From Fidelibacterota bacterium (GTDB lineage: Bacteria > Fidelibacterota > UBA2242): a stretch of 64,000 nucleotides of DNA. Below are positions 1 through 64,000 of the stretch, piece after piece (within the stretch, counting starts at the first letter, position 1; the number at the start of each line of letters is the position of its first letter). A program made the translations under genes and the position numbers. The stretch covers positions 2,360 through 66,359 of the forward strand of contig JBNGDF010000006.1 in NCBI GenBank assembly GCA_049975265.1, in the 5' to 3' direction. The notes beneath the pieces were generated by a model, which was given only the letters and a program-made list of their open reading frames with translations, was not told the DNA's origin and ran no database searches.

Positions 1-107
1 AGGAATGTGCGGATAAATCTACGGCATTTCGGCGGGAGATGTATCTGAAATCGGGCGCCGGGAATATCTGGTTGAGAAACATGCTGATGGCGAGGAGGGT
101 ATGGTAA
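1..107 (+). CDS. GIY-YIG nuclease family protein, 3' part (truncated by window edge); paralogue of 218..472
   Basis: Frame from nt 3 reads ECADKSTAFRREMYLKSGAGNIWLRNMLMARRVW* (TAA 105-107); nt 1-55 identical to 366-420. Confidence 0.9.
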   Translation, partial: ECADKSTAFRREMYLKSGAGNIWLRNMLMARRVW

Positions 108-214
108 GGCAGTGGTCTTGCCTCAGGGAGCTTTCTTCGGGAAAAACCGCCGGGTTCACGCCCTTGGGAGTTCTCTCGTAGAGACCCCTTTGGGGGAGTC
201 CCTCCACCTCCGCA
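102..214 (+). pseudogene. Interrupted, 5'-truncated tRNA-Ser(UGA)-like sequence
   Basis: With inserts 121-142 and 174-195 removed: TGGTAAGGC-A-GTGGT CTTGAAA ACCGC-CGGGTTCACGCCCT(long variable arm)-T-GGGAG TTCGAGT CCCTC-CACCTCC-GCA. This gives D-loop, anticodon arm (TGA), V arm, T arm (one mismatch) and acceptor 3' strand. Confidence 0.8.
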
Positions 215-217
215 ATC

Positions 218-472
218 ATGTATACGGTTTATGTGATCAAGAGTCAGAACCGTCTTTTTCACTATATTGGTCATACCTCAAACATAGAGAACAGACTTCG
301 GGCTCATAATCGTGGTAAAGTTCGGTCTACCAGACCTTATCGACCGTTTATTCTTATTTACAGTGAGGAATGTGCGGATAAATCTACGGCATTTCGGCGG
401 GAGATGTATCTGAAATCGGGTGCTGGGAATATCTGGTTAAGGAATATGCTGATTTCCAGGGGGGCGTGGTAA
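218..472 (+). CDS. Small stand-alone GIY-YIG nuclease (84 aa)
   Basis: VYVIKS...YIGHTSNIENRLRAHNRG...STRPYRP...AFRREMYLKSG motifs typical of the small GIY-YIG (UPF0213-like) family. Confidence 0.92.
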   Translation: MYTVYVIKSQNRLFHYIGHTSNIENRLRAHNRGKVRSTRPYRPFILIYSEECADKSTAFRREMYLKSGAGNIWLRNMLISRGAW

Positions 473-530
473 GGCGGCGGTCTTGTCTCAGGGAGGTCCC
501 TTTGGGAAAAACCGCCGGGTTCACGCCCTT
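467..530 (+). pseudogene. Second tRNA-Ser(UGA)-like fragment (D-loop to variable arm) with a 22-nt insert in the anticodon loop
   Basis: TGGTAAGGCG-GCGGT CTTG[486-507]AAA ACCGC-CGGGTTCACGCCCTT; perfect anticodon stem GCGGT/ACCGC; T arm absent. Confidence 0.75.
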
Positions 531-634
531 CATAATACCAGCCTTTAATTGATAATTCCAGTGGTGCAATCAATCTGGAGAAACCTTGTCAGTTACCATG
601 TGTATAAGAATTGCTTTTCCAGATGAGGATATAC

Positions 635-680
635 TTGACAACCGTCTATCATCTTGTAGTTTACTTACCGCATAAGTAAA
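635..680 (+). promoter_or_regulatory. Putative sigma70 promoter of tamB with an overlapping palindrome
   Basis: TTGACA(635-640)-N16-TAGTTT(657-662); inverted repeat TTTACTTA-CCGCA-TAAGTAAA (660-680). Confidence 0.5.
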
Positions 681-703
681 TTGTTAAGATTGACAGAGAG
701 AGT

Positions 704-3700
704 GTGAAAAAAGTAACAAAAATATCAATTCTCCTATTAATATTCCTCTTTTTCGGCATTAGTGGAATCACCTTCTATTTTCTGCATTCCAGTTTTTGGA
801 AAGATGCGGTGCAGAATTTTCTCAAAGATCAACTGGCAATCCAGAACGGCTTGGAATTGCAAATCGGGGAATTACGGGGCAATCCTTTAAACAATATTAC
901 ATTTAAAGAACTCCGTTTGTTGACACCACACCATTTCCAGATTGCCGAGATCTCCGAAATTAACCTACGCTATGGTTTGGTACATTTTATATTAAAAAAA
1001 GGGGGTATCCGCCGGGTGGGCATTGAAGGAGTTAAACTAACTTTCCCTGCCTCTTTGGACTCTCTAACCAATTATTTGACTGGAACCGGATCCCAAGGAT
1101 TGCAGAGGCGGATTGTCATCGATAAGTATGAACTGGCGAACACGAATATTTTTATAGGCGATACATCTTCGGGTTCAATGGTCAGCAGTGATTGGATTCA
1201 GGGTCGGATATTTCTCAATCCGGATTCTTTGATCATCAGTGTCAATCGTGGAAATATCCACACTACCGCACTGAATGAGACGGTTTCAATGCGTGATATT
1301 CAGTTGGTAAAAAGCGGCGGTAGAATTATCATCTCGAGAGCTACTTTTTTAAACCAGTCGGCGGAGATTACCTTGGGCGGTTATGTTGGGCTGGATTCGA
1401 TCCCCGACTTTGATATAGACTTCGATATTGAAAATATACTGCTAAATGAGAGGCTGAAAAGTACGCAGGAGCTGTTCGCAGCAGATGATCGGATTAATCT
1501 GGCAGGTAAAGTTCGCTTTGATCAAACCGGATTAACTCTGACCTCATCCTTTGACGGACAATTGCTGAATAATTCACTCACACAGGGGCGCATGTCCGGT
1601 CGATATCATGGCGGTCGGTTCCGGTTTGACAATGTCTCATTTCAGTCGACGGGGCAAATTATCGCTATGGCGGTCAATGGTGACTTAAACAATTATGCTG
1701 AAGCACAGATTCGTTTGGATGGAATCGATGTTCGTACCTGGCAAAAAATTCCCTTTCACACAGCGGTAAATGGTGAAATCCGCTTGCGGTCGAAAGGACT
1801 ACTGACGGCTCCCGATACGCTGATCGCCGATTTGGACTTTAGAAACACCTTGGTTGATACGTTGCAAATTGACTTTATTGCCGGTCAACTCCGTTATGTT
1901 GACGGCGTTTTTGATATCACTGATACCGTGCGGATCGGGTTTAAGGAGACCAGTGTAATGCTCGAAGGCAGCTGTAATCCGACGGCAGATTCGCTTCATG
2001 CGACTGTCCATGTCGGCTCCGACAGCCTAGATGTTTTCTCCGAAATGGTGAACTTAAATGAGTTGCAGGGTCGTGTTGAGGGGTTCCTTGAAGCATCCGG
2101 TCGTTTCAGCAGCCCTGATTTCAGGGGTTGGCTGCGTGGTGTGGGGCTGGGGGTCGCAAACCTCAGATTCGACGAGACGATCGCCCGATTTGGATTAATG
2201 AATATTCAGGAAAGCCGCTTCGGGGATATATATATTGAGGCCAGTAACGGTGTCACGCCTTTTATTAAGGGCGGATTTCCGCTGGCTTCTCTGATTATCC
2301 GGTTTGAAAAAGACACGTCCATTATCCGTTCGTTTCGGGTGACCGGTGAAAATATGAATCTGGAATTACAGGGTAAGATGGTCAAATTATCTGAGTTATA
2401 TTTTAATAACATCAATTTTGAGCACAATGGCAATATCCTGAAGAACATTGATCCGATCCAGATTTCATCAAAAGCCGATACAATCAGCCTTGCCGAGGTA
2501 CGCTTTGCACTCAATGAAGGACTGGTTGTACTTTCCGGGGAATCGGTCAACCGGCGGGTACAGACGGCGGTAATGAATATCAGCCAATTGAAGGTAGATC
2601 CGTTAAATGCCTATCTGAAAGGTGCGCGCGGTGTCGCCGGTCTGCTGGATGGGCTGATCGTCTATACGAACACAGCAGCGACTCCGGTGGTTTATGGTCG
2701 TCTTCAGGTGGATCGGGCCAACCTGATCGGCAAGCCCTTTAATAATATTCGTCTGGAAGCCCGGTTGGTGGAGAATCGGATTGTCCTGGAAAATTTTTTC
2801 CTGGAGGATAATGATAAGGGATTCATGAACGGTTTTGGGCAGCTGGACTGTCATTTTCCCCGGACAGACAGCGGCGATTTTTTTAAAGCGTCGGATTTGC
2901 TGAATCTACAGATGCAGTTTGACAATTTTGATTTCGGGATTCTGGGATCGTTTATTCTGCCGAGATTCAATAAGGATGGGAGACTTTCAGGTAGTTTTAT
3001 GATTACCAATACGCTGGAAAATCCAGAGCTGAATTACCAGCTCACCCTGGGAGATCCGGTATTTGATCGCATTACCGGCACTACCCTGAAAGCAAACGGG
3101 ATTTATCGGGATAACAAGCTGGAATTTGCTGACATTGAACTGGTTGATTCCTACGGAAAAGCGCGAGGTTCTGGTTATCTGCCTTATGTAGTTGCATTCA
3201 AACCGCTGCAGATAAAATTCCTAAAAGATGAACCCATGTTTATGAATTTCACTCTGCATACGTCATCAGTCGAGTTTTTATCAAAATACATTGGCAGCGT
3301 GGAAAGTATTGAAGGAGATTACGATATTACCCTCAACCTCTCCGGAACACCTAATAATCCTGTGCGTTCCGGAAATTTTTCCGTTAAGAACAGCACTGTC
3401 CGGGTCAATGCTCTTGAAAATCCGGTTACCGGTTTGACCGGTAGCGCAATTCTCCAGAATAACACAATGGAAATCGTCTCTCTGGACGGGTATTTGGTAG
3501 AACCCGTTTCCGGAAGCGGTTATGACCGGTTCAGACGAGCCCTTAAAAAGTACACAGTGGACATTCTTTTTCCCCAATCCCGATCACCCGACGAACCAAA
3601 TGTCAGTATCGCCGGCTCGATTGATTTTACAACCTTTTTCAAACCGGTCTTCAATGTCCGGATGGATGGTGACAATATCTATGTCCGGACCCTGCTGGCG

Positions 3701-4630
3701 GAACAGGAGGGAATTCTGGACGGGACCTTCACAGTTGTTGGCGGTGATACCATGAGCATCGAGGGAGAAGTGGATATTAACGAATTTATTATCCGCAATG
3801 AATTCGGAGGCAGACAGGAATTAATCGAGGAGGATAAAAAACCGGGACGCGTTTACACCACAATCAATTTACATACGATCATTCCCGGCAATCTCTATTT
3901 CCGAAACAGCCAGCTGGATTGTGAGCTTGAAGGGGAGATATGGATTATTAAAAATGGACCGGAGCCCTACCGCTTTTCGGGAACCCTGGACATCCGGAAG
4001 GGTAAATTCTTTTATTACGGCTGGGAATTTGATGTGGTTCGGGGATCATTGACATTTGACCCGACCGAGTTTAATCCGACGCTGGATATCGAAGCCCGGG
4101 TTGACCTGGCGTCCTATACCGATAATAATACCACTGAATCTGTCGGCACCCCTGAGGAAGATTATGTCACAGTAATGCTTTCCGGCGACCTGCAAAATCC
4201 AACCCTTACTTTTGATTCTAACAATAAATATAATGAGAGCGATATTCTGATGTTTCTCTCCCGGACCCAGCTGGGCAGTGAGGAGGGATTGGATCAGGAG
4301 CGCATTTCCGCCGATGCCATGAACGTATTCGGGATGTATTTTGAACGACAGCTGGAGCGGAGTATCAGCCAGATCAGCGGACTCGACGAGTTTGAATTGC
4401 GCACTAAAGGCGACCTGTTTTTCAACCAGCAGCCTGATCAGTGGAGTGTCAGCCTGGGACAGAAGCTGGCACCAAATCTCTATTTTAAATATGAGCGGAA
4501 ATTATCCCTGATTGAACCGACTCAAATCTTTGGTGTCGAATATCGCCTCAATCGCAATTGTTCCATTGCCGGAGAAGTCGAACAGGACGGCTCTTACCGG
4601 ATTAATTATCTCTATAAATACCGCTATTAA
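704..4630 (+). CDS. tamB: Translocation/assembly module TamB family protein (DUF490)
   Basis: 1308 aa, N-terminal TM anchor, long beta-rich body, C-terminal DUF490-like region (G.L.F....NP.LDI.A; GVEYRL; ends YKYRY); upstream of an Omp85 gene. Confidence 0.85.
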   Translation: MKKVTKISILLLIFLFFGISGITFYFLHSSFWKDAVQNFLKDQLAIQNGLELQIGELRGNPLNNITFKELRLLTPHHFQIAEISEINLRYGLVHFILKKGGIRRVGIEGVKLTFPASLDSLTNYLTGTGSQGLQRRIVIDKYELANTNIFIGDTSSGSMVSSDWIQGRIFLNPDSLIISVNRGNIHTTALNETVSMRDIQLVKSGGRIIISRATFLNQSAEITLGGYVGLDSIPDFDIDFDIENILLNERLKSTQELFAADDRINLAGKVRFDQTGLTLTSSFDGQLLNNSLTQGRMSGRYHGGRFRFDNVSFQSTGQIIAMAVNGDLNNYAEAQIRLDGIDVRTWQKIPFHTAVNGEIRLRSKGLLTAPDTLIADLDFRNTLVDTLQIDFIAGQLRYVDGVFDITDTVRIGFKETSVMLEGSCNPTADSLHATVHVGSDSLDVFSEMVNLNELQGRVEGFLEASGRFSSPDFRGWLRGVGLGVANLRFDETIARFGLMNIQESRFGDIYIEASNGVTPFIKGGFPLASLIIRFEKDTSIIRSFRVTGENMNLELQGKMVKLSELYFNNINFEHNGNILKNIDPIQISSKADTISLAEVRFALNEGLVVLSGESVNRRVQTAVMNISQLKVDPLNAYLKGARGVAGLLDGLIVYTNTAATPVVYGRLQVDRANLIGKPFNNIRLEARLVENRIVLENFFLEDNDKGFMNGFGQLDCHFPRTDSGDFFKASDLLNLQMQFDNFDFGILGSFILPRFNKDGRLSGSFMITNTLENPELNYQLTLGDPVFDRITGTTLKANGIYRDNKLEFADIELVDSYGKARGSGYLPYVVAFKPLQIKFLKDEPMFMNFTLHTSSVEFLSKYIGSVESIEGDYDITLNLSGTPNNPVRSGNFSVKNSTVRVNALENPVTGLTGSAILQNNTMEIVSLDGYLVEPVSGSGYDRFRRALKKYTVDILFPQSRSPDEPNVSIAGSIDFTTFFKPVFNVRMDGDNIYVRTLLAEQEGILDGTFTVVGGDTMSIEGEVDINEFIIRNEFGGRQELIEEDKKPGRVYTTINLHTIIPGNLYFRNSQLDCELEGEIWIIKNGPEPYRFSGTLDIRKGKFFYYGWEFDVVRGSLTFDPTEFNPTLDIEARVDLASYTDNNTTESVGTPEEDYVTVMLSGDLQNPTLTFDSNNKYNESDILMFLSRTQLGSEEGLDQERISADAMNVFGMYFERQLERSISQISGLDEFELRTKGDLFFNQQPDQWSVSLGQKLAPNLYFKYERKLSLIEPTQIFGVEYRLNRNCSIAGEVEQDGSYRINYLYKYRY

Positions 4631-4635
4631 GGATT

Positions 4636-6438
4636 ATGCTGATTCGATTCGGAAAAAAATATTCACTGCTTGTTCTGCTGCTCGTCTCTCTCTTGTCTGC
4701 TGCTGCCTATGCCCAGAGTGGCTTTACGCCGACAGAATACGTCGTTGGCAAAATCTATTTAGAGGGCAACGAGGCGTTTAAAACCCGGAAACTGAAGCGC
4801 CAGATGAATCTGAAAGAGAAACGGCTGATGAGAACAAAGACTTTTACGCGGCGTCTGATTGAACTCGACCGGATTTTGCTGAAAAGTATCTATGTTAAAA
4901 ACGGATATCTGTACGCTACGGTGGAGGATTCGTTTGTTGTCCATGATAATGGACGGGTGGACCTCTACTATTTTATCACAGAGGGTCGGCAATATTTCCT
5001 GCGACAGATCCGGATTGACGGGAATACGACCCTGTCTGACGACCGGATTCTCGAATTGCTTGATCATAAACTGGACAAGCCCTATAATCCGCTGAAAATC
5101 CGGGACGGCATCAGGATGATCCAGGCAGAGTATGCCAACAACGGCAAGCCGCTGGCGCAGATTCGGGATTCCGTGAATGTCAATCACGGTATACATCTGC
5201 ACATTCGTATTCTCGAAAATCCGACGATGCGTATCGGTGATATTGCCATTAAAAACAATAAATTGGTGAAAAAAAGACCTATCGAACGGGAAATCCTGTT
5301 GAAGCCCGGAGATTTGTATTCCCAGGAAAAAATCGACCTTTCTAAAAAGCATATTTACGAAACCGGTCTGTTTTCCAGTGTCAATATCCGCACCGCCAAT
5401 ATTGATACCCAGAAACATGACCTGGATTTAGTGGTCGAGGTACGGGAGCTGGATATGCGCTATCTCGGCGGGAAGGTCGGGTTGGGTCAGGAAAAGAGTA
5501 GTATTATCGAAGGTGGTGGTGAATATACCTCTTTAACGTTGAACGGTGAATGGTTGCACCGCAATATTGCTTGCAGAGGTAGTCGGTTGAGCCTGAATGT
5601 TGGTTTGGTAACGAGAATTCCGGAGGTATCCGAACTGACCCCAAATGTCGTGATAACATATATTGAACCCTGGCTGCTTGGATTTCGTTCGTCAACGTCG
5701 TTTGAATTGTTTTATCGGAGTGAAATGATCGAGGGTAACCTTCAAAGAAAATATGGTGAAGAAACAGCTTTAATCTATCAGCCGGAACGACGTTTTTATG
5801 GGAGTCTCAGTTTCATATACCAATTCGTATTCTGGGTAGGAGATAGCAGTAACGTTGAACCCAGGGAGGATAATGAACGGGCTATTCGGTTTCAAATTCG
5901 CCGGGATTACCGGGATAATTTTCTGTTTCCCACCCAGGGAACGGTGTTTTCCTTTGACGGAAAGGTTGTAGGATTTGGCGGAGATCGAAATTATTACTGG
6001 GTGGAGACCTCTTTTAGTCAGTACATTCCTCTCTGGCGCAATATCATCTTCGCCTATCGGGGCAAATTTGGATATCAGCAACCTCTTAAGGGGGAGGATG
6101 ATACTCCTACCTATGCATGGTTTAAACTTGGCGGGGGTTCCAGTCTGAGAGGCTGGGAGCATGATAATTATCAGGGAGAAGGCCATCATATTAAGGTCCT
6201 GACTAATGCTGAAATCCGCTTTCCGCTCTTCTGGATTCTGGGTGGTGAAATTTTTATTGACGGCGGAATGCTATCTGACAAAGAGTCATTCCTTACTGCG
6301 TCATATCGTTGGGATGCCGGTGTTGGCCTGACTCTTGCTACCCCTTTAGGTCCGATTAGGATTGATATTGCGAAAAAACTTGGGAAAGGGGACAAGACAC
6401 CCTATAAGTGGCAACTTTCAATTCCCTACGCATTTTAG
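4636..6438 (+). CDS. Omp85 family outer-membrane protein (TamA/BamA-like, about 3 POTRA domains)
   Basis: Signal peptide, POTRA motifs (GN....; ETGLFSSV), GGGSSLRGW loop, TPLGPIRIDIA, C-terminal F. Confidence 0.88.
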   Translation: MLIRFGKKYSLLVLLLVSLLSAAAYAQSGFTPTEYVVGKIYLEGNEAFKTRKLKRQMNLKEKRLMRTKTFTRRLIELDRILLKSIYVKNGYLYATVEDSFVVHDNGRVDLYYFITEGRQYFLRQIRIDGNTTLSDDRILELLDHKLDKPYNPLKIRDGIRMIQAEYANNGKPLAQIRDSVNVNHGIHLHIRILENPTMRIGDIAIKNNKLVKKRPIEREILLKPGDLYSQEKIDLSKKHIYETGLFSSVNIRTANIDTQKHDLDLVVEVRELDMRYLGGKVGLGQEKSSIIEGGGEYTSLTLNGEWLHRNIACRGSRLSLNVGLVTRIPEVSELTPNVVITYIEPWLLGFRSSTSFELFYRSEMIEGNLQRKYGEETALIYQPERRFYGSLSFIYQFVFWVGDSSNVEPREDNERAIRFQIRRDYRDNFLFPTQGTVFSFDGKVVGFGGDRNYYWVETSFSQYIPLWRNIIFAYRGKFGYQQPLKGEDDTPTYAWFKLGGGSSLRGWEHDNYQGEGHHIKVLTNAEIRFPLFWILGGEIFIDGGMLSDKESFLTASYRWDAGVGLTLATPLGPIRIDIAKKLGKGDKTPYKWQLSIPYAF

Positions 6439-6456
6439 TGGAAAGGAGTGACGACC

Positions 6457-9087
6457 ATGTTATCCTATGATCGTTTTACCATAAAAGCCCAGGAAGTTTT
6501 AAAAAATGCCTTTGATTTGGCTCAGCAGCGCTCGCATCAGCAGATCGAGCCGGAACACTTTCTGCATGCAATTTTGACAACCCCGGACAATGTGGGTATT
6601 ATTGTCCTCAAGAAAATTATCGGAAATCCGCAACAATTTCAGCAGGCGGTGGAAAATCTGATCGAAAACTTTCCGAAAATCAGCGGCAGTGTCGGTCAGG
6701 CGTACCTCGGTAAAAACTCGGATAAACTGTTTCAAAGAGCCGAGGAGTTTGCCCGCCAGTTTCAGGACGAGTATCTGAGTGCCGAGCATATTCTGCTGGG
6801 GATTGTGGATACCGCCTCGTCGCAACTGAAAACGGTCCTGAAAACCCACGGCATTACCAACGAAACACTCCTGGCTGCCCTGAAGGAAATCCGTGGTTCC
6901 CAGAGCGTTAAAGACCAATCTCCCGAAGATAAATACCAGGCTCTGAAGCGATATTGCCGCAATCTGAACGATCTGGCGCGCAAAGGGAAGCTGGATCCTG
7001 TGATTGGGCGGGAGGAGGAAATCCGACGCGTACTCCAGGTTCTCGCCCGGCGTACGAAAAACAACCCCGTCCTGGTCGGTGAACCGGGGGTTGGGAAGAC
7101 CGCCATTGCCGAAGGTCTGGCGTTGCGGATTGTCGCCAAGGATGTTCCCGAGGGTATGCAGGACAAACAGATTCTGGCACTGGATATGGGGGCGTTAATT
7201 GCCGGAGCAAAATTTCGCGGTGAGTTCGAAGACCGGCTGAAATCGGTTATCCGTGAAATCACAGAGTCCGACGGGCAGATCATTCTGTTCATTGACGAAA
7301 TTCACACCGTGGTCGGCGCCGGTGCCGCCGAAGGTTCGGTGGATGCGTCGAATTTATTGAAACCCGCACTGGCGCGGGGCGAGTTGCGCAGTATTGGTGC
7401 CACGACGTTGAATGAGTACCGAAAATATATTGAAAAAGACAAGGCGCTGGAACGCCGATTTCAGCCGATTCTCATCGAAGAGCCCTCTGCGGAGGATGCC
7501 ATTTCGGTGCTGCGGGGAATTAAGGAGCGCTACGAGATTCACCACGGTATCCGGATCAAGGATACGGCGCTGGTGGCGGCAGTGGAACTGTCGCATCGTT
7601 ACATTACCGATCGCTTTTTACCCGATAAAGCCATCGATCTGATTGATGAAGCCGCCAGTCGTCTGCGTCTGGAAATTGATTCCCTACCCGCTGAGCTGGA
7701 TGAGGTGGAGCGAAAAATCAGTCAACTGGAAATCGAAAGCCGTGCGCTGGCAAAGGAAAAGGATGTCAAAGCCTCGCAGGAGAGGTTGGCGGATATCCAA
7801 AAAGAGCTGGCGGAATTGAAAGACAAATCGGCAGTATTGCGGGCGCGCTGGCAGTCGGAAAAGAACCACATTACCCGTATTAATGATCTGAAAAAACAGA
7901 TAGAAGAGACCCGTTCACTGGCGGAAAAGGCGGAGCGTGACGGCAACTGGGAACGGGCGGCGCAGCTGAAGCATGCCGAACTGCCCGGTCTGGAAAAGGA
8001 ACTGGAAAATGAGAAACAGACGCTGGAACAACAGCACGGCGAGCGACCGCTGCTGCGGGAAGAGGTCACCGAGGAGGATATTGCGGAAATTGTCTCAAAA
8101 TGGACGCATATCCCGGTTTCACGGCTGGTAGAGAGTGAACGCCGGAAGCTGTTACATATCGAAGAAAAGCTGCATGAACGCATTGTCGGTCAGGATGCAG
8201 CGATCCAGGCGGTTGCCAATGCCGTGCGCCGGTCCCGGGCGGGACTTCAGGATGAAAACCGTCCCATCGCCGCCTTTATCTTTACCGGTTCCACAGGGGT
8301 CGGTAAAACCGAGCTCGCCAAGGCGCTGGCAGAGTTTCTTTTTAACGACGAAAATGCCCTGATCCGGATTGATATGTCCGAATATATGGAAAAACACTCC
8401 GTGTCGCGGCTGATCGGTGCACCCCCCGGCTATGTCGGTTACGAAGAGGGCGGACAACTCACTGAAGCGGTTCGGCGCAAACCCTATTCGGTGATTCTGC
8501 TGGACGAGATCGAAAAAGCCCACAACGATGTCTTCAATATCCTGTTGCAGGTACTGGAAGATGGTCGTCTGACAGATAATAAGGGTCAGGTGGTCAATTT
8601 CAAGAATACGATTATTATCATGACCTCAAATCTGGGTTCCCAGACAATTATGAGTCAGGCTTCCAGTGTTAATGAGGACAATATCAATACGGTCTACTCC
8701 GACATCCAGGAGACGGTGATGAGCCAGCTGCGGGAGTACCTGAAGCCGGAATTTATGAACCGGGTCGACGAAGTGGTCGTCTTTGCACCGCTTCTGCCTG
8801 ATCAGATTCAGGATATTGTCCAGCTGCAATTTAACCGGCTATCCCGAAGAATTAAAAATATAGGCTACAAAGTCAATTTATCAGAAGAGGCTCGTGCAGA
8901 GCTTGCCAAAGCCAGCTGGGACCCGATGTATGGTGCCCGTCCGGTCAAGCGGGTGATCCAGAAGCATATTCTGGACCCGCTGGCTGTCGAAATCCTGGCA
9001 GGCAAATTCAGTCCGGGTGATGAAATCCGGATCACCGTTGCCGGTGGAACAGTCGCCTTTGAAGAGGGCTCACGACGGGAACAATAG
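6457..9087 (+). CDS. clpB: ATP-dependent chaperone ClpB
   Basis: Two AAA+ modules ([16 protein letters not shown]), middle coiled coil, [22 protein letters not shown] before ATG 6457. Confidence 0.97.
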
Positions 9088-9203
9088 CCCGACGTGATTG
9101 TATAATTTGAACTTAGTTTTCTTTTTTGGATGGATGTTGAAAATGGATAAATTACACGGCGATTGATGATTTTGGCGTAAGAATAGTAAAGGAGGTTTTT
9201 ATA

Positions 9204-9707
9204 ATGGGGAAAAAGGTGTCAATCAGTGTTCTGGTCATTCTGATGATTCTGCTAACCGGTTGTTCGGGAGACCGGGTAAAAACGGCGCAGGGGTATTGGG
9301 ATTTTGCCCGGGAGGCTTTTAACAATAAGCAGTACGAAGAAGCCATTGCATATTATCAGAAATTGGTACAGCGGTTTCCGCAGGACAGCCTGGCGGTACC
9401 GGCGCTTTTTTCAGTGGCGGAAATTTACAAGAATAATATGCAAAACTTTACCAAATCCATTGAGTCATACCGACAAATCCTGGCGGAATACGGGACGCAC
9501 CCAAAGGCACCGAACGCCAGCTTCATGATCGGCTATGTGTATGCCAACGATCTGAGCAATTACGATCAGGCGCGGGTCAGCTATGAGGAGTTTATTGAGC
9601 AGTACCCTGACCACAATCTGGTGCCATCGGCGCAGTGGGAAATCGAGAATCTGGGAAGATCGCTGGACGAAATACCGCAGTTGCAATCCATTACCAAAGG
9701 GAAATAG
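9204..9707 (+). CDS. TPR-repeat lipoprotein (CpoB/BamD-like fold)
   Basis: Lipobox LTGC; TPR repeats (YQKLVQRFPQ, YEEFIEQYPD); RBS AAGGAGG. Confidence 0.85.
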   Translation: MGKKVSISVLVILMILLTGCSGDRVKTAQGYWDFAREAFNNKQYEEAIAYYQKLVQRFPQDSLAVPALFSVAEIYKNNMQNFTKSIESYRQILAEYGTHPKAPNASFMIGYVYANDLSNYDQARVSYEEFIEQYPDHNLVPSAQWEIENLGRSLDEIPQLQSITKGK

Positions 9708-9725
9708 GCAATCCGGAGTAACAGC

Positions 9726-10718
9726 ATGAGTTTTAATCTTTCGGAACTGAATAAGAAAATCGAGCGTGAGAGCTCCTTTGTTCAGAATATCAAACAGGAG
9801 ATGGCGAAGGTCATTGTCGGACAGGAGGTGATGATCGAGAGACTGTTGATCGGTCTGCTCTGCAACGGTCACATCCTTCTGGAAGGGGTGCCTGGTCTGG
9901 CTAAGTCGTTGACGGTCAGCACGCTGGCAAAAATCATCCATACCTCTTTCCGCCGGATTCAGTTTACTCCCGACCTTCTGCCGGCGGACCTGATCGGAAC
10001 GATGATCTATAATCAGCAGAAAGCCAGTTTCGAAGTAAAAAAGGGTCCGATATTCAGCAATATTATTTTAGCCGACGAAATCAACCGCTCCCCCGCAAAA
10101 GTCCAGTCCGCTCTGCTGGAAGCCATGCAGGAGCGGCAGGTCAGTATCGGCGAAACCACGCATCGGCTGGACGATCCTTTCCTGGTGCTGGCGACCCAGA
10201 ACCCCATCGAGCAGGAGGGCACCTACCCGTTGCCGGAAGCCCAGGTAGACCGGTTTATGCTCAAGGTCATCCTAGATTATCCGAACAAAGAGGAGGAGCT
10301 GGAAATTATCAAACGCATGGCTCATCCGGACACCCGGATTGAGGTGAAAGCCGTAGTCAAACCGGCTGACATTCTCCGTGCCCGGCAGGTGGTGGATGAA
10401 ATTTACATCGATGAAAAAATCCATCAGTATATCGTTAATATTGTGTTTGCGACCCGGGACCCGGAAATCAATAATCTGAGCGATTTAAAGGATCTGATTC
10501 ACATCGGCGCATCCCCGCGGGCTTCGATCTATCTGACGATGGCATCCAAAGCCAAGGCATTCATTGAAGGTCGCGGCTATGTGACACCGGAAGATGTGCG
10601 GGATGTCCTGCGGGATATTTTACGCCACCGCATTATCCTGACCTTTGAAGCAGAGGCGGAAGAAGTGACCGTGGAACAGATTATTCGGCGGATTATCGAT
10701 ACGGTGGAAGTACCCTGA
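9726..10718 (+). CDS. moxR: MoxR family AAA+ ATPase
   Basis: LEGVPGLAKS, RIQFTPDLLPADL, DEINRSPAKVQSALLEAMQE, QEGTYPLPEAQVDRF. Confidence 0.95.
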   Translation: MSFNLSELNKKIERESSFVQNIKQEMAKVIVGQEVMIERLLIGLLCNGHILLEGVPGLAKSLTVSTLAKIIHTSFRRIQFTPDLLPADLIGTMIYNQQKASFEVKKGPIFSNIILADEINRSPAKVQSALLEAMQERQVSIGETTHRLDDPFLVLATQNPIEQEGTYPLPEAQVDRFMLKVILDYPNKEEELEIIKRMAHPDTRIEVKAVVKPADILRARQVVDEIYIDEKIHQYIVNIVFATRDPEINNLSDLKDLIHIGASPRASIYLTMASKAKAFIEGRGYVTPEDVRDVLRDILRHRIILTFEAEAEEVTVEQIIRRIIDTVEVP

Positions 10719-10799
10719 TTATCGGTTTATACCGTTCTATCCGGCTAGGACAATGATTCTTGACTAGGAATTGCATGCGATTTTTCTAAAAATATCGAT

Positions 10800-11678
10800 A
10801 TGATACCCAAGGAAATTTTAAAAAAAGTACGCCACATCGAACTGCATACCAGACACCTGGTCAATGACGTTTTCAGCGGCGAGTATCATTCGGTATTCAA
10901 GGGACAGGGGATGGAATTCGCCGAGGTACGGGAATACCAGTACGGCGATGACATCCGTACCATTGACTGGAACGTAACCGCCCGCTATCATCACCCCTTT
11001 GTCAAGGTGCACGAAGAGGAACGTGAGCTGAATGTCATGCTGGCGGTGGACGCCTCAAAATCCGGCGCTTTCGGCTCTCATGAAAAATTTAAAAACGAAA
11101 TCGCCGCCGAAATCTGTGCCCTGCTGGCGTTTTCCGCGATCAAAAATAATGATAAAGTCGGACTGCTGATTTTTACCGATCAGATTGAAAAATATATTCC
11201 GCCCCGCAAGGGGCGGGGTCATGTTCTGCGGGTGATCCGCGAACTTCTCTATTTTCAGCCGCAATCCACCCGAACAAACATTGCCAGCGGGCTGGAATAC
11301 CTGTTGAAGGGTTTGCAACGGCGTTCCATAGTGTTTGTCGTTTCCGATTTTGAGGACGACGGTTTTATGAAACCGCTGCGGGTACTGAACCAGAAGCACG
11401 ATGTGATTGCCATCGGGATGTTTGACAAACGGGAGCAGGAGTTGCCGCCTGTCGGACTGGTCAAGCTGCGGGACGCCGAAACCGGTGAGGAAATCTGGGT
11501 CAATACCCTAGATCGCAATCTTACGAAATTATATTCAGAATATATGGCTGAACGGCGGCAGAAGTTTGCCAAAGAGGCGAAAAATATGAACTTGGATCTG
11601 ATCCATATCGATGCCGGCGAGTCCTATGTAGAGCCGCTGGTGAAATTTTTCAAAATGCGGGAGAGGAGATTTCGATAG
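10800..11678 (+). CDS. DUF58 domain (VWA-like) MoxR partner
   Basis: GEYHSVFKGQGMEFAEVREYQYGDDIRTIDWNVTAR. Confidence 0.93.
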   Translation: MIPKEILKKVRHIELHTRHLVNDVFSGEYHSVFKGQGMEFAEVREYQYGDDIRTIDWNVTARYHHPFVKVHEEERELNVMLAVDASKSGAFGSHEKFKNEIAAEICALLAFSAIKNNDKVGLLIFTDQIEKYIPPRKGRGHVLRVIRELLYFQPQSTRTNIASGLEYLLKGLQRRSIVFVVSDFEDDGFMKPLRVLNQKHDVIAIGMFDKREQELPPVGLVKLRDAETGEEIWVNTLDRNLTKLYSEYMAERRQKFAKEAKNMNLDLIHIDAGESYVEPLVKFFKMRERRFR

Positions 11679-11681
11679 ATT

Positions 11682-12641
11682 TTGTTAAGTGAAATCCGGT
11701 GTAAGCGGCAGTTACTGATATTCATTTTGATTCTGTCTGGCAGCAGCCTGCTCGCCGATCCGGTTCCCTTAGCAATCGAATCTTCCATCGATACGACTCT
11801 GGCGACAATCGGCGACCGGATTCATCTTCGGTTATCCATGCAATATCCCGCCGGTACGCAGTTCCTTCTGCCGGAATTCGGTGAGACGCTGGGAAAATGG
11901 GATCTGCTGGATCAGCGGCTCAGCGAACCGCAAAAAATTCCGGGTGGCTTTCACCAGGAACTGGCGCTGGAGATAACGGTTTTTGATACCGGACGGATCG
12001 TGGTGCCCGGAATCGAATTACGGGCAGTTGACGTTGGTGATTCCACCCAGTCAATGGTCTTCACTACCGATGAATACGTGGTGGATGTCATTTCCGTGTT
12101 GCCGCCGGGAACCACCGAACCGAAGGACATCAAACCGCCCTTCGGACTTCCCCGAATTATTCCCTGGTCGTATATTCTGTTTGCTCTTTTGATTGTTGGA
12201 ATTTTGGTTACCTGGTGGATTTTGTACCGGCACTGGAAACGTCAGCAGCCGCCCAAGCCTCTGGATGAGCACTACCTTGAACCGCCGCATGTGGCGGCTT
12301 TTCGGAAATTGGAGGCGCTGAAAGCCAGGCGGTACAAAACCGGGGCTGACATGCGGCAATTTTACTTTCGCTTATCCGAGATTGTGCGGGAGTACCTGGA
12401 GCGTCGCTACTTCATCAGAGCGCTGGAGATGACGACCCGTGAGATCCTGGAAACCTTCGGCGAACTGGAACTGGTCGATGGCGCGGGGAAGGAATTTAAA
12501 CAGCTCTTCGAAGGTCTGGACCTGGTGAAATTTGCCAACATCCTTCCTGCCCCTGACAAAATGCTCCACTATTGGGATTTAGCATACAATTGTATCAATA
12601 AGACAAAACGTGAACCCTTTCTAAACAGGAGGTCATCGTGA
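11682..12641 (+). CDS. BatD-like/DUF4381-like membrane protein of moxR-DUF58 loci
   Basis: Signal peptide, Ig-like region, DIKPP, TM helix, LSEIVREYLERRY..ALEMTT..DLVKFA; TTG start uncertain. Confidence 0.75.
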   Translation: MLSEIRCKRQLLIFILILSGSSLLADPVPLAIESSIDTTLATIGDRIHLRLSMQYPAGTQFLLPEFGETLGKWDLLDQRLSEPQKIPGGFHQELALEITVFDTGRIVVPGIELRAVDVGDSTQSMVFTTDEYVVDVISVLPPGTTEPKDIKPPFGLPRIIPWSYILFALLIVGILVTWWILYRHWKRQQPPKPLDEHYLEPPHVAAFRKLEALKARRYKTGADMRQFYFRLSEIVREYLERRYFIRALEMTTREILETFGELELVDGAGKEFKQLFEGLDLVKFANILPAPDKMLHYWDLAYNCINKTKREPFLNRRSS

Positions 12642-13585
12642 TTGAAGTACGCAATCTGGTCAAACACTATGGCGATGTCAAAGCCGTGGATGACATCTCC
12701 TTTACGGTTAAAAACGGTGAAATTCTGGGCTTTCTGGGTCCGAACGGCGCCGGTAAGACGACGACCCTGAAGGTCATCACCGGTTACCTGTCACCCACCG
12801 CCGGTAATGTGTTTGTGGATGGAATGAATGTGCTGGACGATTCGATGGAAATCCGCAAAATGATCGGCTATCTGCCGGAAATGAATCCCCTGTATCACGA
12901 TATGCAGGTCTATGATTTTCTTGAATTTGTCGCCCGTGTCAGAGAGATTGATAAAAATCAATTTCGGACCCGTCTGCATGAGGTGATAGACTTATGCGGA
13001 CTGAAAGGAGTTGTGCACAAGAACATCAATGAACTCAGTAAGGGGTATTGCCAGCGGGTCGGGCTGGCGCAGGCGATTATTCATGATCCCGATATCCTGA
13101 TTCTGGACGAACCGACTTCCGGTCTGGACCCCAACCAGATCGTTGAGATTCGGGGATTGATCAAGAATCTGGGAAAGGAGAAAACGGTAATCATTTCAAG
13201 CCACATTCTCCAGGAGATGCAGGCGACCGCCGATCGGATGATCATTATTAATAGAGGTCGCATCGTTGCCAATGGGACGGTGGAAGAACTAATGAGCGAT
13301 TTCAAAGGCAAGACCCGCCTGACTCTGGAATTGAAAAATGCCGACGAAGAGGCGGTGAAAAAACTGCAAACCCTGCAGGAAGGCATTTTACTGACGGATT
13401 TGGACGTAAAAGAGCAAAATATCACCGCAGTTCTGGAATATCCCAATACGGCGGATCCCCGTGAAGAGATATTCAGGCAGATCGTCAAAAACAGATGGAC
13501 TCTGCTAGAAATGAGCCGCCATAAAACCAGCCTTGAAGAGGTTTTCCGCAACCTGACGATAGAAGGAGGCGATCATGCAAAGTAA
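12638..13585 (+). CDS. ABC transporter ATP-binding protein (GldA-like)
   Basis: GPNGAGKTT, LSKGYCQRVGLAQA, LILDEPTSGLDPNQ, SSH. Confidence 0.92.
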   Translation: MIEVRNLVKHYGDVKAVDDISFTVKNGEILGFLGPNGAGKTTTLKVITGYLSPTAGNVFVDGMNVLDDSMEIRKMIGYLPEMNPLYHDMQVYDFLEFVARVREIDKNQFRTRLHEVIDLCGLKGVVHKNINELSKGYCQRVGLAQAIIHDPDILILDEPTSGLDPNQIVEIRGLIKNLGKEKTVIISSHILQEMQATADRMIIINRGRIVANGTVEELMSDFKGKTRLTLELKNADEEAVKKLQTLQEGILLTDLDVKEQNITAVLEYPNTADPREEIFRQIVKNRWTLLEMSRHKTSLEEVFRNLTIEGGDHAK

Positions 13586-14291
13586 TTACAAGATTCTTTA
13601 CCGCAAAGAGGTGCAGTCCTTTTTCAACAGCCCGGTCGCCTATATCACCCTGGTGATATTTCTGCTGATCAGCGCCTGGTTTACCATGAGCACCTTTTTC
13701 CTGATCAATGAATCGGATCTGCGGACACTGTTCTCCGTTGTGCCGATTGTCTATCTCTTCTTCGTACCGGCAATCACCATGGGGCTGATTGCCAGAGAAA
13801 AAAACTCCGGAACCATGGAATTCATTACCACGCTGCCGTTTACTGACGGAGAGATCATTCTGGCGAAATTTCTGGCTGCCCTGACGCTGATCGGGACGGC
13901 ACTGGCTTTTACGCTGGTGCACCTGATTACGCTGCTTATCATCGGGAATAATATTGATGTTGGAGCGTTGATATCCGGGTATCTGGGGCTGCTCCTGGTG
14001 GGTGGCGTGTATGCCGCTATCGGAACATTCGGAAGCACGGTGACCGATAATCAGATCACCGCTTTTCTGACCAGCTTTCTGATCGTTTTTATCTTCTTTA
14101 TTCTGGATAAAATTCTGATCTTTGTACCCGGATTTCTGGGATCTGTATTTCAGTTTCTCAGCATCGATTATCATCTCAGCAATATCTCCAAAGGCGTCAT
14201 CGATTCCCGCAATCTGATCTATTTCGGCTCGATGATCGCATTTTTTCTGCTGGTAAGTGTCCGGGTTCTGGAAATGAGGAAGTGGAGGTAG
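13575..14291 (+). CDS. ABC-2 permease (GldF-like)
   Basis: FNSPVAY, PAITM..IAREK.SGTME, TDNQITAF, GVIDSRNLIYF; multiple TM helices. Confidence 0.9.
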   Translation: MQSNYKILYRKEVQSFFNSPVAYITLVIFLLISAWFTMSTFFLINESDLRTLFSVVPIVYLFFVPAITMGLIAREKNSGTMEFITTLPFTDGEIILAKFLAALTLIGTALAFTLVHLITLLIIGNNIDVGALISGYLGLLLVGGVYAAIGTFGSTVTDNQITAFLTSFLIVFIFFILDKILIFVPGFLGSVFQFLSIDYHLSNISKGVIDSRNLIYFGSMIAFFLLVSVRVLEMRKWR

Positions 14292-14293
14292 AA

Positions 14294-15910
14294 ATGGCAA
14301 TTATATCCAATAAAAAACAGTTTACCCTTTATATCGTACTGCTGGCGGCGATCATTGTGATCTTTAATCTCGTATCGCGCGCCCTGTTTGTCCGGCTCGA
14401 TCTGACGGAAAATAATATGTACTCGCTCTCCAAATCCAGTAAACAGGTGATTGAAAAGCTGGATGACCGGATGCTGGCGAAAGTGTTTTTTTCCAAGGAT
14501 ATTCCGGGGCAGCTGGCAAATTCCCGACGCTATCTGCAGGACCTGCTGGAAGAGTACGAAGCCTATTCCAAAGGGCGATTCCATTTTGAGTTCATCGCTC
14601 CTGATGACAACGAAGAGGCTCAGAACGAAGCCCGCGGCTACGGTATTCCACCGGTACAGGCGCAGGTAATTGAAAATGACAAGCTGGAAATAAAAAACAT
14701 CTACATGGGTCTGGTTTTACTGTACAATGATAAAAAAGAGACGATTCCGGCGATTCAGACCGATGAAGGGCTTGAATACCTGCTGACGGCGGCAATAAAA
14801 AAATTGGCGGCTACCGACATGAAAACAGTCGGCATAGTCTCCTCAAGCGGGAAAAACATATCCACCAATCAATTACAGGAACAGCTGCGGCAGACCTATA
14901 ATATCCGTAATGTTTCTCTGGACAACGAGATTCCCGTGAATATCAACGTACTGTTACTAAACGGCTTTCGGGACTCCGTAGCACTGGACCAGCTCTACTA
15001 TCTAGATCAATATCTCATGCGTGGTGGCAAACTCTTCGTCGGTCAGGCACGCCAGGTGGATCATCTGCAGGAGGGCTATGCGGAGGAGATCAAATCCAAT
15101 ATTTTTGATTTTCTGGAGCATTACGGTCTCAAAATCGGTCGGGACCTGTTGACGGACCAGAACTGCGGTCAGATCAGTATTCAGCAGCGCCGCGGCTTTT
15201 TTGCCTTTAGCAACGCCATCGACTATCCGGTCTTTCCGCTGATTCACTACTTCAATCCTGAAAACCTGATTGTTAAGAATCTCGAACAGGTGCGTCCCTT
15301 TTTCGTCAATGAGGTTGCGCCCGCCGATTCACTGGTTCATTTTATTCCACTGATGCGTACCTCGGATAAAACCGGTGCAATTTCGCCGGGCATGGTGCCG
15401 CAGACAACACCTTACGGTCAGTACAGCATGGTTGAGGGCTATAATATCTCGCCGCATATTCCCCGCTCCCAGATGCAAAATCCGGCTATGGCTTCTTTCC
15501 CGCTGAAGTCGAAAACCATAGCCGGTCTGGTAACCGGACAATTGCAAAGTTATTTCGTTGATAATCCGGATTTTAATCAGCGGGATAAATTTCTGTCCAC
15601 TGGTGAAAATGCCGAGATACTCCTGATAGCTGATAATGAATTTTTCAATGACAACCGGGCAGCCGGTATTCCCGAGAATTTGGATTTTATCCTGAATAGT
15701 ATTGATTATCTGTCCGGCGATCAGGAGCTGGTGGAGATTCGTTCTCGGACAGTTACGGCACGTCCGCTGGATCAGCTGTCCGATGGGGCGCGACGTTTCT
15801 GGAAGTGGTTTAATATTGTAGCGCCGGCGCTGCTAGTGATCATTTTTGGTCTGATCCGCTGGCGTAGAAATATCACGAAACGCAAACTGCTGGAGGGACT
15901 CTATGGCTAA
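14294..15910 (+). CDS. GldG-like ABC transporter auxiliary component
   Basis: RLDLTENNMYSLS, LDQYLMRGGKL, NLDFILNSIDYLSGD..L..IRSR, C-terminal TM; ATG 14294 after GGAGG. Confidence 0.88.
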   Translation: MAIISNKKQFTLYIVLLAAIIVIFNLVSRALFVRLDLTENNMYSLSKSSKQVIEKLDDRMLAKVFFSKDIPGQLANSRRYLQDLLEEYEAYSKGRFHFEFIAPDDNEEAQNEARGYGIPPVQAQVIENDKLEIKNIYMGLVLLYNDKKETIPAIQTDEGLEYLLTAAIKKLAATDMKTVGIVSSSGKNISTNQLQEQLRQTYNIRNVSLDNEIPVNINVLLLNGFRDSVALDQLYYLDQYLMRGGKLFVGQARQVDHLQEGYAEEIKSNIFDFLEHYGLKIGRDLLTDQNCGQISIQQRRGFFAFSNAIDYPVFPLIHYFNPENLIVKNLEQVRPFFVNEVAPADSLVHFIPLMRTSDKTGAISPGMVPQTTPYGQYSMVEGYNISPHIPRSQMQNPAMASFPLKSKTIAGLVTGQLQSYFVDNPDFNQRDKFLSTGENAEILLIADNEFFNDNRAAGIPENLDFILNSIDYLSGDQELVEIRSRTVTARPLDQLSDGARRFWKWFNIVAPALLVIIFGLIRWRRNITKRKLLEGLYG

Positions 15911-16421
15911 AAAACAAAACCCTTGGTTGAAGTACATTGTTCTGCTGGCAATTGCACTGGTGCTGTTGCTGGTGGTTACGCTGAAAAACCGGCGCTATCA
16001 GCCGGATATTACGGATGTATTTAAGGTGAATATCGAAGATGTCACCGCCTTTACCATTACTAAGGATACGGTTTCGGTGACGCTGGTCAAGGGCGATACC
16101 ACCTGGGTATTCGCCGAACCGGATACCGGCGTCGTCAAAGATTTCCGTATTGAGAATTTCTTCAAGAATATCGTAGAGGCGAAAAAGTCGGGATACATTA
16201 CGAAAAATCCTGAGAAATACGACCAGTATAACGTATCCGAAGAAAAAGGTCTCAAAATTGACCTGAAAAAGGGTGAATTCGTACTGGCGACAATTTACCT
16301 GGGACGATCGAAGACCAGTTGGTCGCAGGACTATATTCGCTATCCCGACGATCCAAAAGTCTATATCAGCCAGAATAAGATGCTCAGTTATGCCTCGGAA
16401 CGAGCCTCTTTCTGGCGATAG
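15903..16421 (+). CDS. DUF4340-like membrane-anchored protein
   Basis: N-terminal TM; YIR.....VY and C-terminal WR typical of the DUF4340 genes that follow gldG-like genes. Confidence 0.7.
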   Translation: MAKKQNPWLKYIVLLAIALVLLLVVTLKNRRYQPDITDVFKVNIEDVTAFTITKDTVSVTLVKGDTTWVFAEPDTGVVKDFRIENFFKNIVEAKKSGYITKNPEKYDQYNVSEEKGLKIDLKKGEFVLATIYLGRSKTSWSQDYIRYPDDPKVYISQNKMLSYASERASFWR

Positions 16422-16462
16422 GAAAAGCAGAGTCACTACATCCTTTTCCCGGATATTATCCC

Positions 16463-16495
16463 AAAAAAACGCCCGGCGGTTCGCCGGACGTTTTT
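16463..16495. terminator. Bidirectional intrinsic terminator between convergent genes
   Basis: AAAAAAACGCCCGGCG-GTT-CGCCGGACGTTTTT (one mismatch), with A/T tracts on both sides. Confidence 0.8.
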
Positions 16496-16525
16496 CCAAT
16501 TGTCTGTTCGGGAAGGCGAAGACAG

Positions 16526-17584
16526 CTACGAAGGACCGGCTTTATACCGTTTCAGATTCTCCTGATACGACGTTTCGTCGGGTGCCAGCTCCACTGCCCG
16601 TTGCATGGCGGCGATGGCTTCTTCCGTGTATCCGGCGGCAAATAGCAGCTGCCCCAGGGTGTCCCAAATGGAGTCGGATTCCGGTTCCAGCGCTACTGCC
16701 GTTCTTGCCACTGCGATACCCCGTTCGTAGTAATCATTGACCTTGTTCTGGAAAATGTACCAGGCGTAGCTGTTCATCATGGAGGCGTTTTCCGGCAGTT
16801 TGGTTAATGCCTCCTCGTAAGTGGCGATGACATTGTCTCGATCCTTTTTCAGACGAAAGAAACGTGCCAGGCTGCTGTAGGCGTAATACTGCCGGTACGG
16901 ATTGTTACAATTTTTCGCGTACTGCTGTAAATAGCTCGGGTCGTTCCGGCTAAAGGTCTTGGTTTCAGCGACGAAATATTCGGATTCGCTGTAGATTTTG
17001 GAATGCTTGTCTGTTTCCAGAGCAAGAACCTTTTCAAAATATTTCAGCGCCGTTTTCTCATCCCCGCGGTCATTATACTTATCGGCAATGTCGAAATTCA
17101 GTTGCGCGCAATCCTCAGCGGTATTGATTTTTGTTAAAAGATCATCTAATGTATTTTTACCTTCTGTGTAATCCTTGATCCTCTGGAAATATTCATCCTT
17201 ATTCCCGTTGAAACCGACGATACGGTCGATTTCATCACCCTTGGCGGAAAAGAGAACCATGGTCGGATAGCCGGGAATCTTAAACTGTTTGCGCAGGGTA
17301 TTGCCCAAGTCGGAATCGCCGTCCAGTTTCAGGGCGACGTAATTGGTATTGATAAAATCGGCGACATCTTTTTTCGTGAAGACCAACTGGTCTAAGCGTT
17401 CGCAGGAGCTTCACCAGTCGGTGTAAAAATATGCCAGCAGCCGGCGACCACTATCCCGGGCTTCGATCCGGGCTTCATCAAATTCGATGATCCTGAAATT
17501 GATCCTCCCGGGTTTTTCTTCGACGGTTTTCTGTGAACAGGCACCTAAAAAGAGCAAGAGAAAGATCCAGACAGTGTGTTTCAT
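16526..17584 (-). CDS. Selenocysteine-containing thioredoxin-fold + TPR lipoprotein (352 aa; U58)
   Basis: ATG 17584 after GAGGA; MKHTVWIFLLLFLGAC (lipobox)...LLAYFYTDW-TGA-SSCERLDQLVF, in frame with ORF 16526..17386; cis-Pro GYPT; C-terminal TPRs (NSYAW, WDTLG). Confidence 0.88.
17380..17393 (-). promoter_or_regulatory. Candidate bacterial SECIS apical hairpin
   Basis: mRNA after UGA: AGCUCCUGCGAACGCUU-AGACC-AGUU-GGUCU; loop starts 22 nt after UGA with G at loop position 2. Confidence 0.55.
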
Positions 17585-17609
17585 AAATCCTCATGAAAAT
17601 TAATCGCTA

Positions 17610-17638
17610 AAAATAAGTAGCTGATCCCGGATTCGCAA
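17610..17638 (-). promoter_or_regulatory. Putative promoter of the selenoprotein gene
   Basis: TTGCGA-N17-TATTTT, 25 nt upstream of ATG 17584. Confidence 0.45.
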
Positions 17639-17802
17639 TGAATTTATCGGTTCAATGGTCAGGTTTCACAGACATTGAAGTTTTTTGGGACTATCCGCAC
17701 TTGCCGGCGTCGTTATTCCTGTAAGTGCCCAAAAGATGTATGTCCGCTGGATTTGTTTTTACCTTTAGGAATTCTGGTGCAGACGCTGATGACAATCGAA
17801 AT

Positions 17803-17970
17803 GGATCGGGAGGCATCGAGAAAAATATTGGCATTCATATCGGAAGACGATGTAAGAAACAAGGGATGAGTCGGAGCCGTGAAGGTATTAACAATTTACT
17901 GACGCTGAGGGGTAATAAACTGAATGAGTTGTGGCGTAAAACACTAAATAAATACGAATACTCCAGGTGA
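17803..17970 (+). mobile_element. Transposase C-terminal remnant (ISLre2/ISKra4/UPF0236-like)
   Basis: GSGGIEKNIGIHIGRRCKKQGMSRSREGINNLLTLR...NELW resembles the GSG.IE...RR.K..GMSWS..G...LL.LR motif; no N-terminal part. Confidence 0.6.
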
Positions 17971-18024
17971 GTGCATATACTTTTACTTGCTTCCATGCAG
18001 TATATTTCGGACAGAAATCCTACA

Positions 18025-18612
18025 CTATTTGTATAATCTGTGACGATGAATGTAATCGGCGACATTTTCAGGAACCAGTTCCTCAATGGACTCGCCGTTC
18101 CCTGCTTTTTGCCGAATGACGCTGGAGGAAATATCGTACAGTGGGTTTTCCAGTAGTTCAACCCGGTCCCGAAATTCAGCCGGTATCTCTTCCACCGGAT
18201 AGTGTGGTCGCGTCGCCACCACGACCCGTGCTTCCGCCAAAATCCGCTCCGGCTCGTGCCAGGTATGAAATTCCGTCAAACTGTCCGAGCCGATCAGGAA
18301 AAAAAGGTTTTTCCGCACAAGCCCGTAGATTTTCTTAATCTGAAGAATCGTCTCGATGGAATAGGATACGCCGCCACGCTTTATCTCCACTTCGGAAACG
18401 GCAGCATTCGGGTGGGACTGCAGCGCCAACCGCAACATCGTCAGACGATGATGAACAGGGCTGACCGGTCGGGACGTCTTGTGCGGCGCTATATAACTGG
18501 GCACAAACAATACCTGTTCGACCTGAAACCGGGACAGACACTGCCGGGCAATCGCCAGATGACCGTTGTGGGGCGGATCAAATGTGCCACCAAAAAGACA
18601 GATGTTCATCAC
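18025..18612 (-). CDS. nadD: Nicotinate-nucleotide adenylyltransferase
   Basis: FGGTFDPPHNGH, PHK, FLIGSDS, ISSS.IR. Confidence 0.96.
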   Translation of the reverse strand: MMNICLFGGTFDPPHNGHLAIARQCLSRFQVEQVLFVPSYIAPHKTSRPVSPVHHRLTMLRLALQSHPNAAVSEVEIKRGGVSYSIETILQIKKIYGLVRKNLFFLIGSDSLTEFHTWHEPERILAEARVVVATRPHYPVEEIPAEFRDRVELLENPLYDISSSVIRQKAGNGESIEELVPENVADYIHRHRLYK

Positions 18613-19412
18613 CGCTGTCTTCTCTTTTCCTCTTTGGCAATCTTACGCTTTTCCCGATGGTAAACCCGCTCCAGCTTCTGCAGATAGTTTTCAATCTCCG
18701 GTGTTTTAGGGACCCTTTCGACAATCTTCAACATTTCCTGATAACGATCAAACTGACGCAACCGGATATAACAATAGGCTTTTTCCAGATGGGCAAAAAC
18801 AGCCCATTTGGTATCATAATATTCCTCCAACATCTTGTCCATATACAAAATCGCTGAGTCGTAATACTGCAATTTCCGGTAGAGTTTGCCGCTTTCGAAT
18901 ACTTTACGAGCCAGTTTATTGCGAATATCGGCAATTTTATTCTCGGCGTCCGGTCGCATCTCACTTGCCGGATAGGCATCGATGAAATCCTGAAAATACT
19001 GAAGAGCTCTGACCGTACTCTGTTGATCGAGGGGGTATTTCGGTGACTGCTCAAAATATGACAGCGCCACCCGAAAATAGGCTTTCTCCACAAGGGGACT
19101 GTAGCTATACCGCTCGGTCACCTGCCGATACTCTGCGGCAGCCAGTAAATACTCCTTTTTTTCAAAATAGCAATCCCCCAGATAGTACTGGGCATCATCC
19201 GCCAGTTCACCGCCGGGTGAATTAAGCAACACCATATTGAAATTATCAATGGCTTTCTCATAACGCTTCTTTTGAAACGCCTCTACACCGCGCTCGAAAT
19301 ACTCCGGTGCCGTCATCCGGACATCGTCCGCCTTTTTTGCACAGCTGCCGACTAAAACCAGCAGGATTACTAAAAAGGTTACGCTACTATTGGCAATTAT
19401 TTTAGAGGTCAT
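18609..19412 (-). CDS. bamD: Outer membrane protein assembly factor BamD
   Basis: Lipobox VGSC, TPRs, SPKYPLDQQST, FQDFIDAYP, LARKVFESGKLY. Confidence 0.88.
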   Translation of the reverse strand: MTSKIIANSSVTFLVILLVLVGSCAKKADDVRMTAPEYFERGVEAFQKKRYEKAIDNFNMVLLNSPGGELADDAQYYLGDCYFEKKEYLLAAAEYRQVTERYSYSPLVEKAYFRVALSYFEQSPKYPLDQQSTVRALQYFQDFIDAYPASEMRPDAENKIADIRNKLARKVFESGKLYRKLQYYDSAILYMDKMLEEYYDTKWAVFAHLEKAYCYIRLRQFDRYQEMLKIVERVPKTPEIENYLQKLERVYHREKRKIAKEEKRRQR

Positions 19413-19456
19413 TATATCCTATAAATTTACCGGTCCAGATAAGCCTGTATTCAATT

Positions 19457-20347
19457 TCAAAATGCGACCGAAAGAGATACGCCGCGGACCGGATTACGAT
19501 AACGCACATCCGTCACCAAGCCCACATGCCAGCTCACCCGATCGGCTTCCTCAGAGGTATAGTTTTTAGCGGCGATCTGGGCGTGAAAGGCACTGATCAG
19601 GTGGTTAAACATTATCACCGTTGCAAAATTGGTCGCCATCTTAAGGGCGTCGTTGGAGTTTTTCCGCTGGGTCAAATAATAATCCCGGTTTTTAGACACC
19701 TTGATAACCGAATCGGATACGGCGTTGTACTCCGTAAAATCATCCCAGCCGCCGGCAAACTGATCATACTTGCCGATATTTTCATAAAAATCGCGCGTCC
19801 GGACCGGCTCCATCTCACCGCTGGCGATGTAGGATTCCCAACCGACCAACACCGAATCCAGATAAGACGGTTTCCCTTCATACATCTCACCGTTGTACTC
19901 CAGATAGATGCTGTGCGATGATACGTCCAGACCGGTCATGGTGTAGCCCATACTGTTATTCAACCAGAGACCGTAAAGAGTCCAGTGATTATCAGCAAAG
20001 GCGATATACTTATTTTCCAGGTCTTCACCTTTATTCTTTTTATTGAAATACATTACCCAGGAAAAAACCTCCACACTGGCAAACGCCAGCGCCCGCCATT
20101 TGGTACCGGCGTAGAGTTCACCCGCACCGGGCAGAATCGCCGATAGTAAAAATGCCCGACCCGGTGATTTTTCATAATCAAACTCAAAAGAATCACCCTG
20201 CATTGGACTGAACTTCAGCTGACTTTCCAGCAGGCTGCGGTCGGACCTGATCAATGTTTCATTCGCCAGATGGAGTTGACCAAACACCAGAGATGGTAAT
20301 AAAATCGCCAGAAGCAAGAGCGTTTTGTATACCTTCACTTTCATCAT
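19457..20347 (-). CDS. DUF5683-like exported/membrane protein
   Basis: KSPGRAFLLSAILPGAGELY motif; FYENIGKYDQFAGGWDD; ATG after AAGGAGG. Confidence 0.65.
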   Translation of the reverse strand: MMKVKVYKTLLLLAILLPSLVFGQLHLANETLIRSDRSLLESQLKFSPMQGDSFEFDYEKSPGRAFLLSAILPGAGELYAGTKWRALAFASVEVFSWVMYFNKKNKGEDLENKYIAFADNHWTLYGLWLNNSMGYTMTGLDVSSHSIYLEYNGEMYEGKPSYLDSVLVGWESYIASGEMEPVRTRDFYENIGKYDQFAGGWDDFTEYNAVSDSVIKVSKNRDYYLTQRKNSNDALKMATNFATVIMFNHLISAFHAQIAAKNYTSEEADRVSWHVGLVTDVRYRNPVRGVSLSVAF

Positions 20348-20354
20348 GCCTCCT

Positions 20355-23300
20355 TTATAGACCAAACAAAATTGTTAAATAACTGCGCCATTCCTTGCCA
20401 TATGTCAACGGATTGCCATCGCTATCCGTTATGGTAAATTCGTCGAATCCATAGACAAAATCCAGACTTATTGCTGTGGGATAGGCATAAAAAGAGAATC
20501 CACTCAGGCGTAGCTGAATGCCGATATCCCGCTTGAAATCGGCGGCGAGCTTCTGAATCACGTCCCTGCCATTCAGGGTAAAATCGGGCCAGTCGAGACG
20601 GGGATAATCCTCCACCGCACTCCAGGCATTGCCCGCCTCTATATAGGTCGCCAGAAACGCATTTTGCAGATTGAATGGTAAAATCTGAATGTCCTTTTCC
20701 ACAAAGAGCGGTATCCGCCAGGTATAGTCCGCAATCAGGATATTGCGTCCCTCGATACTGTAAAACGGATACCCCTTCAAGCCGGGCATTCCCCCGGCAA
20801 AGAAATTGAAAAAGGAATCAATATCCGGTTTGGAAATCGTGCCGATGCGCCAACCCAGCGTCCCCACCAGCTTCGGCACAAGCGGATATTTATGGTACCA
20901 TTCACCCTCATGATCGATCAGCCAGTAATAGTTTTTCCGGAACGCCACCCCGAATGTGCCGTAGGCGCTGTTGACTTCGAAATCCTGGATAAATTTATCG
21001 TAATTACGCCCGATATTCGTATTTAACACCACACCATTGTCCGGATTGGTCTCGCTGTTGACCGTCCGGCGCATGAATTTAAACTGCCAATTTAGTTTGA
21101 AATTCATACCCCGGTAGTAATCGTAAGTAAATCCGTTTTGATACAACCCCACATCAGGAATCTTGGTATCCGATACGGCTCGGTATTTCGAGAGTAAAAT
21201 GTCAAATCGGAATTTATTGAATCCATCCAGCGGTGCCGAAATCCCGGTTACAAACTCAATCAGATCAAATTTATAGTCGAAGCTCGCATCATAAGCATTA
21301 ATCTTAGCCTTTTGATTAAAAATACTTCTGGTAATATTGTAAAATTCCACGAACAGCGTCGGATACCACTGATGATATTCCAGTAAAACAAAAAGGTCGC
21401 GGTCCCAGATCGTGTTCACCGCCGCACTACCGAAAATGTTGAATTTTTCCAGAATTTCAGAGGAATAGAAATAGAATCCTGGTTTGATCTTGCCATAGTC
21501 AACCATCAGTTTGGGCATAAAGAACATCTTCGAAAACTGCTGTTTGTAGTCTGTCGCCGGCGGCAGGCTGTCCAGGGCAAATTCCATTATCCCGGGAATT
21601 CTGTCAGAATAGTCTGTATAATGACTCACCGCCGGATCAACGGCGGTAGGCTCGGCTATTTTGGCGATTTTAAAAGAAGAATTTTCAAACAGCGCATAGA
21701 GCAGTTCACCCCCGGCATTCACCGTCGGCATAAATGCACCACCGGCTACGTTGGTGATGAGTTCCGTTTCACCGGTTGCCCGCGAGCGGCGATAAATATT
21801 GAAAATACCGGTTTGGTCAGAGGCGTAGTAAAGCCATTTGCCGTCGGGACTGTAATAGGGATTACGGGTATCATGGGCGGCGGTATTCAGATATTCGATC
21901 CGATCTTCAGCGAGGTGATAGATCGCCAGGTCCCGTCCATGGGCAGTCAGAAAATCAAATGCCAGCTGCTTCCCATCGGGTGACCAGTGCGCTGTAAATA
22001 TCTCTTCACCGTTGGTATAGTCGGTAATCTTTTTCACCACCGGCTGACCAAAGCTAGCCTGCTGCAGGTAGAGATTCGAGGTACCGTCTTGTCCGGACAC
22101 ATACGCCAGCATATCACCATCTGGCGAGATCGCCGGATTGTACGCCCGCGCAAAACGGGTCAGCGGTTGTTCTTTTTTCCCTTTCAAATCGTAGCGATAG
22201 ATATCATAATATACCGAACCATGTTTATCAGGCTTGCTGGCTTTCGAATAGAACAGGTGGCGCCCGTCGGGGGCAACGCAGGCGCGGGACAGGACAAAGG
22301 GCTCTATCTCTTTCGTCTTACCGGTTGCCGTGTTCAATTGCAGCAGCGTTGTCTGCATAAAATAGTCGTGACCCTTGTTGGATAAAAAGTAGATCAGCGA
22401 ATCGTTGCTCCATTCGGGATAATACTGGGTCGTAGCCTCGCCGACAATAATCTCGCCCTTGACTTCATGCGCCCGGATTGTTTCGGTCAATCCGTGATAT
22501 TGGCTCTCCAGGTGGTGCACCCACTCCGTATACAGCTGTTTACCCCGGATACCGGTCACATTTTCCATCGCCTTGTCAATGGAATACTGGACCGGGCGGG
22601 AGAGTTCAGCCGCCAAATCAGAAATGACCTGCGGACCGAATCGATCTGCCAGATACCGCACAAAGGCATAGCCCTGATTATATGTTGATTCATTGCCGAT
22701 CCCCCGCTTGCCAAAAGACGCCATCTGAGCAAAGGACAAAACGTTACCATTCAATACCCGGTCCCGTATCAGCATATCCCGATGGGAATCCCAGAAATCG
22801 TTGGAGGTCCCGGGCCACATGTACTGCGCCATCCCTTCCGCCAACCACATCGGAATCACCACACCCGGAATCGGATAGGATGTAATGACCCGCGGATAGC
22901 CGTAGATCACGTCGTCCCGCTTTTCATCTTCATAATCGAGTACCTGAAAATACAAGCCCGGCACCGAGCGCGTGAACTTCATGGTTTTAGCCAGCGAGAC
23001 GATGTGCGAAAATTCGTGACTGATGACATCCAGCAGCCAGTGGTGATTGCCTCTCAGCGGATAATCCAGAGGCGTCGCCCAGATTTCGATTTTATTATCA
23101 TAATAATATGCTGCGCCGTTGGAAATATCACCGATATCCTTGATGATCAGATCGGTTTTTTCATCAGGTTCATAATCATAAAATGAGGTGATCGGACCGT
23201 ACACCGACTCGGCAATCTCGGCACTCCTTTGAGCCGTCCATTCGGCGCCCTGGTGGTAGTGAACCTCAAAATGTTCCGTTTCAAAGGTTTTCCACTCCAG

Positions 23301-23414
23301 CTCCGGATGGTTGTAGGTTGCAAAGCCATCCTGCCCGAAAACAGAGCCGCTGAAATTAAAAAAAAGAAGAAGGGGAACGAGATATCTTATCTGTAAAAAA
23401 AGCGGTCTATTCAC
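20355..23414 (-). CDS. Gluzincin (peptidase MA-like) + TolB/PD40 propeller + probable C-terminal beta-barrel protein
   Basis: Signal peptide; HEFSH and WLAEGMAQY; repeated SPDG motifs; GG...LKGY and beta-strand pattern at the C-terminus. Confidence 0.75.
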   Translation of the reverse strand: MNRPLFLQIRYLVPLLLFFNFSGSVFGQDGFATYNHPELEWKTFETEHFEVHYHQGAEWTAQRSAEIAESVYGPITSFYDYEPDEKTDLIIKDIGDISNGAAYYYDNKIEIWATPLDYPLRGNHHWLLDVISHEFSHIVSLAKTMKFTRSVPGLYFQVLDYEDEKRDDVIYGYPRVITSYPIPGVVIPMWLAEGMAQYMWPGTSNDFWDSHRDMLIRDRVLNGNVLSFAQMASFGKRGIGNESTYNQGYAFVRYLADRFGPQVISDLAAELSRPVQYSIDKAMENVTGIRGKQLYTEWVHHLESQYHGLTETIRAHEVKGEIIVGEATTQYYPEWSNDSLIYFLSNKGHDYFMQTTLLQLNTATGKTKEIEPFVLSRACVAPDGRHLFYSKASKPDKHGSVYYDIYRYDLKGKKEQPLTRFARAYNPAISPDGDMLAYVSGQDGTSNLYLQQASFGQPVVKKITDYTNGEEIFTAHWSPDGKQLAFDFLTAHGRDLAIYHLAEDRIEYLNTAAHDTRNPYYSPDGKWLYYASDQTGIFNIYRRSRATGETELITNVAGGAFMPTVNAGGELLYALFENSSFKIAKIAEPTAVDPAVSHYTDYSDRIPGIMEFALDSLPPATDYKQQFSKMFFMPKLMVDYGKIKPGFYFYSSEILEKFNIFGSAAVNTIWDRDLFVLLEYHQWYPTLFVEFYNITRSIFNQKAKINAYDASFDYKFDLIEFVTGISAPLDGFNKFRFDILLSKYRAVSDTKIPDVGLYQNGFTYDYYRGMNFKLNWQFKFMRRTVNSETNPDNGVVLNTNIGRNYDKFIQDFEVNSAYGTFGVAFRKNYYWLIDHEGEWYHKYPLVPKLVGTLGWRIGTISKPDIDSFFNFFAGGMPGLKGYPFYSIEGRNILIADYTWRIPLFVEKDIQILPFNLQNAFLATYIEAGNAWSAVEDYPRLDWPDFTLNGRDVIQKLAADFKRDIGIQLRLSGFSFYAYPTAISLDFVYGFDEFTITDSDGNPLTYGKEWRSYLTILFGL

Positions 23415-26400
23415 TAATGGACAACCATGATTTTGACGATTTTACTGTCGCTTTTGCTTCCCGCTGAAGCCTGCACCACCGCTAAATAGACACCGTTGGC
23501 GATTTTGCTGACATCCCATTCGATTTCATTATAATCATTGACTAGGGGATGTTCATCGCCGAAAGATTTGATCAGGTTTCCCGCCAGATCATAGACTGTA
23601 ATGTCAACCTTACAGTCCGACGTGGGAAAATAGCGAATGGCGGTGCGATTGTTTTTGGTCGGATTCGGCCAGTTGAATGTTTTGGCTTTATCCAATAATC
23701 CATCCGAAGCCACGCTATTATTCACCGGCGTGCGTGGAAAATAAAAACTCCGCTGTGGATCACCGCCGTAGCAATACCAGGCATCTTCCGATAACGAACC
23801 GGCGGTCAGATAGACACCCACCAATTCAGTTCCGGCAGCACCGGACGAGAGCAGAAAGACACCGTTCTCATTTTCCAGCAAAACCGCCTTCTCGTTGATA
23901 CTGTTGGGCAATGCCCGCGGAAAACCGTCGATCAGATTACCGTGATAGTTGTATGCCAGAACGCCGACATCCGCCAGCGTTGCGATGATGTCCACAATTC
24001 CATCGCCATCTACATCGGTGGTCAGTATGTGTGGCTGAAATATTTTTCCGCCATGGAGATTCGGAACAGAGACCGGGAAGTTGGCTTCCAGCACCAGATT
24101 TTCATTAAAAGCAAATATTCGGCTTTCGCTTTTGGCAATGATCTCGATTCTCCCGTCACCATCAATATCGGAAAACGCCAGCGTCGAATCGAAACCGCCA
24201 TCGTATGTCACTATATCCGGCTCAGTACTGTTGATATCCAAAACCAGTAAGAGCCGCCCGGATGTGACTGCCACAATATCCACCAGGGTATTCCCGTTGA
24301 TATATGCCAGCCCGACTGCGTTTATAGAAGTGCCAAAATTAACCCCGCTCGGTTCCGGTGCCAAATCAACCGTATCCAGCGTCATCAATTCACCCTCCGG
24401 TGAGATCGAATAAATCACGGAACCGTCGCTGACCAGTTTATTGACCGGCAGGTTAACCGGATGGATTACAACAGAATGATCCCCGGTATCATAGGCGATC
24501 AGATGATATTGCTCCGCCTGATCGCCAGCGGTGCAAAATATAATGCGGTCGCCGAAAGCCAGCCGGTTCGAGAGCAGACGCTTTCCCGGAAAGGAGGTCC
24601 TGGCTTCCCGGGTCAGCACGGCATTTGCGGCAATAGAAAATTGCCAAATCTCGAGACTGTCCGGCGAAGTGGATGGATTGAATACCAAAAAGTAATCATC
24701 ACCGGATGCATGAATTAGCGTAGGTGATGCGGGATAATTGGGCGCGAGATTATCATGATGCCGTTCCATCCCCGACTCATCATACGTGTAGTAATATGGA
24801 TCGGATTGATTCCAGTACGCCAGCAGTTCCGCCTTTGCATCACCCGAATCGAAATTGACCGGGAAAAGCGTCATATCCGGGGTCTCTCCGGGATTAAAAA
24901 TGGCTGGCGAGGCAGAAAACCCTGCTACCATGTAATCACGCCGAATCCGGAAGCTCATTACCGGTGCCGGTGGTCCGATACTGTCAATGCAGATTCCGGT
25001 GTAAGCCCGGTCATTGCTGTGCGATGACGGATTGGTGGAGTTCGTAAAGCCTACCCGTTTCTCATCATCCATCGGGTAAGCCTGGTTCAAATCCCAAAAA
25101 CCTTCGTTCCCGGCAAACCAGGGATCGAAATACCAGCCGGCATCGATATTGGCACCGATCATCTGGGATGCATAGCCCAGGTCCTGGGCACCGTCACCCT
25201 CCTCCAGATCAACGCCGCGCCGGTTTTTATCATTATTAATACTATTGCTGTGCAGGTTCGCTTCGATGACCGACTCATCAATATGCCAGATCAGCAAACC
25301 CGAACCGGGCAGACCGTAATCATAGCGGGGAACCGTTAATAGAACGCCGGTTTCAGCCGAAAACACCGCATCAATCGAATCTACGATCAGGGGAATCAGC
25401 GGCGGCCAGTCCTCTTCGCCGGTCTTTACATACTCTCTGTACTGGATACTATCCAGATAAACCCCGGGGCGGATATGGGAGTAGCGGTTTTCGAGAAGGA
25501 AATACTCGTGATCATTAATCGGTATTTTCCAGAGCGTCGTGTCGGAGCATGACTCGGCATAATTCAGCCTGACATCGTGAAAACCGCCGGCTGCCACCGG
25601 CTCATCCCACCCCATGTAATACCGCTCCCAAGCCGATGGAAACGCCGGCACCAGCCCGTTCAGATTCGCCGATCCCTGGTCCATCAAACCGAATCTGCCG
25701 ATCCCGGTCTCCCCGGTCTCCGTGTTATACAAACCCGGTAAACCCAGGTAAAAGCCGATCATGAAAGCAAAGGTTCCGTTCAAGCCGATCTGATAGTCGC
25801 AGGGCGTGGTGACACCGCCGAAAACGTCCTCCCAATTGGGATAGAGCAGGTGATTCTGCGATTCCGGTAAAATAATGCCTTCGGTTACCGGAAACCCATT
25901 ATCCACAAGGATGCTGTTTCCCGACGAATCGATCGATGCATAGTAATTTTCAATATCGATACTACTCAGATACGCCGATGGGATATCATAGGGCGTCGGA
26001 TCCAGGTCGATGGCAAAATCCTGTCCCACTCCGGCATGGAAAACAACCACAATGTCATATTGACTAAAATCAATGTCGGGATCGGAATCCGCCAGCTGGA
26101 CAGCTTCCACCAGCAACTCCGTCAGGCGAACGTCAATAGAATCCTTCTCCAGAAAGGGGTGATAGTACCGCATCTCCCGGGACAACGTATACACCCGATC
26201 ATTATCTCTTGGAAAGACCGCCGAGTTGGTGGTGTCAATCATCAGTTGCCCGTCTGAGGCGTGCCGATAGTAGTTCGACAGCGCCTTGATATGGTCCCGA
26301 AAATAGGCATTGTTGTGAGGTGCGGGATCAATAACGGGAAAATTCTCATCTTTGCAGGGCAATTCAACCGGCGTCGTGAGAAAACGACCGTCACCGGTGG

Positions 26401-26596
26401 TCGCCTCAAAATCATCGGGCTGAAATTCAACCCGCAACGCACAGATAGAGACTGTACCGGAAACGGAACTCTGATGAAGCTGGGAAGGAATCGTATTCCG
26501 CATGAGCGGAATTATTTCAGCCGGCGATACTATTGGTGCTATCGCAAACAACAAAAAGATCAGAAAGATTGGGATATAGGTGCTGTTTTTCTTCAT
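23414..26596 (-). CDS. M6 (immune inhibitor A)-like protein with FG-GAP repeats and T9SS-type CTD; zinc motif degenerate
   Basis: VFHAGVG, GLPGLY, GLMDQGS, SAWER..MGW, EYFLLENR, GLLIWHIDE; DIDGDG/DVDGDG repeats; C-terminal WPNP..VYDLAG..WD..GVY..K. Confidence 0.8.
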   Translation of the reverse strand: MKKNSTYIPIFLIFLLFAIAPIVSPAEIIPLMRNTIPSQLHQSSVSGTVSICALRVEFQPDDFEATTGDGRFLTTPVELPCKDENFPVIDPAPHNNAYFRDHIKALSNYYRHASDGQLMIDTTNSAVFPRDNDRVYTLSREMRYYHPFLEKDSIDVRLTELLVEAVQLADSDPDIDFSQYDIVVVFHAGVGQDFAIDLDPTPYDIPSAYLSSIDIENYYASIDSSGNSILVDNGFPVTEGIILPESQNHLLYPNWEDVFGGVTTPCDYQIGLNGTFAFMIGFYLGLPGLYNTETGETGIGRFGLMDQGSANLNGLVPAFPSAWERYYMGWDEPVAAGGFHDVRLNYAESCSDTTLWKIPINDHEYFLLENRYSHIRPGVYLDSIQYREYVKTGEEDWPPLIPLIVDSIDAVFSAETGVLLTVPRYDYGLPGSGLLIWHIDESVIEANLHSNSINNDKNRRGVDLEEGDGAQDLGYASQMIGANIDAGWYFDPWFAGNEGFWDLNQAYPMDDEKRVGFTNSTNPSSHSNDRAYTGICIDSIGPPAPVMSFRIRRDYMVAGFSASPAIFNPGETPDMTLFPVNFDSGDAKAELLAYWNQSDPYYYTYDESGMERHHDNLAPNYPASPTLIHASGDDYFLVFNPSTSPDSLEIWQFSIAANAVLTREARTSFPGKRLLSNRLAFGDRIIFCTAGDQAEQYHLIAYDTGDHSVVIHPVNLPVNKLVSDGSVIYSISPEGELMTLDTVDLAPEPSGVNFGTSINAVGLAYINGNTLVDIVAVTSGRLLLVLDINSTEPDIVTYDGGFDSTLAFSDIDGDGRIEIIAKSESRIFAFNENLVLEANFPVSVPNLHGGKIFQPHILTTDVDGDGIVDIIATLADVGVLAYNYHGNLIDGFPRALPNSINEKAVLLENENGVFLLSSGAAGTELVGVYLTAGSLSEDAWYCYGGDPQRSFYFPRTPVNNSVASDGLLDKAKTFNWPNPTKNNRTAIRYFPTSDCKVDITVYDLAGNLIKSFGDEHPLVNDYNEIEWDVSKIANGVYLAVVQASAGSKSDSKIVKIMVVH

Positions 26597-26655
26597 GGTT
26601 CGGATAAATCTGCAAGCTGTTAGCTGCCTTGGATTAGCTACGGATCGGGCGCCCC

Positions 26656-27942
26656 CTAAAACCGGATATCAATTGAAAAGATCATGGTATTCTGACGGGG
26701 GTGTCCGGGATCGCCGGCGGTATAACCAAAATCGAAGCCAAGCCCAGCATAGCGTAATCCGGCACCGAAGGTCGGTACCGGCCATTTGTCTTTCACTAAA
26801 ATCTTGCCTGTTTTATCATAAATAAAGCCCATCCGAATGGCAAAGAGATCGGAATACCAGTATTCAATGCCGAAATTATGAGTCAGTTTTTCCAGCTCAT
26901 TGCCGAAAGTACCGCTCATTACCTCCTTGTCGCCCTTGGCGTTATAGGCTCCGCCTTCCTGGGCAACAACATCACCATCCTCGGTTTTGATGTAGCCGCC
27001 GATTTTGCGGTCATTATCCAGATCGGGATTCTTCAGCAATAGCCAATCGTCAACCCAGGAGGTAAATATTCCGAGGTACCATTCATCGGTGTAGGCGGTT
27101 TCCCGGTGACCGTCTTTATTGTACTCGCCGCCGATTTGAGGGAGACCGTCTTCATTAAAATTCCCGATAATACCGTCGCCATCAAGATCGCGGCTGGGAT
27201 AGGAGGCGACCAGGAGCTTGTTGACATCGTAGGCAATCGTGATTTTGTTATACTCACCACCAAAGGTATAGTTCAGCCCCATTTTCAGATTGGTCGGCAT
27301 AGGGTCCGCCTGGGCAACATCAATGAAGGCGATTTTGGGACCGATGTTGGTAATAGCGGCACCAAAGGTTAGATCCTTGAGGAGAAACTGGCGTTTGATA
27401 TAGCCGATATCAAAGGCAAAATTGGTGGAGGTTCCCTTGCCTTTTTCTTTACCGGCACCCTGATCGGTCAGATGCTGGTGAATCATTTTGACATTGATGC
27501 CCAGCGATGAGGTCCGCGTCAGCGCCGTGCCGTAAGAGCCGGTGACAGCTAGCATGAACGAAGCAAAGGTACCCAGATAATTGGCATATTCATCCATCCG
27601 CTCCTGTTCACCCAGATTCAGCAAAATGATATGACCACCCAACATGCCGACATTTTTTACAAAATGCCGATAACCGATAAAATCGTAATAGATATCGTTG
27701 GCTAAATTGGGCAGCCAGTTTGTATGAGTCAGGGACAGTTCCCGACCGGTTAAAAAGCCAAGACCGGCGGGATTAAAATAGGAAGCGTAGGCATCGTCGG
27801 CAACGGCGGCACCGACTTCACCCATCCCCGCCGAACGCGCCCCGGGATTGATGAGCATCCAGATGGCACCCGCTTCACTCTGCGCCCAAACAGCCGTCAC
27901 GCTGACGATAGATATTATGAGTATGATTATGCATTTTTTCAT
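26656..27942 (-). CDS. porV: PorV/PorQ family outer-membrane barrel (T9SS shuttle)
   Basis: L.INPGARSAGMGEVG.AVADDAYA.YFNPAGL, THTNWLP.L..DIYY, NIGPKI, DPMPTNL. Confidence 0.85.
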   Translation of the reverse strand: MKKCIIILIISIVSVTAVWAQSEAGAIWMLINPGARSAGMGEVGAAVADDAYASYFNPAGLGFLTGRELSLTHTNWLPNLANDIYYDFIGYRHFVKNVGMLGGHIILLNLGEQERMDEYANYLGTFASFMLAVTGSYGTALTRTSSLGINVKMIHQHLTDQGAGKEKGKGTSTNFAFDIGYIKRQFLLKDLTFGAAITNIGPKIAFIDVAQADPMPTNLKMGLNYTFGGEYNKITIAYDVNKLLVASYPSRDLDGDGIIGNFNEDGLPQIGGEYNKDGHRETAYTDEWYLGIFTSWVDDWLLLKNPDLDNDRKIGGYIKTEDGDVVAQEGGAYNAKGDKEVMSGTFGNELEKLTHNFGIEYWYSDLFAIRMGFIYDKTGKILVKDKWPVPTFGAGLRYAGLGFDFGYTAGDPGHPRQNTMIFSIDIRF

Positions 27943-28090
27943 TCATTACCTCCTGAGAAAACAAAAGACCGAAAAAGATTGCACTTCGGCTTTCAACACC
28001 TGAAATTTGGAAATTGTCGGAAGAAACAGAGTCGGATTTTCTTCAATCGGGAATTATCAATTGCTCGATAAGCACTCCATTTTCGGGGAG

Positions 28091-28119
28091 AAATTAAAGG
28101 TATTTCCATCAAGAAACAA
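28091..28119 (-). promoter_or_regulatory. Putative promoter of the porV operon
   Basis: TTGTTT-N17-TAATTT. Confidence 0.45.
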
Positions 28120-28142
28120 GCTCATTTCGGCAGCATCTTTCG

Positions 28143-28307
28143 CTAAAATGGCTCCGCTTCGTCAATGAGCATTACCGGAATATCCTCTTTTATGTCAAAT
28201 TTGAGCCGGCATTCATGACAGATCAGCTGCGAATGCTCTCGATCATATTCGATCTCGTTTTTGCATTTTGGACACACTAAAATTTCAAGCAACTCATCAG
28301 ACAGCAT
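28143..28307 (-). CDS. Trm112 family protein (54 aa), absent from the ORF track
   Basis: MLSDELLEILVCPKCKNEIEYDREHSQLICHECRLKFDIKEDIPVMLIDEAEPF*; RBS GAGGA. Confidence 0.92.
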   Translation of the reverse strand: MLSDELLEILVCPKCKNEIEYDREHSQLICHECRLKFDIKEDIPVMLIDEAEPF

Positions 28308-28405
28308 ATTTTCCTCTATCTTAGAAATACTCTTTTCATACGGGTCACTCTCATACTATCGGCACCGGGAAATTGTTCCCGAACCAACGGCACAACGCTC
28401 CCTCG

Positions 28406-28855
28406 TCAACCGGACAGCTGATTAATCTGGTTTTTAAATTCATCCAAATCCTTGAACTTTTTATAAACCGACGCAAAACGAATATAGGCGACTTCATCCA
28501 ATTCCTTCAAATATCTGCTCACCATTTCGCCAATGACACCGGAAGCCACCTCACCGCCGGAGATCTCTTCAATCTCTTTTTCAATATCGATCACCACCGA
28601 TTCCAGCTTGTCCGCCGGCACCGGTCGCTTGTTACAGGCGATTTTTAGACTGTTCAACAGTTTCTGGCGATCATACTCCTCCCGCCGACCGTCGTTTTTG
28701 ATAATGGTCAGAGGGTATTCTACCACATATTCGTAGGTGGTAAAGCGGTGACCGCAGTCGAGACATTCCCGTCTCCTCCGGATAGCATTGTTTTTCTGGG
28801 CGGAGCGGGAATCGACGACTTTCGTTTCACTGGAATCACAAAAAGGGCATTTCAT
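28406..28855 (-). CDS. nrdR: Transcriptional repressor NrdR
   Basis: MKCPFC..VVDSR..IRRRRECLDCGHRFTTYE; ATP-cone; VAYIRFASVY. Confidence 0.97.
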   Translation of the reverse strand: MKCPFCDSSETKVVDSRSAQKNNAIRRRRECLDCGHRFTTYEYVVEYPLTIIKNDGRREEYDRQKLLNSLKIACNKRPVPADKLESVVIDIEKEIEEISGGEVASGVIGEMVSRYLKELDEVAYIRFASVYKKFKDLDEFKNQINQLSG

Positions 28856-28862
28856 GGTTAAC

Positions 28863-30167
28863 CTATGCGTTTATTTCTTGATATAAGGGAAATTGTTGAC
28901 AAAGTTCGCGAACTTCTTGCCGGGCGGAGCGTTTGACTGCGTCGTCATCGTGATGGCGGATCACCTTGTCAATCAGTCGGGCGATGGTCCGCATTTCAGA
29001 TTCTTTCATACCACGGGTGGTCATTGCCGCAGTACCGAGACGGATTCCGCTGGTGACAAAAGGACTTTTCGTATCGAAGGGAACCATATTTTTGTTGGTC
29101 GTGATACCGGACTCTTCCAGAACGTTTTCCGCCTGTTTTCCGGAAATACCTTTATTGGTCAGATCGATCAGGATCAGATGATTGTCAGTTCCACCGGAAA
29201 TCAAATTGTAATCCTTCTGCAGCAGCTCCTCAGCCAACGTCCTGGCATTATCGATGATCTGCTGTGCATATTTTTTAAATTCCGGCTTCAGTGCCTCACC
29301 AAAGGCGACTGCCTTGGCAGCAATGATATGCATCAGCGGTCCGCCCTGAATCCCCGGCATGACATTGGAATCAATCAGCTCCGACATCATCTTGGTCCGA
29401 CCGCTTTTGGCTGCTACCATTCCGAAGGGATTTTCAAAATCCTTGCCCATCAGGATCAAACCACCCCGCGGACCACGCAGGGTTTTATGAGTCGTCGAGG
29501 TAACCACATGGCAGTAAGGCAGCGGATCGGGATGCAACCCTGCGGCAATCAGTCCGGCGGGATGCGCCACGTCCGCCATTAAAAATGCACCAACACGATC
29601 GGCAATCTCCCGAAAACGGGCAAAATCCAGAAACCGCGGGTAGGCACTGCCGCCGGCAATGATCATTTTGGGCTTGGTCTCCATGGCTATTGCCGCCATC
29701 CGCTCAAAATCAATCCGTCCGGTTTTACGATCCACGCCGTAAGAAACAATGTGAAAGAGTTTTCCGGAAAAATTCACCGGGCTGCCGTGTGTCAGATGAC
29801 CGCCGTGCGCCAGGTCCATGCCCAGCACCGTATCACCCGTCTCAAGGAGTGTAAAATAGACCGCCATATTCGCCTGCGATCCGGAATGGGGCTGAACATT
29901 GGCATATTCGGCTCCAAACAGCTGCCTGACCCGGTCTCTGGCTAAATTTTCCGCCATATCTACCGCCGAACAACCGCCGTAATAGCGTTTGCCGGGATAG
30001 CCTTCGGCATATTTATTGGTCATACTGGAACCAGCTGTCTCCAATACCGCCGGACTGACAAAATTTTCTGACGCAATTAATTCCAGCGTCCAGCGTTCCC
30101 GCTCAAACTCCGCAGAAATCGATGACATCACCGCAGGGTCTTCTTTGCGCAAATGGTCAAAATTCAC
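28863..30167 (-). CDS. glyA: Serine hydroxymethyltransferase
   Basis: [37 protein letters not shown]. Confidence 0.98.
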
Positions 30168-30170
30168 TCT

Positions 30171-30608
30171 TCACTCCTTATCGCTCTCGAGCTTGTCAAT
30201 GCGTCGCTGATGACGCCCGCCTTCAAAATTCGTATTCAGCCAGATCGCCAGCATCTTCCGTGCATCTTCAGCTTTGGTATACAGAGCCCCGAAGCAGATG
30301 ACATTGCTGTCGTTGTGTCGGCGGGTCAGGGATGCCACTTTTTCATTGCAGACCAGAGCAGCACGAATTCCTCTGACCTTATTCGCCGCCATACTCATAC
30401 CCACTCCGGTCGTGCAGATCAACACACCGCGCGCGGCTTGCTTTGTCGTAACGAGTTTCGTCACTGCCCGGGCATAATCGGGGTAATCGACAGATTCTGT
30501 ACCCGAAGTACCGCAATCAATGACATGATGTCCCTCCGCACGGGTATATTCTATCAGAGCCTTTTTCAACTCCGCGCCACCGTGATCGGCGCCAAAGGCG
30601 ATTACCAT
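30171..30608 (-). CDS. rpiB: Ribose 5-phosphate isomerase B
   Basis: GADHGG, SVDYPD, CTTGVGM, RHNDSN, FEGGRHQRR. Confidence 0.96.
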   Translation of the reverse strand: MVIAFGADHGGAELKKALIEYTRAEGHHVIDCGTSGTESVDYPDYARAVTKLVTTKQAARGVLICTTGVGMSMAANKVRGIRAALVCNEKVASLTRRHNDSNVICFGALYTKAEDARKMLAIWLNTNFEGGRHQRRIDKLESDKE

Positions 30609-31891
30609 TATTTACTCGCCTCCAGGTCAATCCACTGATAACAATCCAGCCGCGGGTGAAAATCCGATCGCTCCTTTCCGGAGGCATCATACCGGTTCAT
30701 GAACCAGTCCTCCCGCGTCGGAATCAGGTATTGCTTTAAAAAACCGATCCGGGACTGGCTGCTGAAATCACCCAGTTTTTTTGCCTCGAGATAATCATCA
30801 TAGGCAAGTTTATACACCAACTTATCTTCAAAACTAATCGGCGAACGCGAGGAACTATAGTATTCCGCGGCGCCAAACAGAACATCCGCCCGCATTTTGT
30901 ACGTCAGGGCACTCTTTTCCAGCGACAACGCTTTTTTTGCCCAGGTATATGCCGTCTCAAAATCAGCGAGGTTGATGTACATTTTGACAATATTTTCAAT
31001 AACAATCAAATCATGAGAATCAATATTTTTGTGTATATGTTCATACGTCGCCACCGCCTCCTTGTAGTGACCCAGGGTCTTATACAATTCAGCCAGTTCA
31101 TTCCAAGCCTCTTTGCTCTTTAAATCGGCAGCGGTGACCTTTTTTAATACCTCGATCGCCTGGTCATATTCCAACCGTTCAGTCAGTGATCTGGCATAGT
31201 CCAGGCCATAGCGTAAATCCCCGGGATTGCGTTCCCACAGCTCCCGTTTGATGGTCGAAATATCCTGCCCGGTCAGCTCATAAACCCGCAGACGATCGTT
31301 GATTGCTTCCTGATCGTCAGGCTTTATTTCCAAAATCTTGGAAATGCCCCATAGCATATCTTCATACCGTTCCTGGGAAAAACAGAGTTTATTATAGGTA
31401 CGGTACAATTCCAAATTTTCGGGCTCGATCTCAATCATCTTTTCGTATTCGCGAATTTCCAAGTCGATTTTTCCCTGGATATGATAAATATAGGCAATGT
31501 TCTTGCGAATATACATATCCTCAGGCAGGTATTTCAGACCCTTTTCATAGACATATAGAGCACTGTCGTAATAGACCGGATCGGTTTGCGCCAGCTGTTG
31601 ATAGGCACGCCCAAAATAGGGGAAAATATCCTGGGCATACTCCTCTTCGCAACCGTAATCCAGCATTTTTTTATAATTATTGACGGTGCTTTGCCAATTC
31701 TGGTTCTGATAATAGCTGTAGGCAAAATTCAGGTACAGGTCACATTTATCCCGATCGATTTCGGGTATGGTCTCCTGCGTAACCTGAGCGTCTTCCGGGG
31801 CATCCGCTGGCGGGACACAGTGCATAAACGGAATCGTAAAAATGATACAAACCAAGACTGTCAGCAAATGCGTAAGGCGCTTTTTTCTCAT
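30608..31891 (-). CDS. TPR-repeat exported (lipo)protein
   Basis: Signal peptide ending in Cys, multiple TPR-like helical repeats. Confidence 0.75.
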   Translation of the reverse strand: MRKKRLTHLLTVLVCIIFTIPFMHCVPPADAPEDAQVTQETIPEIDRDKCDLYLNFAYSYYQNQNWQSTVNNYKKMLDYGCEEEYAQDIFPYFGRAYQQLAQTDPVYYDSALYVYEKGLKYLPEDMYIRKNIAYIYHIQGKIDLEIREYEKMIEIEPENLELYRTYNKLCFSQERYEDMLWGISKILEIKPDDQEAINDRLRVYELTGQDISTIKRELWERNPGDLRYGLDYARSLTERLEYDQAIEVLKKVTAADLKSKEAWNELAELYKTLGHYKEAVATYEHIHKNIDSHDLIVIENIVKMYINLADFETAYTWAKKALSLEKSALTYKMRADVLFGAAEYYSSSRSPISFEDKLVYKLAYDDYLEAKKLGDFSSQSRIGFLKQYLIPTREDWFMNRYDASGKERSDFHPRLDCYQWIDLEASK

Positions 31892-31913
31892 GACACACCC
31901 CTTCTGTTTAACA

Positions 31914-33119
31914 TTAATATCTATGTAATCGCCGAAACCACAATTCCCCGGCTGTTATGCCGACATAGAAAGAGAGAACCTGCTCCCGACCGATTGTATC
32001 GGTAAGAAATCCGTCCCTGAGGGAAGCCACCACCGCCAGATCTATTCGGTTTGAGAACCTGTTAAACGGAATCCCAATACCACAGCTCACCCCCATCTCA
32101 TGCAGACCGCCCGATTGATAGACCGCCGCACTCTTATAAAAAACGCCGCCGCGCCAGGAGAGTCGCTGCCAATAGGATGAATAGAGTTTCGGAGACGGCA
32201 ATCTCTCAATTCCAATCCCTACATAAAAAGGATTCTGGGCTCCAGATGTATTAATAACGTAAAAATCCTCATATAAATCCGGCGACACCAGCGCATATCC
32301 CAGATCCGCCGAAATTGCCAGCGAACCTCCTAATGTCTTGCGGGCTCCCAACTGAATTGCGGTCGGAAACGGAATTGACCGGCTGCCAGAAGTTGTATCG
32401 TCGCCGAAATAGTAATCGTAATAATGGTAATAATCAAACGCTAAATTGCGTGAATAAGTGGCGGCGAGCTCAAAATTTCTTTTGGAATTAATCCAATAAG
32501 CACCCAACTCGATCTGAAGTCCCTCGACTCCCGCATATTTACGATAATAGGACTTCGTGCGACCATTGTCAATATCGGTCTCCATGCGGGTCAGATAGGT
32601 ACCGAAAAACAGCCGCGTTTTCACCCCGCAGCTGAACCGCTCACTCCACCGATAACCGGCACCGAAAAAATACTCCGATATCCCACCCTCGACATCCACG
32701 TTGGACAGATAGGGGACCGACTCTCCGTAAAAATTCACTGTGTCCTGATGGACACTAGTCCCGTGCATCCGGGAATAGGGCTGCATTCCCATGGCAAACC
32801 CCATCTTTTTGCCCACCGGAAATTTAAATGAGAAGCCCAGAAACTGGGCAACCACAGAACCCGGTATCCCCACCGACGTATTGAAGGACGACATACCCAA
32901 CTGTCCCTGCAGGGAGGTCGTTACAAATCCGTTCCACAGAGCCGGGTTCGAACCGTTTAAACCGATTGAATCGGGAATCGCCAGTCCGGATTGACCCAGC
33001 GCCAGAAAACGGGGCGACACCGCCGGTGACAACATACCAAAGCCATAGGAAGAATAGTATGACGTCTGCCCCAACAGAGGAATCATCAGCAGAAAAAGGA
33101 TCAGGCTCAGGCGTCTCAT
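31914..33119 (-). CDS. Outer-membrane beta-barrel protein (FadL/PorV-like superfamily)
   Basis: YSSYGFG..R.LALG...N..NPA; alternating beta pattern; C-terminal ELWF. Confidence 0.65.
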   Translation of the reverse strand: MRRLSLILFLLMIPLLGQTSYYSSYGFGMLSPAVSPRFLALGQSGLAIPDSIGLNGSNPALWNGFVTTSLQGQLGMSSFNTSVGIPGSVVAQFLGFSFKFPVGKKMGFAMGMQPYSRMHGTSVHQDTVNFYGESVPYLSNVDVEGGISEYFFGAGYRWSERFSCGVKTRLFFGTYLTRMETDIDNGRTKSYYRKYAGVEGLQIELGAYWINSKRNFELAATYSRNLAFDYYHYYDYYFGDDTTSGSRSIPFPTAIQLGARKTLGGSLAISADLGYALVSPDLYEDFYVINTSGAQNPFYVGIGIERLPSPKLYSSYWQRLSWRGGVFYKSAAVYQSGGLHEMGVSCGIGIPFNRFSNRIDLAVVASLRDGFLTDTIGREQVLSFYVGITAGELWFRRLHRY

Positions 33120-33125
33120 ACGGTG

Positions 33126-34424
33126 TTATCTTTCTTTCATCTGCAAAATCTGAATCCGTGGGCGATATTGCTCCAGATTCTGGTCGGAAGCGTTGTAGAG
33201 GCTCAAACTTGCAATATTCGAGAACGACGGAAGTGTGTATAGTACGATTCCGTAATTGGCGGAATACCCACTGATTACACCCTGAATCAACGATTTGATA
33301 CTGATTATCACACTGTCTCCGGTCGCCGCAACGGAGGCGGAGTAGGTGTAGGATTCCTGAGCCGGATCATAACCCGGAATCAACACCGGATTGCCGGATT
33401 CATCGAGACTGTCCTGCATGACAATATTCGAATCCACCACATTGATATACAGATTGAACAGCTCCCCGTAATTGTAGGTCTGTGCCGGATCGATTTTCAG
33501 TTTCAAATCCGCCCGGGCGATGACCGCGTTCTCATCGGGGAGAAGATTCTCAAAGTTAAACTTCAACAGGCAGAAGCCGGCACGACCGGAGCTTATACTG
33601 AACCGGGTGGCAGGACTGAGTGACTGCTTAAACCGGATAATCGACAAATCTGCGGTAGGGAGTATATCACTTTTAAGTGTATCATCGGCAACCACGTACG
33701 TTACACCAATCCGGGGATAATCGGAAGCCTCGCTGGAATAAAATGCCTGAACAGCAGCAACCGTTGTATCCGCTTGCTGGAACACCAGTGTATAATCATC
33801 TATACTCTCGTCGTACCAACCGGAAACCAGGGCTGGATCCAGCGGGATGCTGACTGTGTCTGTATCGGCGGCGGAATAAGTAAATACAGTCTTCCGGTCA
33901 AGACCATAATCCGCGATATGGAAATTGCGCACATGGCTGCTGTCCTCTGTCCAGGGATCGACGCCCTCATTCATCAACTGGTCTACGTTAATAGTCATAT
34001 CCGGAAAAGGGAGATCATTCAGGCGGTACTGTTTGGCTGCGGTCAGTATCAATCGCGCCGTTAAAAAACGATCAATAGAATCGGGTAAAAAATAGCCGAC
34101 ATCTCCGAATTTCATCAGCGTGTACGCATGAACATTTTCATCATCGCCCACATAGAGCAGTGTGGAGTTTCCAATGCCCGGTTGGACCACACCCTGCGCA
34201 TACCGCATCGAATCGGCGGGAATGGTCAGTGTTCGTCGTTCAAAGAGGTCATCCAGATTCTGAATCGTCGGAATTTTTTCCTCACACGCCGCCAGCAGCA
34301 GCATTATCACAACAGACAGAGCCCCACCGATTAAAAATATATTAGGCGTCCGCCCCGCTATTTTCAGACATCTTGGCAGATGTCGTTGGGATTTATAGCT
34401 GATCCACGATTTTAATAATTTCAT
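33126..34424 (-). CDS. Hypothetical lipoprotein (DUF4270-like position and features); start uncertain
   Basis: Lipobox LAAC; IARADL.L and RPRI.I motifs; follows a glycogen-synthase-like gene. Confidence 0.6.
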   Translation of the reverse strand: MKLLKSWISYKSQRHLPRCLKIAGRTPNIFLIGGALSVVIMLLLAACEEKIPTIQNLDDLFERRTLTIPADSMRYAQGVVQPGIGNSTLLYVGDDENVHAYTLMKFGDVGYFLPDSIDRFLTARLILTAAKQYRLNDLPFPDMTINVDQLMNEGVDPWTEDSSHVRNFHIADYGLDRKTVFTYSAADTDTVSIPLDPALVSGWYDESIDDYTLVFQQADTTVAAVQAFYSSEASDYPRIGVTYVVADDTLKSDILPTADLSIIRFKQSLSPATRFSISSGRAGFCLLKFNFENLLPDENAVIARADLKLKIDPAQTYNYGELFNLYINVVDSNIVMQDSLDESGNPVLIPGYDPAQESYTYSASVAATGDSVIISIKSLIQGVISGYSANYGIVLYTLPSFSNIASLSLYNASDQNLEQYRPRIQILQMKER

Positions 34425-35232
34425 CGGCTAAATTTTGCCACTCTTCCGGCGTTTCATTTGAGAGATTATAGGTCGTGATTTTCGAGCTGTTTTGCTTAAA
34501 CAGCTTGCTGAATACCGGGTCTGCCAGGTAGGATTTTTGCAGGTCTTCATTCTCGGTGTTAATGAGTAATGTATGATCGCTGAGTTTATACGCCGCGGCG
34601 ACACAATCGATTTTGGTATTCTTTTCGACTAACTCCTGGTCCAGGTTTGTCAATCCGACCTGTTCATAATCGGCGACCCGATATTTCGAAAGCGGATTTT
34701 TGGAATGCAGAATCTGAAGTATTTTGACGTCCTGAAAATAATCGTTCTCCAGCATCCCCGCTTTGATCACCAGAGGAATAAGACTCATCTGCCAGTCATT
34801 CAGGATGATCGCTTCCGGTTTCCAGCGCAGATAATTCAGGGTCGTCAGTGCGGCGGCGGCAAAATAGCAGAAACGCAGCGTATTGCGGTTCTTGTCACCA
34901 TCGGATTCCTGATACAGATCCTGCGGATCGTTGGAGTAAAAATCGTCGTGTTCGAGAAAATAGACCTGCACCTTGGTATTCGGAATAAATGCCGACTTGA
35001 CACTGGCTTTGACCGGCTGACTCAGAAAGGTCAAATCCATTTCGCGCAGGCGGATGACTTCCCGTAAAATATAGCGTCGCTCGCTGATGAAGGAGTACTT
35101 CGGCATCATCAGGCGAAAATCGTATTTACGTTCATTAAAGACAATAGGAATTTCCTTTGAAAACGTAGCCAGCTGATAGCTTTCAGCAAAAGGTACGATT
35201 TCGGAGGTCAAAAAATATATTCGTTTAATCAT
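34393..35232 (-). CDS. Starch/glycogen synthase N-terminal-domain-only protein (Glyco_transf_5-like)
   Basis: SEIVPF, MMPKY..ISERR..LREVIRL, QVYFL, W.P..I.LNDWQMSLIP; no KTGGL. Confidence 0.8.
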   Translation of the reverse strand: MIKRIYFLTSEIVPFAESYQLATFSKEIPIVFNERKYDFRLMMPKYSFISERRYILREVIRLREMDLTFLSQPVKASVKSAFIPNTKVQVYFLEHDDFYSNDPQDLYQESDGDKNRNTLRFCYFAAAALTTLNYLRWKPEAIILNDWQMSLIPLVIKAGMLENDYFQDVKILQILHSKNPLSKYRVADYEQVGLTNLDQELVEKNTKIDCVAAAYKLSDHTLLINTENEDLQKSYLADPVFSKLFKQNSSKITTYNLSNETPEEWQNLADEIIKIVDQL

Positions 35233-36103
35233 GGCTCTGTTTCACAAATTGTTTGGCGTTTTTAACATATTCACTCTGGGGATAATAATCGATCAAACGC
35301 TGGAATTCATCAACCGCCTGTTCCCGCTCGCCCATAGCCGCATAGCATAATCCAAGTTTAAATTGTGCGTCATCCTCTTTATTACTGTTCTTGAATGAAA
35401 ACACATTTTCGAATTCAACGATTGCACGTCTGTATTGTTTCATTGAATAAAAACACTCCCCGATCCAGTATTGGGCATTGTCGGCTAATTCATGGTCTTT
35501 GTCCTCATTTAAAAGTTGCCGGAACAGCTGAATCGCTGCTTCGTGGTCACCGTTCTGGTAACAGGTCAGGGCTTGCAGATAGCGGTCGCGGTAGCTGACT
35601 CCGGCACTATAGTTCGCGTCCGGCATTTTCGCCTCGGCAACCGATTGCTTCTCGTGCAGAATCGTCCCCAGCGATACGATCCGGTTTTCCAGTATCACCA
35701 ACTGCGACAGGATTTCAAAATTTATGCTGTCGGTGTAGCTCGCCCGCCGGGCATTCTGGGCAACCTGCCGCTGGAGGCGCACCAGTTCGTTGCTGAGTGC
35801 CGCCGTCGCCGATTCGAGCACCCGGACAGTGCTGTCCAGGCGGCTCAATTGCCCACCAAATTCAGGCTGTGGTCGCGCGGGTTCCACCGACGTTTTCACT
35901 TTCTCCGAAAGCCGGTTGACCAGATCAATGGTTTTACTCAGCCGTTCTTCCATCCCGGCAATCCGATTCTGCAATTCGATAAGTTGTTCCGTAGATTCAT
36001 CTGTTTTCGGTTTGGGTTTCGCGTTCAAACGCCCTGCCGGCGCCAGCAGCAGACTCACTGCTCCGATCAATACCATGCATAAAAGCGATTTTTTGGTTTC
36101 CAT
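35225..36103 (-). CDS. cpoB: Cell division coordinator CpoB/YbgF-like protein
   Basis: Signal peptide, coiled coil, LADNAQYWIGECFY, DDAQFKLG, YPQSEY. Confidence 0.82.
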   Translation of the reverse strand: METKKSLLCMVLIGAVSLLLAPAGRLNAKPKPKTDESTEQLIELQNRIAGMEERLSKTIDLVNRLSEKVKTSVEPARPQPEFGGQLSRLDSTVRVLESATAALSNELVRLQRQVAQNARRASYTDSINFEILSQLVILENRIVSLGTILHEKQSVAEAKMPDANYSAGVSYRDRYLQALTCYQNGDHEAAIQLFRQLLNEDKDHELADNAQYWIGECFYSMKQYRRAIVEFENVFSFKNSNKEDDAQFKLGLCYAAMGEREQAVDEFQRLIDYYPQSEYVKNAKQFVKQSHD

Positions 36104-36201
36104 AATTATTCTTCTAAAATAAAATTGGATATAAAATCCAGTGCTGAAAGCTACAAATTTCGGTAAAAAAAACAAATTGTAATTTATATTTTTGCAAATA
36201 C

Positions 36202-37437
36202 TTATCGGCGCCGCTCCAAACTGATATTGTAGACAATCCCGATCATCGTAAAACAGCTGATCATAAATGAACCGCCGTAACTGACGAAGGGCAGCGGCAG
36301 ACCGGTAACCGGCAGCAGTCCCACGGTCATCCCGATATTGACAACCACATGAAACAACATAACACTGGCGACACCGATCACCACCAGCGAACTGAAACGG
36401 TCCCGCAGACGATAGGCGACATTGATCAGCAATGTTATCAGCGTCAGAAACAGAAGCAGTACCAGAATGACACCGACGAAGCCATATTCCTCTCCAATGA
36501 CAGAAAAGATAAAATCGTTGTGTTGCTCCGGCAGGAATTTCAGGTGGGTCTGCGTGCCGTTTCCAAGCCCCTTCCCAAACAGTCCGCCTGAACCGATGGC
36601 AACCTGTGACTGAATAACCTGATAGCCCGATCCCTGTGGATCGACATCGACGTTAAAGAGGGTCATAATGCGGTTCTGTTGATAGGGTTTCAGGCGATTC
36701 CAGAATACAGGAGTCAAAAAACCCAGCGATAAATTAAACACAAACAGCACCACAGCAGTCCAGATTTTTTCCTTACCAAAATAGAAAACCAGAATCAGGA
36801 CCAGCACCCAGATAAAAAAACTGTAAAAATTAAACGCCGTGACGATACTAAGAATCGGCGCCACAATAATAAACAGATGATAAGGTCGGGCACCTGCCCA
36901 GAACAGCATCGGGAAAACCAATAGAAAATAGATGACGGCGGTTCCCAGGTCCGGCTGCTTGATCACAATTCCCATGGGCAGCAGCACCAACAGCAGCGGT
37001 ATGATGAGTGCCCTGAAATCCGAAATGATCAGATCGCTGCGGGAGAGATAGCGGGCGACGGTAATAATGACCAGGATTTTCATAAATTCTGACGGCTGAA
37101 AGTGAATCGGTCCTAAAACAAACCAACGATTGGTGCCGGTTACCGCATCGCCCAGAAAATAGGGCAAAACAATCAGCCCGATGCCAAGCCAATAGAGCAA
37201 ATATGCACCGTCGAACAGAACCTTTTTCTGAATTAAAAAAACGACCACCATGACAATGATTCCGAGGATCATCCAAAGCAGCTGCTTCCCCACAACCTTT
37301 TTAAAAAACGGCAGATCTACCTGCAGCGAGGCGCTGTACAGTGCCAAAAGACCAGCGACACACAACAGCAGGACGGTCAACGCGAGTAGAACGTTACCGC
37401 TTGAGATGGAACTCCCGATCTGAATCCTCCTTTTCAT
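36202..37437 (-). CDS. rodA: Rod shape-determining protein RodA
   Basis: FQPSEFMK, QPDLGTA, IGSGGLFGKG, FLPEQHNDFIFS, GLPLPFVSYGGS; ATGA overlap with mrdA. Confidence 0.96.
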   Translation of the reverse strand: MKRRIQIGSSISSGNVLLALTVLLLCVAGLLALYSASLQVDLPFFKKVVGKQLLWMILGIIVMVVVFLIQKKVLFDGAYLLYWLGIGLIVLPYFLGDAVTGTNRWFVLGPIHFQPSEFMKILVIITVARYLSRSDLIISDFRALIIPLLLVLLPMGIVIKQPDLGTAVIYFLLVFPMLFWAGARPYHLFIIVAPILSIVTAFNFYSFFIWVLVLILVFYFGKEKIWTAVVLFVFNLSLGFLTPVFWNRLKPYQQNRIMTLFNVDVDPQGSGYQVIQSQVAIGSGGLFGKGLGNGTQTHLKFLPEQHNDFIFSVIGEEYGFVGVILVLLLFLTLITLLINVAYRLRDRFSSLVVIGVASVMLFHVVVNIGMTVGLLPVTGLPLPFVSYGGSFMISCFTMIGIVYNISLERRR

Positions 37438-39245
37438 CGAGCAACCACCTCCGCCCGGGGCGGTTCGTAGGGTAAATTCTTTTTGCAATAGTCCAGGATT
37501 CTCCGTACCGCCACTGCCGCTTCACCACCACCCGAGCCACCATGTTCGATGATGACCGTCACAGCCAGAACCTGACCCTCTCTTTTCGAATATCCAATAA
37601 ACCAGGAATGGGAGTCGCCGTGTGGATTCTGCGCCGTACCGGTCTTCCCGTAAACATCCAGATCACGCACTCTCGCCGCCCGACCGGTACCGTTTTTCGA
37701 ATTGACAACGTCATACATCGCCATTTCGACAAATTGCCAGCTCTTGTCTGAAATACCAGTAATTGAATCGGTCTCAGAATACATAAAGGTCTGAAAACGG
37801 TTACTTTGCCGATCCAGATATTTTAATCCGAAATGGGGGATTACCAGCTTGCCATGGGTAGCCAGCGCACCGGCAAAGCGAACCATCTGAAGCGGCGTCA
37901 CCAGCAGATCGCCCTGCCCGATTACCAGATTCAGTTTATTGCCCTCCGTCCAGCCACCGACACCATACTTTTCGTTCAAAAAGTCCTCATCCGGTACCAC
38001 TCCCTGGGATTCGCCGTACAGATCGACATTTGTTAATTTCCCGAACTGAAACCGACGGGCATACTCCGCCCACAAATTCAGGTCCATTTTCCGAATCAGC
38101 GAATAAAAATAGACGTTGCAGGAGTTCACAATCGCATCATAAAGATTCATGCGCCCGTGTCCGCTAAGCTTCCAGCATTTAAATTCCCGTCGTCCCAGTC
38201 GATAGACGCCCCGACAGAACACCTCGCTCTCCGGATCGAAAATATTCTCCTCAAGAGAAGCAAATACGGCAACGAGTTTAAAGGTGGAACCGGCAGGATA
38301 GGTACCCTGAGTCGCCCGGTTGTAGAGCGGTCGGTCGGGATCGTTCAGCAGACTGTTCCAGACATCGGGTTCCACAATCCCGGAAAACAGTCCGGGAGAA
38401 TAGTCCGGCTTGCTGACCATTGCCAAAATTTCTCCGGACTCAGCATCCATGACAATCGCCGCCCCCTTCTTTTCCCTAAGCAGCTCCTCGGCGTACGCCT
38501 GTAGACCAATATCAACTGTCAAATACAGATCGTTGCCGAACCGGGGCTGGACACTGCGCTTATCTTCGATTTTCCCCACCACCTGCCCGTAAACATTGAC
38601 CTGAACATATTCAAATCCTTTTTTACCGTGTAAAATATTCTCATATTCCCGCTCGACACCATTCCAGCCGATCAGATCCCCTGCGTGATAACCATAATCT
38701 CTGATCATCTTTAAATCATCCTTATCGACCTCGCGTAAATAGCCCAGCACATGACTGAGATTTGCCGGACCGCGAAAGGATCGGATCGGTTCCAGAGAAT
38801 AGAGCACCCCCGGCAGCTCCAGGCGCCGCTCTTCAATCTCGGTCAATACATCAAAATCGATATCCGTTGCAACCCTCGCCGGCAGGAAAAGCCCGCGGTA
38901 ATTCTTCTGCACCCGGCGGCGAATCTCCTGCTCGGAAACCCCCAGAATTACGCTCAGCAACGAGTACACCGAATCGTTTTTAGCCGTCTCATAGGGAATG
39001 ATGTTCAGGTTGTATTGCGATTTATTATCAACGATAATCCGACCATTGCGATCGTAGATCAAACCCCGGGGCGCCTCTCTGGAGACGACCCGCACCTGGT
39101 TGGCTTCGGCGATGCCCGCAAACCGACTGTATTCGACAACCTGCAACTGATATAGCCTGACTCCTAAAACGACGAACAGAGTTAACGCAATCGCCAAAAA
39201 CAGAGTACGATGCAGCGATGTTGCATTGTTCTTTACATAAAACAT
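37434..39245 (-). CDS. mrdA: Penicillin-binding protein 2
   Basis: APRGLIYDRNG, GSTFK, SCNVYFY, GKTGTAQ. Confidence 0.96.
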   Translation of the reverse strand: MFYVKNNATSLHRTLFLAIALTLFVVLGVRLYQLQVVEYSRFAGIAEANQVRVVSREAPRGLIYDRNGRIIVDNKSQYNLNIIPYETAKNDSVYSLLSVILGVSEQEIRRRVQKNYRGLFLPARVATDIDFDVLTEIEERRLELPGVLYSLEPIRSFRGPANLSHVLGYLREVDKDDLKMIRDYGYHAGDLIGWNGVEREYENILHGKKGFEYVQVNVYGQVVGKIEDKRSVQPRFGNDLYLTVDIGLQAYAEELLREKKGAAIVMDAESGEILAMVSKPDYSPGLFSGIVEPDVWNSLLNDPDRPLYNRATQGTYPAGSTFKLVAVFASLEENIFDPESEVFCRGVYRLGRREFKCWKLSGHGRMNLYDAIVNSCNVYFYSLIRKMDLNLWAEYARRFQFGKLTNVDLYGESQGVVPDEDFLNEKYGVGGWTEGNKLNLVIGQGDLLVTPLQMVRFAGALATHGKLVIPHFGLKYLDRQSNRFQTFMYSETDSITGISDKSWQFVEMAMYDVVNSKNGTGRAARVRDLDVYGKTGTAQNPHGDSHSWFIGYSKREGQVLAVTVIIEHGGSGGGEAAVAVRRILDYCKKNLPYEPPRAEVVAR

Positions 39246-39247
39246 GG

Positions 39248-39724
39248 TTATGACTGTCTAAAAGATAAAATATAGTCGAAGATAATAAACACCGCTGCTG
39301 TATACAGTGTATTGGGCAGAACGTACCGGAAAACCAATAGCTGAACCGGATATTCAGCCGAGTGGTAATTAATCAGAAAAAAGATCAGATAGTGAATAAA
39401 GATTATGAAACAGACAAAGGTATAAAAGGTGAAGCCGTTCAGGCGATTGTGCTGACCCTTCAGGTAACCCGCCAGAAATCCAGCCACGGTCTTGGTCAGT
39501 GCCGACAATCCGAGAAATGATCCGATGCCGATCAGGTCCATGATCATTCCGAACCCAAAACCGCACAGTTGCCCCGATACCCGTCCGAACAAAACGGCAA
39601 TAAACAGGATCAATATCAGCACAAAATCCGGTTTAACTCCCCGGATCGCCAACCAGGGCGCCACAATCAGCTGCAACAGTACAGCAAGCAAACTGAAACC
39701 GGCAATCAGACCTATTTTCTTCAT
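39248..39724 (-). CDS. mreD: Rod shape-determining protein MreD
   Basis: Hydrophobic, GVKPDF..GFGFG..MD; lies between mreC and mrdA. Confidence 0.9.
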   Translation of the reverse strand: MKKIGLIAGFSLLAVLLQLIVAPWLAIRGVKPDFVLILILFIAVLFGRVSGQLCGFGFGMIMDLIGIGSFLGLSALTKTVAGFLAGYLKGQHNRLNGFTFYTFVCFIIFIHYLIFFLINYHSAEYPVQLLVFRYVLPNTLYTAAVFIIFDYILSFRQS

Positions 39725-40515
39725 CAGTGGGAAATAATTACAAAAACCTCTTCTACGGTGTTTAAATCGGCATTTGAACGGATAATCGCCGTCTGATAGG
39801 GTTCGTGCTCCGCCCGCCGAATCTCCACCACCTCGCCGACGACAATGTCCGGTGGATAGATTTCGCTGTATCCCGAGGTCAGCACCAACTCTCCGGGATG
39901 TATTTCCGCAGTTGCCGGAACCTCCCTGACTTCAGCCAAACCGTTCGCCCGCCACATTACAATTCCCAGCACCCGGGAATTTTGAAATTTTACACTCAGT
40001 CGGAAATTGACATCGCTATACACCTGACACTGTGTCGTCTTATCCCCCACGGCAATGGTCTTTCCGATAATTCCCCTGGTGCTGATAACCGCCCGGTTGG
40101 GCGTGACTCCATGCTTACGACCGATATTGAGCAGGATGGAATTTGCCACCGGCGATGTGCCCCGGTTGATCACCTTTGCCGGTACCAACGTATAGCTGGT
40201 GCTGTCCATAAATCCCAGCATGCTCTGCAGGCGTCGGTTTTCCCGATAGGCTTCCAGGAATTCCAGGTTTTGCAGTCTGAGCCGCATATTCTCCTGCCGC
40301 AACACCTCATTTTCCTTTAATAATCCGGATAGGTTTTGAATCCAGATATTGGGATAGTGAACAAAGGCAAACAGGTCGCTGACTTCACCCTGAAACGTCC
40401 GCAGCTCCGGCGCTTCGCTCATCATCAGGATACTGAGTGAGAGCACAATCAGGACGACTAACAGGAGATAATCATAATAGTCAAAGAAAAAGAATACAAT
40501 TTTATGCCACATCAA
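39724..40515 (-). CDS. mreC: Rod shape-determining protein MreC
   Basis: TM + coiled coil (EN.RL..ML), A.VI.R, TSGY..IYP.DI.VG. Confidence 0.93.
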   Translation of the reverse strand: MMWHKIVFFFFDYYDYLLLVVLIVLSLSILMMSEAPELRTFQGEVSDLFAFVHYPNIWIQNLSGLLKENEVLRQENMRLRLQNLEFLEAYRENRRLQSMLGFMDSTSYTLVPAKVINRGTSPVANSILLNIGRKHGVTPNRAVISTRGIIGKTIAVGDKTTQCQVYSDVNFRLSVKFQNSRVLGIVMWRANGLAEVREVPATAEIHPGELVLTSGYSEIYPPDIVVGEVVEIRRAEHEPYQTAIIRSNADLNTVEEVFVIISH

Positions 40516-40518
40516 AGA

Positions 40519-41532
40519 CTACACTAGGACTTCTTTGTATTTATCAATATCTTCAATAATCAGGCCGGTGCCCCGAACCACGGAAAGCAGCGGCTCTTCA
40601 GCCACATTAACCGGCAGATCGGTCTCCACCCGGATGCGCTGATCCAGCCCTTTCAGCTGCGCACCACCGCCGGTGAGAATGATACCGCGATCCAGAATAT
40701 CGGAGGACAGTTCGGGCGGGGTCATCTCCAGCGCCTGTTTGATCGCCTGGGCAATCAGATCGATGGTATCCTTGAGACATTCCCGAATTTCGACGGAGGA
40801 TACCTCGATGGTTTTGGGGATACCCGCTACCAGACTGCGCCCCTTGACCGAAATAGTGGTATCGTTAATCGGCATCGCCGACCCGACGGTGCATTTGATC
40901 CACTCCGCAGTGCGCTCACCGATCAGAAGATTATGTTCCCCTTTAAAATACTGGATAATAGCATCGTCCATCTCATCTCCGGCAATCCGGATCGCCTGCT
41001 TGGTCACAATCCCGTTCAGGGCGATAACCGCTATCTCGGTGGTTCCGCCGCCGATATCGACAATGATATTGCCCACCGGCTTGGATATGTCGATTCCGAT
41101 CCCGATCGCCGCCGCCACGGGCTCTTCCACCAGATAGACCTCCCGGGCATTGGCGCGATCAGCGGAATCCCGTACTGCCCGTTTTTCGACTTCGGTGATA
41201 CCGGAAGGAATGCAGATGACAATTCGCGGTCGTGCAATCCGGCTCATGCTGATTTTTCGAATAAATCCGCGGATCATGGCATCGGTCATCTCAAAATCCG
41301 CAATCACCCCGTCTTTCAGAGGGCGTATCGTCGTAATATCCCGGTGGGTCTTTCCGAGCATCTCCTTGGCGTCACTGCCCACCGCTAACACCTCTCCATC
41401 GTGAGTCGAGCGGGCGACTATACTCGGTTCATCCAGAAGGATTCCCTTACCCTTCATGTAGATCAGGGTATTGGCTGTACCCAGATCAATTGCGATATCA
41501 CCGCCAAAAAAGTGAAAAAACGAGAATCCCAT
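40519..41532 (-). CDS. mreB: Rod shape-determining protein MreB
   Basis: IAIDLGTANT, IRPLKDGVIADF, DIGGGTTE, LTGGGA. Confidence 0.98.
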   Translation of the reverse strand: MGFSFFHFFGGDIAIDLGTANTLIYMKGKGILLDEPSIVARSTHDGEVLAVGSDAKEMLGKTHRDITTIRPLKDGVIADFEMTDAMIRGFIRKISMSRIARPRIVICIPSGITEVEKRAVRDSADRANAREVYLVEEPVAAAIGIGIDISKPVGNIIVDIGGGTTEIAVIALNGIVTKQAIRIAGDEMDDAIIQYFKGEHNLLIGERTAEWIKCTVGSAMPINDTTISVKGRSLVAGIPKTIEVSSVEIRECLKDTIDLIAQAIKQALEMTPPELSSDILDRGIILTGGGAQLKGLDQRIRVETDLPVNVAEEPLLSVVRGTGLIIEDIDKYKEVLV

Positions 41533-41546
41533 AATAGCTCCAATAA

Positions 41547-43094
41547 TTAATGTTTAAAAACGCGTTTATGTGTAAAAATCATAAACATGCCGTGCTCATT
41601 GCAGGCTTCGATAACCTCCTGATCCCGAATGCTGCCGCCGGGCTGAATAATCCCCACAAGCCCATGTTCAGCCGCCAGATCAACAGAATCCCGGAACGGA
41701 AAAAAGGCGTCGGAAGCGACGATCCCGTTTTTCAGCGAAAGCCCCGCTTCACCGGATTTCCGAAGTGCGATTTTCAGGGAATCCACCCGGGACATCTGAC
41801 CGGCACCCACCCCGAGCGTGCCCTCACCGTCCGCCAGCACAATGGCGTTGGACTTGACATGTTTTACCACATGCCACCCGATGCGCAGCGCTTCGTAAAA
41901 CTGCTGCCCGGGACCCGCTTTGGTCACCTGCTCCCACCGCCGTTCATCATCACGAGGAATCTGAATCTCCTGAATCAGTAACCCCTCTCCGTATGAACGG
42001 ACATCATAGGGAAACGCTAAGTATTCTTCATTCGGAATCAGTAACCGCAGGTTTTTACGCCTGCTCAAAATCTCCCGCGCAGCCGGTGTAAACTCCGGTG
42101 CAATGATACATTCCAGAAAACTTTTGGTAAACTCCTCCGCCAGCTCCTCCTCCACCGGCGCATTCACGCCGACGATGCCGCCGTAATAACTCACCGGGTC
42201 CGCCTGGACCGCCCGCCGATAGGCTGCCAGCACTGAATCCGCCACCCCGAATCCGCAGGGATTGGTGTGCTTCAAATTGACACAGACAGTCCGATCAGTG
42301 GCGAAGCCGGTAGCAACCCGGTACGCCGCCAGGCAATCGACATAATTATTAAAGGATATCTCCTTTCCCTGCAGCTGTGTGAATGGCAGCGCCTCCGGCG
42401 CGGATTCGGGATTATAAAGCGCCGCCTTCTGGTCGGGGTTCTCTCCATAGCGCAGCGCCTGAATTTTACGGTAATGCGACAACCAGATATCGGGCAGACC
42501 CTCAGACAGACCATAAAAATAACGGGTAATTTCCGCATCATAATTACTGGTCAGCCGAAATACATCCCGCGCCAGCAGGCGACGATAGGACTCGTCAATG
42601 TCACCGGCGTCAAGCCGCTTTTCGAACTCCGCATATTGCGAAGGGTGAGACAAGACGGCGACACTGTGGTAATTTTTGGAGGCTGCCCGGAGCATACTTG
42701 GACCGCCGATATCGATCATTTCGATGATCTCATGATCCGCCTTACCGCCCGCCCGATAGGTTTCGGAAAAGGGGTAAAGGTTCACCACCACCAGCTGAAA
42801 GCCCACACCGCCGACCCGCTGCAAGTCCTCCAGGTGACTGCGACGGCGATTGTCCGCCAGCAAACCGGCAAAAATCAGCGGATGCAGGGTTTTCACACGC
42901 CCATCCATAATCTCCGGAAAATCGGTCAGGCTTTCGACCTTTTTCACCACTATACCATTGTCACTCAGCATTCGATACGTCCCGCCGGTACTGTAGATTT
43001 CTACCTGCCGGGCTTCGAGTTTGCGGGCTAAGGATACGATCCCGGTTTTGTCCCAGACACTCAGAATAGCGCGCTTGATTGTAAAATCATTCAT
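41547..43094 (-). CDS. purH: Bifunctional AICAR transformylase/IMP cyclohydrolase
   Basis: RAILSVWDKTG, GRVKTLHP, IDIGGPSMLRAASKN, LRYGENP, ASDAFFPF, FKH; ATGA overlap with purN. Confidence 0.97.
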   Translation of the reverse strand: MNDFTIKRAILSVWDKTGIVSLARKLEARQVEIYSTGGTYRMLSDNGIVVKKVESLTDFPEIMDGRVKTLHPLIFAGLLADNRRRSHLEDLQRVGGVGFQLVVVNLYPFSETYRAGGKADHEIIEMIDIGGPSMLRAASKNYHSVAVLSHPSQYAEFEKRLDAGDIDESYRRLLARDVFRLTSNYDAEITRYFYGLSEGLPDIWLSHYRKIQALRYGENPDQKAALYNPESAPEALPFTQLQGKEISFNNYVDCLAAYRVATGFATDRTVCVNLKHTNPCGFGVADSVLAAYRRAVQADPVSYYGGIVGVNAPVEEELAEEFTKSFLECIIAPEFTPAAREILSRRKNLRLLIPNEEYLAFPYDVRSYGEGLLIQEIQIPRDDERRWEQVTKAGPGQQFYEALRIGWHVVKHVKSNAIVLADGEGTLGVGAGQMSRVDSLKIALRKSGEAGLSLKNGIVASDAFFPFRDSVDLAAEHGLVGIIQPGGSIRDQEVIEACNEHGMFMIFTHKRVFKH

Positions 43095-43726
43095 CGTTCC
43101 CAAATTACATTCCCCTTGTCCACTTTTATGTTCCCGGCGCAATACGCCGCCACCACTTCAGGGAAGAGACGGTGCTCCACCGCCAAAACCCGCTTCGCCA
43201 GCGTCGCCGGCGTATCACCTTTCAAAACCGGCACCTTCTCCTGAGCAATCACAGTTCCCTGGTCATAGTGCTCATCGACAAAATGAATCGTCACTCCGGT
43301 AATCTTGACCCCCGACTCAAGCACCGCCTGATGCACCCTTTCGCCATAGAAACCCTTGCCGCCGAAATTGGGCAGCAATGCCGGATGAATATTGATAATC
43401 GCATACCGGTAACGCTGCACCACCGGTGCCGGGATCAGCTTCAAATAGCCTGCCAGCAGAATCACATCAACCTCATACGACGCCAGCAGATTCAGGAGAA
43501 AATCCACATAGTCGGAGGCACCCGAAAACTGTTTTCGGTTTATCCAGTGCGTGGGAATTTCGTTCTTTTGGGCAATTTCAAAAACCGGCGGTCGGGCATG
43601 GTCACTGATGACACAGACGATCTCGGCGTCGATTCTTCCTGCCTTTACCCCTTCCAGGACTGCCTGAAAATTGGACCCGCGACCCGATGCGAACACTGCG
43701 ATTCTCTTCAATTCCGTATCATCCAA
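43091..43726 (-). CDS. purN: Phosphoribosylglycinamide formyltransferase
   Basis: ASGRGSNF, LAGYL, INIHPALLP, GVTIHFVD..YDQG. Confidence 0.97.
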   Translation of the reverse strand: MDDTELKRIAVFASGRGSNFQAVLEGVKAGRIDAEIVCVISDHARPPVFEIAQKNEIPTHWINRKQFSGASDYVDFLLNLLASYEVDVILLAGYLKLIPAPVVQRYRYAIINIHPALLPNFGGKGFYGERVHQAVLESGVKITGVTIHFVDEHYDQGTVIAQEKVPVLKGDTPATLAKRVLAVEHRLFPEVVAAYCAGNIKVDKGNVIWER

Positions 43727-43746
43727 TCCAATCTAAAATGCATTCA

Positions 43747-43775
43747 AATTTATTCATATTCGCGAGGAAAAACAA
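43747..43775 (-). promoter_or_regulatory. Putative promoter of purN-purH-mre operon
   Basis: TTGTTT-N17-TAAATT. Confidence 0.5.
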
Positions 43776-43798
43776 TCATCGAACACGTTCGTGGGAAT

Positions 43799-44428
43799 TC
43801 ATTCCGGGCAAAAGTGCCGGATATCCTGAAGCAATTCTTCCAACTGCCGGATGTCTTCAAAAATATTAAAATTGTCCGTTTCCACGATCTTCACCGGAAA
43901 ATCCCCCTGAATGCGCTTGATCCAGCGCTCGTAGGAGATATTCAGGCGGTAGATATACTCAGGAGAGATATTCGTTTCAAAGCCCCTGGAACGTTTTTTT
44001 ATCCGTGTCAGCAGAGTGTCCACACCGGCGCGCAGGTAGAGAATCAGATCAGGTTTTTTCAGATAGGAGGTCATAATATCGAACAGAGCGCGGTAATTAT
44101 CCCAGTCCCGTTTGGACATATTTTCCATCTCATACAGATTCCGGGCAAAAATTTCCACATCCTCATAGATCGTCCGGTCCTGAACCGCCGAAAATCCGCT
44201 CTCCGTCATCATTTTATGCGTGCGGAAACGGTGGGACAGAAAATATATCTGCAGGTTGAAACTCCAGCGCTTCATATCGTCGTAAAAATCTTCCAGATAG
44301 GGATTGTCAATCACCGATTCATAATAGGGTTGCCAGCCGAAGCGATTCGCAATGATATCGGTCATGGTCGTCTTGCCCACACCGATATTCCCTGCTATGC
44401 CTATGAAATAGGTGGTCTTAGCCCTCAA
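43799..44428 (-). CDS. Deoxynucleoside kinase
   Basis: IAGNIGVGKTT, NPYLEDFY, LQIYFL, DRTIYED, R.RGFE. Confidence 0.94.
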   Translation of the reverse strand: MRAKTTYFIGIAGNIGVGKTTMTDIIANRFGWQPYYESVIDNPYLEDFYDDMKRWSFNLQIYFLSHRFRTHKMMTESGFSAVQDRTIYEDVEIFARNLYEMENMSKRDWDNYRALFDIMTSYLKKPDLILYLRAGVDTLLTRIKKRSRGFETNISPEYIYRLNISYERWIKRIQGDFPVKIVETDNFNIFEDIRQLEELLQDIRHFCPE

Positions 44429-45713
44429 CTAATTCTCCAAATGCTTCCGTTCCGACAACATGGGTTATCCGGGTGGTTTTTATACGATTCACAATTTGAG
44501 CGTCGGATTTGACATTAACCGTAATATAATTATCAGAAAGTCCCCGGTAAAGCCCCAATTTTGTTTTCTTTTCATATAATACGGCTACCTCCTGACCGAT
44601 AAATCGCTGCATAAACTGGTGTCGCTTCCGCCGGCTCAATTCCCGCAACCGGACCGAACGCTCTTTTTTGACCCGGTCTGTTACCGTATCCTCCAGTCGG
44701 TCAGCAGCGGTGCCCGGTCGCGACGAATACCGGAAGACATGCAGATAGGCGATCGGCAGCTCCTCCAGTATGTTCACCATCTCCTGAAATTGATGCTCCG
44801 TTTCACCGGGAAAACCGACCATTACATCGCTGCCGATACAGACTGACGGTATCGCCCGGGTGACTTTATGGACAAGTTCGACAAATTGCGTCACTTTGTA
44901 ACGGCGCCGCATCCGCTGTAACACCGGATCGGAACCGTGCTGCAGCGGAATGTGCATATATCTGCAAAGACGCCCCTCTTCTGCGATCATCTTAATGATG
45001 CGCTCCGAAACCAGGTCCGGCTCGATCGAGCTGATCCGTAATCGCTCTATTCGGCTTTCCTGCAGAAGAGCCGCCACCAGATCATCCAACGTATTTTCAC
45101 CGTCACGGTAACTCCCGAGATTCACACCCGTCAGTACAAGCTCCCGGAAACCCTGTTCCACCAGGCTGACCGCCTCATGAATACATGCATGAAAAGCCCG
45201 ACTGCGCGATGGTCCCCGCAGAAACGGGACGATACAGTAAGCACACCGATAATCACAGCCATCCTGAACCTTCAGATGTGCCCGGCTCAGCGATCCTTTA
45301 GCCATAACGCCTGCCGCAGGGAAGGTATCCTGCTCAAGGGTGCCGGAGACATGAATGACACAACGTTCCTGCTTCAGCTCATCGAGGTATTCCTGCAGCC
45401 GGTATTTCTCGGAATTGCCCAGTACCAGATCGACGCCGTTCACTACCGCCACGGTTTCAGGGTCCAGCTGGGGGTAACAGCCGATCACGGCAATTTTCCC
45501 CCGGGGAGAAATGCGTCGCGCTGCGGCAATGGCACCGCGGGTCTTGGCTTCCGCCTGTCGGGTCACGGCGCAGGAATTGATCACCGTCAGATCGGCAGTC
45601 TGTTTTTTATCGACAATCCGGTACCCCGCCTCCTGGAGTCCGAATTGAAGGGCATCGGATTCGGCATGATTCAGCCGGCAGCCCAGGGTTCGAAAATTGA
45701 CTGTTTTAATCAA
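44418..45713 (-). CDS. mtaB: tRNA t6A37 methylthiotransferase MtaB
   Basis: TLGCRLN, NSCAVT, KVQDGCDYRCAYC, LTGVNLG.Y, RISSIEP, HVFRYS.RPGT.A. Confidence 0.92.
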   Translation of the reverse strand: MIKTVNFRTLGCRLNHAESDALQFGLQEAGYRIVDKKQTADLTVINSCAVTRQAEAKTRGAIAAARRISPRGKIAVIGCYPQLDPETVAVVNGVDLVLGNSEKYRLQEYLDELKQERCVIHVSGTLEQDTFPAAGVMAKGSLSRAHLKVQDGCDYRCAYCIVPFLRGPSRSRAFHACIHEAVSLVEQGFRELVLTGVNLGSYRDGENTLDDLVAALLQESRIERLRISSIEPDLVSERIIKMIAEEGRLCRYMHIPLQHGSDPVLQRMRRRYKVTQFVELVHKVTRAIPSVCIGSDVMVGFPGETEHQFQEMVNILEELPIAYLHVFRYSSRPGTAADRLEDTVTDRVKKERSVRLRELSRRKRHQFMQRFIGQEVAVLYEKKTKLGLYRGLSDNYITVNVKSDAQIVNRIKTTRITHVVGTEAFGELVEG

Positions 45714-45715
45714 AA

Positions 45716-46780
45716 TCAGCGAATTTCGACGATGCTCTGATCGCCGACAATGAATCGGTTCGTATATGGTTTGGATTGAGCTTCAATGATCTGCACACTT
45801 TTACCCAGCAAACTTGCCTCAATGCGGATCTTTTGGTCCATAATTTGACATTCTTCGGAAATAATACTGTATTCCACTTCCGAATCCTTAATGACGCAAT
45901 AACGCTCGATCGAGGTATAGGGACCGATATAGGAGTTGATAATTTTGGTCCCTTTCCCGATAATGACCGGTCCGCGGATGTTGCTGTTCAGAATGTCACT
46001 TCCTTTTTCGATGATAACCCGCCCAAACACCTGACTATGCTTATCGATTTTCCCACCGATCCGGGTCGTAATATTATCCAGCACCAACCGATTCGCCTCC
46101 AGCAGATCATTCGGCTTCCCGGTATCTTTCCACCAGCCGGTAATTTCGGAAAAGGTAATCGTCAATCCCTTGTCAATCAGATACTGGTGAGCGTCGGAAA
46201 TCTCCAGCTCCCCCCGCGCGCTGGGCTTGATGGCATTGACCGCCTTGAAAATACTGCTGTCGTAAATATAGATGCCCGTCACGGCGTAGTCACTTTTTGG
46301 TTTTTTGGGTTTTTCTTCAATGCGGACGATCCGATTGTCTTTGATCTCCGGCACACCAAAGCGCTCCGGGTCAGTAACCTTTGCCAGAACCAGATGACAG
46401 TTGGACTTATTGGCGTAAAACTCACTGACAAAGCGCTTGATCCCGCCGACGATAATATTGTCACCCAGGTAAAATACAAAGGGTTCATTACCAATAAAGG
46501 GCTCGGCAATCCGGACACAATCTGCCAGTCCCGCCGGCTTTTCCTGGGGAATATAGGTAATGGATATCCCCAGTTTCTTTCCGTCACCGTACATATCACG
46601 AACCTCGGTGCCCTCCTGGTTGGTGATAATGCCCACCTCGCGAATTCCAGCCTCCTTTACATATTCCAGCGCGTAGCTCAGAATCGGTTTGTTGGCAATG
46701 GGAATCAGATGCTTGTTCTGAGTATGGGTAATAGGTCGGAGCCGAGTTCCGTGTCCGCCGGCGGTAATTAATGCTTTCAT
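45716..46780 (-). CDS. Glucose-1-phosphate thymidylyltransferase (long form with LbH C-terminus)
   Basis: AGGHGTRLRPITHT.NK.LIPIANKP, YLGDN, PSARGELEI.DA, WWKDTG. Confidence 0.92.
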   Translation of the reverse strand: MKALITAGGHGTRLRPITHTQNKHLIPIANKPILSYALEYVKEAGIREVGIITNQEGTEVRDMYGDGKKLGISITYIPQEKPAGLADCVRIAEPFIGNEPFVFYLGDNIIVGGIKRFVSEFYANKSNCHLVLAKVTDPERFGVPEIKDNRIVRIEEKPKKPKSDYAVTGIYIYDSSIFKAVNAIKPSARGELEISDAHQYLIDKGLTITFSEITGWWKDTGKPNDLLEANRLVLDNITTRIGGKIDKHSQVFGRVIIEKGSDILNSNIRGPVIIGKGTKIINSYIGPYTSIERYCVIKDSEVEYSIISEECQIMDQKIRIEASLLGKSVQIIEAQSKPYTNRFIVGDQSIVEIR

Positions 46781-46815
46781 ATTTATACTCCTAATTCTTT
46801 CATTTGCGAAAACCA

Positions 46816-46844
46816 AAATTATTGCTGGTCACACCGAAAGTCAA
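46816..46844 (-). promoter_or_regulatory. Putative promoter upstream of the thymidylyltransferase gene
   Basis: TTGACT-N17-TAATTT. Confidence 0.5.
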
Positions 46845-48151
46845 GCCTCCGGCTCAGAGGAGACTCGCCCGATCAGATCAATGCCATCGACATCTGTAAT
46901 ATTCACCGGATATATCCCGCCGGTTTCCAGCGGCTGCTCCGAACTGACTTTCACGATTCCATCGATTTCCGGAGCGTCCCAGCGGCTGCGAGCCATGTAA
47001 CCGTCCACGTGCTCCGATTCAATCAACACCTCTATCGTCTGTCCAACTTTCGACATGGCAAACTCCCGGGCGATATCCCATTGCAGCTGCATGACGATAT
47101 CCCTGCGGGAATCCTTCTCTGCCCCGGAAACATCGTCCGGCAGTTTCATTGCCCGGGTATCCTCTTCCGGTGAGTAGGTAAAAACACCCAGCCGTTCGAA
47201 GCGCAACTCTTCGATAAAATTCAGAAGATCGTTAAAATCAGCCATCGATTCCGTCGGAAAGCCCACCATGACCGAAGTTCTCAGCGCTATGGTTGGCACA
47301 TCCTTCCGCAATTGCATCAGCGTCGCCTTGATCTGTGAAGGATTGTTGCCCCGCTCCATCAATTTCAGAAGCCGGGACGAGGCGTGCTGCACCGGAATAT
47401 CCAGATAGGGACACAGTTCGGCATATTTCTGAAACAGGGTATTGAGCTCTTTTTTCCAGAAATCGGGGTGAGCGTACAGCAGACGCACCCAGGAGAAAAG
47501 CCGCGCTCCAAGCAGTTCGTCCAGCAGCGTGTACAAATCCACCCGGGGATGCAGATCGGAGCCGTAGCGGGTCAGGTCCTGGGCAATCATGATCAGCTCA
47601 CGAACCCCTTTTTCATGCAGATATGCCGCTTCTCTCAGAAGGCTGTCGATCGCCCGGCTGTGCTGTTTGCCCCGCATTAAGGGAATAGAGCAGAAGCTGC
47701 AGCTGTTGTCGCAGCCTTCGGCTATTTTCAGATAGGCGGTATAAGCCGGCGTCAACAGTGAACGAATCCGCTCAACATCCTCACAGGATTCACAGGTATT
47801 GGAGATTGTCCGGACAATCTCGGCAGCAGATTCGACTCCGAATATGCCGTCCAGCTCCGGTATCTCAGCCCGCAGCTGATCGGGATAGCGCTGCGACAGA
47901 CAGCCGGTGACATAGACCCTTTTGGCGGGATCAACCTTCTTCAATTCCAGGGTCTCCAAAATCGTATCCACCGACTCCTCCCGGGCGGTTTCAATAAAAC
48001 CGCAGGTATTGATAATGATCAGATCGGCATAAGCCGGATTGGGCTCAAATTGCAGTCGAAGCAGCTCGAGATTTCCTCTCAGCACCTCCGAATCAACGGT
48101 GTTTTTTGGACAACCCAGTGAAATGATGGAAAAGGTCTGCAAGTCAGCCAA
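46841..48151 (-). CDS. rimO: Ribosomal protein S12 methylthiotransferase
   Basis: SLGCPKNTVDSE, NTCGFI, YLKIAEGCDNSCSFC, AQDLT.YG, DAPEIDG. Confidence 0.95.
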   Translation of the reverse strand: MADLQTFSIISLGCPKNTVDSEVLRGNLELLRLQFEPNPAYADLIIINTCGFIETAREESVDTILETLELKKVDPAKRVYVTGCLSQRYPDQLRAEIPELDGIFGVESAAEIVRTISNTCESCEDVERIRSLLTPAYTAYLKIAEGCDNSCSFCSIPLMRGKQHSRAIDSLLREAAYLHEKGVRELIMIAQDLTRYGSDLHPRVDLYTLLDELLGARLFSWVRLLYAHPDFWKKELNTLFQKYAELCPYLDIPVQHASSRLLKLMERGNNPSQIKATLMQLRKDVPTIALRTSVMVGFPTESMADFNDLLNFIEELRFERLGVFTYSPEEDTRAMKLPDDVSGAEKDSRRDIVMQLQWDIAREFAMSKVGQTIEVLIESEHVDGYMARSRWDAPEIDGIVKVSSEQPLETGGIYPVNITDVDGIDLIGRVSSEPEA

Positions 48152-48158
48152 TTTATCG

Positions 48159-49643
48159 TTATTTCATCCCTTGCAAGAGTGCATCGACAAAGGTTTCCGG
48201 TTCAAACGTCACAATATCGTCGATCTTTTCGCCCACACCGAGATAGCGAATCGGTATGGATAGTTTGTGGTGAATAGCCAGTACCGCACCGCCTTTGGCG
48301 GTTCCGTCCAGTTTATTCAGGATAATCCCCGTAACCCCAACGGTGTTCATAAACTCCTGCGCCTGGACAATCCCGTTCTGTCCGGTATTTGCATCCAGAA
48401 CCAGCCAAACATCGTGGGGAGCGCCGGGCAGCTGCCTGCCGATTACCCGTTTAATTTTTACCAGCTCGTCCATCAGATTGGAACGGGTGTGCAGACGTCC
48501 GGCGGTATCGATGAGAACAGTATCGTGACCTTTTGCCAGCGCCGATTTGACGGCATCGAACGCCACGGCGGAAGGGTCCTTACCCTGCGGATTGCCCATA
48601 AAATCCGCCCCGGCACGCTCCGCCCAAACCTTTAACTGATCATATGCTGCCGCCCGAAAGGTATCCGCTGCCACCAGCAGAACCCTTTTCCCGCGACTTC
48701 GAAACCAATACCCCAGTTTCCCGATGCTTGTCGTCTTTCCGGTTCCATTGACTCCTACGAATAGAATTACCCGGGGCTTGAGGTCCCCGTCATCGGAAAT
48801 CTCATGGGTATCAATCAGCGCCTTGATTTCACCTTTCAGAATCTCGGCGAGATGCGCCGACTCACTGCGGTCCACATTTTGCAGACGATCGATTAAAACC
48901 TCCGTCAGTTCCGTACCCAGGTCCGTCGCCAGCAACGTCTCCTCAATCTTTGTCAACAAATCCCTGTCAAGGCGAAAATATTTTCCCAAAAGCGGAATCC
49001 GGGCTGCAATCCTGTGCTCGGTTTTACGCAATCCACGAGACAATTTATTTGTTCTACCGGCACCCGGCTTCTTCTTCCGGTTATAAATTTTCGTCGTGAA
49101 GGTGTAGGCATAATGAATCCAGGAAGTGACGATCAGTCCCACGGATACCCACATTATCGGAGTAACCCATTCTCCCACAACATCGGAATAGATGAACGCC
49201 AGGATCGTCGCCGATGTAAAAACAATCGAAATCTTCCCCAGCTTGTTGGCGTAAGGGGTGATTTTCAGGTTGTTCATCATATAGATGCCGACGAGCGCAA
49301 TCGACAGATCCCGAACCGCCAGAAGCATGAAATAGCCAACCGGCAGCCGATCCGACTGCAGCAGAAAGAGCATGACGCTGAAAATCACAACCTTATCGGC
49401 AAAGGGATCGAGAATCTTGCCCAAATCGGTAATCTCATTGCTGATGCGCGCCAGCCAGCCGTCCAGACTGTCGGATAAAATTGCTATCACGATAAAAATA
49501 AAGGCAATATCGCCCCGCCCGATTTTTAAATAATATATGATCGGGACGGTTAAAAATGCCCGAATAATGGAAATAATATTGGATAATGTCACAACCTTAT
49601 CGGGATGCATGGATTGATATTTTTCACGCACTCTGCTTTTCAA
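48159..49643 (-). CDS. ftsY: Fusion: CDP-alcohol phosphatidyltransferase (PgsA-like) + SRP receptor FtsY NG domain
   Basis: aa ~12-185: TLSN..S..R, DSLDGWLAR...GKILDPFADK; aa ~198-494: GVNGTGKTT, DTFRAAA, DTAGR, NKLDGTAKGG, GVGE; alternative start ATG 49610. Confidence 0.9.
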   Translation of the reverse strand: MKSRVREKYQSMHPDKVVTLSNIISIIRAFLTVPIIYYLKIGRGDIAFIFIVIAILSDSLDGWLARISNEITDLGKILDPFADKVVIFSVMLFLLQSDRLPVGYFMLLAVRDLSIALVGIYMMNNLKITPYANKLGKISIVFTSATILAFIYSDVVGEWVTPIMWVSVGLIVTSWIHYAYTFTTKIYNRKKKPGAGRTNKLSRGLRKTEHRIAARIPLLGKYFRLDRDLLTKIEETLLATDLGTELTEVLIDRLQNVDRSESAHLAEILKGEIKALIDTHEISDDGDLKPRVILFVGVNGTGKTTSIGKLGYWFRSRGKRVLLVAADTFRAAAYDQLKVWAERAGADFMGNPQGKDPSAVAFDAVKSALAKGHDTVLIDTAGRLHTRSNLMDELVKIKRVIGRQLPGAPHDVWLVLDANTGQNGIVQAQEFMNTVGVTGIILNKLDGTAKGGAVLAIHHKLSIPIRYLGVGEKIDDIVTFEPETFVDALLQGMK

Positions 49644-50394
49644 TGGGATTCTGTCCTTCGGTTATTGATTCAACGTATCGCTTCAAAGAATAAATTCCCG
49701 CCTTCTCGATAACATGGGGAAAAGAGCGCAACGACGCATCGTTGCCATTAAATATAAGTTGCCCGGCGGATAATATCCAATAATGACCACAGATTTTGGA
49801 GATTACGTCAAAATCGTGGGATACGACCAAAACTGCATGGCGCACCCGGAATGCCTCCAGAATCGAAAAGAGCTGCCTCTTGCCATTGCGATCTAATCCC
49901 ACGGTAGGCTCATCCAGAATCAGTAAATCCGGCTCCAGCGCCAGACTCAGGGCAAGCGCCAGCCGCCGCAACTCCCCACCGCTCAGCTCAAAACCGTTCC
50001 GATCCCGGACCTGCTCAAAATCCAGCGAAAAGAGCCGCAAATACTCCCGCACCGCCAACAAAATATTTCCACCGCGCTGATTCCAGGCTGCCATCCGTTG
50101 AATCGTATCGCCAATTTGAACCCCCAGCAGTATCCGCTCGGGAAATTGGGGCGAATAGACCACTCTGGGAGACATTCCTTTCCCGTCTATGGAATAGTCT
50201 ATTGTACCGGCAGTGGGCGGCAGGAGACCGGCTAACAGTCTACTGAAAGTCGTCTTGCCGGAGCCGGACAGTCCATAGATCCCAAGAGTCCCATGAAATG
50301 CGTGTTCAAGACTGCTGATATATAAGCGAAACGCTCCGGTTTTCTTAAACCGAAATTCAAGGTTCCGAACAGTTACAAAAAGTCTATTCTCCAT
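49624..50394 (-). CDS. ABC ATP-binding protein (ECF A-component-like)
   Basis: GLSGSGKTT, QFPE, LSGGELRR, ILDEPTVGLD, VSHD; probable start ATG 50394. Confidence 0.8.
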   Translation of the reverse strand: MENRLFVTVRNLEFRFKKTGAFRLYISSLEHAFHGTLGIYGLSGSGKTTFSRLLAGLLPPTAGTIDYSIDGKGMSPRVVYSPQFPERILLGVQIGDTIQRMAAWNQRGGNILLAVREYLRLFSLDFEQVRDRNGFELSGGELRRLALALSLALEPDLLILDEPTVGLDRNGKRQLFSILEAFRVRHAVLVVSHDFDVISKICGHYWILSAGQLIFNGNDASLRSFPHVIEKAGIYSLKRYVESITEGQNPIEKQSA

Positions 50395-51067
50395 ACTGAG
50401 ATCTAATCTGTTGCCGGTATTCAGTGGGTGGACCCTGCCAGGAGATTCGACCCCTGTCCAGTTCAATCAGGTGATCCGCCAATCCGAACTCATAATCCTC
50501 CTGCGTGATCCAGATAATACTGACCCCCTCCTGCCGGAGAGTGATAATCTGCTCGTAGAACCGCACCCGTGCAATGCTGTCAAGAAACGAACAGGGTTCG
50601 TCCAGAATCATAATATCCGGCTGGCTGATCATCATCCCCGCCAGCGCTAGGCGCTGCTTCTCACCACCGGACAGCCGGTCCGGCGAATCATTCCGCCGAT
50701 CGGTTAACTCATACCGCTGCAGATACTCCTCCACCCGCCGCTGCATCTCCGCTGCCGGAACACCCCTGTTTTCCAGATTAAACGCCAATTCCCGTTCCAA
50801 ATTAAAATGAACAATCTGATCGTCCGGATTCTGAAAAAGATACCCGAACCGAACATCGCCACTGTTTCGCCCTTTGTACTCAACATTTATCTGTCCCGCT
50901 GTTGGTGTCAACAGACCGGCGACCAATTTTAACAAAGTCGTCTTACCCGAACCGCTGCTACCGGTCACAGCGACCAGAGCGTCCAGGGGAATGTCCAGGT
51001 TCAGCTGCTTAAACAGAAAGGGGGCGTCACAATACCGAAAATCCAGTCCGTCTATTTGTATTTTCAA
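50384..51067 (-). CDS. ECF transporter ATPase (EcfA/CbiO-like)
   Basis: GSSGSGKTT, FQNPDDQI, ELAFNLEN.G, LSGGEKQRLALAG, ILDEP. Confidence 0.85.
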   Translation of the reverse strand: MKIQIDGLDFRYCDAPFLFKQLNLDIPLDALVAVTGSSGSGKTTLLKLVAGLLTPTAGQINVEYKGRNSGDVRFGYLFQNPDDQIVHFNLERELAFNLENRGVPAAEMQRRVEEYLQRYELTDRRNDSPDRLSGGEKQRLALAGMMISQPDIMILDEPCSFLDSIARVRFYEQIITLRQEGVSIIWITQEDYEFGLADHLIELDRGRISWQGPPTEYRQQIRSQYGE

Positions 51068-52344
51068 TCATTCTCCAGGATAGCCCGAACCGTGCGTGCC
51101 GAGGCGCCCAAATTATCCAGAATGACCCGCCGGGCGGATTCTGACGCCTGGTGATAAAATGCCCGGTCTCTCACCAATTTGAAAATCAGCCGATAGAGCT
51201 CTGTCCCGTTTTTGCAGCTGAAACCGCCGCCCGCTTTAACCAATAGCTCCGCCTCACGGGAATTATGATAAGCCGGACCGAAAATTACCGGGATACCGGC
51301 GACGGCGGGTTCCATTACATTATGGACGGAGCCTCGAAAACCACCGCCTACGAACGCCAGCCGGGTCTGATGATAGAGATCGGCTAAGATGCCGATCTTG
51401 TCGATTAACACAAGGGTTTCGGAAACAGGGAAGTGTTCCGCCCGGGAAAAACGACAGGATAACAGACCATTTCCGCTGAATTGGTCTTCAAAACTCTCCA
51501 GCGCGTACTCGTTGGGTTCGTGGGGGGCGATAATATAACGGATATCCGGATAGTGTTCATGCAGTTTGCGGATGACCGGCACTAGGTGCCGGGCGTCCTG
51601 AGGCCAGACACTGCCGGCAATCAGAACGAAGTGATCCGAAAAAAGTCGGGGTATCGGCATTGACCGGCGGCTGCGAGCCCGTTCGATCACCTGATCATAG
51701 CGGGTATCACCCAGGTTCAAGACCCGGATCGGGACCCCGCCCACCAACTGCTTGACCGAATCTTTATCATCTTCGGAAACGGCAAAGATATAGTCCAGCG
51801 AACGATATAGCTCCCTGAAAAAGCTGCGCACCAGCGGTAGAAATTTGGAACTGTTGCGCCGGATCCGGGCAGACATCAGATAGGTGACAATATGCAACCG
51901 CCTGGCATTCATAATCAAATTCGGCCATAATTCATAGGTCACAAAAATGATTTTTGCAGGACGTAAAATCTGTATGAAACATCGGGTGCGGTAATACGTG
52001 TCCAGAGGCAAATAAATCATTAGCCCGATTTCGGGCATCCGCTCCGCATGTTCAAAGCCACTGGGCGAAGTAAAACTGGCTGCAATCAATACATCCGGGC
52101 GAATCGCCTTGAGACCGCGAATGACCGGCTTAGCCTGCTCAAATTCACCCAGCGATGCCGAATGGATCAGATAGACCTCCCGGTCCGGATTCTCCTGGCG
52201 AAAACGCCGCAGCCGGCGCCAGCTGGCTTTGCGACCGGTTATCCCGCGACGAATTTTGCGATTGAACAGGCTCAACGACCGGATACCACAGTAGCTCACC
52301 GGCACAACAATCAGATTGTAAATAAAAAACCAGATTTTTACCAT
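51064..52344 (-). CDS. waaA: 3-deoxy-D-manno-octulosonic acid transferase
   Basis: HSASLGEFEQ, F.SPSG, YLPLD, YELWPN, GDTRYDQV, AGS.W, VHNVMEPA. Confidence 0.92.
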   Translation of the reverse strand: MVKIWFFIYNLIVVPVSYCGIRSLSLFNRKIRRGITGRKASWRRLRRFRQENPDREVYLIHSASLGEFEQAKPVIRGLKAIRPDVLIAASFTSPSGFEHAERMPEIGLMIYLPLDTYYRTRCFIQILRPAKIIFVTYELWPNLIMNARRLHIVTYLMSARIRRNSSKFLPLVRSFFRELYRSLDYIFAVSEDDKDSVKQLVGGVPIRVLNLGDTRYDQVIERARSRRSMPIPRLFSDHFVLIAGSVWPQDARHLVPVIRKLHEHYPDIRYIIAPHEPNEYALESFEDQFSGNGLLSCRFSRAEHFPVSETLVLIDKIGILADLYHQTRLAFVGGGFRGSVHNVMEPAVAGIPVIFGPAYHNSREAELLVKAGGGFSCKNGTELYRLIFKLVRDRAFYHQASESARRVILDNLGASARTVRAILEND

Positions 52345-52374
52345 ACTTCAAATACTTCTGAATCGCTTACGCGT

Positions 52375-53358
52375 TCATTTCGTGCGGGCTCGATTAAATG
52401 CAACAAATCCAGCCAGGGCTGTCTTGACTTCGGAATCGGGAAAGCGCTGCAGATATTGCATCGCCTGCTCCGAAATCTCATCCAACTTCTGCTCCGCATA
52501 ATGGATGCCGCCTTCGGAAACAGTCAACTCGCTGATCCGCTGAATGTCCGCCGGCTGCAATCCCCCGCGTATGGCAGCCCGGATGCGTTTTTGCTCCGCC
52601 CGACTCATCCTATTCAGAACATGCAGCAGCGGCAGGGTGATCAGATTGGACTTCAAATCCCGACCGATCGGTTTGCCGATTTTTTCCTCCCGGGCGGTAT
52701 AATCGAAAAGATCATCCTTGACCTGAAACGCCATGCCGAGATATTTCCCGAAATTCCATAGTGTTTCCGCTTCCTCCGCGGTGCCGTCTACCGACAATAC
52801 CCCTACTTTGCAGCTGCTGGCAAACAACGAAGCGGTTTTCAGCCAGATCATGCGGAAATAGAGCTCTTCATCCATCCCGGCGTTGGAACTTTTCGCCAGT
52901 TGCAAAATTTCACCGGAGCTCAGCGCCTCCGAGGTTTCCGACAGAAGCTGCAGTGCTTCGTAGTTTCTCAGGCGCAGCATATTACTAAGAGAGCGACTGA
53001 ACAGGAAATCACCCATCAGAACCGAAATTTTATTCTGCCAGATCGCATTGACCGAGGGCGCTCCCCGCCGGGTCATCGCTTCGTCAATGATATCATCATG
53101 AATCAAGGTCGCTGTATGGAGCAGCTCCACCAGACCGGCTGATATGATCGTAGCCTCCGTCGGCGTTCCGCACAATTTTGCCGACAGCAGCACCAGAATC
53201 GGTCGGAGCCGCTTGCTTTTTTGACTGAGAATATGGCGGGCAATCCGGCGAATCAACGCCACATCGGACTGCAGAGAGGCTGCAAATTCCCGCTGAAACC
53301 GGACAAATTCCGCCCGTACCGGACGAACCAACTCTTCTGTTTCCGACCTCTGTTTCAA
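52375..53358 (-). CDS. Long-chain polyprenyl diphosphate synthase (IspB-like)
   Basis: KRLRP, ELLHTATLIHDDIID...RRG, GDFL, KTASLF, FQVKDD, GKPIG.DL. Confidence 0.93.
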   Translation of the reverse strand: MKQRSETEELVRPVRAEFVRFQREFAASLQSDVALIRRIARHILSQKSKRLRPILVLLSAKLCGTPTEATIISAGLVELLHTATLIHDDIIDEAMTRRGAPSVNAIWQNKISVLMGDFLFSRSLSNMLRLRNYEALQLLSETSEALSSGEILQLAKSSNAGMDEELYFRMIWLKTASLFASSCKVGVLSVDGTAEEAETLWNFGKYLGMAFQVKDDLFDYTAREEKIGKPIGRDLKSNLITLPLLHVLNRMSRAEQKRIRAAIRGGLQPADIQRISELTVSEGGIHYAEQKLDEISEQAMQYLQRFPDSEVKTALAGFVAFNRARTK

Positions 53359-54137
53359 TCTTCCATACTCTCTGTTTCGGATTCTTTCTTTTCCTGATGC
53401 AGGGCTAACCGCGACACCAGGATACTAAATTCATAGAGAAAAAGCAGGGGTACTCCCATCAGCAACATCGAAACGGGATCGGGTGGCGTAATAAACGCCG
53501 CCACAATCAGAATAATGATAATTGCATAGCGCCAGGATTTGCGCAAAAAGGTCGGCGTAATCAGCCCCATTTTCGTCAACAAAAAAGACGCCACCGGCAT
53601 TAAGAACAGCAGACCCGAGGCTACCAGCAACTGCAACACAAATTTTGCATAATAATTAATCGATATGTTCTTCTCCACGTCCGGCGAACCAATTGCCGTT
53701 AGAAATTTAATGGCAAAGGGCGCTATCACATAGTATGCAAAGACAACCCCAAGCACAAAAAAAATCGACACGCTGATCACCAGCCAGGGTCCCCACCGTT
53801 TTTCATCGGGATAGAGTCCCGGCGCCACAAAAGCCCAGAACTGGTAGGCTAAAACCGGAATGGAGGCGGCAATACCAATCACCAGTGCGACTCCGAATTT
53901 CAGCATCAACATCCCCTGAACCTTCAAGACCTGGAGCTTCATATCCGGCTGCAACATTCTCGACGGCTTTAACAGCAACTCAATGAAAAAATCCGAAACC
54001 ACAAAACTGAGCACGGTAAACAGAATAATGCTGAACAGTATTTTCAACAAGCGCCAGCGCAGCTCCTCGAGATGATCCAGAAAGCCCATCTCTTTCATAT
54101 CGGTCTTTTCTGCCACCACTCCTTTTACCTGCATCAA
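53355..54137 (-). CDS. tatC: Twin-arginine translocase subunit TatC
   Basis: EM.FLDHLEELRWRL, YQFWAFVAPGLY..E, AAFITPPDP.S. Confidence 0.96.
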   Translation of the reverse strand: MMQVKGVVAEKTDMKEMGFLDHLEELRWRLLKILFSIILFTVLSFVVSDFFIELLLKPSRMLQPDMKLQVLKVQGMLMLKFGVALVIGIAASIPVLAYQFWAFVAPGLYPDEKRWGPWLVISVSIFFVLGVVFAYYVIAPFAIKFLTAIGSPDVEKNISINYYAKFVLQLLVASGLLFLMPVASFLLTKMGLITPTFLRKSWRYAIIIILIVAAFITPPDPVSMLLMGVPLLFLYEFSILVSRLALHQEKKESETESMED

Positions 54138-54275
54138 TGATTATACGCAATTTCCAATCTGTAAAACGACTTCTAAATATAATTATCCCACCGTAGAAAT
54201 GCAGGGATTTATGGAAGTATTTCCAGTTTTTGCCAATAACCTCTTGCCACGATATACGGCAATCCTTCAATCAAT

Positions 54276-54299
54276 AAAAAAAGGCTGCACTTGGCAGCC
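54276..54299 (-). terminator. Intrinsic terminator after the Crp/Fnr gene
   Basis: Minus strand GGCTGC-CAAGT-GCAGCC-TTTTTTT. Confidence 0.8.
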
Positions 54300-54325
54300 C
54301 TCCTAATATTCCGTTAAAAAAAATT

Positions 54326-55003
54326 TTACCCAAACTCCTTGACAAAATCGTCATAGCGGTTGATGGTCAATCGGCGGCCCTGGCGTTGGATCCAGCCTTT
54401 TAGCTCCAACATCTTCAGCATTCTGGAGACGGTCTCCCGGGAGGTCCCCGCCATATTGGCAATATCCTGCTGAAACGGCAGTTTTTCGATAATCACCTGC
54501 CCCTGCCGGATCACCCCCAGATCCTCGGCGAACCGGATAATGCTCATGGCAATCCGGCTCTCCGCATCGCTGAGTGACAATCCCTCGATCTGCTGGTCTG
54601 AGCGTCTCAGCCGGACCGCCATCTCCTGTAACAGTGTTATGGCAATTTTCGGATGCTTTTCCAGCAGGTCCAGAAAGTCGCCCCGTTTCAGGATAAAGAC
54701 TTCGGAATCTTCCAGGGCGATCACATTGGCGGAGCGACTCTCCCCATCAAAAATAGACATTTCTCCGAAAAAATCTCCCTCCCCCAGGATCGACAAAATG
54801 ACCTCCCGCCCGTCATCGCTCAGACGGGTAATCTTGACACTGCCTTTGTTCAAAATGAATAAAGAGTCGCCGATATCCTCTTCCATTAAAATCATATTGT
54901 TCCGCTTATAGACCCGCTTTTGCATCAGGTCAGCGATCTTTTCAAGAATTTCATCCCTTAAATCGGCAAACAGCGGTATGGTTTTTAGTACATTATTGTT
55001 CAT
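54326..55003 (-). CDS. Crp/Fnr family transcriptional regulator
   Basis: cNMP domain (GDFFGEMS...RSA), HTH QQDIANMAGTSRETVSR. Confidence 0.95.
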   Translation of the reverse strand: MNNNVLKTIPLFADLRDEILEKIADLMQKRVYKRNNMILMEEDIGDSLFILNKGSVKITRLSDDGREVILSILGEGDFFGEMSIFDGESRSANVIALEDSEVFILKRGDFLDLLEKHPKIAITLLQEMAVRLRRSDQQIEGLSLSDAESRIAMSIIRFAEDLGVIRQGQVIIEKLPFQQDIANMAGTSRETVSRMLKMLELKGWIQRQGRRLTINRYDDFVKEFG

Positions 55004-55021
55004 ACATCTCTCCCTCGCTGA

Positions 55022-55050
55022 AAAATAGGTGTAGACTCCATAAAATACAA
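55022..55050 (-). promoter_or_regulatory. Putative promoter of the Crp/Fnr gene
   Basis: TTGTAT-N17-TATTTT. Confidence 0.45.
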
Positions 55051-55080
55051 GAAAAAGTTTTCCGCCCGAGCCGACTCTCT

Positions 55081-55434
55081 CTAATCCTTCTCCTTGCCTT
55101 TCCGGGCACGACCGGATTTGCTGAATTTCTTCAGGATTTCCGGCACCATTTCGATCACCTTCCCAATCGAATGGTCTTTTAAACTGTGTACCCGCACGGC
55201 GTCTTCTTCGACCATGATAATTGCCACCGGCTCGATAATCGCACCACCGCCACTTCCGGTACCTGATTCGCTGTCCGCTTTCGTGCGTCCGCCGCCCACA
55301 CCGAATCCGAAAGAAATTTTCGTCACCGGAATAACCGTCGCTTTTCCGGCTACGATCGGTTTCCCCACCACCGTCTCTGAATCCACCAGGTTTTTCAGTT
55401 TCCCCAAAAGAGTATCCAAAAGATTTTCCACCAT
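55081..55434 (-). CDS. GerW/YtfJ family protein
   Basis: TVVGKPI, VIPVTKISFGFGVGG, G.GGGA.IEPVA. Confidence 0.9.
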   Translation of the reverse strand: MVENLLDTLLGKLKNLVDSETVVGKPIVAGKATVIPVTKISFGFGVGGGRTKADSESGTGSGGGAIIEPVAIIMVEEDAVRVHSLKDHSIGKVIEMVPEILKKFSKSGRARKGKEKD

Positions 55435-56090
55435 TATTTCACTTCCTTTCTAATCCTCAGACGCCTTCGGTATTGTTTATAACTAAAAATAAGGATTGGA
55501 ATATATTGGTGCAAATAAATAACACCGGCAGATTCAATTTCTCCATCAATCCCCGGCTGTGTGAAATTTGCTCGTAAGGTGATATTTTCCAGTTGGGACA
55601 GCGTATATTGAAACATAGTATACGCACCGAACAGCAGACCGGTCGCCGCCGGATTCCTGAAACCAATTCCAAGGTCACCCTGTAACCTCCTGAAACGAAT
55701 CGGTCGCAGCAGGCGGGGCAGCAGTTGCCGCAGCAGCTGAATCCAGTCTGTCGTCGCCAACCCGGCTCGCTTTTTTGGTTTTGTGGGGCTTGGTTCAGCC
55801 TCGCCGGTTCTCTGATCTGCTTCTCTCTGACCCGACCTGCCAAGCGCCTGCCGGTACAGCGGGAACCGTATCCCGCAAACCTTTGCCTTTAAACCCAGGG
55901 CAGGATAATCGAAGTTCAGAAATATCCGAAATGCACCGAATAACAGAGAAACCTCCGCGGTAAGTTGCTTTTCAGACTCTCTGAAATTCCCGCGAAACCG
56001 GAAATTGACGGGGACTGCCACCATCAGAATCACAAATACCAGTATTGCCACCAGGGCAATCAGCAGCAGTTTAGCAATAAAAATCAGCAC
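55434..56090 (-). CDS. DUF2953-like membrane protein
   Basis: N-terminal TM; GF.NPAATG.LFG motif; usual partner upstream of ytfJ. Confidence 0.7.
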   Translation of the reverse strand: MLIFIAKLLLIALVAILVFVILMVAVPVNFRFRGNFRESEKQLTAEVSLLFGAFRIFLNFDYPALGLKAKVCGIRFPLYRQALGRSGQREADQRTGEAEPSPTKPKKRAGLATTDWIQLLRQLLPRLLRPIRFRRLQGDLGIGFRNPAATGLLFGAYTMFQYTLSQLENITLRANFTQPGIDGEIESAGVIYLHQYIPILIFSYKQYRRRLRIRKEVK

Positions 56091-56107
56091 AATGGGTGAT
56101 TTTTCCT

Positions 56108-56136
56108 TTGATATTCAGGATTGATATAAATAAATT
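56108..56136 (+). promoter_or_regulatory. Putative rpsT promoter
   Basis: TTGATA-N17-TAAATT. Confidence 0.5.
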
Positions 56137-56170
56137 TGTAAACTGTTTGAAAATTTTTGAAAGGAGTAGA

Positions 56171-56425
56171 ATGAGTAAGAATCTTTCGGTTCAAAAACGG
56201 ATTCGTCAGGCGGAAAAAGCCCGGCTGCGCAATAAACATTACAAAACATTAATGAAAACCATGATCAAAAAGGTCAAAGCCGCACCCACCAGGGAAGAAG
56301 CGGAACCGCTCTACCGGAAGACCGTCGCCATCATCGACACCATTGCCAATAAAGACATTATTCATAAAAATAACGCCGCCAATAAAAAATCCCGGCTCGC
56401 GGCACATATCGCCAAACTCTCCTGA
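56171..56425 (+). CDS. rpsT: 30S ribosomal protein S20
   Basis: KRIRQAEKARLRN, IIHKNNAANKKSRL; RBS AAGGAG. Confidence 0.95.
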   Translation: MSKNLSVQKRIRQAEKARLRNKHYKTLMKTMIKKVKAAPTREEAEPLYRKTVAIIDTIANKDIIHKNNAANKKSRLAAHIAKLS

Positions 56426-56439
56426 CCCTTTTTACCCAA

Positions 56440-59413
<2,974 letters not shown>

Positions 59414-59451
59414 TTGAGAGCTCCCGTTCCGCCTGAAAAAATTGCTGCCAA

Positions 59452-59523
59452 AAGTTAGTCATGAAAGGGTTTGCAATCAAGCAAAAGCCTCTGCTTGCAT
59501 ATTAACCCTTTTTACCCTATATT
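59452..59523. promoter_or_regulatory. Divergent putative promoters (hutH on -, hypothetical gene on +)
   Basis: Minus TTGATT-N17-TAACTT (59480-59452); plus TTGCAT-N17-TATATT (59495-59523). Confidence 0.45.
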
Positions 59524-59545
59524 TTTAATAACCAGCGAGGTCGTT

Positions 59546-59956
59546 ATGAAAAAAATTGCCGTTTTCTCCTTCATTTTTCTGGTCTTAACGGGTGCCATCG
59601 CGCAGGAAACCGTCGAGGTCAGCGACCTTATTATTCAGCAAACCGATAATAACATGATCCGGGTAACCATCGAGATTTTCAACTCTTCCAGTCGTGAAAT
59701 CAGCGAAGTCGCCGGCTATCTGGACCTCTATGACAACTCCCACCGGATCACCGAAAAGAAGCGGGTACAGGTTCAGATGGTTCATGACGTCCCCCTTCGT
59801 CCGGGCGAATCCAAATCCCGCAGCGTCGTAATGACCCAGCGACCAAACATGTCCGGTAATGCCCAGTACCGCATTACCCATTTGCGTTTCTTCGGCGAGC
59901 AGAACGTCTATCTGGTCTGCCCCAATTGCGGCGAAATCATTCTCAAAGACAACTGA
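59546..59956 (+). CDS. Exported hypothetical protein (Ig-like, C-terminal CPNC)
   Basis: ATG after GAGG; signal peptide AIA-Q; L.PGESKS; 136 aa. Confidence 0.7.
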   Translation: MKKIAVFSFIFLVLTGAIAQETVEVSDLIIQQTDNNMIRVTIEIFNSSSREISEVAGYLDLYDNSHRITEKKRVQVQMVHDVPLRPGESKSRSVVMTQRPNMSGNAQYRITHLRFFGEQNVYLVCPNCGEIILKDN

Positions 59957-60406
59957 TCAGTCAGCGATCACCCGTTCCATTAAATCATTAATCCAATCAC
60001 GTGCCTGCCAGAGATAGGCTTCCACATCCTCCGGTGGATAGCGCTGTTGCGTCATGACAGTGGCAATCAGGGCAGCGGGGATCGGAATATAGCGGATAGT
60101 ATTATCTTCGTAAAAATGATCCAGTCCGGCGATCAAAGAGCGCAGATTGTCCGGTGTCAGCAGATCGGCAAAGACCGAATCGGCGGATGCCAGACCGGCA
60201 TCCCTGAACTTTAATTGATAATACAGTTTGCCATCGAATAATCCGCTGAGATAGGCGCTTTTAATCCAGTAGCTGTACTCCGGATACTCCTGACAAATCC
60301 GGTCTACTTTGCGCCAGTCATAACCATCCCAGAACAGCTTGCGTTCCTGGGCATGGACAGTCCCCAGGCAAATTGCAATCATCACGAAGAATAGTACTTT
60401 TCGCAT
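59957..60406 (-). CDS. Exported hypothetical protein
   Basis: Signal peptide (VHA-Q); WDGYDW..K.AYLSG..DG; LDHFYED; RBS AAGGA. Confidence 0.7.
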   Translation of the reverse strand: MRKVLFFVMIAICLGTVHAQERKLFWDGYDWRKVDRICQEYPEYSYWIKSAYLSGLFDGKLYYQLKFRDAGLASADSVFADLLTPDNLRSLIAGLDHFYEDNTIRYIPIPAALIATVMTQQRYPPEDVEAYLWQARDWINDLMERVIAD

Positions 60407-60419
60407 GAGTATTCCTTTT

Positions 60420-61235
60420 CTATGGTAACAGGCTGCGGATCAGTTCCACAAAATCCAGGTATATTCTCTTCAAGCCGGGATTCTCACTCAACAGACTCAG
60501 ATGCTTGTCAATCGTCTCCTGATCTCCCCGGGCAATCGGACCGGTCAGCGATTCAGAGAGTGGCTTGAACCAACCGTTTTCCACCGCCTGCCGGGACAAG
60601 GTTCCCAGCAGAGTTGCCGCGGCTGTTTCGGAAATACCACGGCTCTGTAACAGCTGTTTAACCGCCTGAATCATTGCGGTCGGGAAGTTATTGACAAAGA
60701 CTGCACAGAGATGAATCAGGCTTTTCTGTTCTGCCTGCAAATGAAAACCGGTCCCGCCGATTTGCACCACCAAACTCTGCAAATCTCCGGCGATTTCCCC
60801 CTCACAGGTGAACACAGCCCCCGCCATCATCCGGATACCGGTTTCAATATCGGGCACACTGATCAGCGGGTGGAGAGAGCCGGTCCGAAAATTATTTTGC
60901 TGTAATTCCGCCAGCAATCCGGCATCCCGGGCACCGGAAAGATGAAACACCTTCGTCCCTTTTCCATCCGGTATTTGCGCCGCAATCTCTCCGGCTATCG
61001 GGCGTATCGCATCATCACTGACCGCAATAATGATCCAGTCGGGATTCGGCGGAACCTCATGCAAATCAGGGGCGAATCGCTGAAAATTGACAAACTCACG
61101 TGCCGTGGTGAATTTATCCCGGCTGCGATTCCAGAGACATGCCGGAACAAAACCGGATTGCTCCAGATGCCGGCTCAGCGCAAGTCCGGTGCGGCTGGCA
61201 CCGATCAGAGCAAAGGATTGACCTTTCGCCATCAT
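60420..61235 (-). CDS. Rossmann-like/DUF2520 protein
   Basis: IGASRTG, IAVSDDAI, HLSGA, SLHPL, LTGPIARGD.ETI.KHL. Confidence 0.88.
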   Translation of the reverse strand: MMAKGQSFALIGASRTGLALSRHLEQSGFVPACLWNRSRDKFTTAREFVNFQRFAPDLHEVPPNPDWIIIAVSDDAIRPIAGEIAAQIPDGKGTKVFHLSGARDAGLLAELQQNNFRTGSLHPLISVPDIETGIRMMAGAVFTCEGEIAGDLQSLVVQIGGTGFHLQAEQKSLIHLCAVFVNNFPTAMIQAVKQLLQSRGISETAAATLLGTLSRQAVENGWFKPLSESLTGPIARGDQETIDKHLSLLSENPGLKRIYLDFVELIRSLLP

Positions 61236-62068
61236 ACAGTTATCACCGCGGAAGTATAGCCCACTACCTGCAATTTATCTCCGCAGGTGTCGCCACTGGT
61301 GCGGTAATCCAGAATCCGGCATTCTGCCGCAGTGAACTGCCGGGCATAATTCATCAGAATCAGAATCGGCCCGAGCCCGCAAGCTTCCAGGCTCTGATCA
61401 TCATAACCCCTTTCCAGCGCCGGAAGATCGCAATTTTCAAGCAACTCTATCAAACGCCGGTCTTTCTGATGAGCCAGCGCCTGCGGATAGTAATGAGACA
61501 GATCCGAACTGGCAATCAGTACCGTGTCCCCGGCATTGACAAGTTCTTTCAGCCGCTCAGAAAACGCCTGCAGCTCCCGCGCCGACGCCATCCCCACCGT
61601 CAACGGAACCAGTTCAATGCCGTCAGGATATAGAACCTGCAGAAACGGCAGCTGGACCTCCAGGGCATGCTCCGTACGATGCCCGATATCGCCAGCCCGG
61701 GCGAGCGGACATTCTGCCGCTATCTTATCGCACAGTTGCCGATCAACCGTCACAACTCCCAAAGGGGTTGCATAGCCGTCGCCGTCGTATACCGCAATCC
61801 CGCTGAAATAGTCACTGTGACTGGGTGCAATTACGACTGCCCGCTTGAATGCAAACCGCTGCAATAGCCGATACCCGTACGCCGCCGTCAGCGCCGAGCA
61901 GGGATAGCCCGCATGCGGCGAGATCAGCCCCACAACCCGTTGCACATCCGGTTCAGGTTCAGGTACCGCCTGTAAATACTCCTGCACCTCCCGGCTCAGT
62001 CGCTCCGGAGAAGCGGCATAAAATTGCCCCGCAACCGCGGGCTGACGTATCTTTTTACCATTTGTCAT
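61232..62068 (-). CDS. amrB: AmmeMemoRadiSam system protein B (MEMO1 family)
   Basis: RQPAVAGQFY, PHAGY..S, EHALEVQLPFLQ, ASSDLSHY, ACG.GP, TSGD, VVGY. Confidence 0.92.
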   Translation of the reverse strand: MTNGKKIRQPAVAGQFYAASPERLSREVQEYLQAVPEPEPDVQRVVGLISPHAGYPCSALTAAYGYRLLQRFAFKRAVVIAPSHSDYFSGIAVYDGDGYATPLGVVTVDRQLCDKIAAECPLARAGDIGHRTEHALEVQLPFLQVLYPDGIELVPLTVGMASARELQAFSERLKELVNAGDTVLIASSDLSHYYPQALAHQKDRRLIELLENCDLPALERGYDDQSLEACGLGPILILMNYARQFTAAECRILDYRTSGDTCGDKLQVVGYTSAVITV

Positions 62069-62087
62069 CACACCTCCTCGTGATATC

Positions 62088-62116
62088 AAAGTAATTCCCG
62101 CAGTAAGGAATGTCAA
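62088..62116 (-). promoter_or_regulatory. Putative promoter of amrB
   Basis: TTGACA-N17-TACTTT. Confidence 0.55.
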
Positions 62117-62146
62117 GGTGCAATCGGTAATTTGCCAAAATTTTGC

Positions 62147-63409
62147 TCAATCGGCGACGATTTCGACTTCCGAAATAAGCCACTGACGCAGCCATTCCCA
62201 AATCCGCCTGTAACAGCGGCATCGGAAACGAACATATTTATCGGAAAAGGATTGCTCGGTTATCATGCAGTTGTCCCGCACCAGTGCAATGGCGCGGGTA
62301 TTCTCCAGCGGCAGTTCGATGTGAAAAGCCACCTCATCCGCCCGCAGTTTCATAAGAATATGCCTACGCAACTCACCGATCTTCAGATGTTTTAACGCCG
62401 AAATATAAAGGGCACCAGGCTGATCCCTTTTCACCATACCAAGCAGATCCCGGTCCATGCTATCAATTTTATTAAAAATTGTCAGGGACGGAATGGAAAA
62501 CAGCCCCAACTCCATCAGAATCTCATTTACCGTATTCAGATGGTCAAGACAGGCAGAATTGCTGATGTCGATGACCTTCAGAATCAGGTCGGCATCGCCC
62601 GCCTCCTGCAGCGTACTCCGAAAGGATGCCACCAGGTTCGGCGGCAGTTTGCGAATAAAACCCACCGTATCACTCAGCAGGACACTGTGATGTTTGTCGA
62701 TTCTCCATTGCCGCACGGTGGTATCCAGCGTGGCAAACAGTTTATTCTCCACCAAAACCGAGGCATTGGTTAGAAGGTTCAAGAGAGTCGATTTACCCGC
62801 GTTGGTATAACCCACAAGCGCAACCCGATACTGGCTATCGCGTCCTTTGCGCTGGGTTTCCCGTTCCCGGTCAATCCGCTGCAGGTCTTTTTTCAATCGT
62901 GCAATCCGGGTCCGGATCAGGCGGCGGTCCACCTCAATCTGAGTTTCACCAGCACCGCTGCGCATGCGGGTACCGCCGATTTGTCGCTCCAGATGGGTCC
63001 AGCGTCTGGTCAGGCGGGGTAAAAGATACTCCAGTGACGCCAGCTCAACCTGGGTTTTTGCCTCTTTTGTACGGGCATGACTGGCAAAAATCTCCAGAAT
63101 GACGCTGCTCCGGTCACGGATTTCGACATTTAATATTTTCTCCAGATTACGCAACTGGGTTGGCGAGAGATCATCATCAAAAATGACCTCGTCAACCGCC
63201 AGCGCCGGCAGCAGGGTAGCAAGCTCAGCAACCTTACCTTTACCGATGTAGAGAGACGGGGAAATCTGTTTACGGTGGACCAGATAATAATCGGCGACCT
63301 CATAGCCCAGCGTACGGACAAGCGCGCTCAGTTCCGCCAGATGCTCTTCCACCGTTTCCCGGCGGCGCAACGGCAGAATGACGCCCACCAGGATGACCCG
63401 CTCAGCCAT
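62147..63409 (-). CDS. hflX: GTPase HflX
   Basis: GKGK, QVELA.L.Y.LPRL, GETQIE.DRR, GYTNAGKST, LFATLD, DTVGFI, NKID. Confidence 0.97.
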   Translation of the reverse strand: MAERVILVGVILPLRRRETVEEHLAELSALVRTLGYEVADYYLVHRKQISPSLYIGKGKVAELATLLPALAVDEVIFDDDLSPTQLRNLEKILNVEIRDRSSVILEIFASHARTKEAKTQVELASLEYLLPRLTRRWTHLERQIGGTRMRSGAGETQIEVDRRLIRTRIARLKKDLQRIDRERETQRKGRDSQYRVALVGYTNAGKSTLLNLLTNASVLVENKLFATLDTTVRQWRIDKHHSVLLSDTVGFIRKLPPNLVASFRSTLQEAGDADLILKVIDISNSACLDHLNTVNEILMELGLFSIPSLTIFNKIDSMDRDLLGMVKRDQPGALYISALKHLKIGELRRHILMKLRADEVAFHIELPLENTRAIALVRDNCMITEQSFSDKYVRFRCRCYRRIWEWLRQWLISEVEIVAD

Positions 63410-64000
63410 TTTTCAGACTCTCTTTGGTTTTTCGGTTCATACGACCAATATAAGTCTCCGCCAGTGCCAGAATCAAGACCAGCCCCATCAACCAGTTGCT
63501 GAACTCCCGGCTATGTTCCAGAGGCTGTAAACCGCTGTCGGTATCACTGAAAACGACATTCAGCCTGCCGTGATAGTCACGTAAAATTTTTTCAAATTCC
63601 TCAATTCCAAAAAAACCTTCCTCGGTCTCCTCCTCCGGAATGTTCACGGCATACTGAGTTATCTGCCGTCCCTGCGATAATATTTCATAAAAACCCGCTT
63701 GCCCGGTATCCTCAAACCGGATAGGATCCTCCGTCCCCAGCGGCAGTTTGATCCGACGGTTGTCAGGCGTCCGAACGACCAAATCCTCGCGAATATTCAG
63801 GCGTGCCGGCGAGATTAACAGCGTATCGCCGCACTCCAGCTTCAAGCCCGCTATTTCCTGTTGAGACAGGTAAAAAACCAGACGATTCAGCACCGTCGGG
63901 AAAAAGCCGGTTAACGGAAGGTTACTCCAGTCGGCTACCGGCGCCGCGGCGGTCAGGATACCACGGTGAACATCAGAAAGGACTTCAATCATAAAGGGTG
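63402..64000 (-). CDS. C-terminal part of a BatA/VWA-type membrane protein (extends beyond window)
   Basis: Frame open to the edge; WSNLPL..FFP, T.QAGFY, AVN....E, terminal TM with ALAE. Confidence 0.6.
   Translation of the reverse strand, partial: PFMIEVLSDVHRGILTAAAPVADWSNLPLTGFFPTVLNRLVFYLSQQEIAGLKLECGDTLLISPARLNIREDLVVRTPDNRRIKLPLGTEDPIRFEDTGQAGFYEILSQGRQITQYAVNIPEEETEEGFFGIEEFEKILRDYHGRLNVVFSDTDSGLQPLEHSREFSNWLMGLVLILALAETYIGRMNRKTKESLKNG

What the first reader, a model, noticed from the sequence alone, without database searches (positions are those of the whole stretch)
121..507. Three 22-nt double-hairpin inserts placed exactly in tRNA anticodon and T loops
Seen: CCTC-AGG-GAGC-TTTC-TTC-GGGA (121-142), TCTC-GTA-GAGA-CCCC-TTT-GGGG (174-195) and TCTC-AGG-GAGG-TCCC-TTT-GGGA (486-507). 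All are 22 nt and consist of two 4-3-4 mini-hairpins. They show compensatory or G-U changes (CCCC/GGGG vs TCCC/GGGA vs TTTC/GGGA), so structure rather than sequence appears conserved. Removing them restores the canonical 7-nt loops CTTGAAA and TTCGAGT with no target duplication. Inference: a tiny REP-like element, possibly mobilised or recognised by the adjacent nuclease, or an immunity mark that destroys the nuclease target or inactivates the tRNA copy.
Basis: partly seen in the sequence, partly recalled or inferred. Interest (0 to 1): 0.8.

Follow-up and report, generated by a model that had tools for sequence, protein, structure and literature searches.

The report
Tiny palindrome repeat plugging dead tRNAs
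Three 22-base inserts sit exactly in the loops of two dead copies of a serine tRNA gene; they belong to a tiny two-hairpin repeat that is scattered through related genomes, even inside protein genes, and that likely inserts at a short TTN|NAA motif which tRNA loops happen to carry.

Summary
Window 121-142, 174-195 and 486-507 are clean 22-nt insertions, without target duplication. They lie in the anticodon loop (after nt 35) and the T loop (after nt 56) of two decayed copies of tRNA-Ser(UGA). The intact tRNA lies just upstream of the window, behind a 100-N scaffold gap. The copies alternate with 84-aa GIY-YIG nuclease genes.

The same layout recurs at other tRNA genes of this genome and in relatives (Marinimicrobia). 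This scan has noted it before on other DNA, mostly CPR bacteria.

New here: the insert is not private to these cassettes. It is a 22-24-bp pair of 11-12-bp palindromes with 468 pattern matches in 28 of 41 related genomes, against 29 for a reversed control. There are up to 105 matches per genome and only 6 here. Four of four tested gene-internal copies are exact 8-codon insertions. The flanks show a TTN|NAAT preference, which matches the tRNA T loop. Hairpin pairing is kept by compensatory changes.

Which enzyme moves it is not shown. Copy number tracks IS200-type Y1 transposase genes (rho 0.71) better than GIY-YIG genes (rho 0.40).

Verdict: a new variant of REP-like mini-repeats; the link to the neighbouring nuclease is unproven.

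The parts
1..107 (+). 3' end of GIY-YIG nuclease gene A. Its 5' end lies before a 100-N scaffold gap just upstream of the window.
   Evidence: an open frame running into the window start, 86% identical to residues 50-84 of gene B. The gene start follows the intact tRNA-Ser at G000:C6:2227.
94..213 (+). Dead copy A of tRNA-Ser(UGA): acceptor-like 5' end, an 8-nt D-arm deletion and two 22-nt inserts.
   Evidence: A3 alignment with the intact tRNA; not recognised as a tRNA, with or without the inserts.
121..142 (+). Insert 1, a decayed two-palindrome module in the anticodon loop between nt 35 and 36. In orientation it is reversed relative to insert 2.
   Evidence: The homologous insert sits at the same site in relatives.
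174..195 (+). Insert 2, a perfect two-palindrome module in the T loop between C56 and G57.
218..472 (+). GIY-YIG nuclease gene B: 84 aa, of the minimal Slx1/UPF0213 type. It starts 5-6 nt after the 3' end of copy A, and its stop codon lies in the D-loop part of copy B.
   Evidence: ORF. (PF01541, E 4e-16). (30 invariant columns in 11 orthologues). (PDB 1ywl, 1zg2, SLX1).
470..530 (+). Dead copy B of tRNA-Ser(UGA), covering the D loop to the variable arm only, with one insert.
486..507 (+). Insert 3, a two-palindrome module in the anticodon loop between nt 35 and 36. It is the sister of insert 1.
   Evidence: Near-identical modules sit in a dead tRNA-Leu D loop (G000:C2:85492) and a dead tRNA-Lys T loop (G000:C64:327).

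Best explanation
The three inserts are copies of a 22-24-bp repeat made of two adjacent 11-12-bp palindromes; the repeat is dispersed through the genomes of this Marinimicrobia family and likely inserts, without target duplication, at the centre of a short TTN|NAA(T) motif.

The tRNA T loop (TTC|GAAT or TTC|GAGT) and the tRNA-Ser(UGA) anticodon loop (TTG|AAA) carry that motif, which would explain why the inserts sit 'exactly' in those loops. An insertion there destroys a tRNA, so the module is seen only in spare copies.

The spare copies exist because a minimal GIY-YIG nuclease gene is parked 3-6 nt behind the intact tRNA-Ser gene. The tRNA-plus-nuclease segment is present in tandem. By analogy with phage SegB, this duplication is probably a product of nuclease-induced breaks and recombination.

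Shown here:
- clean insertions in the loops;
- dispersal of the module in relatives;
- exact 8-codon insertion/empty-site polymorphism in conserved genes;
- the flank motif;
- compensatory maintenance of both mini-hairpins.

Inferred: that the module is actively mobile now, and that it is moved in trans. My ranking of the candidate mover is an IS200/IS605-type Y1 (single-strand DNA) transposase at about 0.35, the GIY-YIG nuclease at about 0.25, and something else at about 0.4.
For: Clean insertions with no duplication.

Spread within this genome:
- The same module type sits in three different loops of three different dead tRNA copies: Ser anticodon loop, Leu D loop and Lys T loop.
- Insert-bearing dead copies lie beside 13 tRNA genes here.

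Dispersal in relatives:
- The pattern TYYC-N3/4-GRRA-CYYC-N3/4-GRRG gives 468 matches in 28 of 41 related genomes, against 29 for the reversed control.
- Counts reach 105 in one genome and are 6 in this one.

Insertion polymorphism: 4 of 4 tested gene-internal copies are exact 24-nt (8-codon) insertions relative to a homologue.
- A PPDK gene of G004 against this genome, 84% identity over 636 aa.
- Two further genes compared with this genome.
- This genome's own type-IX-sorted protein against G002.

Flank motif over 52 distinct copies: T at -2 in 45, A at +2 in 40, A at +3 in 29, T at +4 in 29. This equals T54-T55-C56|G57-A58-A59-T60 of the T loop.

Covariation: 4 pairs with two-sided C-G to U-A changes, and no G.U in those pairs.

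The module is inherited with the Ser cassette. The first palindrome is of the TCTC/GAGA type in all Ser(UGA) cassettes seen, across five genomes of several genera.

An empty tRNA-Ser site exists in a congener (G001) and in G009.

Candidate mover:
- Copy number against Y1 transposase genes gives rho 0.71 in the 25 genomes of the family; against GIY-YIG genes it gives 0.40.
- Y1 genes are flanked by hairpins with the same CYCC-N3/4-GGRG core.

SegB cuts inside tRNA genes at a T-loop-like motif and drives tandem amplification of tRNA plus segB (PMC13096335, sections 9 and 10 read).
Against:
- Only 4 of 20 Y1 genes have a double module within 600 nt.
- A flank motif that is symmetric on both sides is not what I recall for IS200/IS605 elements, which fix only the 5' flank.
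- Genomes G002 and G010 have modules (7 and 5 matches) but no Y1 match. G016 has 5 GIY-YIG and 5 weak Y1 matches and no module.
- The correlations are across related, incomplete genomes and are not independent.
- In this genome 4 of the 5 module places are in dead tRNA copies. The module stays at one site of the Ser cassette across genera with its pairing kept. Both observations fit a cassette-bound function as well.
- The PPDK empty site (GGCG|AAAA) lacks the T at -2.
- Counts include overlapping parses of one place.
Confidence: 0.55

Rival explanations
1. The module is an integral part of the GIY-YIG cassette. The nuclease would cut tRNA genes in the T loop and the anticodon loop. The module, copied into the break, would mark copies that can no longer be cut (target-site immunity). 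It would also break up the homology between the repeats. The dispersed copies would then be off-target products of the same nuclease.
For: - The module sits at the same two sites of the dead tRNA-Ser copy next to orthologous GIY-YIG genes. Of the 11 closest relatives' loci, 10 carry an insert-bearing dead copy.
- Pairing is kept by compensatory changes.
- The flanks of the dead copies follow the local tRNA's own substitutions, while the inserts diverge.
- SegB, also a GIY-YIG enzyme, cuts at a T-loop-like motif, RAWTSGAAC (PMC13096335, section 9).
- The two genomes of the family without any GIY-YIG match (G009, G012; 97-98% complete) have no module.
- 15 of the 16 genomes with the T-loop pattern have a GIY-YIG match.
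Against: - G017 has 31 module matches and no GIY-YIG match.
- G008 has 105 module matches but only 1 T-loop match and 13 GIY-YIG matches.
- The correlation with GIY-YIG counts is weak (0.40). By hand, it nearly vanishes once Y1 counts are taken into account.
- The intact tRNA next to the nuclease gene keeps both putative cut sites.
- GIY-YIG genes occur in 19 of the 25 genomes without the T-loop pattern.
Confidence: 0.25
2. The inserts act at the RNA level. They would be mini-introns removed from a working tRNA, or hairpins that process or stabilise the nuclease mRNA, which is probably read from the tRNA promoter.
For: - A promoter-like site lies before the intact tRNA, and no terminator-like site was found in the array.
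- The nuclease ORF starts 3-6 nt after the tRNA 3' end.
Against: - Copy A lacks 8 nt of the D arm, and copy B lacks the T arm and acceptor 3' strand.
- Insert 1 and insert 3 split the anticodon itself (35|36).
- There is no group I intron or other Rfam match.
- Every sufficiently long locus keeps one insert-free tRNA.
- The switching mini-hairpin pairs show no G.U, unlike the T stem.
- The same module sits in frame inside protein genes.
Confidence: 0.05
3. The array and its inserts are an assembly artefact of a metagenome bin.
For: - A 100-N gap lies directly before the window.
- The first 2.2 kb of contig C6 are also present at the end of contig C30.
- Many scaffold gaps lie beside tRNA genes.
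Against: The same insert at the same sites occurs in independently assembled genomes of other genera.
Confidence: 0.02

Closest known systems
REP elements (repetitive extragenic palindromes) and their RAYT / Y1 transposases (PMC3733652, abstract and outline read)
   Same: A 20-40-bp palindromic repeat that is many-copy in some genomes and occasionally lies inside genes. A Y1 (IS200-like) transposase is the suspected mover. Copy number here follows Y1 gene number.
   Different: - The unit is two short tandem palindromes (4-bp stems, 3-4-nt loops), not one longer hairpin.
- No GTAG or CGTC tag was found at an end.
- There is a symmetric TTN|NAAT flank preference.
- Only 4 of 20 Y1 genes are flanked by it.
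- Copy number in this genome is very low.
Rickettsia palindromic elements (recalled; no paper read here)
   Same: A palindromic repeat inserted in frame into conserved protein genes and into RNA genes without destroying the reading frame.
   Different: As I recall, those elements are about 100-150 bp. This one is 22-24 bp, and the gene-internal copies seen here are all the 24-bp (8-codon) form.
Phage T4/T6 SegB, a free-standing GIY-YIG homing endonuclease in the tRNA gene cluster (PMC13096335, sections 9-10 read; PMC2330249, listing and abstract only)
   Same: A GIY-YIG gene beside tRNA genes, with tandem repeats of tRNA plus nuclease gene. SegB cuts inside tRNA genes at a motif that, read on the other strand, is the T-loop sequence.
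   Different: - The protein here is an 84-aa bare catalytic domain of the Slx1/UPF0213 type.
- It is chromosomal in bacteria: only 2 weak hits in 50,697 phage records.
- No activity has been tested.
- SegB arrays are not described as carrying palindromic plugs in the extra tRNA copies.
Miniature derivatives of IS200/IS605 elements (recalled)
   Same: Two different end hairpins, no terminal inverted repeats and no target duplication. The resident Y1 elements end in a hairpin with the same ACTCC-N3/4-GGAG core as the module's second palindrome.
   Different: The module is far shorter than any such element I know of. Its first palindrome differs from the left-end hairpins seen (AACCCC-N4-GGGGTT). 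The flank preference is two-sided.

Membership tests
REP elements | Palindromic unit of 20-40 bp | tested here: met
   22-24 bp. Both mini-hairpins are 98.5-100% paired in 17 copies.
REP elements | High copy number, dispersed | tested here: met
   Up to 105 matches per genome in relatives and 468 in 41 genomes, against 29 for the control. There are only 6 matches (5 places) in the window's own genome.
REP elements | Unpaired GTAG or CGTC tag at one end (PMC3733652 abstract) | tested here: not met
   The flank consensus is TTN|...|NAAT. GTA appears only as one of many loop sequences.
REP elements | RAYT/Y1 transposase genes flanked by the repeat | tested here: inconclusive
   4 of 20 Y1 genes have a double module within 600 nt. 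Single hairpins with a related core flank them. The correlation of counts is 0.71.
Free-standing GIY-YIG homing endonuclease cassette (SegB type) | GIY-YIG catalytic domain with conserved core residues | tested here: met
   PF01541, E 4e-16. Y16, G18, R26, H30, N31, E62 and N71 are invariant in 11 orthologues.
Free-standing GIY-YIG homing endonuclease cassette (SegB type) | Gene lies beside its presumed target gene and is present or absent among close relatives | tested here: met
   The gene lies 3-6 nt after tRNA-Ser in 10 of 11 orthologous loci. In 21 of 34 wider loci an intact tRNA ends within 120 nt upstream. An empty site exists in G001 and G009.
Free-standing GIY-YIG homing endonuclease cassette (SegB type) | Site-specific cleavage of the allele that lacks the gene | not testable with these tools
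   Needs purified protein.
Free-standing GIY-YIG homing endonuclease cassette (SegB type) | Separate DNA-binding domain behind the catalytic domain (recalled for I-TevI and the Seg proteins) | tested here: not met
   84 aa in all. The best solved relatives are the single-domain proteins 1ywl and 1zg2.
tRNA introns (group I, or archaeal bulge-helix-bulge) | Host tRNA otherwise complete, with the intron removable to give a working tRNA | tested here: not met
   No tRNA is found after in-script removal of the inserts. Copy A has a D-arm deletion and copy B is truncated. No intron family matches.
Miniature IS200/IS605 derivatives | Two end hairpins, no inverted terminal repeats, no target duplication | tested here: met
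Miniature IS200/IS605 derivatives | End hairpins shared with a full-length element that encodes the Y1 transposase | tested here: inconclusive
   The right-end hairpin core is shared and the left-end hairpin differs.

The most novel reading that the evidence does not exclude
The 22-24-bp palindrome pair and the 84-aa GIY-YIG nuclease form a two-part homing system. The nuclease would cut TTN|NAA sites, above all the universal tRNA T loop. The palindrome pair would be the smallest known homing insert, copied into the break by microhomology. The same breaks would amplify the tRNA-plus-nuclease segment, so the system would first multiply tRNA genes and then plug the spare ones.
Probability: 0.2. 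Interest if true: 0.85.

Novelty: new variant of a known kind. Interest (0 to 1): 0.62.

Why it matters
If the reading holds, this is among the smallest insertion elements with a defined target. Its target preference coincides with the most conserved sequence of all tRNA genes. It would explain why dead tRNA copies in these and other uncultured bacteria are 'decorated' at their loops. It also gives a simple rule (TTN|NAA, no duplication, 24-bp form in genes) that can be tested with two purified small proteins and a few oligonucleotides.

It matters in practice as well. These repeats and the tRNA-nuclease arrays coincide with scaffold gaps and contig ends in the bins, and they hide dead tRNA copies from tRNA finders.

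I found no description in my six literature searches. These cover open-access papers and bioRxiv only.

Tried and rejected
1. RNase P RNA as a second host of the hairpins. The extra hairpin in this genome's RNase P RNA is present in 22 of 24 relatives, including genomes without GIY-YIG genes. It is therefore a lineage feature and no sign of mobility.

2. 'The module targets any hairpin loop.' The flanks are complementary over 4 bp or more in 11 of 53 copies, against 5.9 +/- 2.1 for shuffled partners. Over 5 bp or more the figures are 5 of 53 against 2.4 +/- 1.4. Only a minority of copies sit at the tip of a longer hairpin.

3. Thermodynamic support. The single 22-mers fold no better than shuffles.

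4. One long hairpin instead of two mini-hairpins. This fold is also largely compatible (89.9% paired) but worse than the two-hairpin fold.

5. Second palindrome co-varying with the T stem. By eye on the printed sequences this is not borne out for the Lys and Ser(GGA) copies; I did not count it.

6. Phage origin. Only 2 weak hits in 50,697 phage records.

7. Looser patterns were needed.

8. Element ends of a Y1 insertion sequence shared by two genomes give left flanks ending in TCA and TTC. Two cases are too few to compare with the module's flank motif.

Population variants, array copy number and expression therefore remain untested.

10. A loose genome-wide T-loop regex was too noisy and was replaced.

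Full report
**1. What is at the coordinates**

The window is G000:C6:2360-66359. ARAGORN and Rfam see no tRNA in window 1-800.

The laid genome gives the key. An intact tRNA-Ser(UGA) lies at C6:2138-2222. A GIY-YIG reading frame starts 5 nt after it. Then comes a 100-N scaffold gap, and the window begins directly after the gap.

The window therefore opens with these features in order:
- the last 107 nt of nuclease gene A;
- a decayed tRNA-Ser copy (A, 94-213);
- a complete 84-aa GIY-YIG gene (B, 218-472; PF01541, E 4e-16);
- a second, truncated tRNA-Ser copy (B, 470-530);
- a TamB gene (704-4630).

Aligned with the intact tRNA, copies A and B differ by clean 22-nt insertions after nt 35 and after nt 56. 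There is no duplicated or missing base. Copy A also lacks 8 nt of the D arm. Copy B ends in the variable arm. ARAGORN finds no tRNA in either, even with the inserts cut out.

**2. Is the hairpin structure real?**

Taken singly the 22-mers are marginal. As DNA, 174-195 folds into the two 4-3-4 hairpins at -3.6 kcal/mol. 486-507 folds only its second hairpin. 121-142 does not fold. None beats its shuffles.

The support is comparative. Orthologous nuclease genes (56-73% identical) follow a tRNA-Ser in 10 of the 11 closest relatives' loci. In 10 of those 11 loci a dead tRNA-Ser copy with inserts follows at the same sites.

I aligned 17 T-loop inserts of 22 nt (A2). The two mini-hairpins are 100% and 98.5% paired. 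Four pairs switch between C-G and U-A on both sides (20 cells; 0 of 500 shuffles reach this). Those four pairs show no G.U, whereas the T stem around them keeps its G.U pairs. A single long hairpin is also largely possible (89.9% paired) but fits worse. The lack of G.U points to pairing, or palindromy, at the DNA level. This is an inference.

**3. The tRNA-nuclease arrays**

Small GIY-YIG genes lie directly behind other tRNA genes and the tmRNA gene of this genome.

Dead partial or full tRNA copies with palindromic inserts lie next to 13 tRNA genes. These are Ser-UGA, Ser-CGA, Ser-GCU, Ser-GGA, Pro, Asn, two Met, Val, Ala, Gln, Lys-CUU and Leu-UAA. Several of them have no nuclease gene between tRNA and copy.

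GIY-YIG relatives occur in 34 of 41 related genomes. Among 34 loci from a species-wide collection:
- 21 have an intact same-strand tRNA ending within 120 nt upstream of the gene;
- 6 more have one within 450 nt downstream;
- most are tRNA-Ser genes in Marinimicrobia bins;
- a few lie in other phyla.

In some loci the insert-bearing full-length copy, with a duplicated promoter region, lies upstream of the nuclease gene and the intact tRNA lies downstream. One insert-free copy is kept wherever the contig is long enough.

A congener (G001) and a GIY-less relative (G009) have the tRNA-Ser(UGA) site empty.

The protein is a bare catalytic domain of the Slx1/UPF0213 kind.

Earlier notes of this scan describe such cassettes in at least 20 other genomes, mostly CPR bacteria. 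I took them as leads only.

**4. The turn: the insert is a dispersed repeat**

Within this genome the same module type lies in three different loops:
- the anticodon loop of dead Ser-UGA;
- the D loop of a dead tRNA-Leu copy (C2:85492);
- the T loop of a dead tRNA-Lys copy (C64:327).

It also lies inside an open reading frame (C12:43395).

A pattern for a T loop split by a double hairpin finds 45 places in 16 of 41 genomes, and none when the pattern is reversed.

The module pattern alone finds 468 matches in 28 of 41 genomes, against 29 for the reversed control. Overlapping parses of one place count separately. The highest counts are 105 in G008, 39 in G005, 34 in G021 and 33 in G004. This genome has 6. 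The two GIY-less genomes of the family, G009 and G012, have none.

I fetched 70 of these places, one for each of 30 matches chosen by the tool plus 40 listed places of G004 and G005. From them I extracted 52-53 distinct perfect copies.

**5. Mobility and target**

Six copies lie in frames that stay open over at least 80% of the held stretch. All six are the 24-nt form.

Three of them have a homologue in this genome, and each homologue lacks exactly those 8 codons:
- a pyruvate phosphate dikinase gene, 84% identical over 636 aa, family confirmed;
- two further genes.

Conversely, this genome's own gene-internal copy, in a protein with a type-IX sorting tail, is an exact 8-residue insertion relative to the best homologue in G002. 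The other three gene-internal copies had no match here.

Over 52 copies, oriented by the module, the flanks show T at -2 in 45, T at -3 in 26, A at +2 in 40, A at +3 in 29 and T at +4 in 29. TTN|NAAT is the T-loop sequence T54 T55 C56 | G57 A58 A59 T60. The anticodon loop of tRNA-Ser(UGA) reads TTG|AAA, or TTT|CAA on the other strand, which is the strand that fits the reversed orientation of inserts 1 and 3.

This accounts for the 'exact' placement without invoking loop structure. Only 11 of 53 copies have flanks complementary over 4 bp or more, against 5.9 expected.

**6. Who moves it?**

This is not settled. In the 25 genomes of the family:
- module counts correlate with IS200-type Y1 transposase gene counts at rho 0.71;
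- module counts correlate with GIY-YIG counts at rho 0.40;
- the two gene counts correlate with each other at rho 0.43.

The genomes are related and incomplete, so these are hints.

Y1 genes are flanked by single hairpins of the same style. The right end of one element, shared by two genomes, has the core of the module's second palindrome. But only 4 of 20 Y1 genes have a double module within 600 nt.

For the nuclease speak three things: the stable residence of the module in the Ser cassette across genera; the absence of modules from the two GIY-less genomes; and the published finding that phage SegB, another GIY-YIG enzyme, cuts tRNA genes at a T-loop-like motif and drives tandem amplification of tRNA plus its own gene (PMC13096335, sections 9 and 10).

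Against it speak G017 (31 matches, no GIY-YIG match) and the many copies far from tRNA T loops.

**7. Comparison and verdict**

The module works like a REP or a Rickettsia-type palindromic element. It fails one defining REP feature, the GTAG/CGTC end tag (PMC3733652, abstract). It is also much smaller than the others.

The neighbouring gene fits a free-standing homing-type GIY-YIG cassette in position and in presence/absence, but it lacks a DNA-binding domain and has no tested activity.

My six searches found no description of tRNA-linked minimal GIY-YIG genes or of such a two-palindrome repeat. The 2006 survey of the GIY-YIG superfamily, searched for passages on tRNA and Slx1-like proteins, does not mention a tRNA-gene link.

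I rate it a new variant of a known kind. The descriptive part is well supported. The mechanism has moderate confidence.

**8. Limits**

- The locus borders a scaffold gap, so the array's copy number is uncertain.
- Contig C30 repeats the start of C6.
- Reads could not be examined.
- Pattern counts are not copy numbers.
- The 52 copies over-represent two genomes, G004 and G005.

Noticed in passing
G000:C6:1-2260 and G000:C30:27206-29542 (outside the window, upstream): The first 2.2 kb of the window's contig are present a second time at the end of contig C30. This stretch holds tRNA-Ser(GCU), an AMP-dependent ligase-like gene, tRNA-Ser(UGA) and the start of the nuclease gene. The bin holds this stretch twice.
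   Followed up: partly
G000 contigs C6:107275-107470, C9:74244-74440, C30:26875-26930, C56:300-412, C10:31538-31610, C13:42840-42900: A second family of longer palindromes (TCCCGC...GCGGGA and CCCCGCC...GGCGGG) lies in the T loop, between G57 and A58, of dead tRNA-Val, Met, Ser(GCU) and Ser(GGA) copies. In the dead Pro, Ala, Asn and Met copies it replaces whole arms. Near-identical hairpins are shared between different tRNA species.
   Followed up: partly
G000:C10:44453-45100 (locus L189): The tmRNA gene is followed by a GIY-YIG gene bracketed by direct repeats of about 120 nt, with a scaffold gap inside the second repeat.
   Followed up: no
G000:C19:12513-12901 (locus L013): The RNase P RNA carries a 23-nt extra hairpin in the loop between GGUGCG and GUAAGAG. 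The hairpin is present in 22 of 24 relatives and missing in G011 and G026. G027 and G029 carry a further hairpin beside it.
   Followed up: yes
G000:C12:43395-43418 (locus L187): A 24-nt module lies in frame (8 residues) inside a gene for a protein with a type-IX secretion sorting tail. The closest homologue in G002 lacks exactly these 8 residues.
   Followed up: yes
G004:C3:840-863 (locus L108): A 24-nt module lies in frame inside the pyruvate phosphate dikinase gene of a congener. This genome's orthologue (C21:17637-19520) has the empty site.
   Followed up: yes
whole genome G000: Several of the 31 scaffold gaps of 100 N lie next to tRNA genes or dead tRNA copies, for example at C2:85528, C9:74295, C13:42956, C10:44880 and C30:27106. 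The repeats apparently break the assembly.
   Followed up: partly
G000:C57:4674-5030 (locus L188): This is the genome's only Y1 (IS200-like) transposase gene. It lies at a contig end and is flanked on both sides by mini-hairpins with 4-5-bp stems of the CCCC/GGGG and GTCC/GGAC type.
   Followed up: partly
window 704-4630: A 1308-aa TamB-family gene follows the array. The same gene follows the tRNA-Ser locus in the congeners, so the array sits in a conserved neighbourhood.
   Followed up: partly
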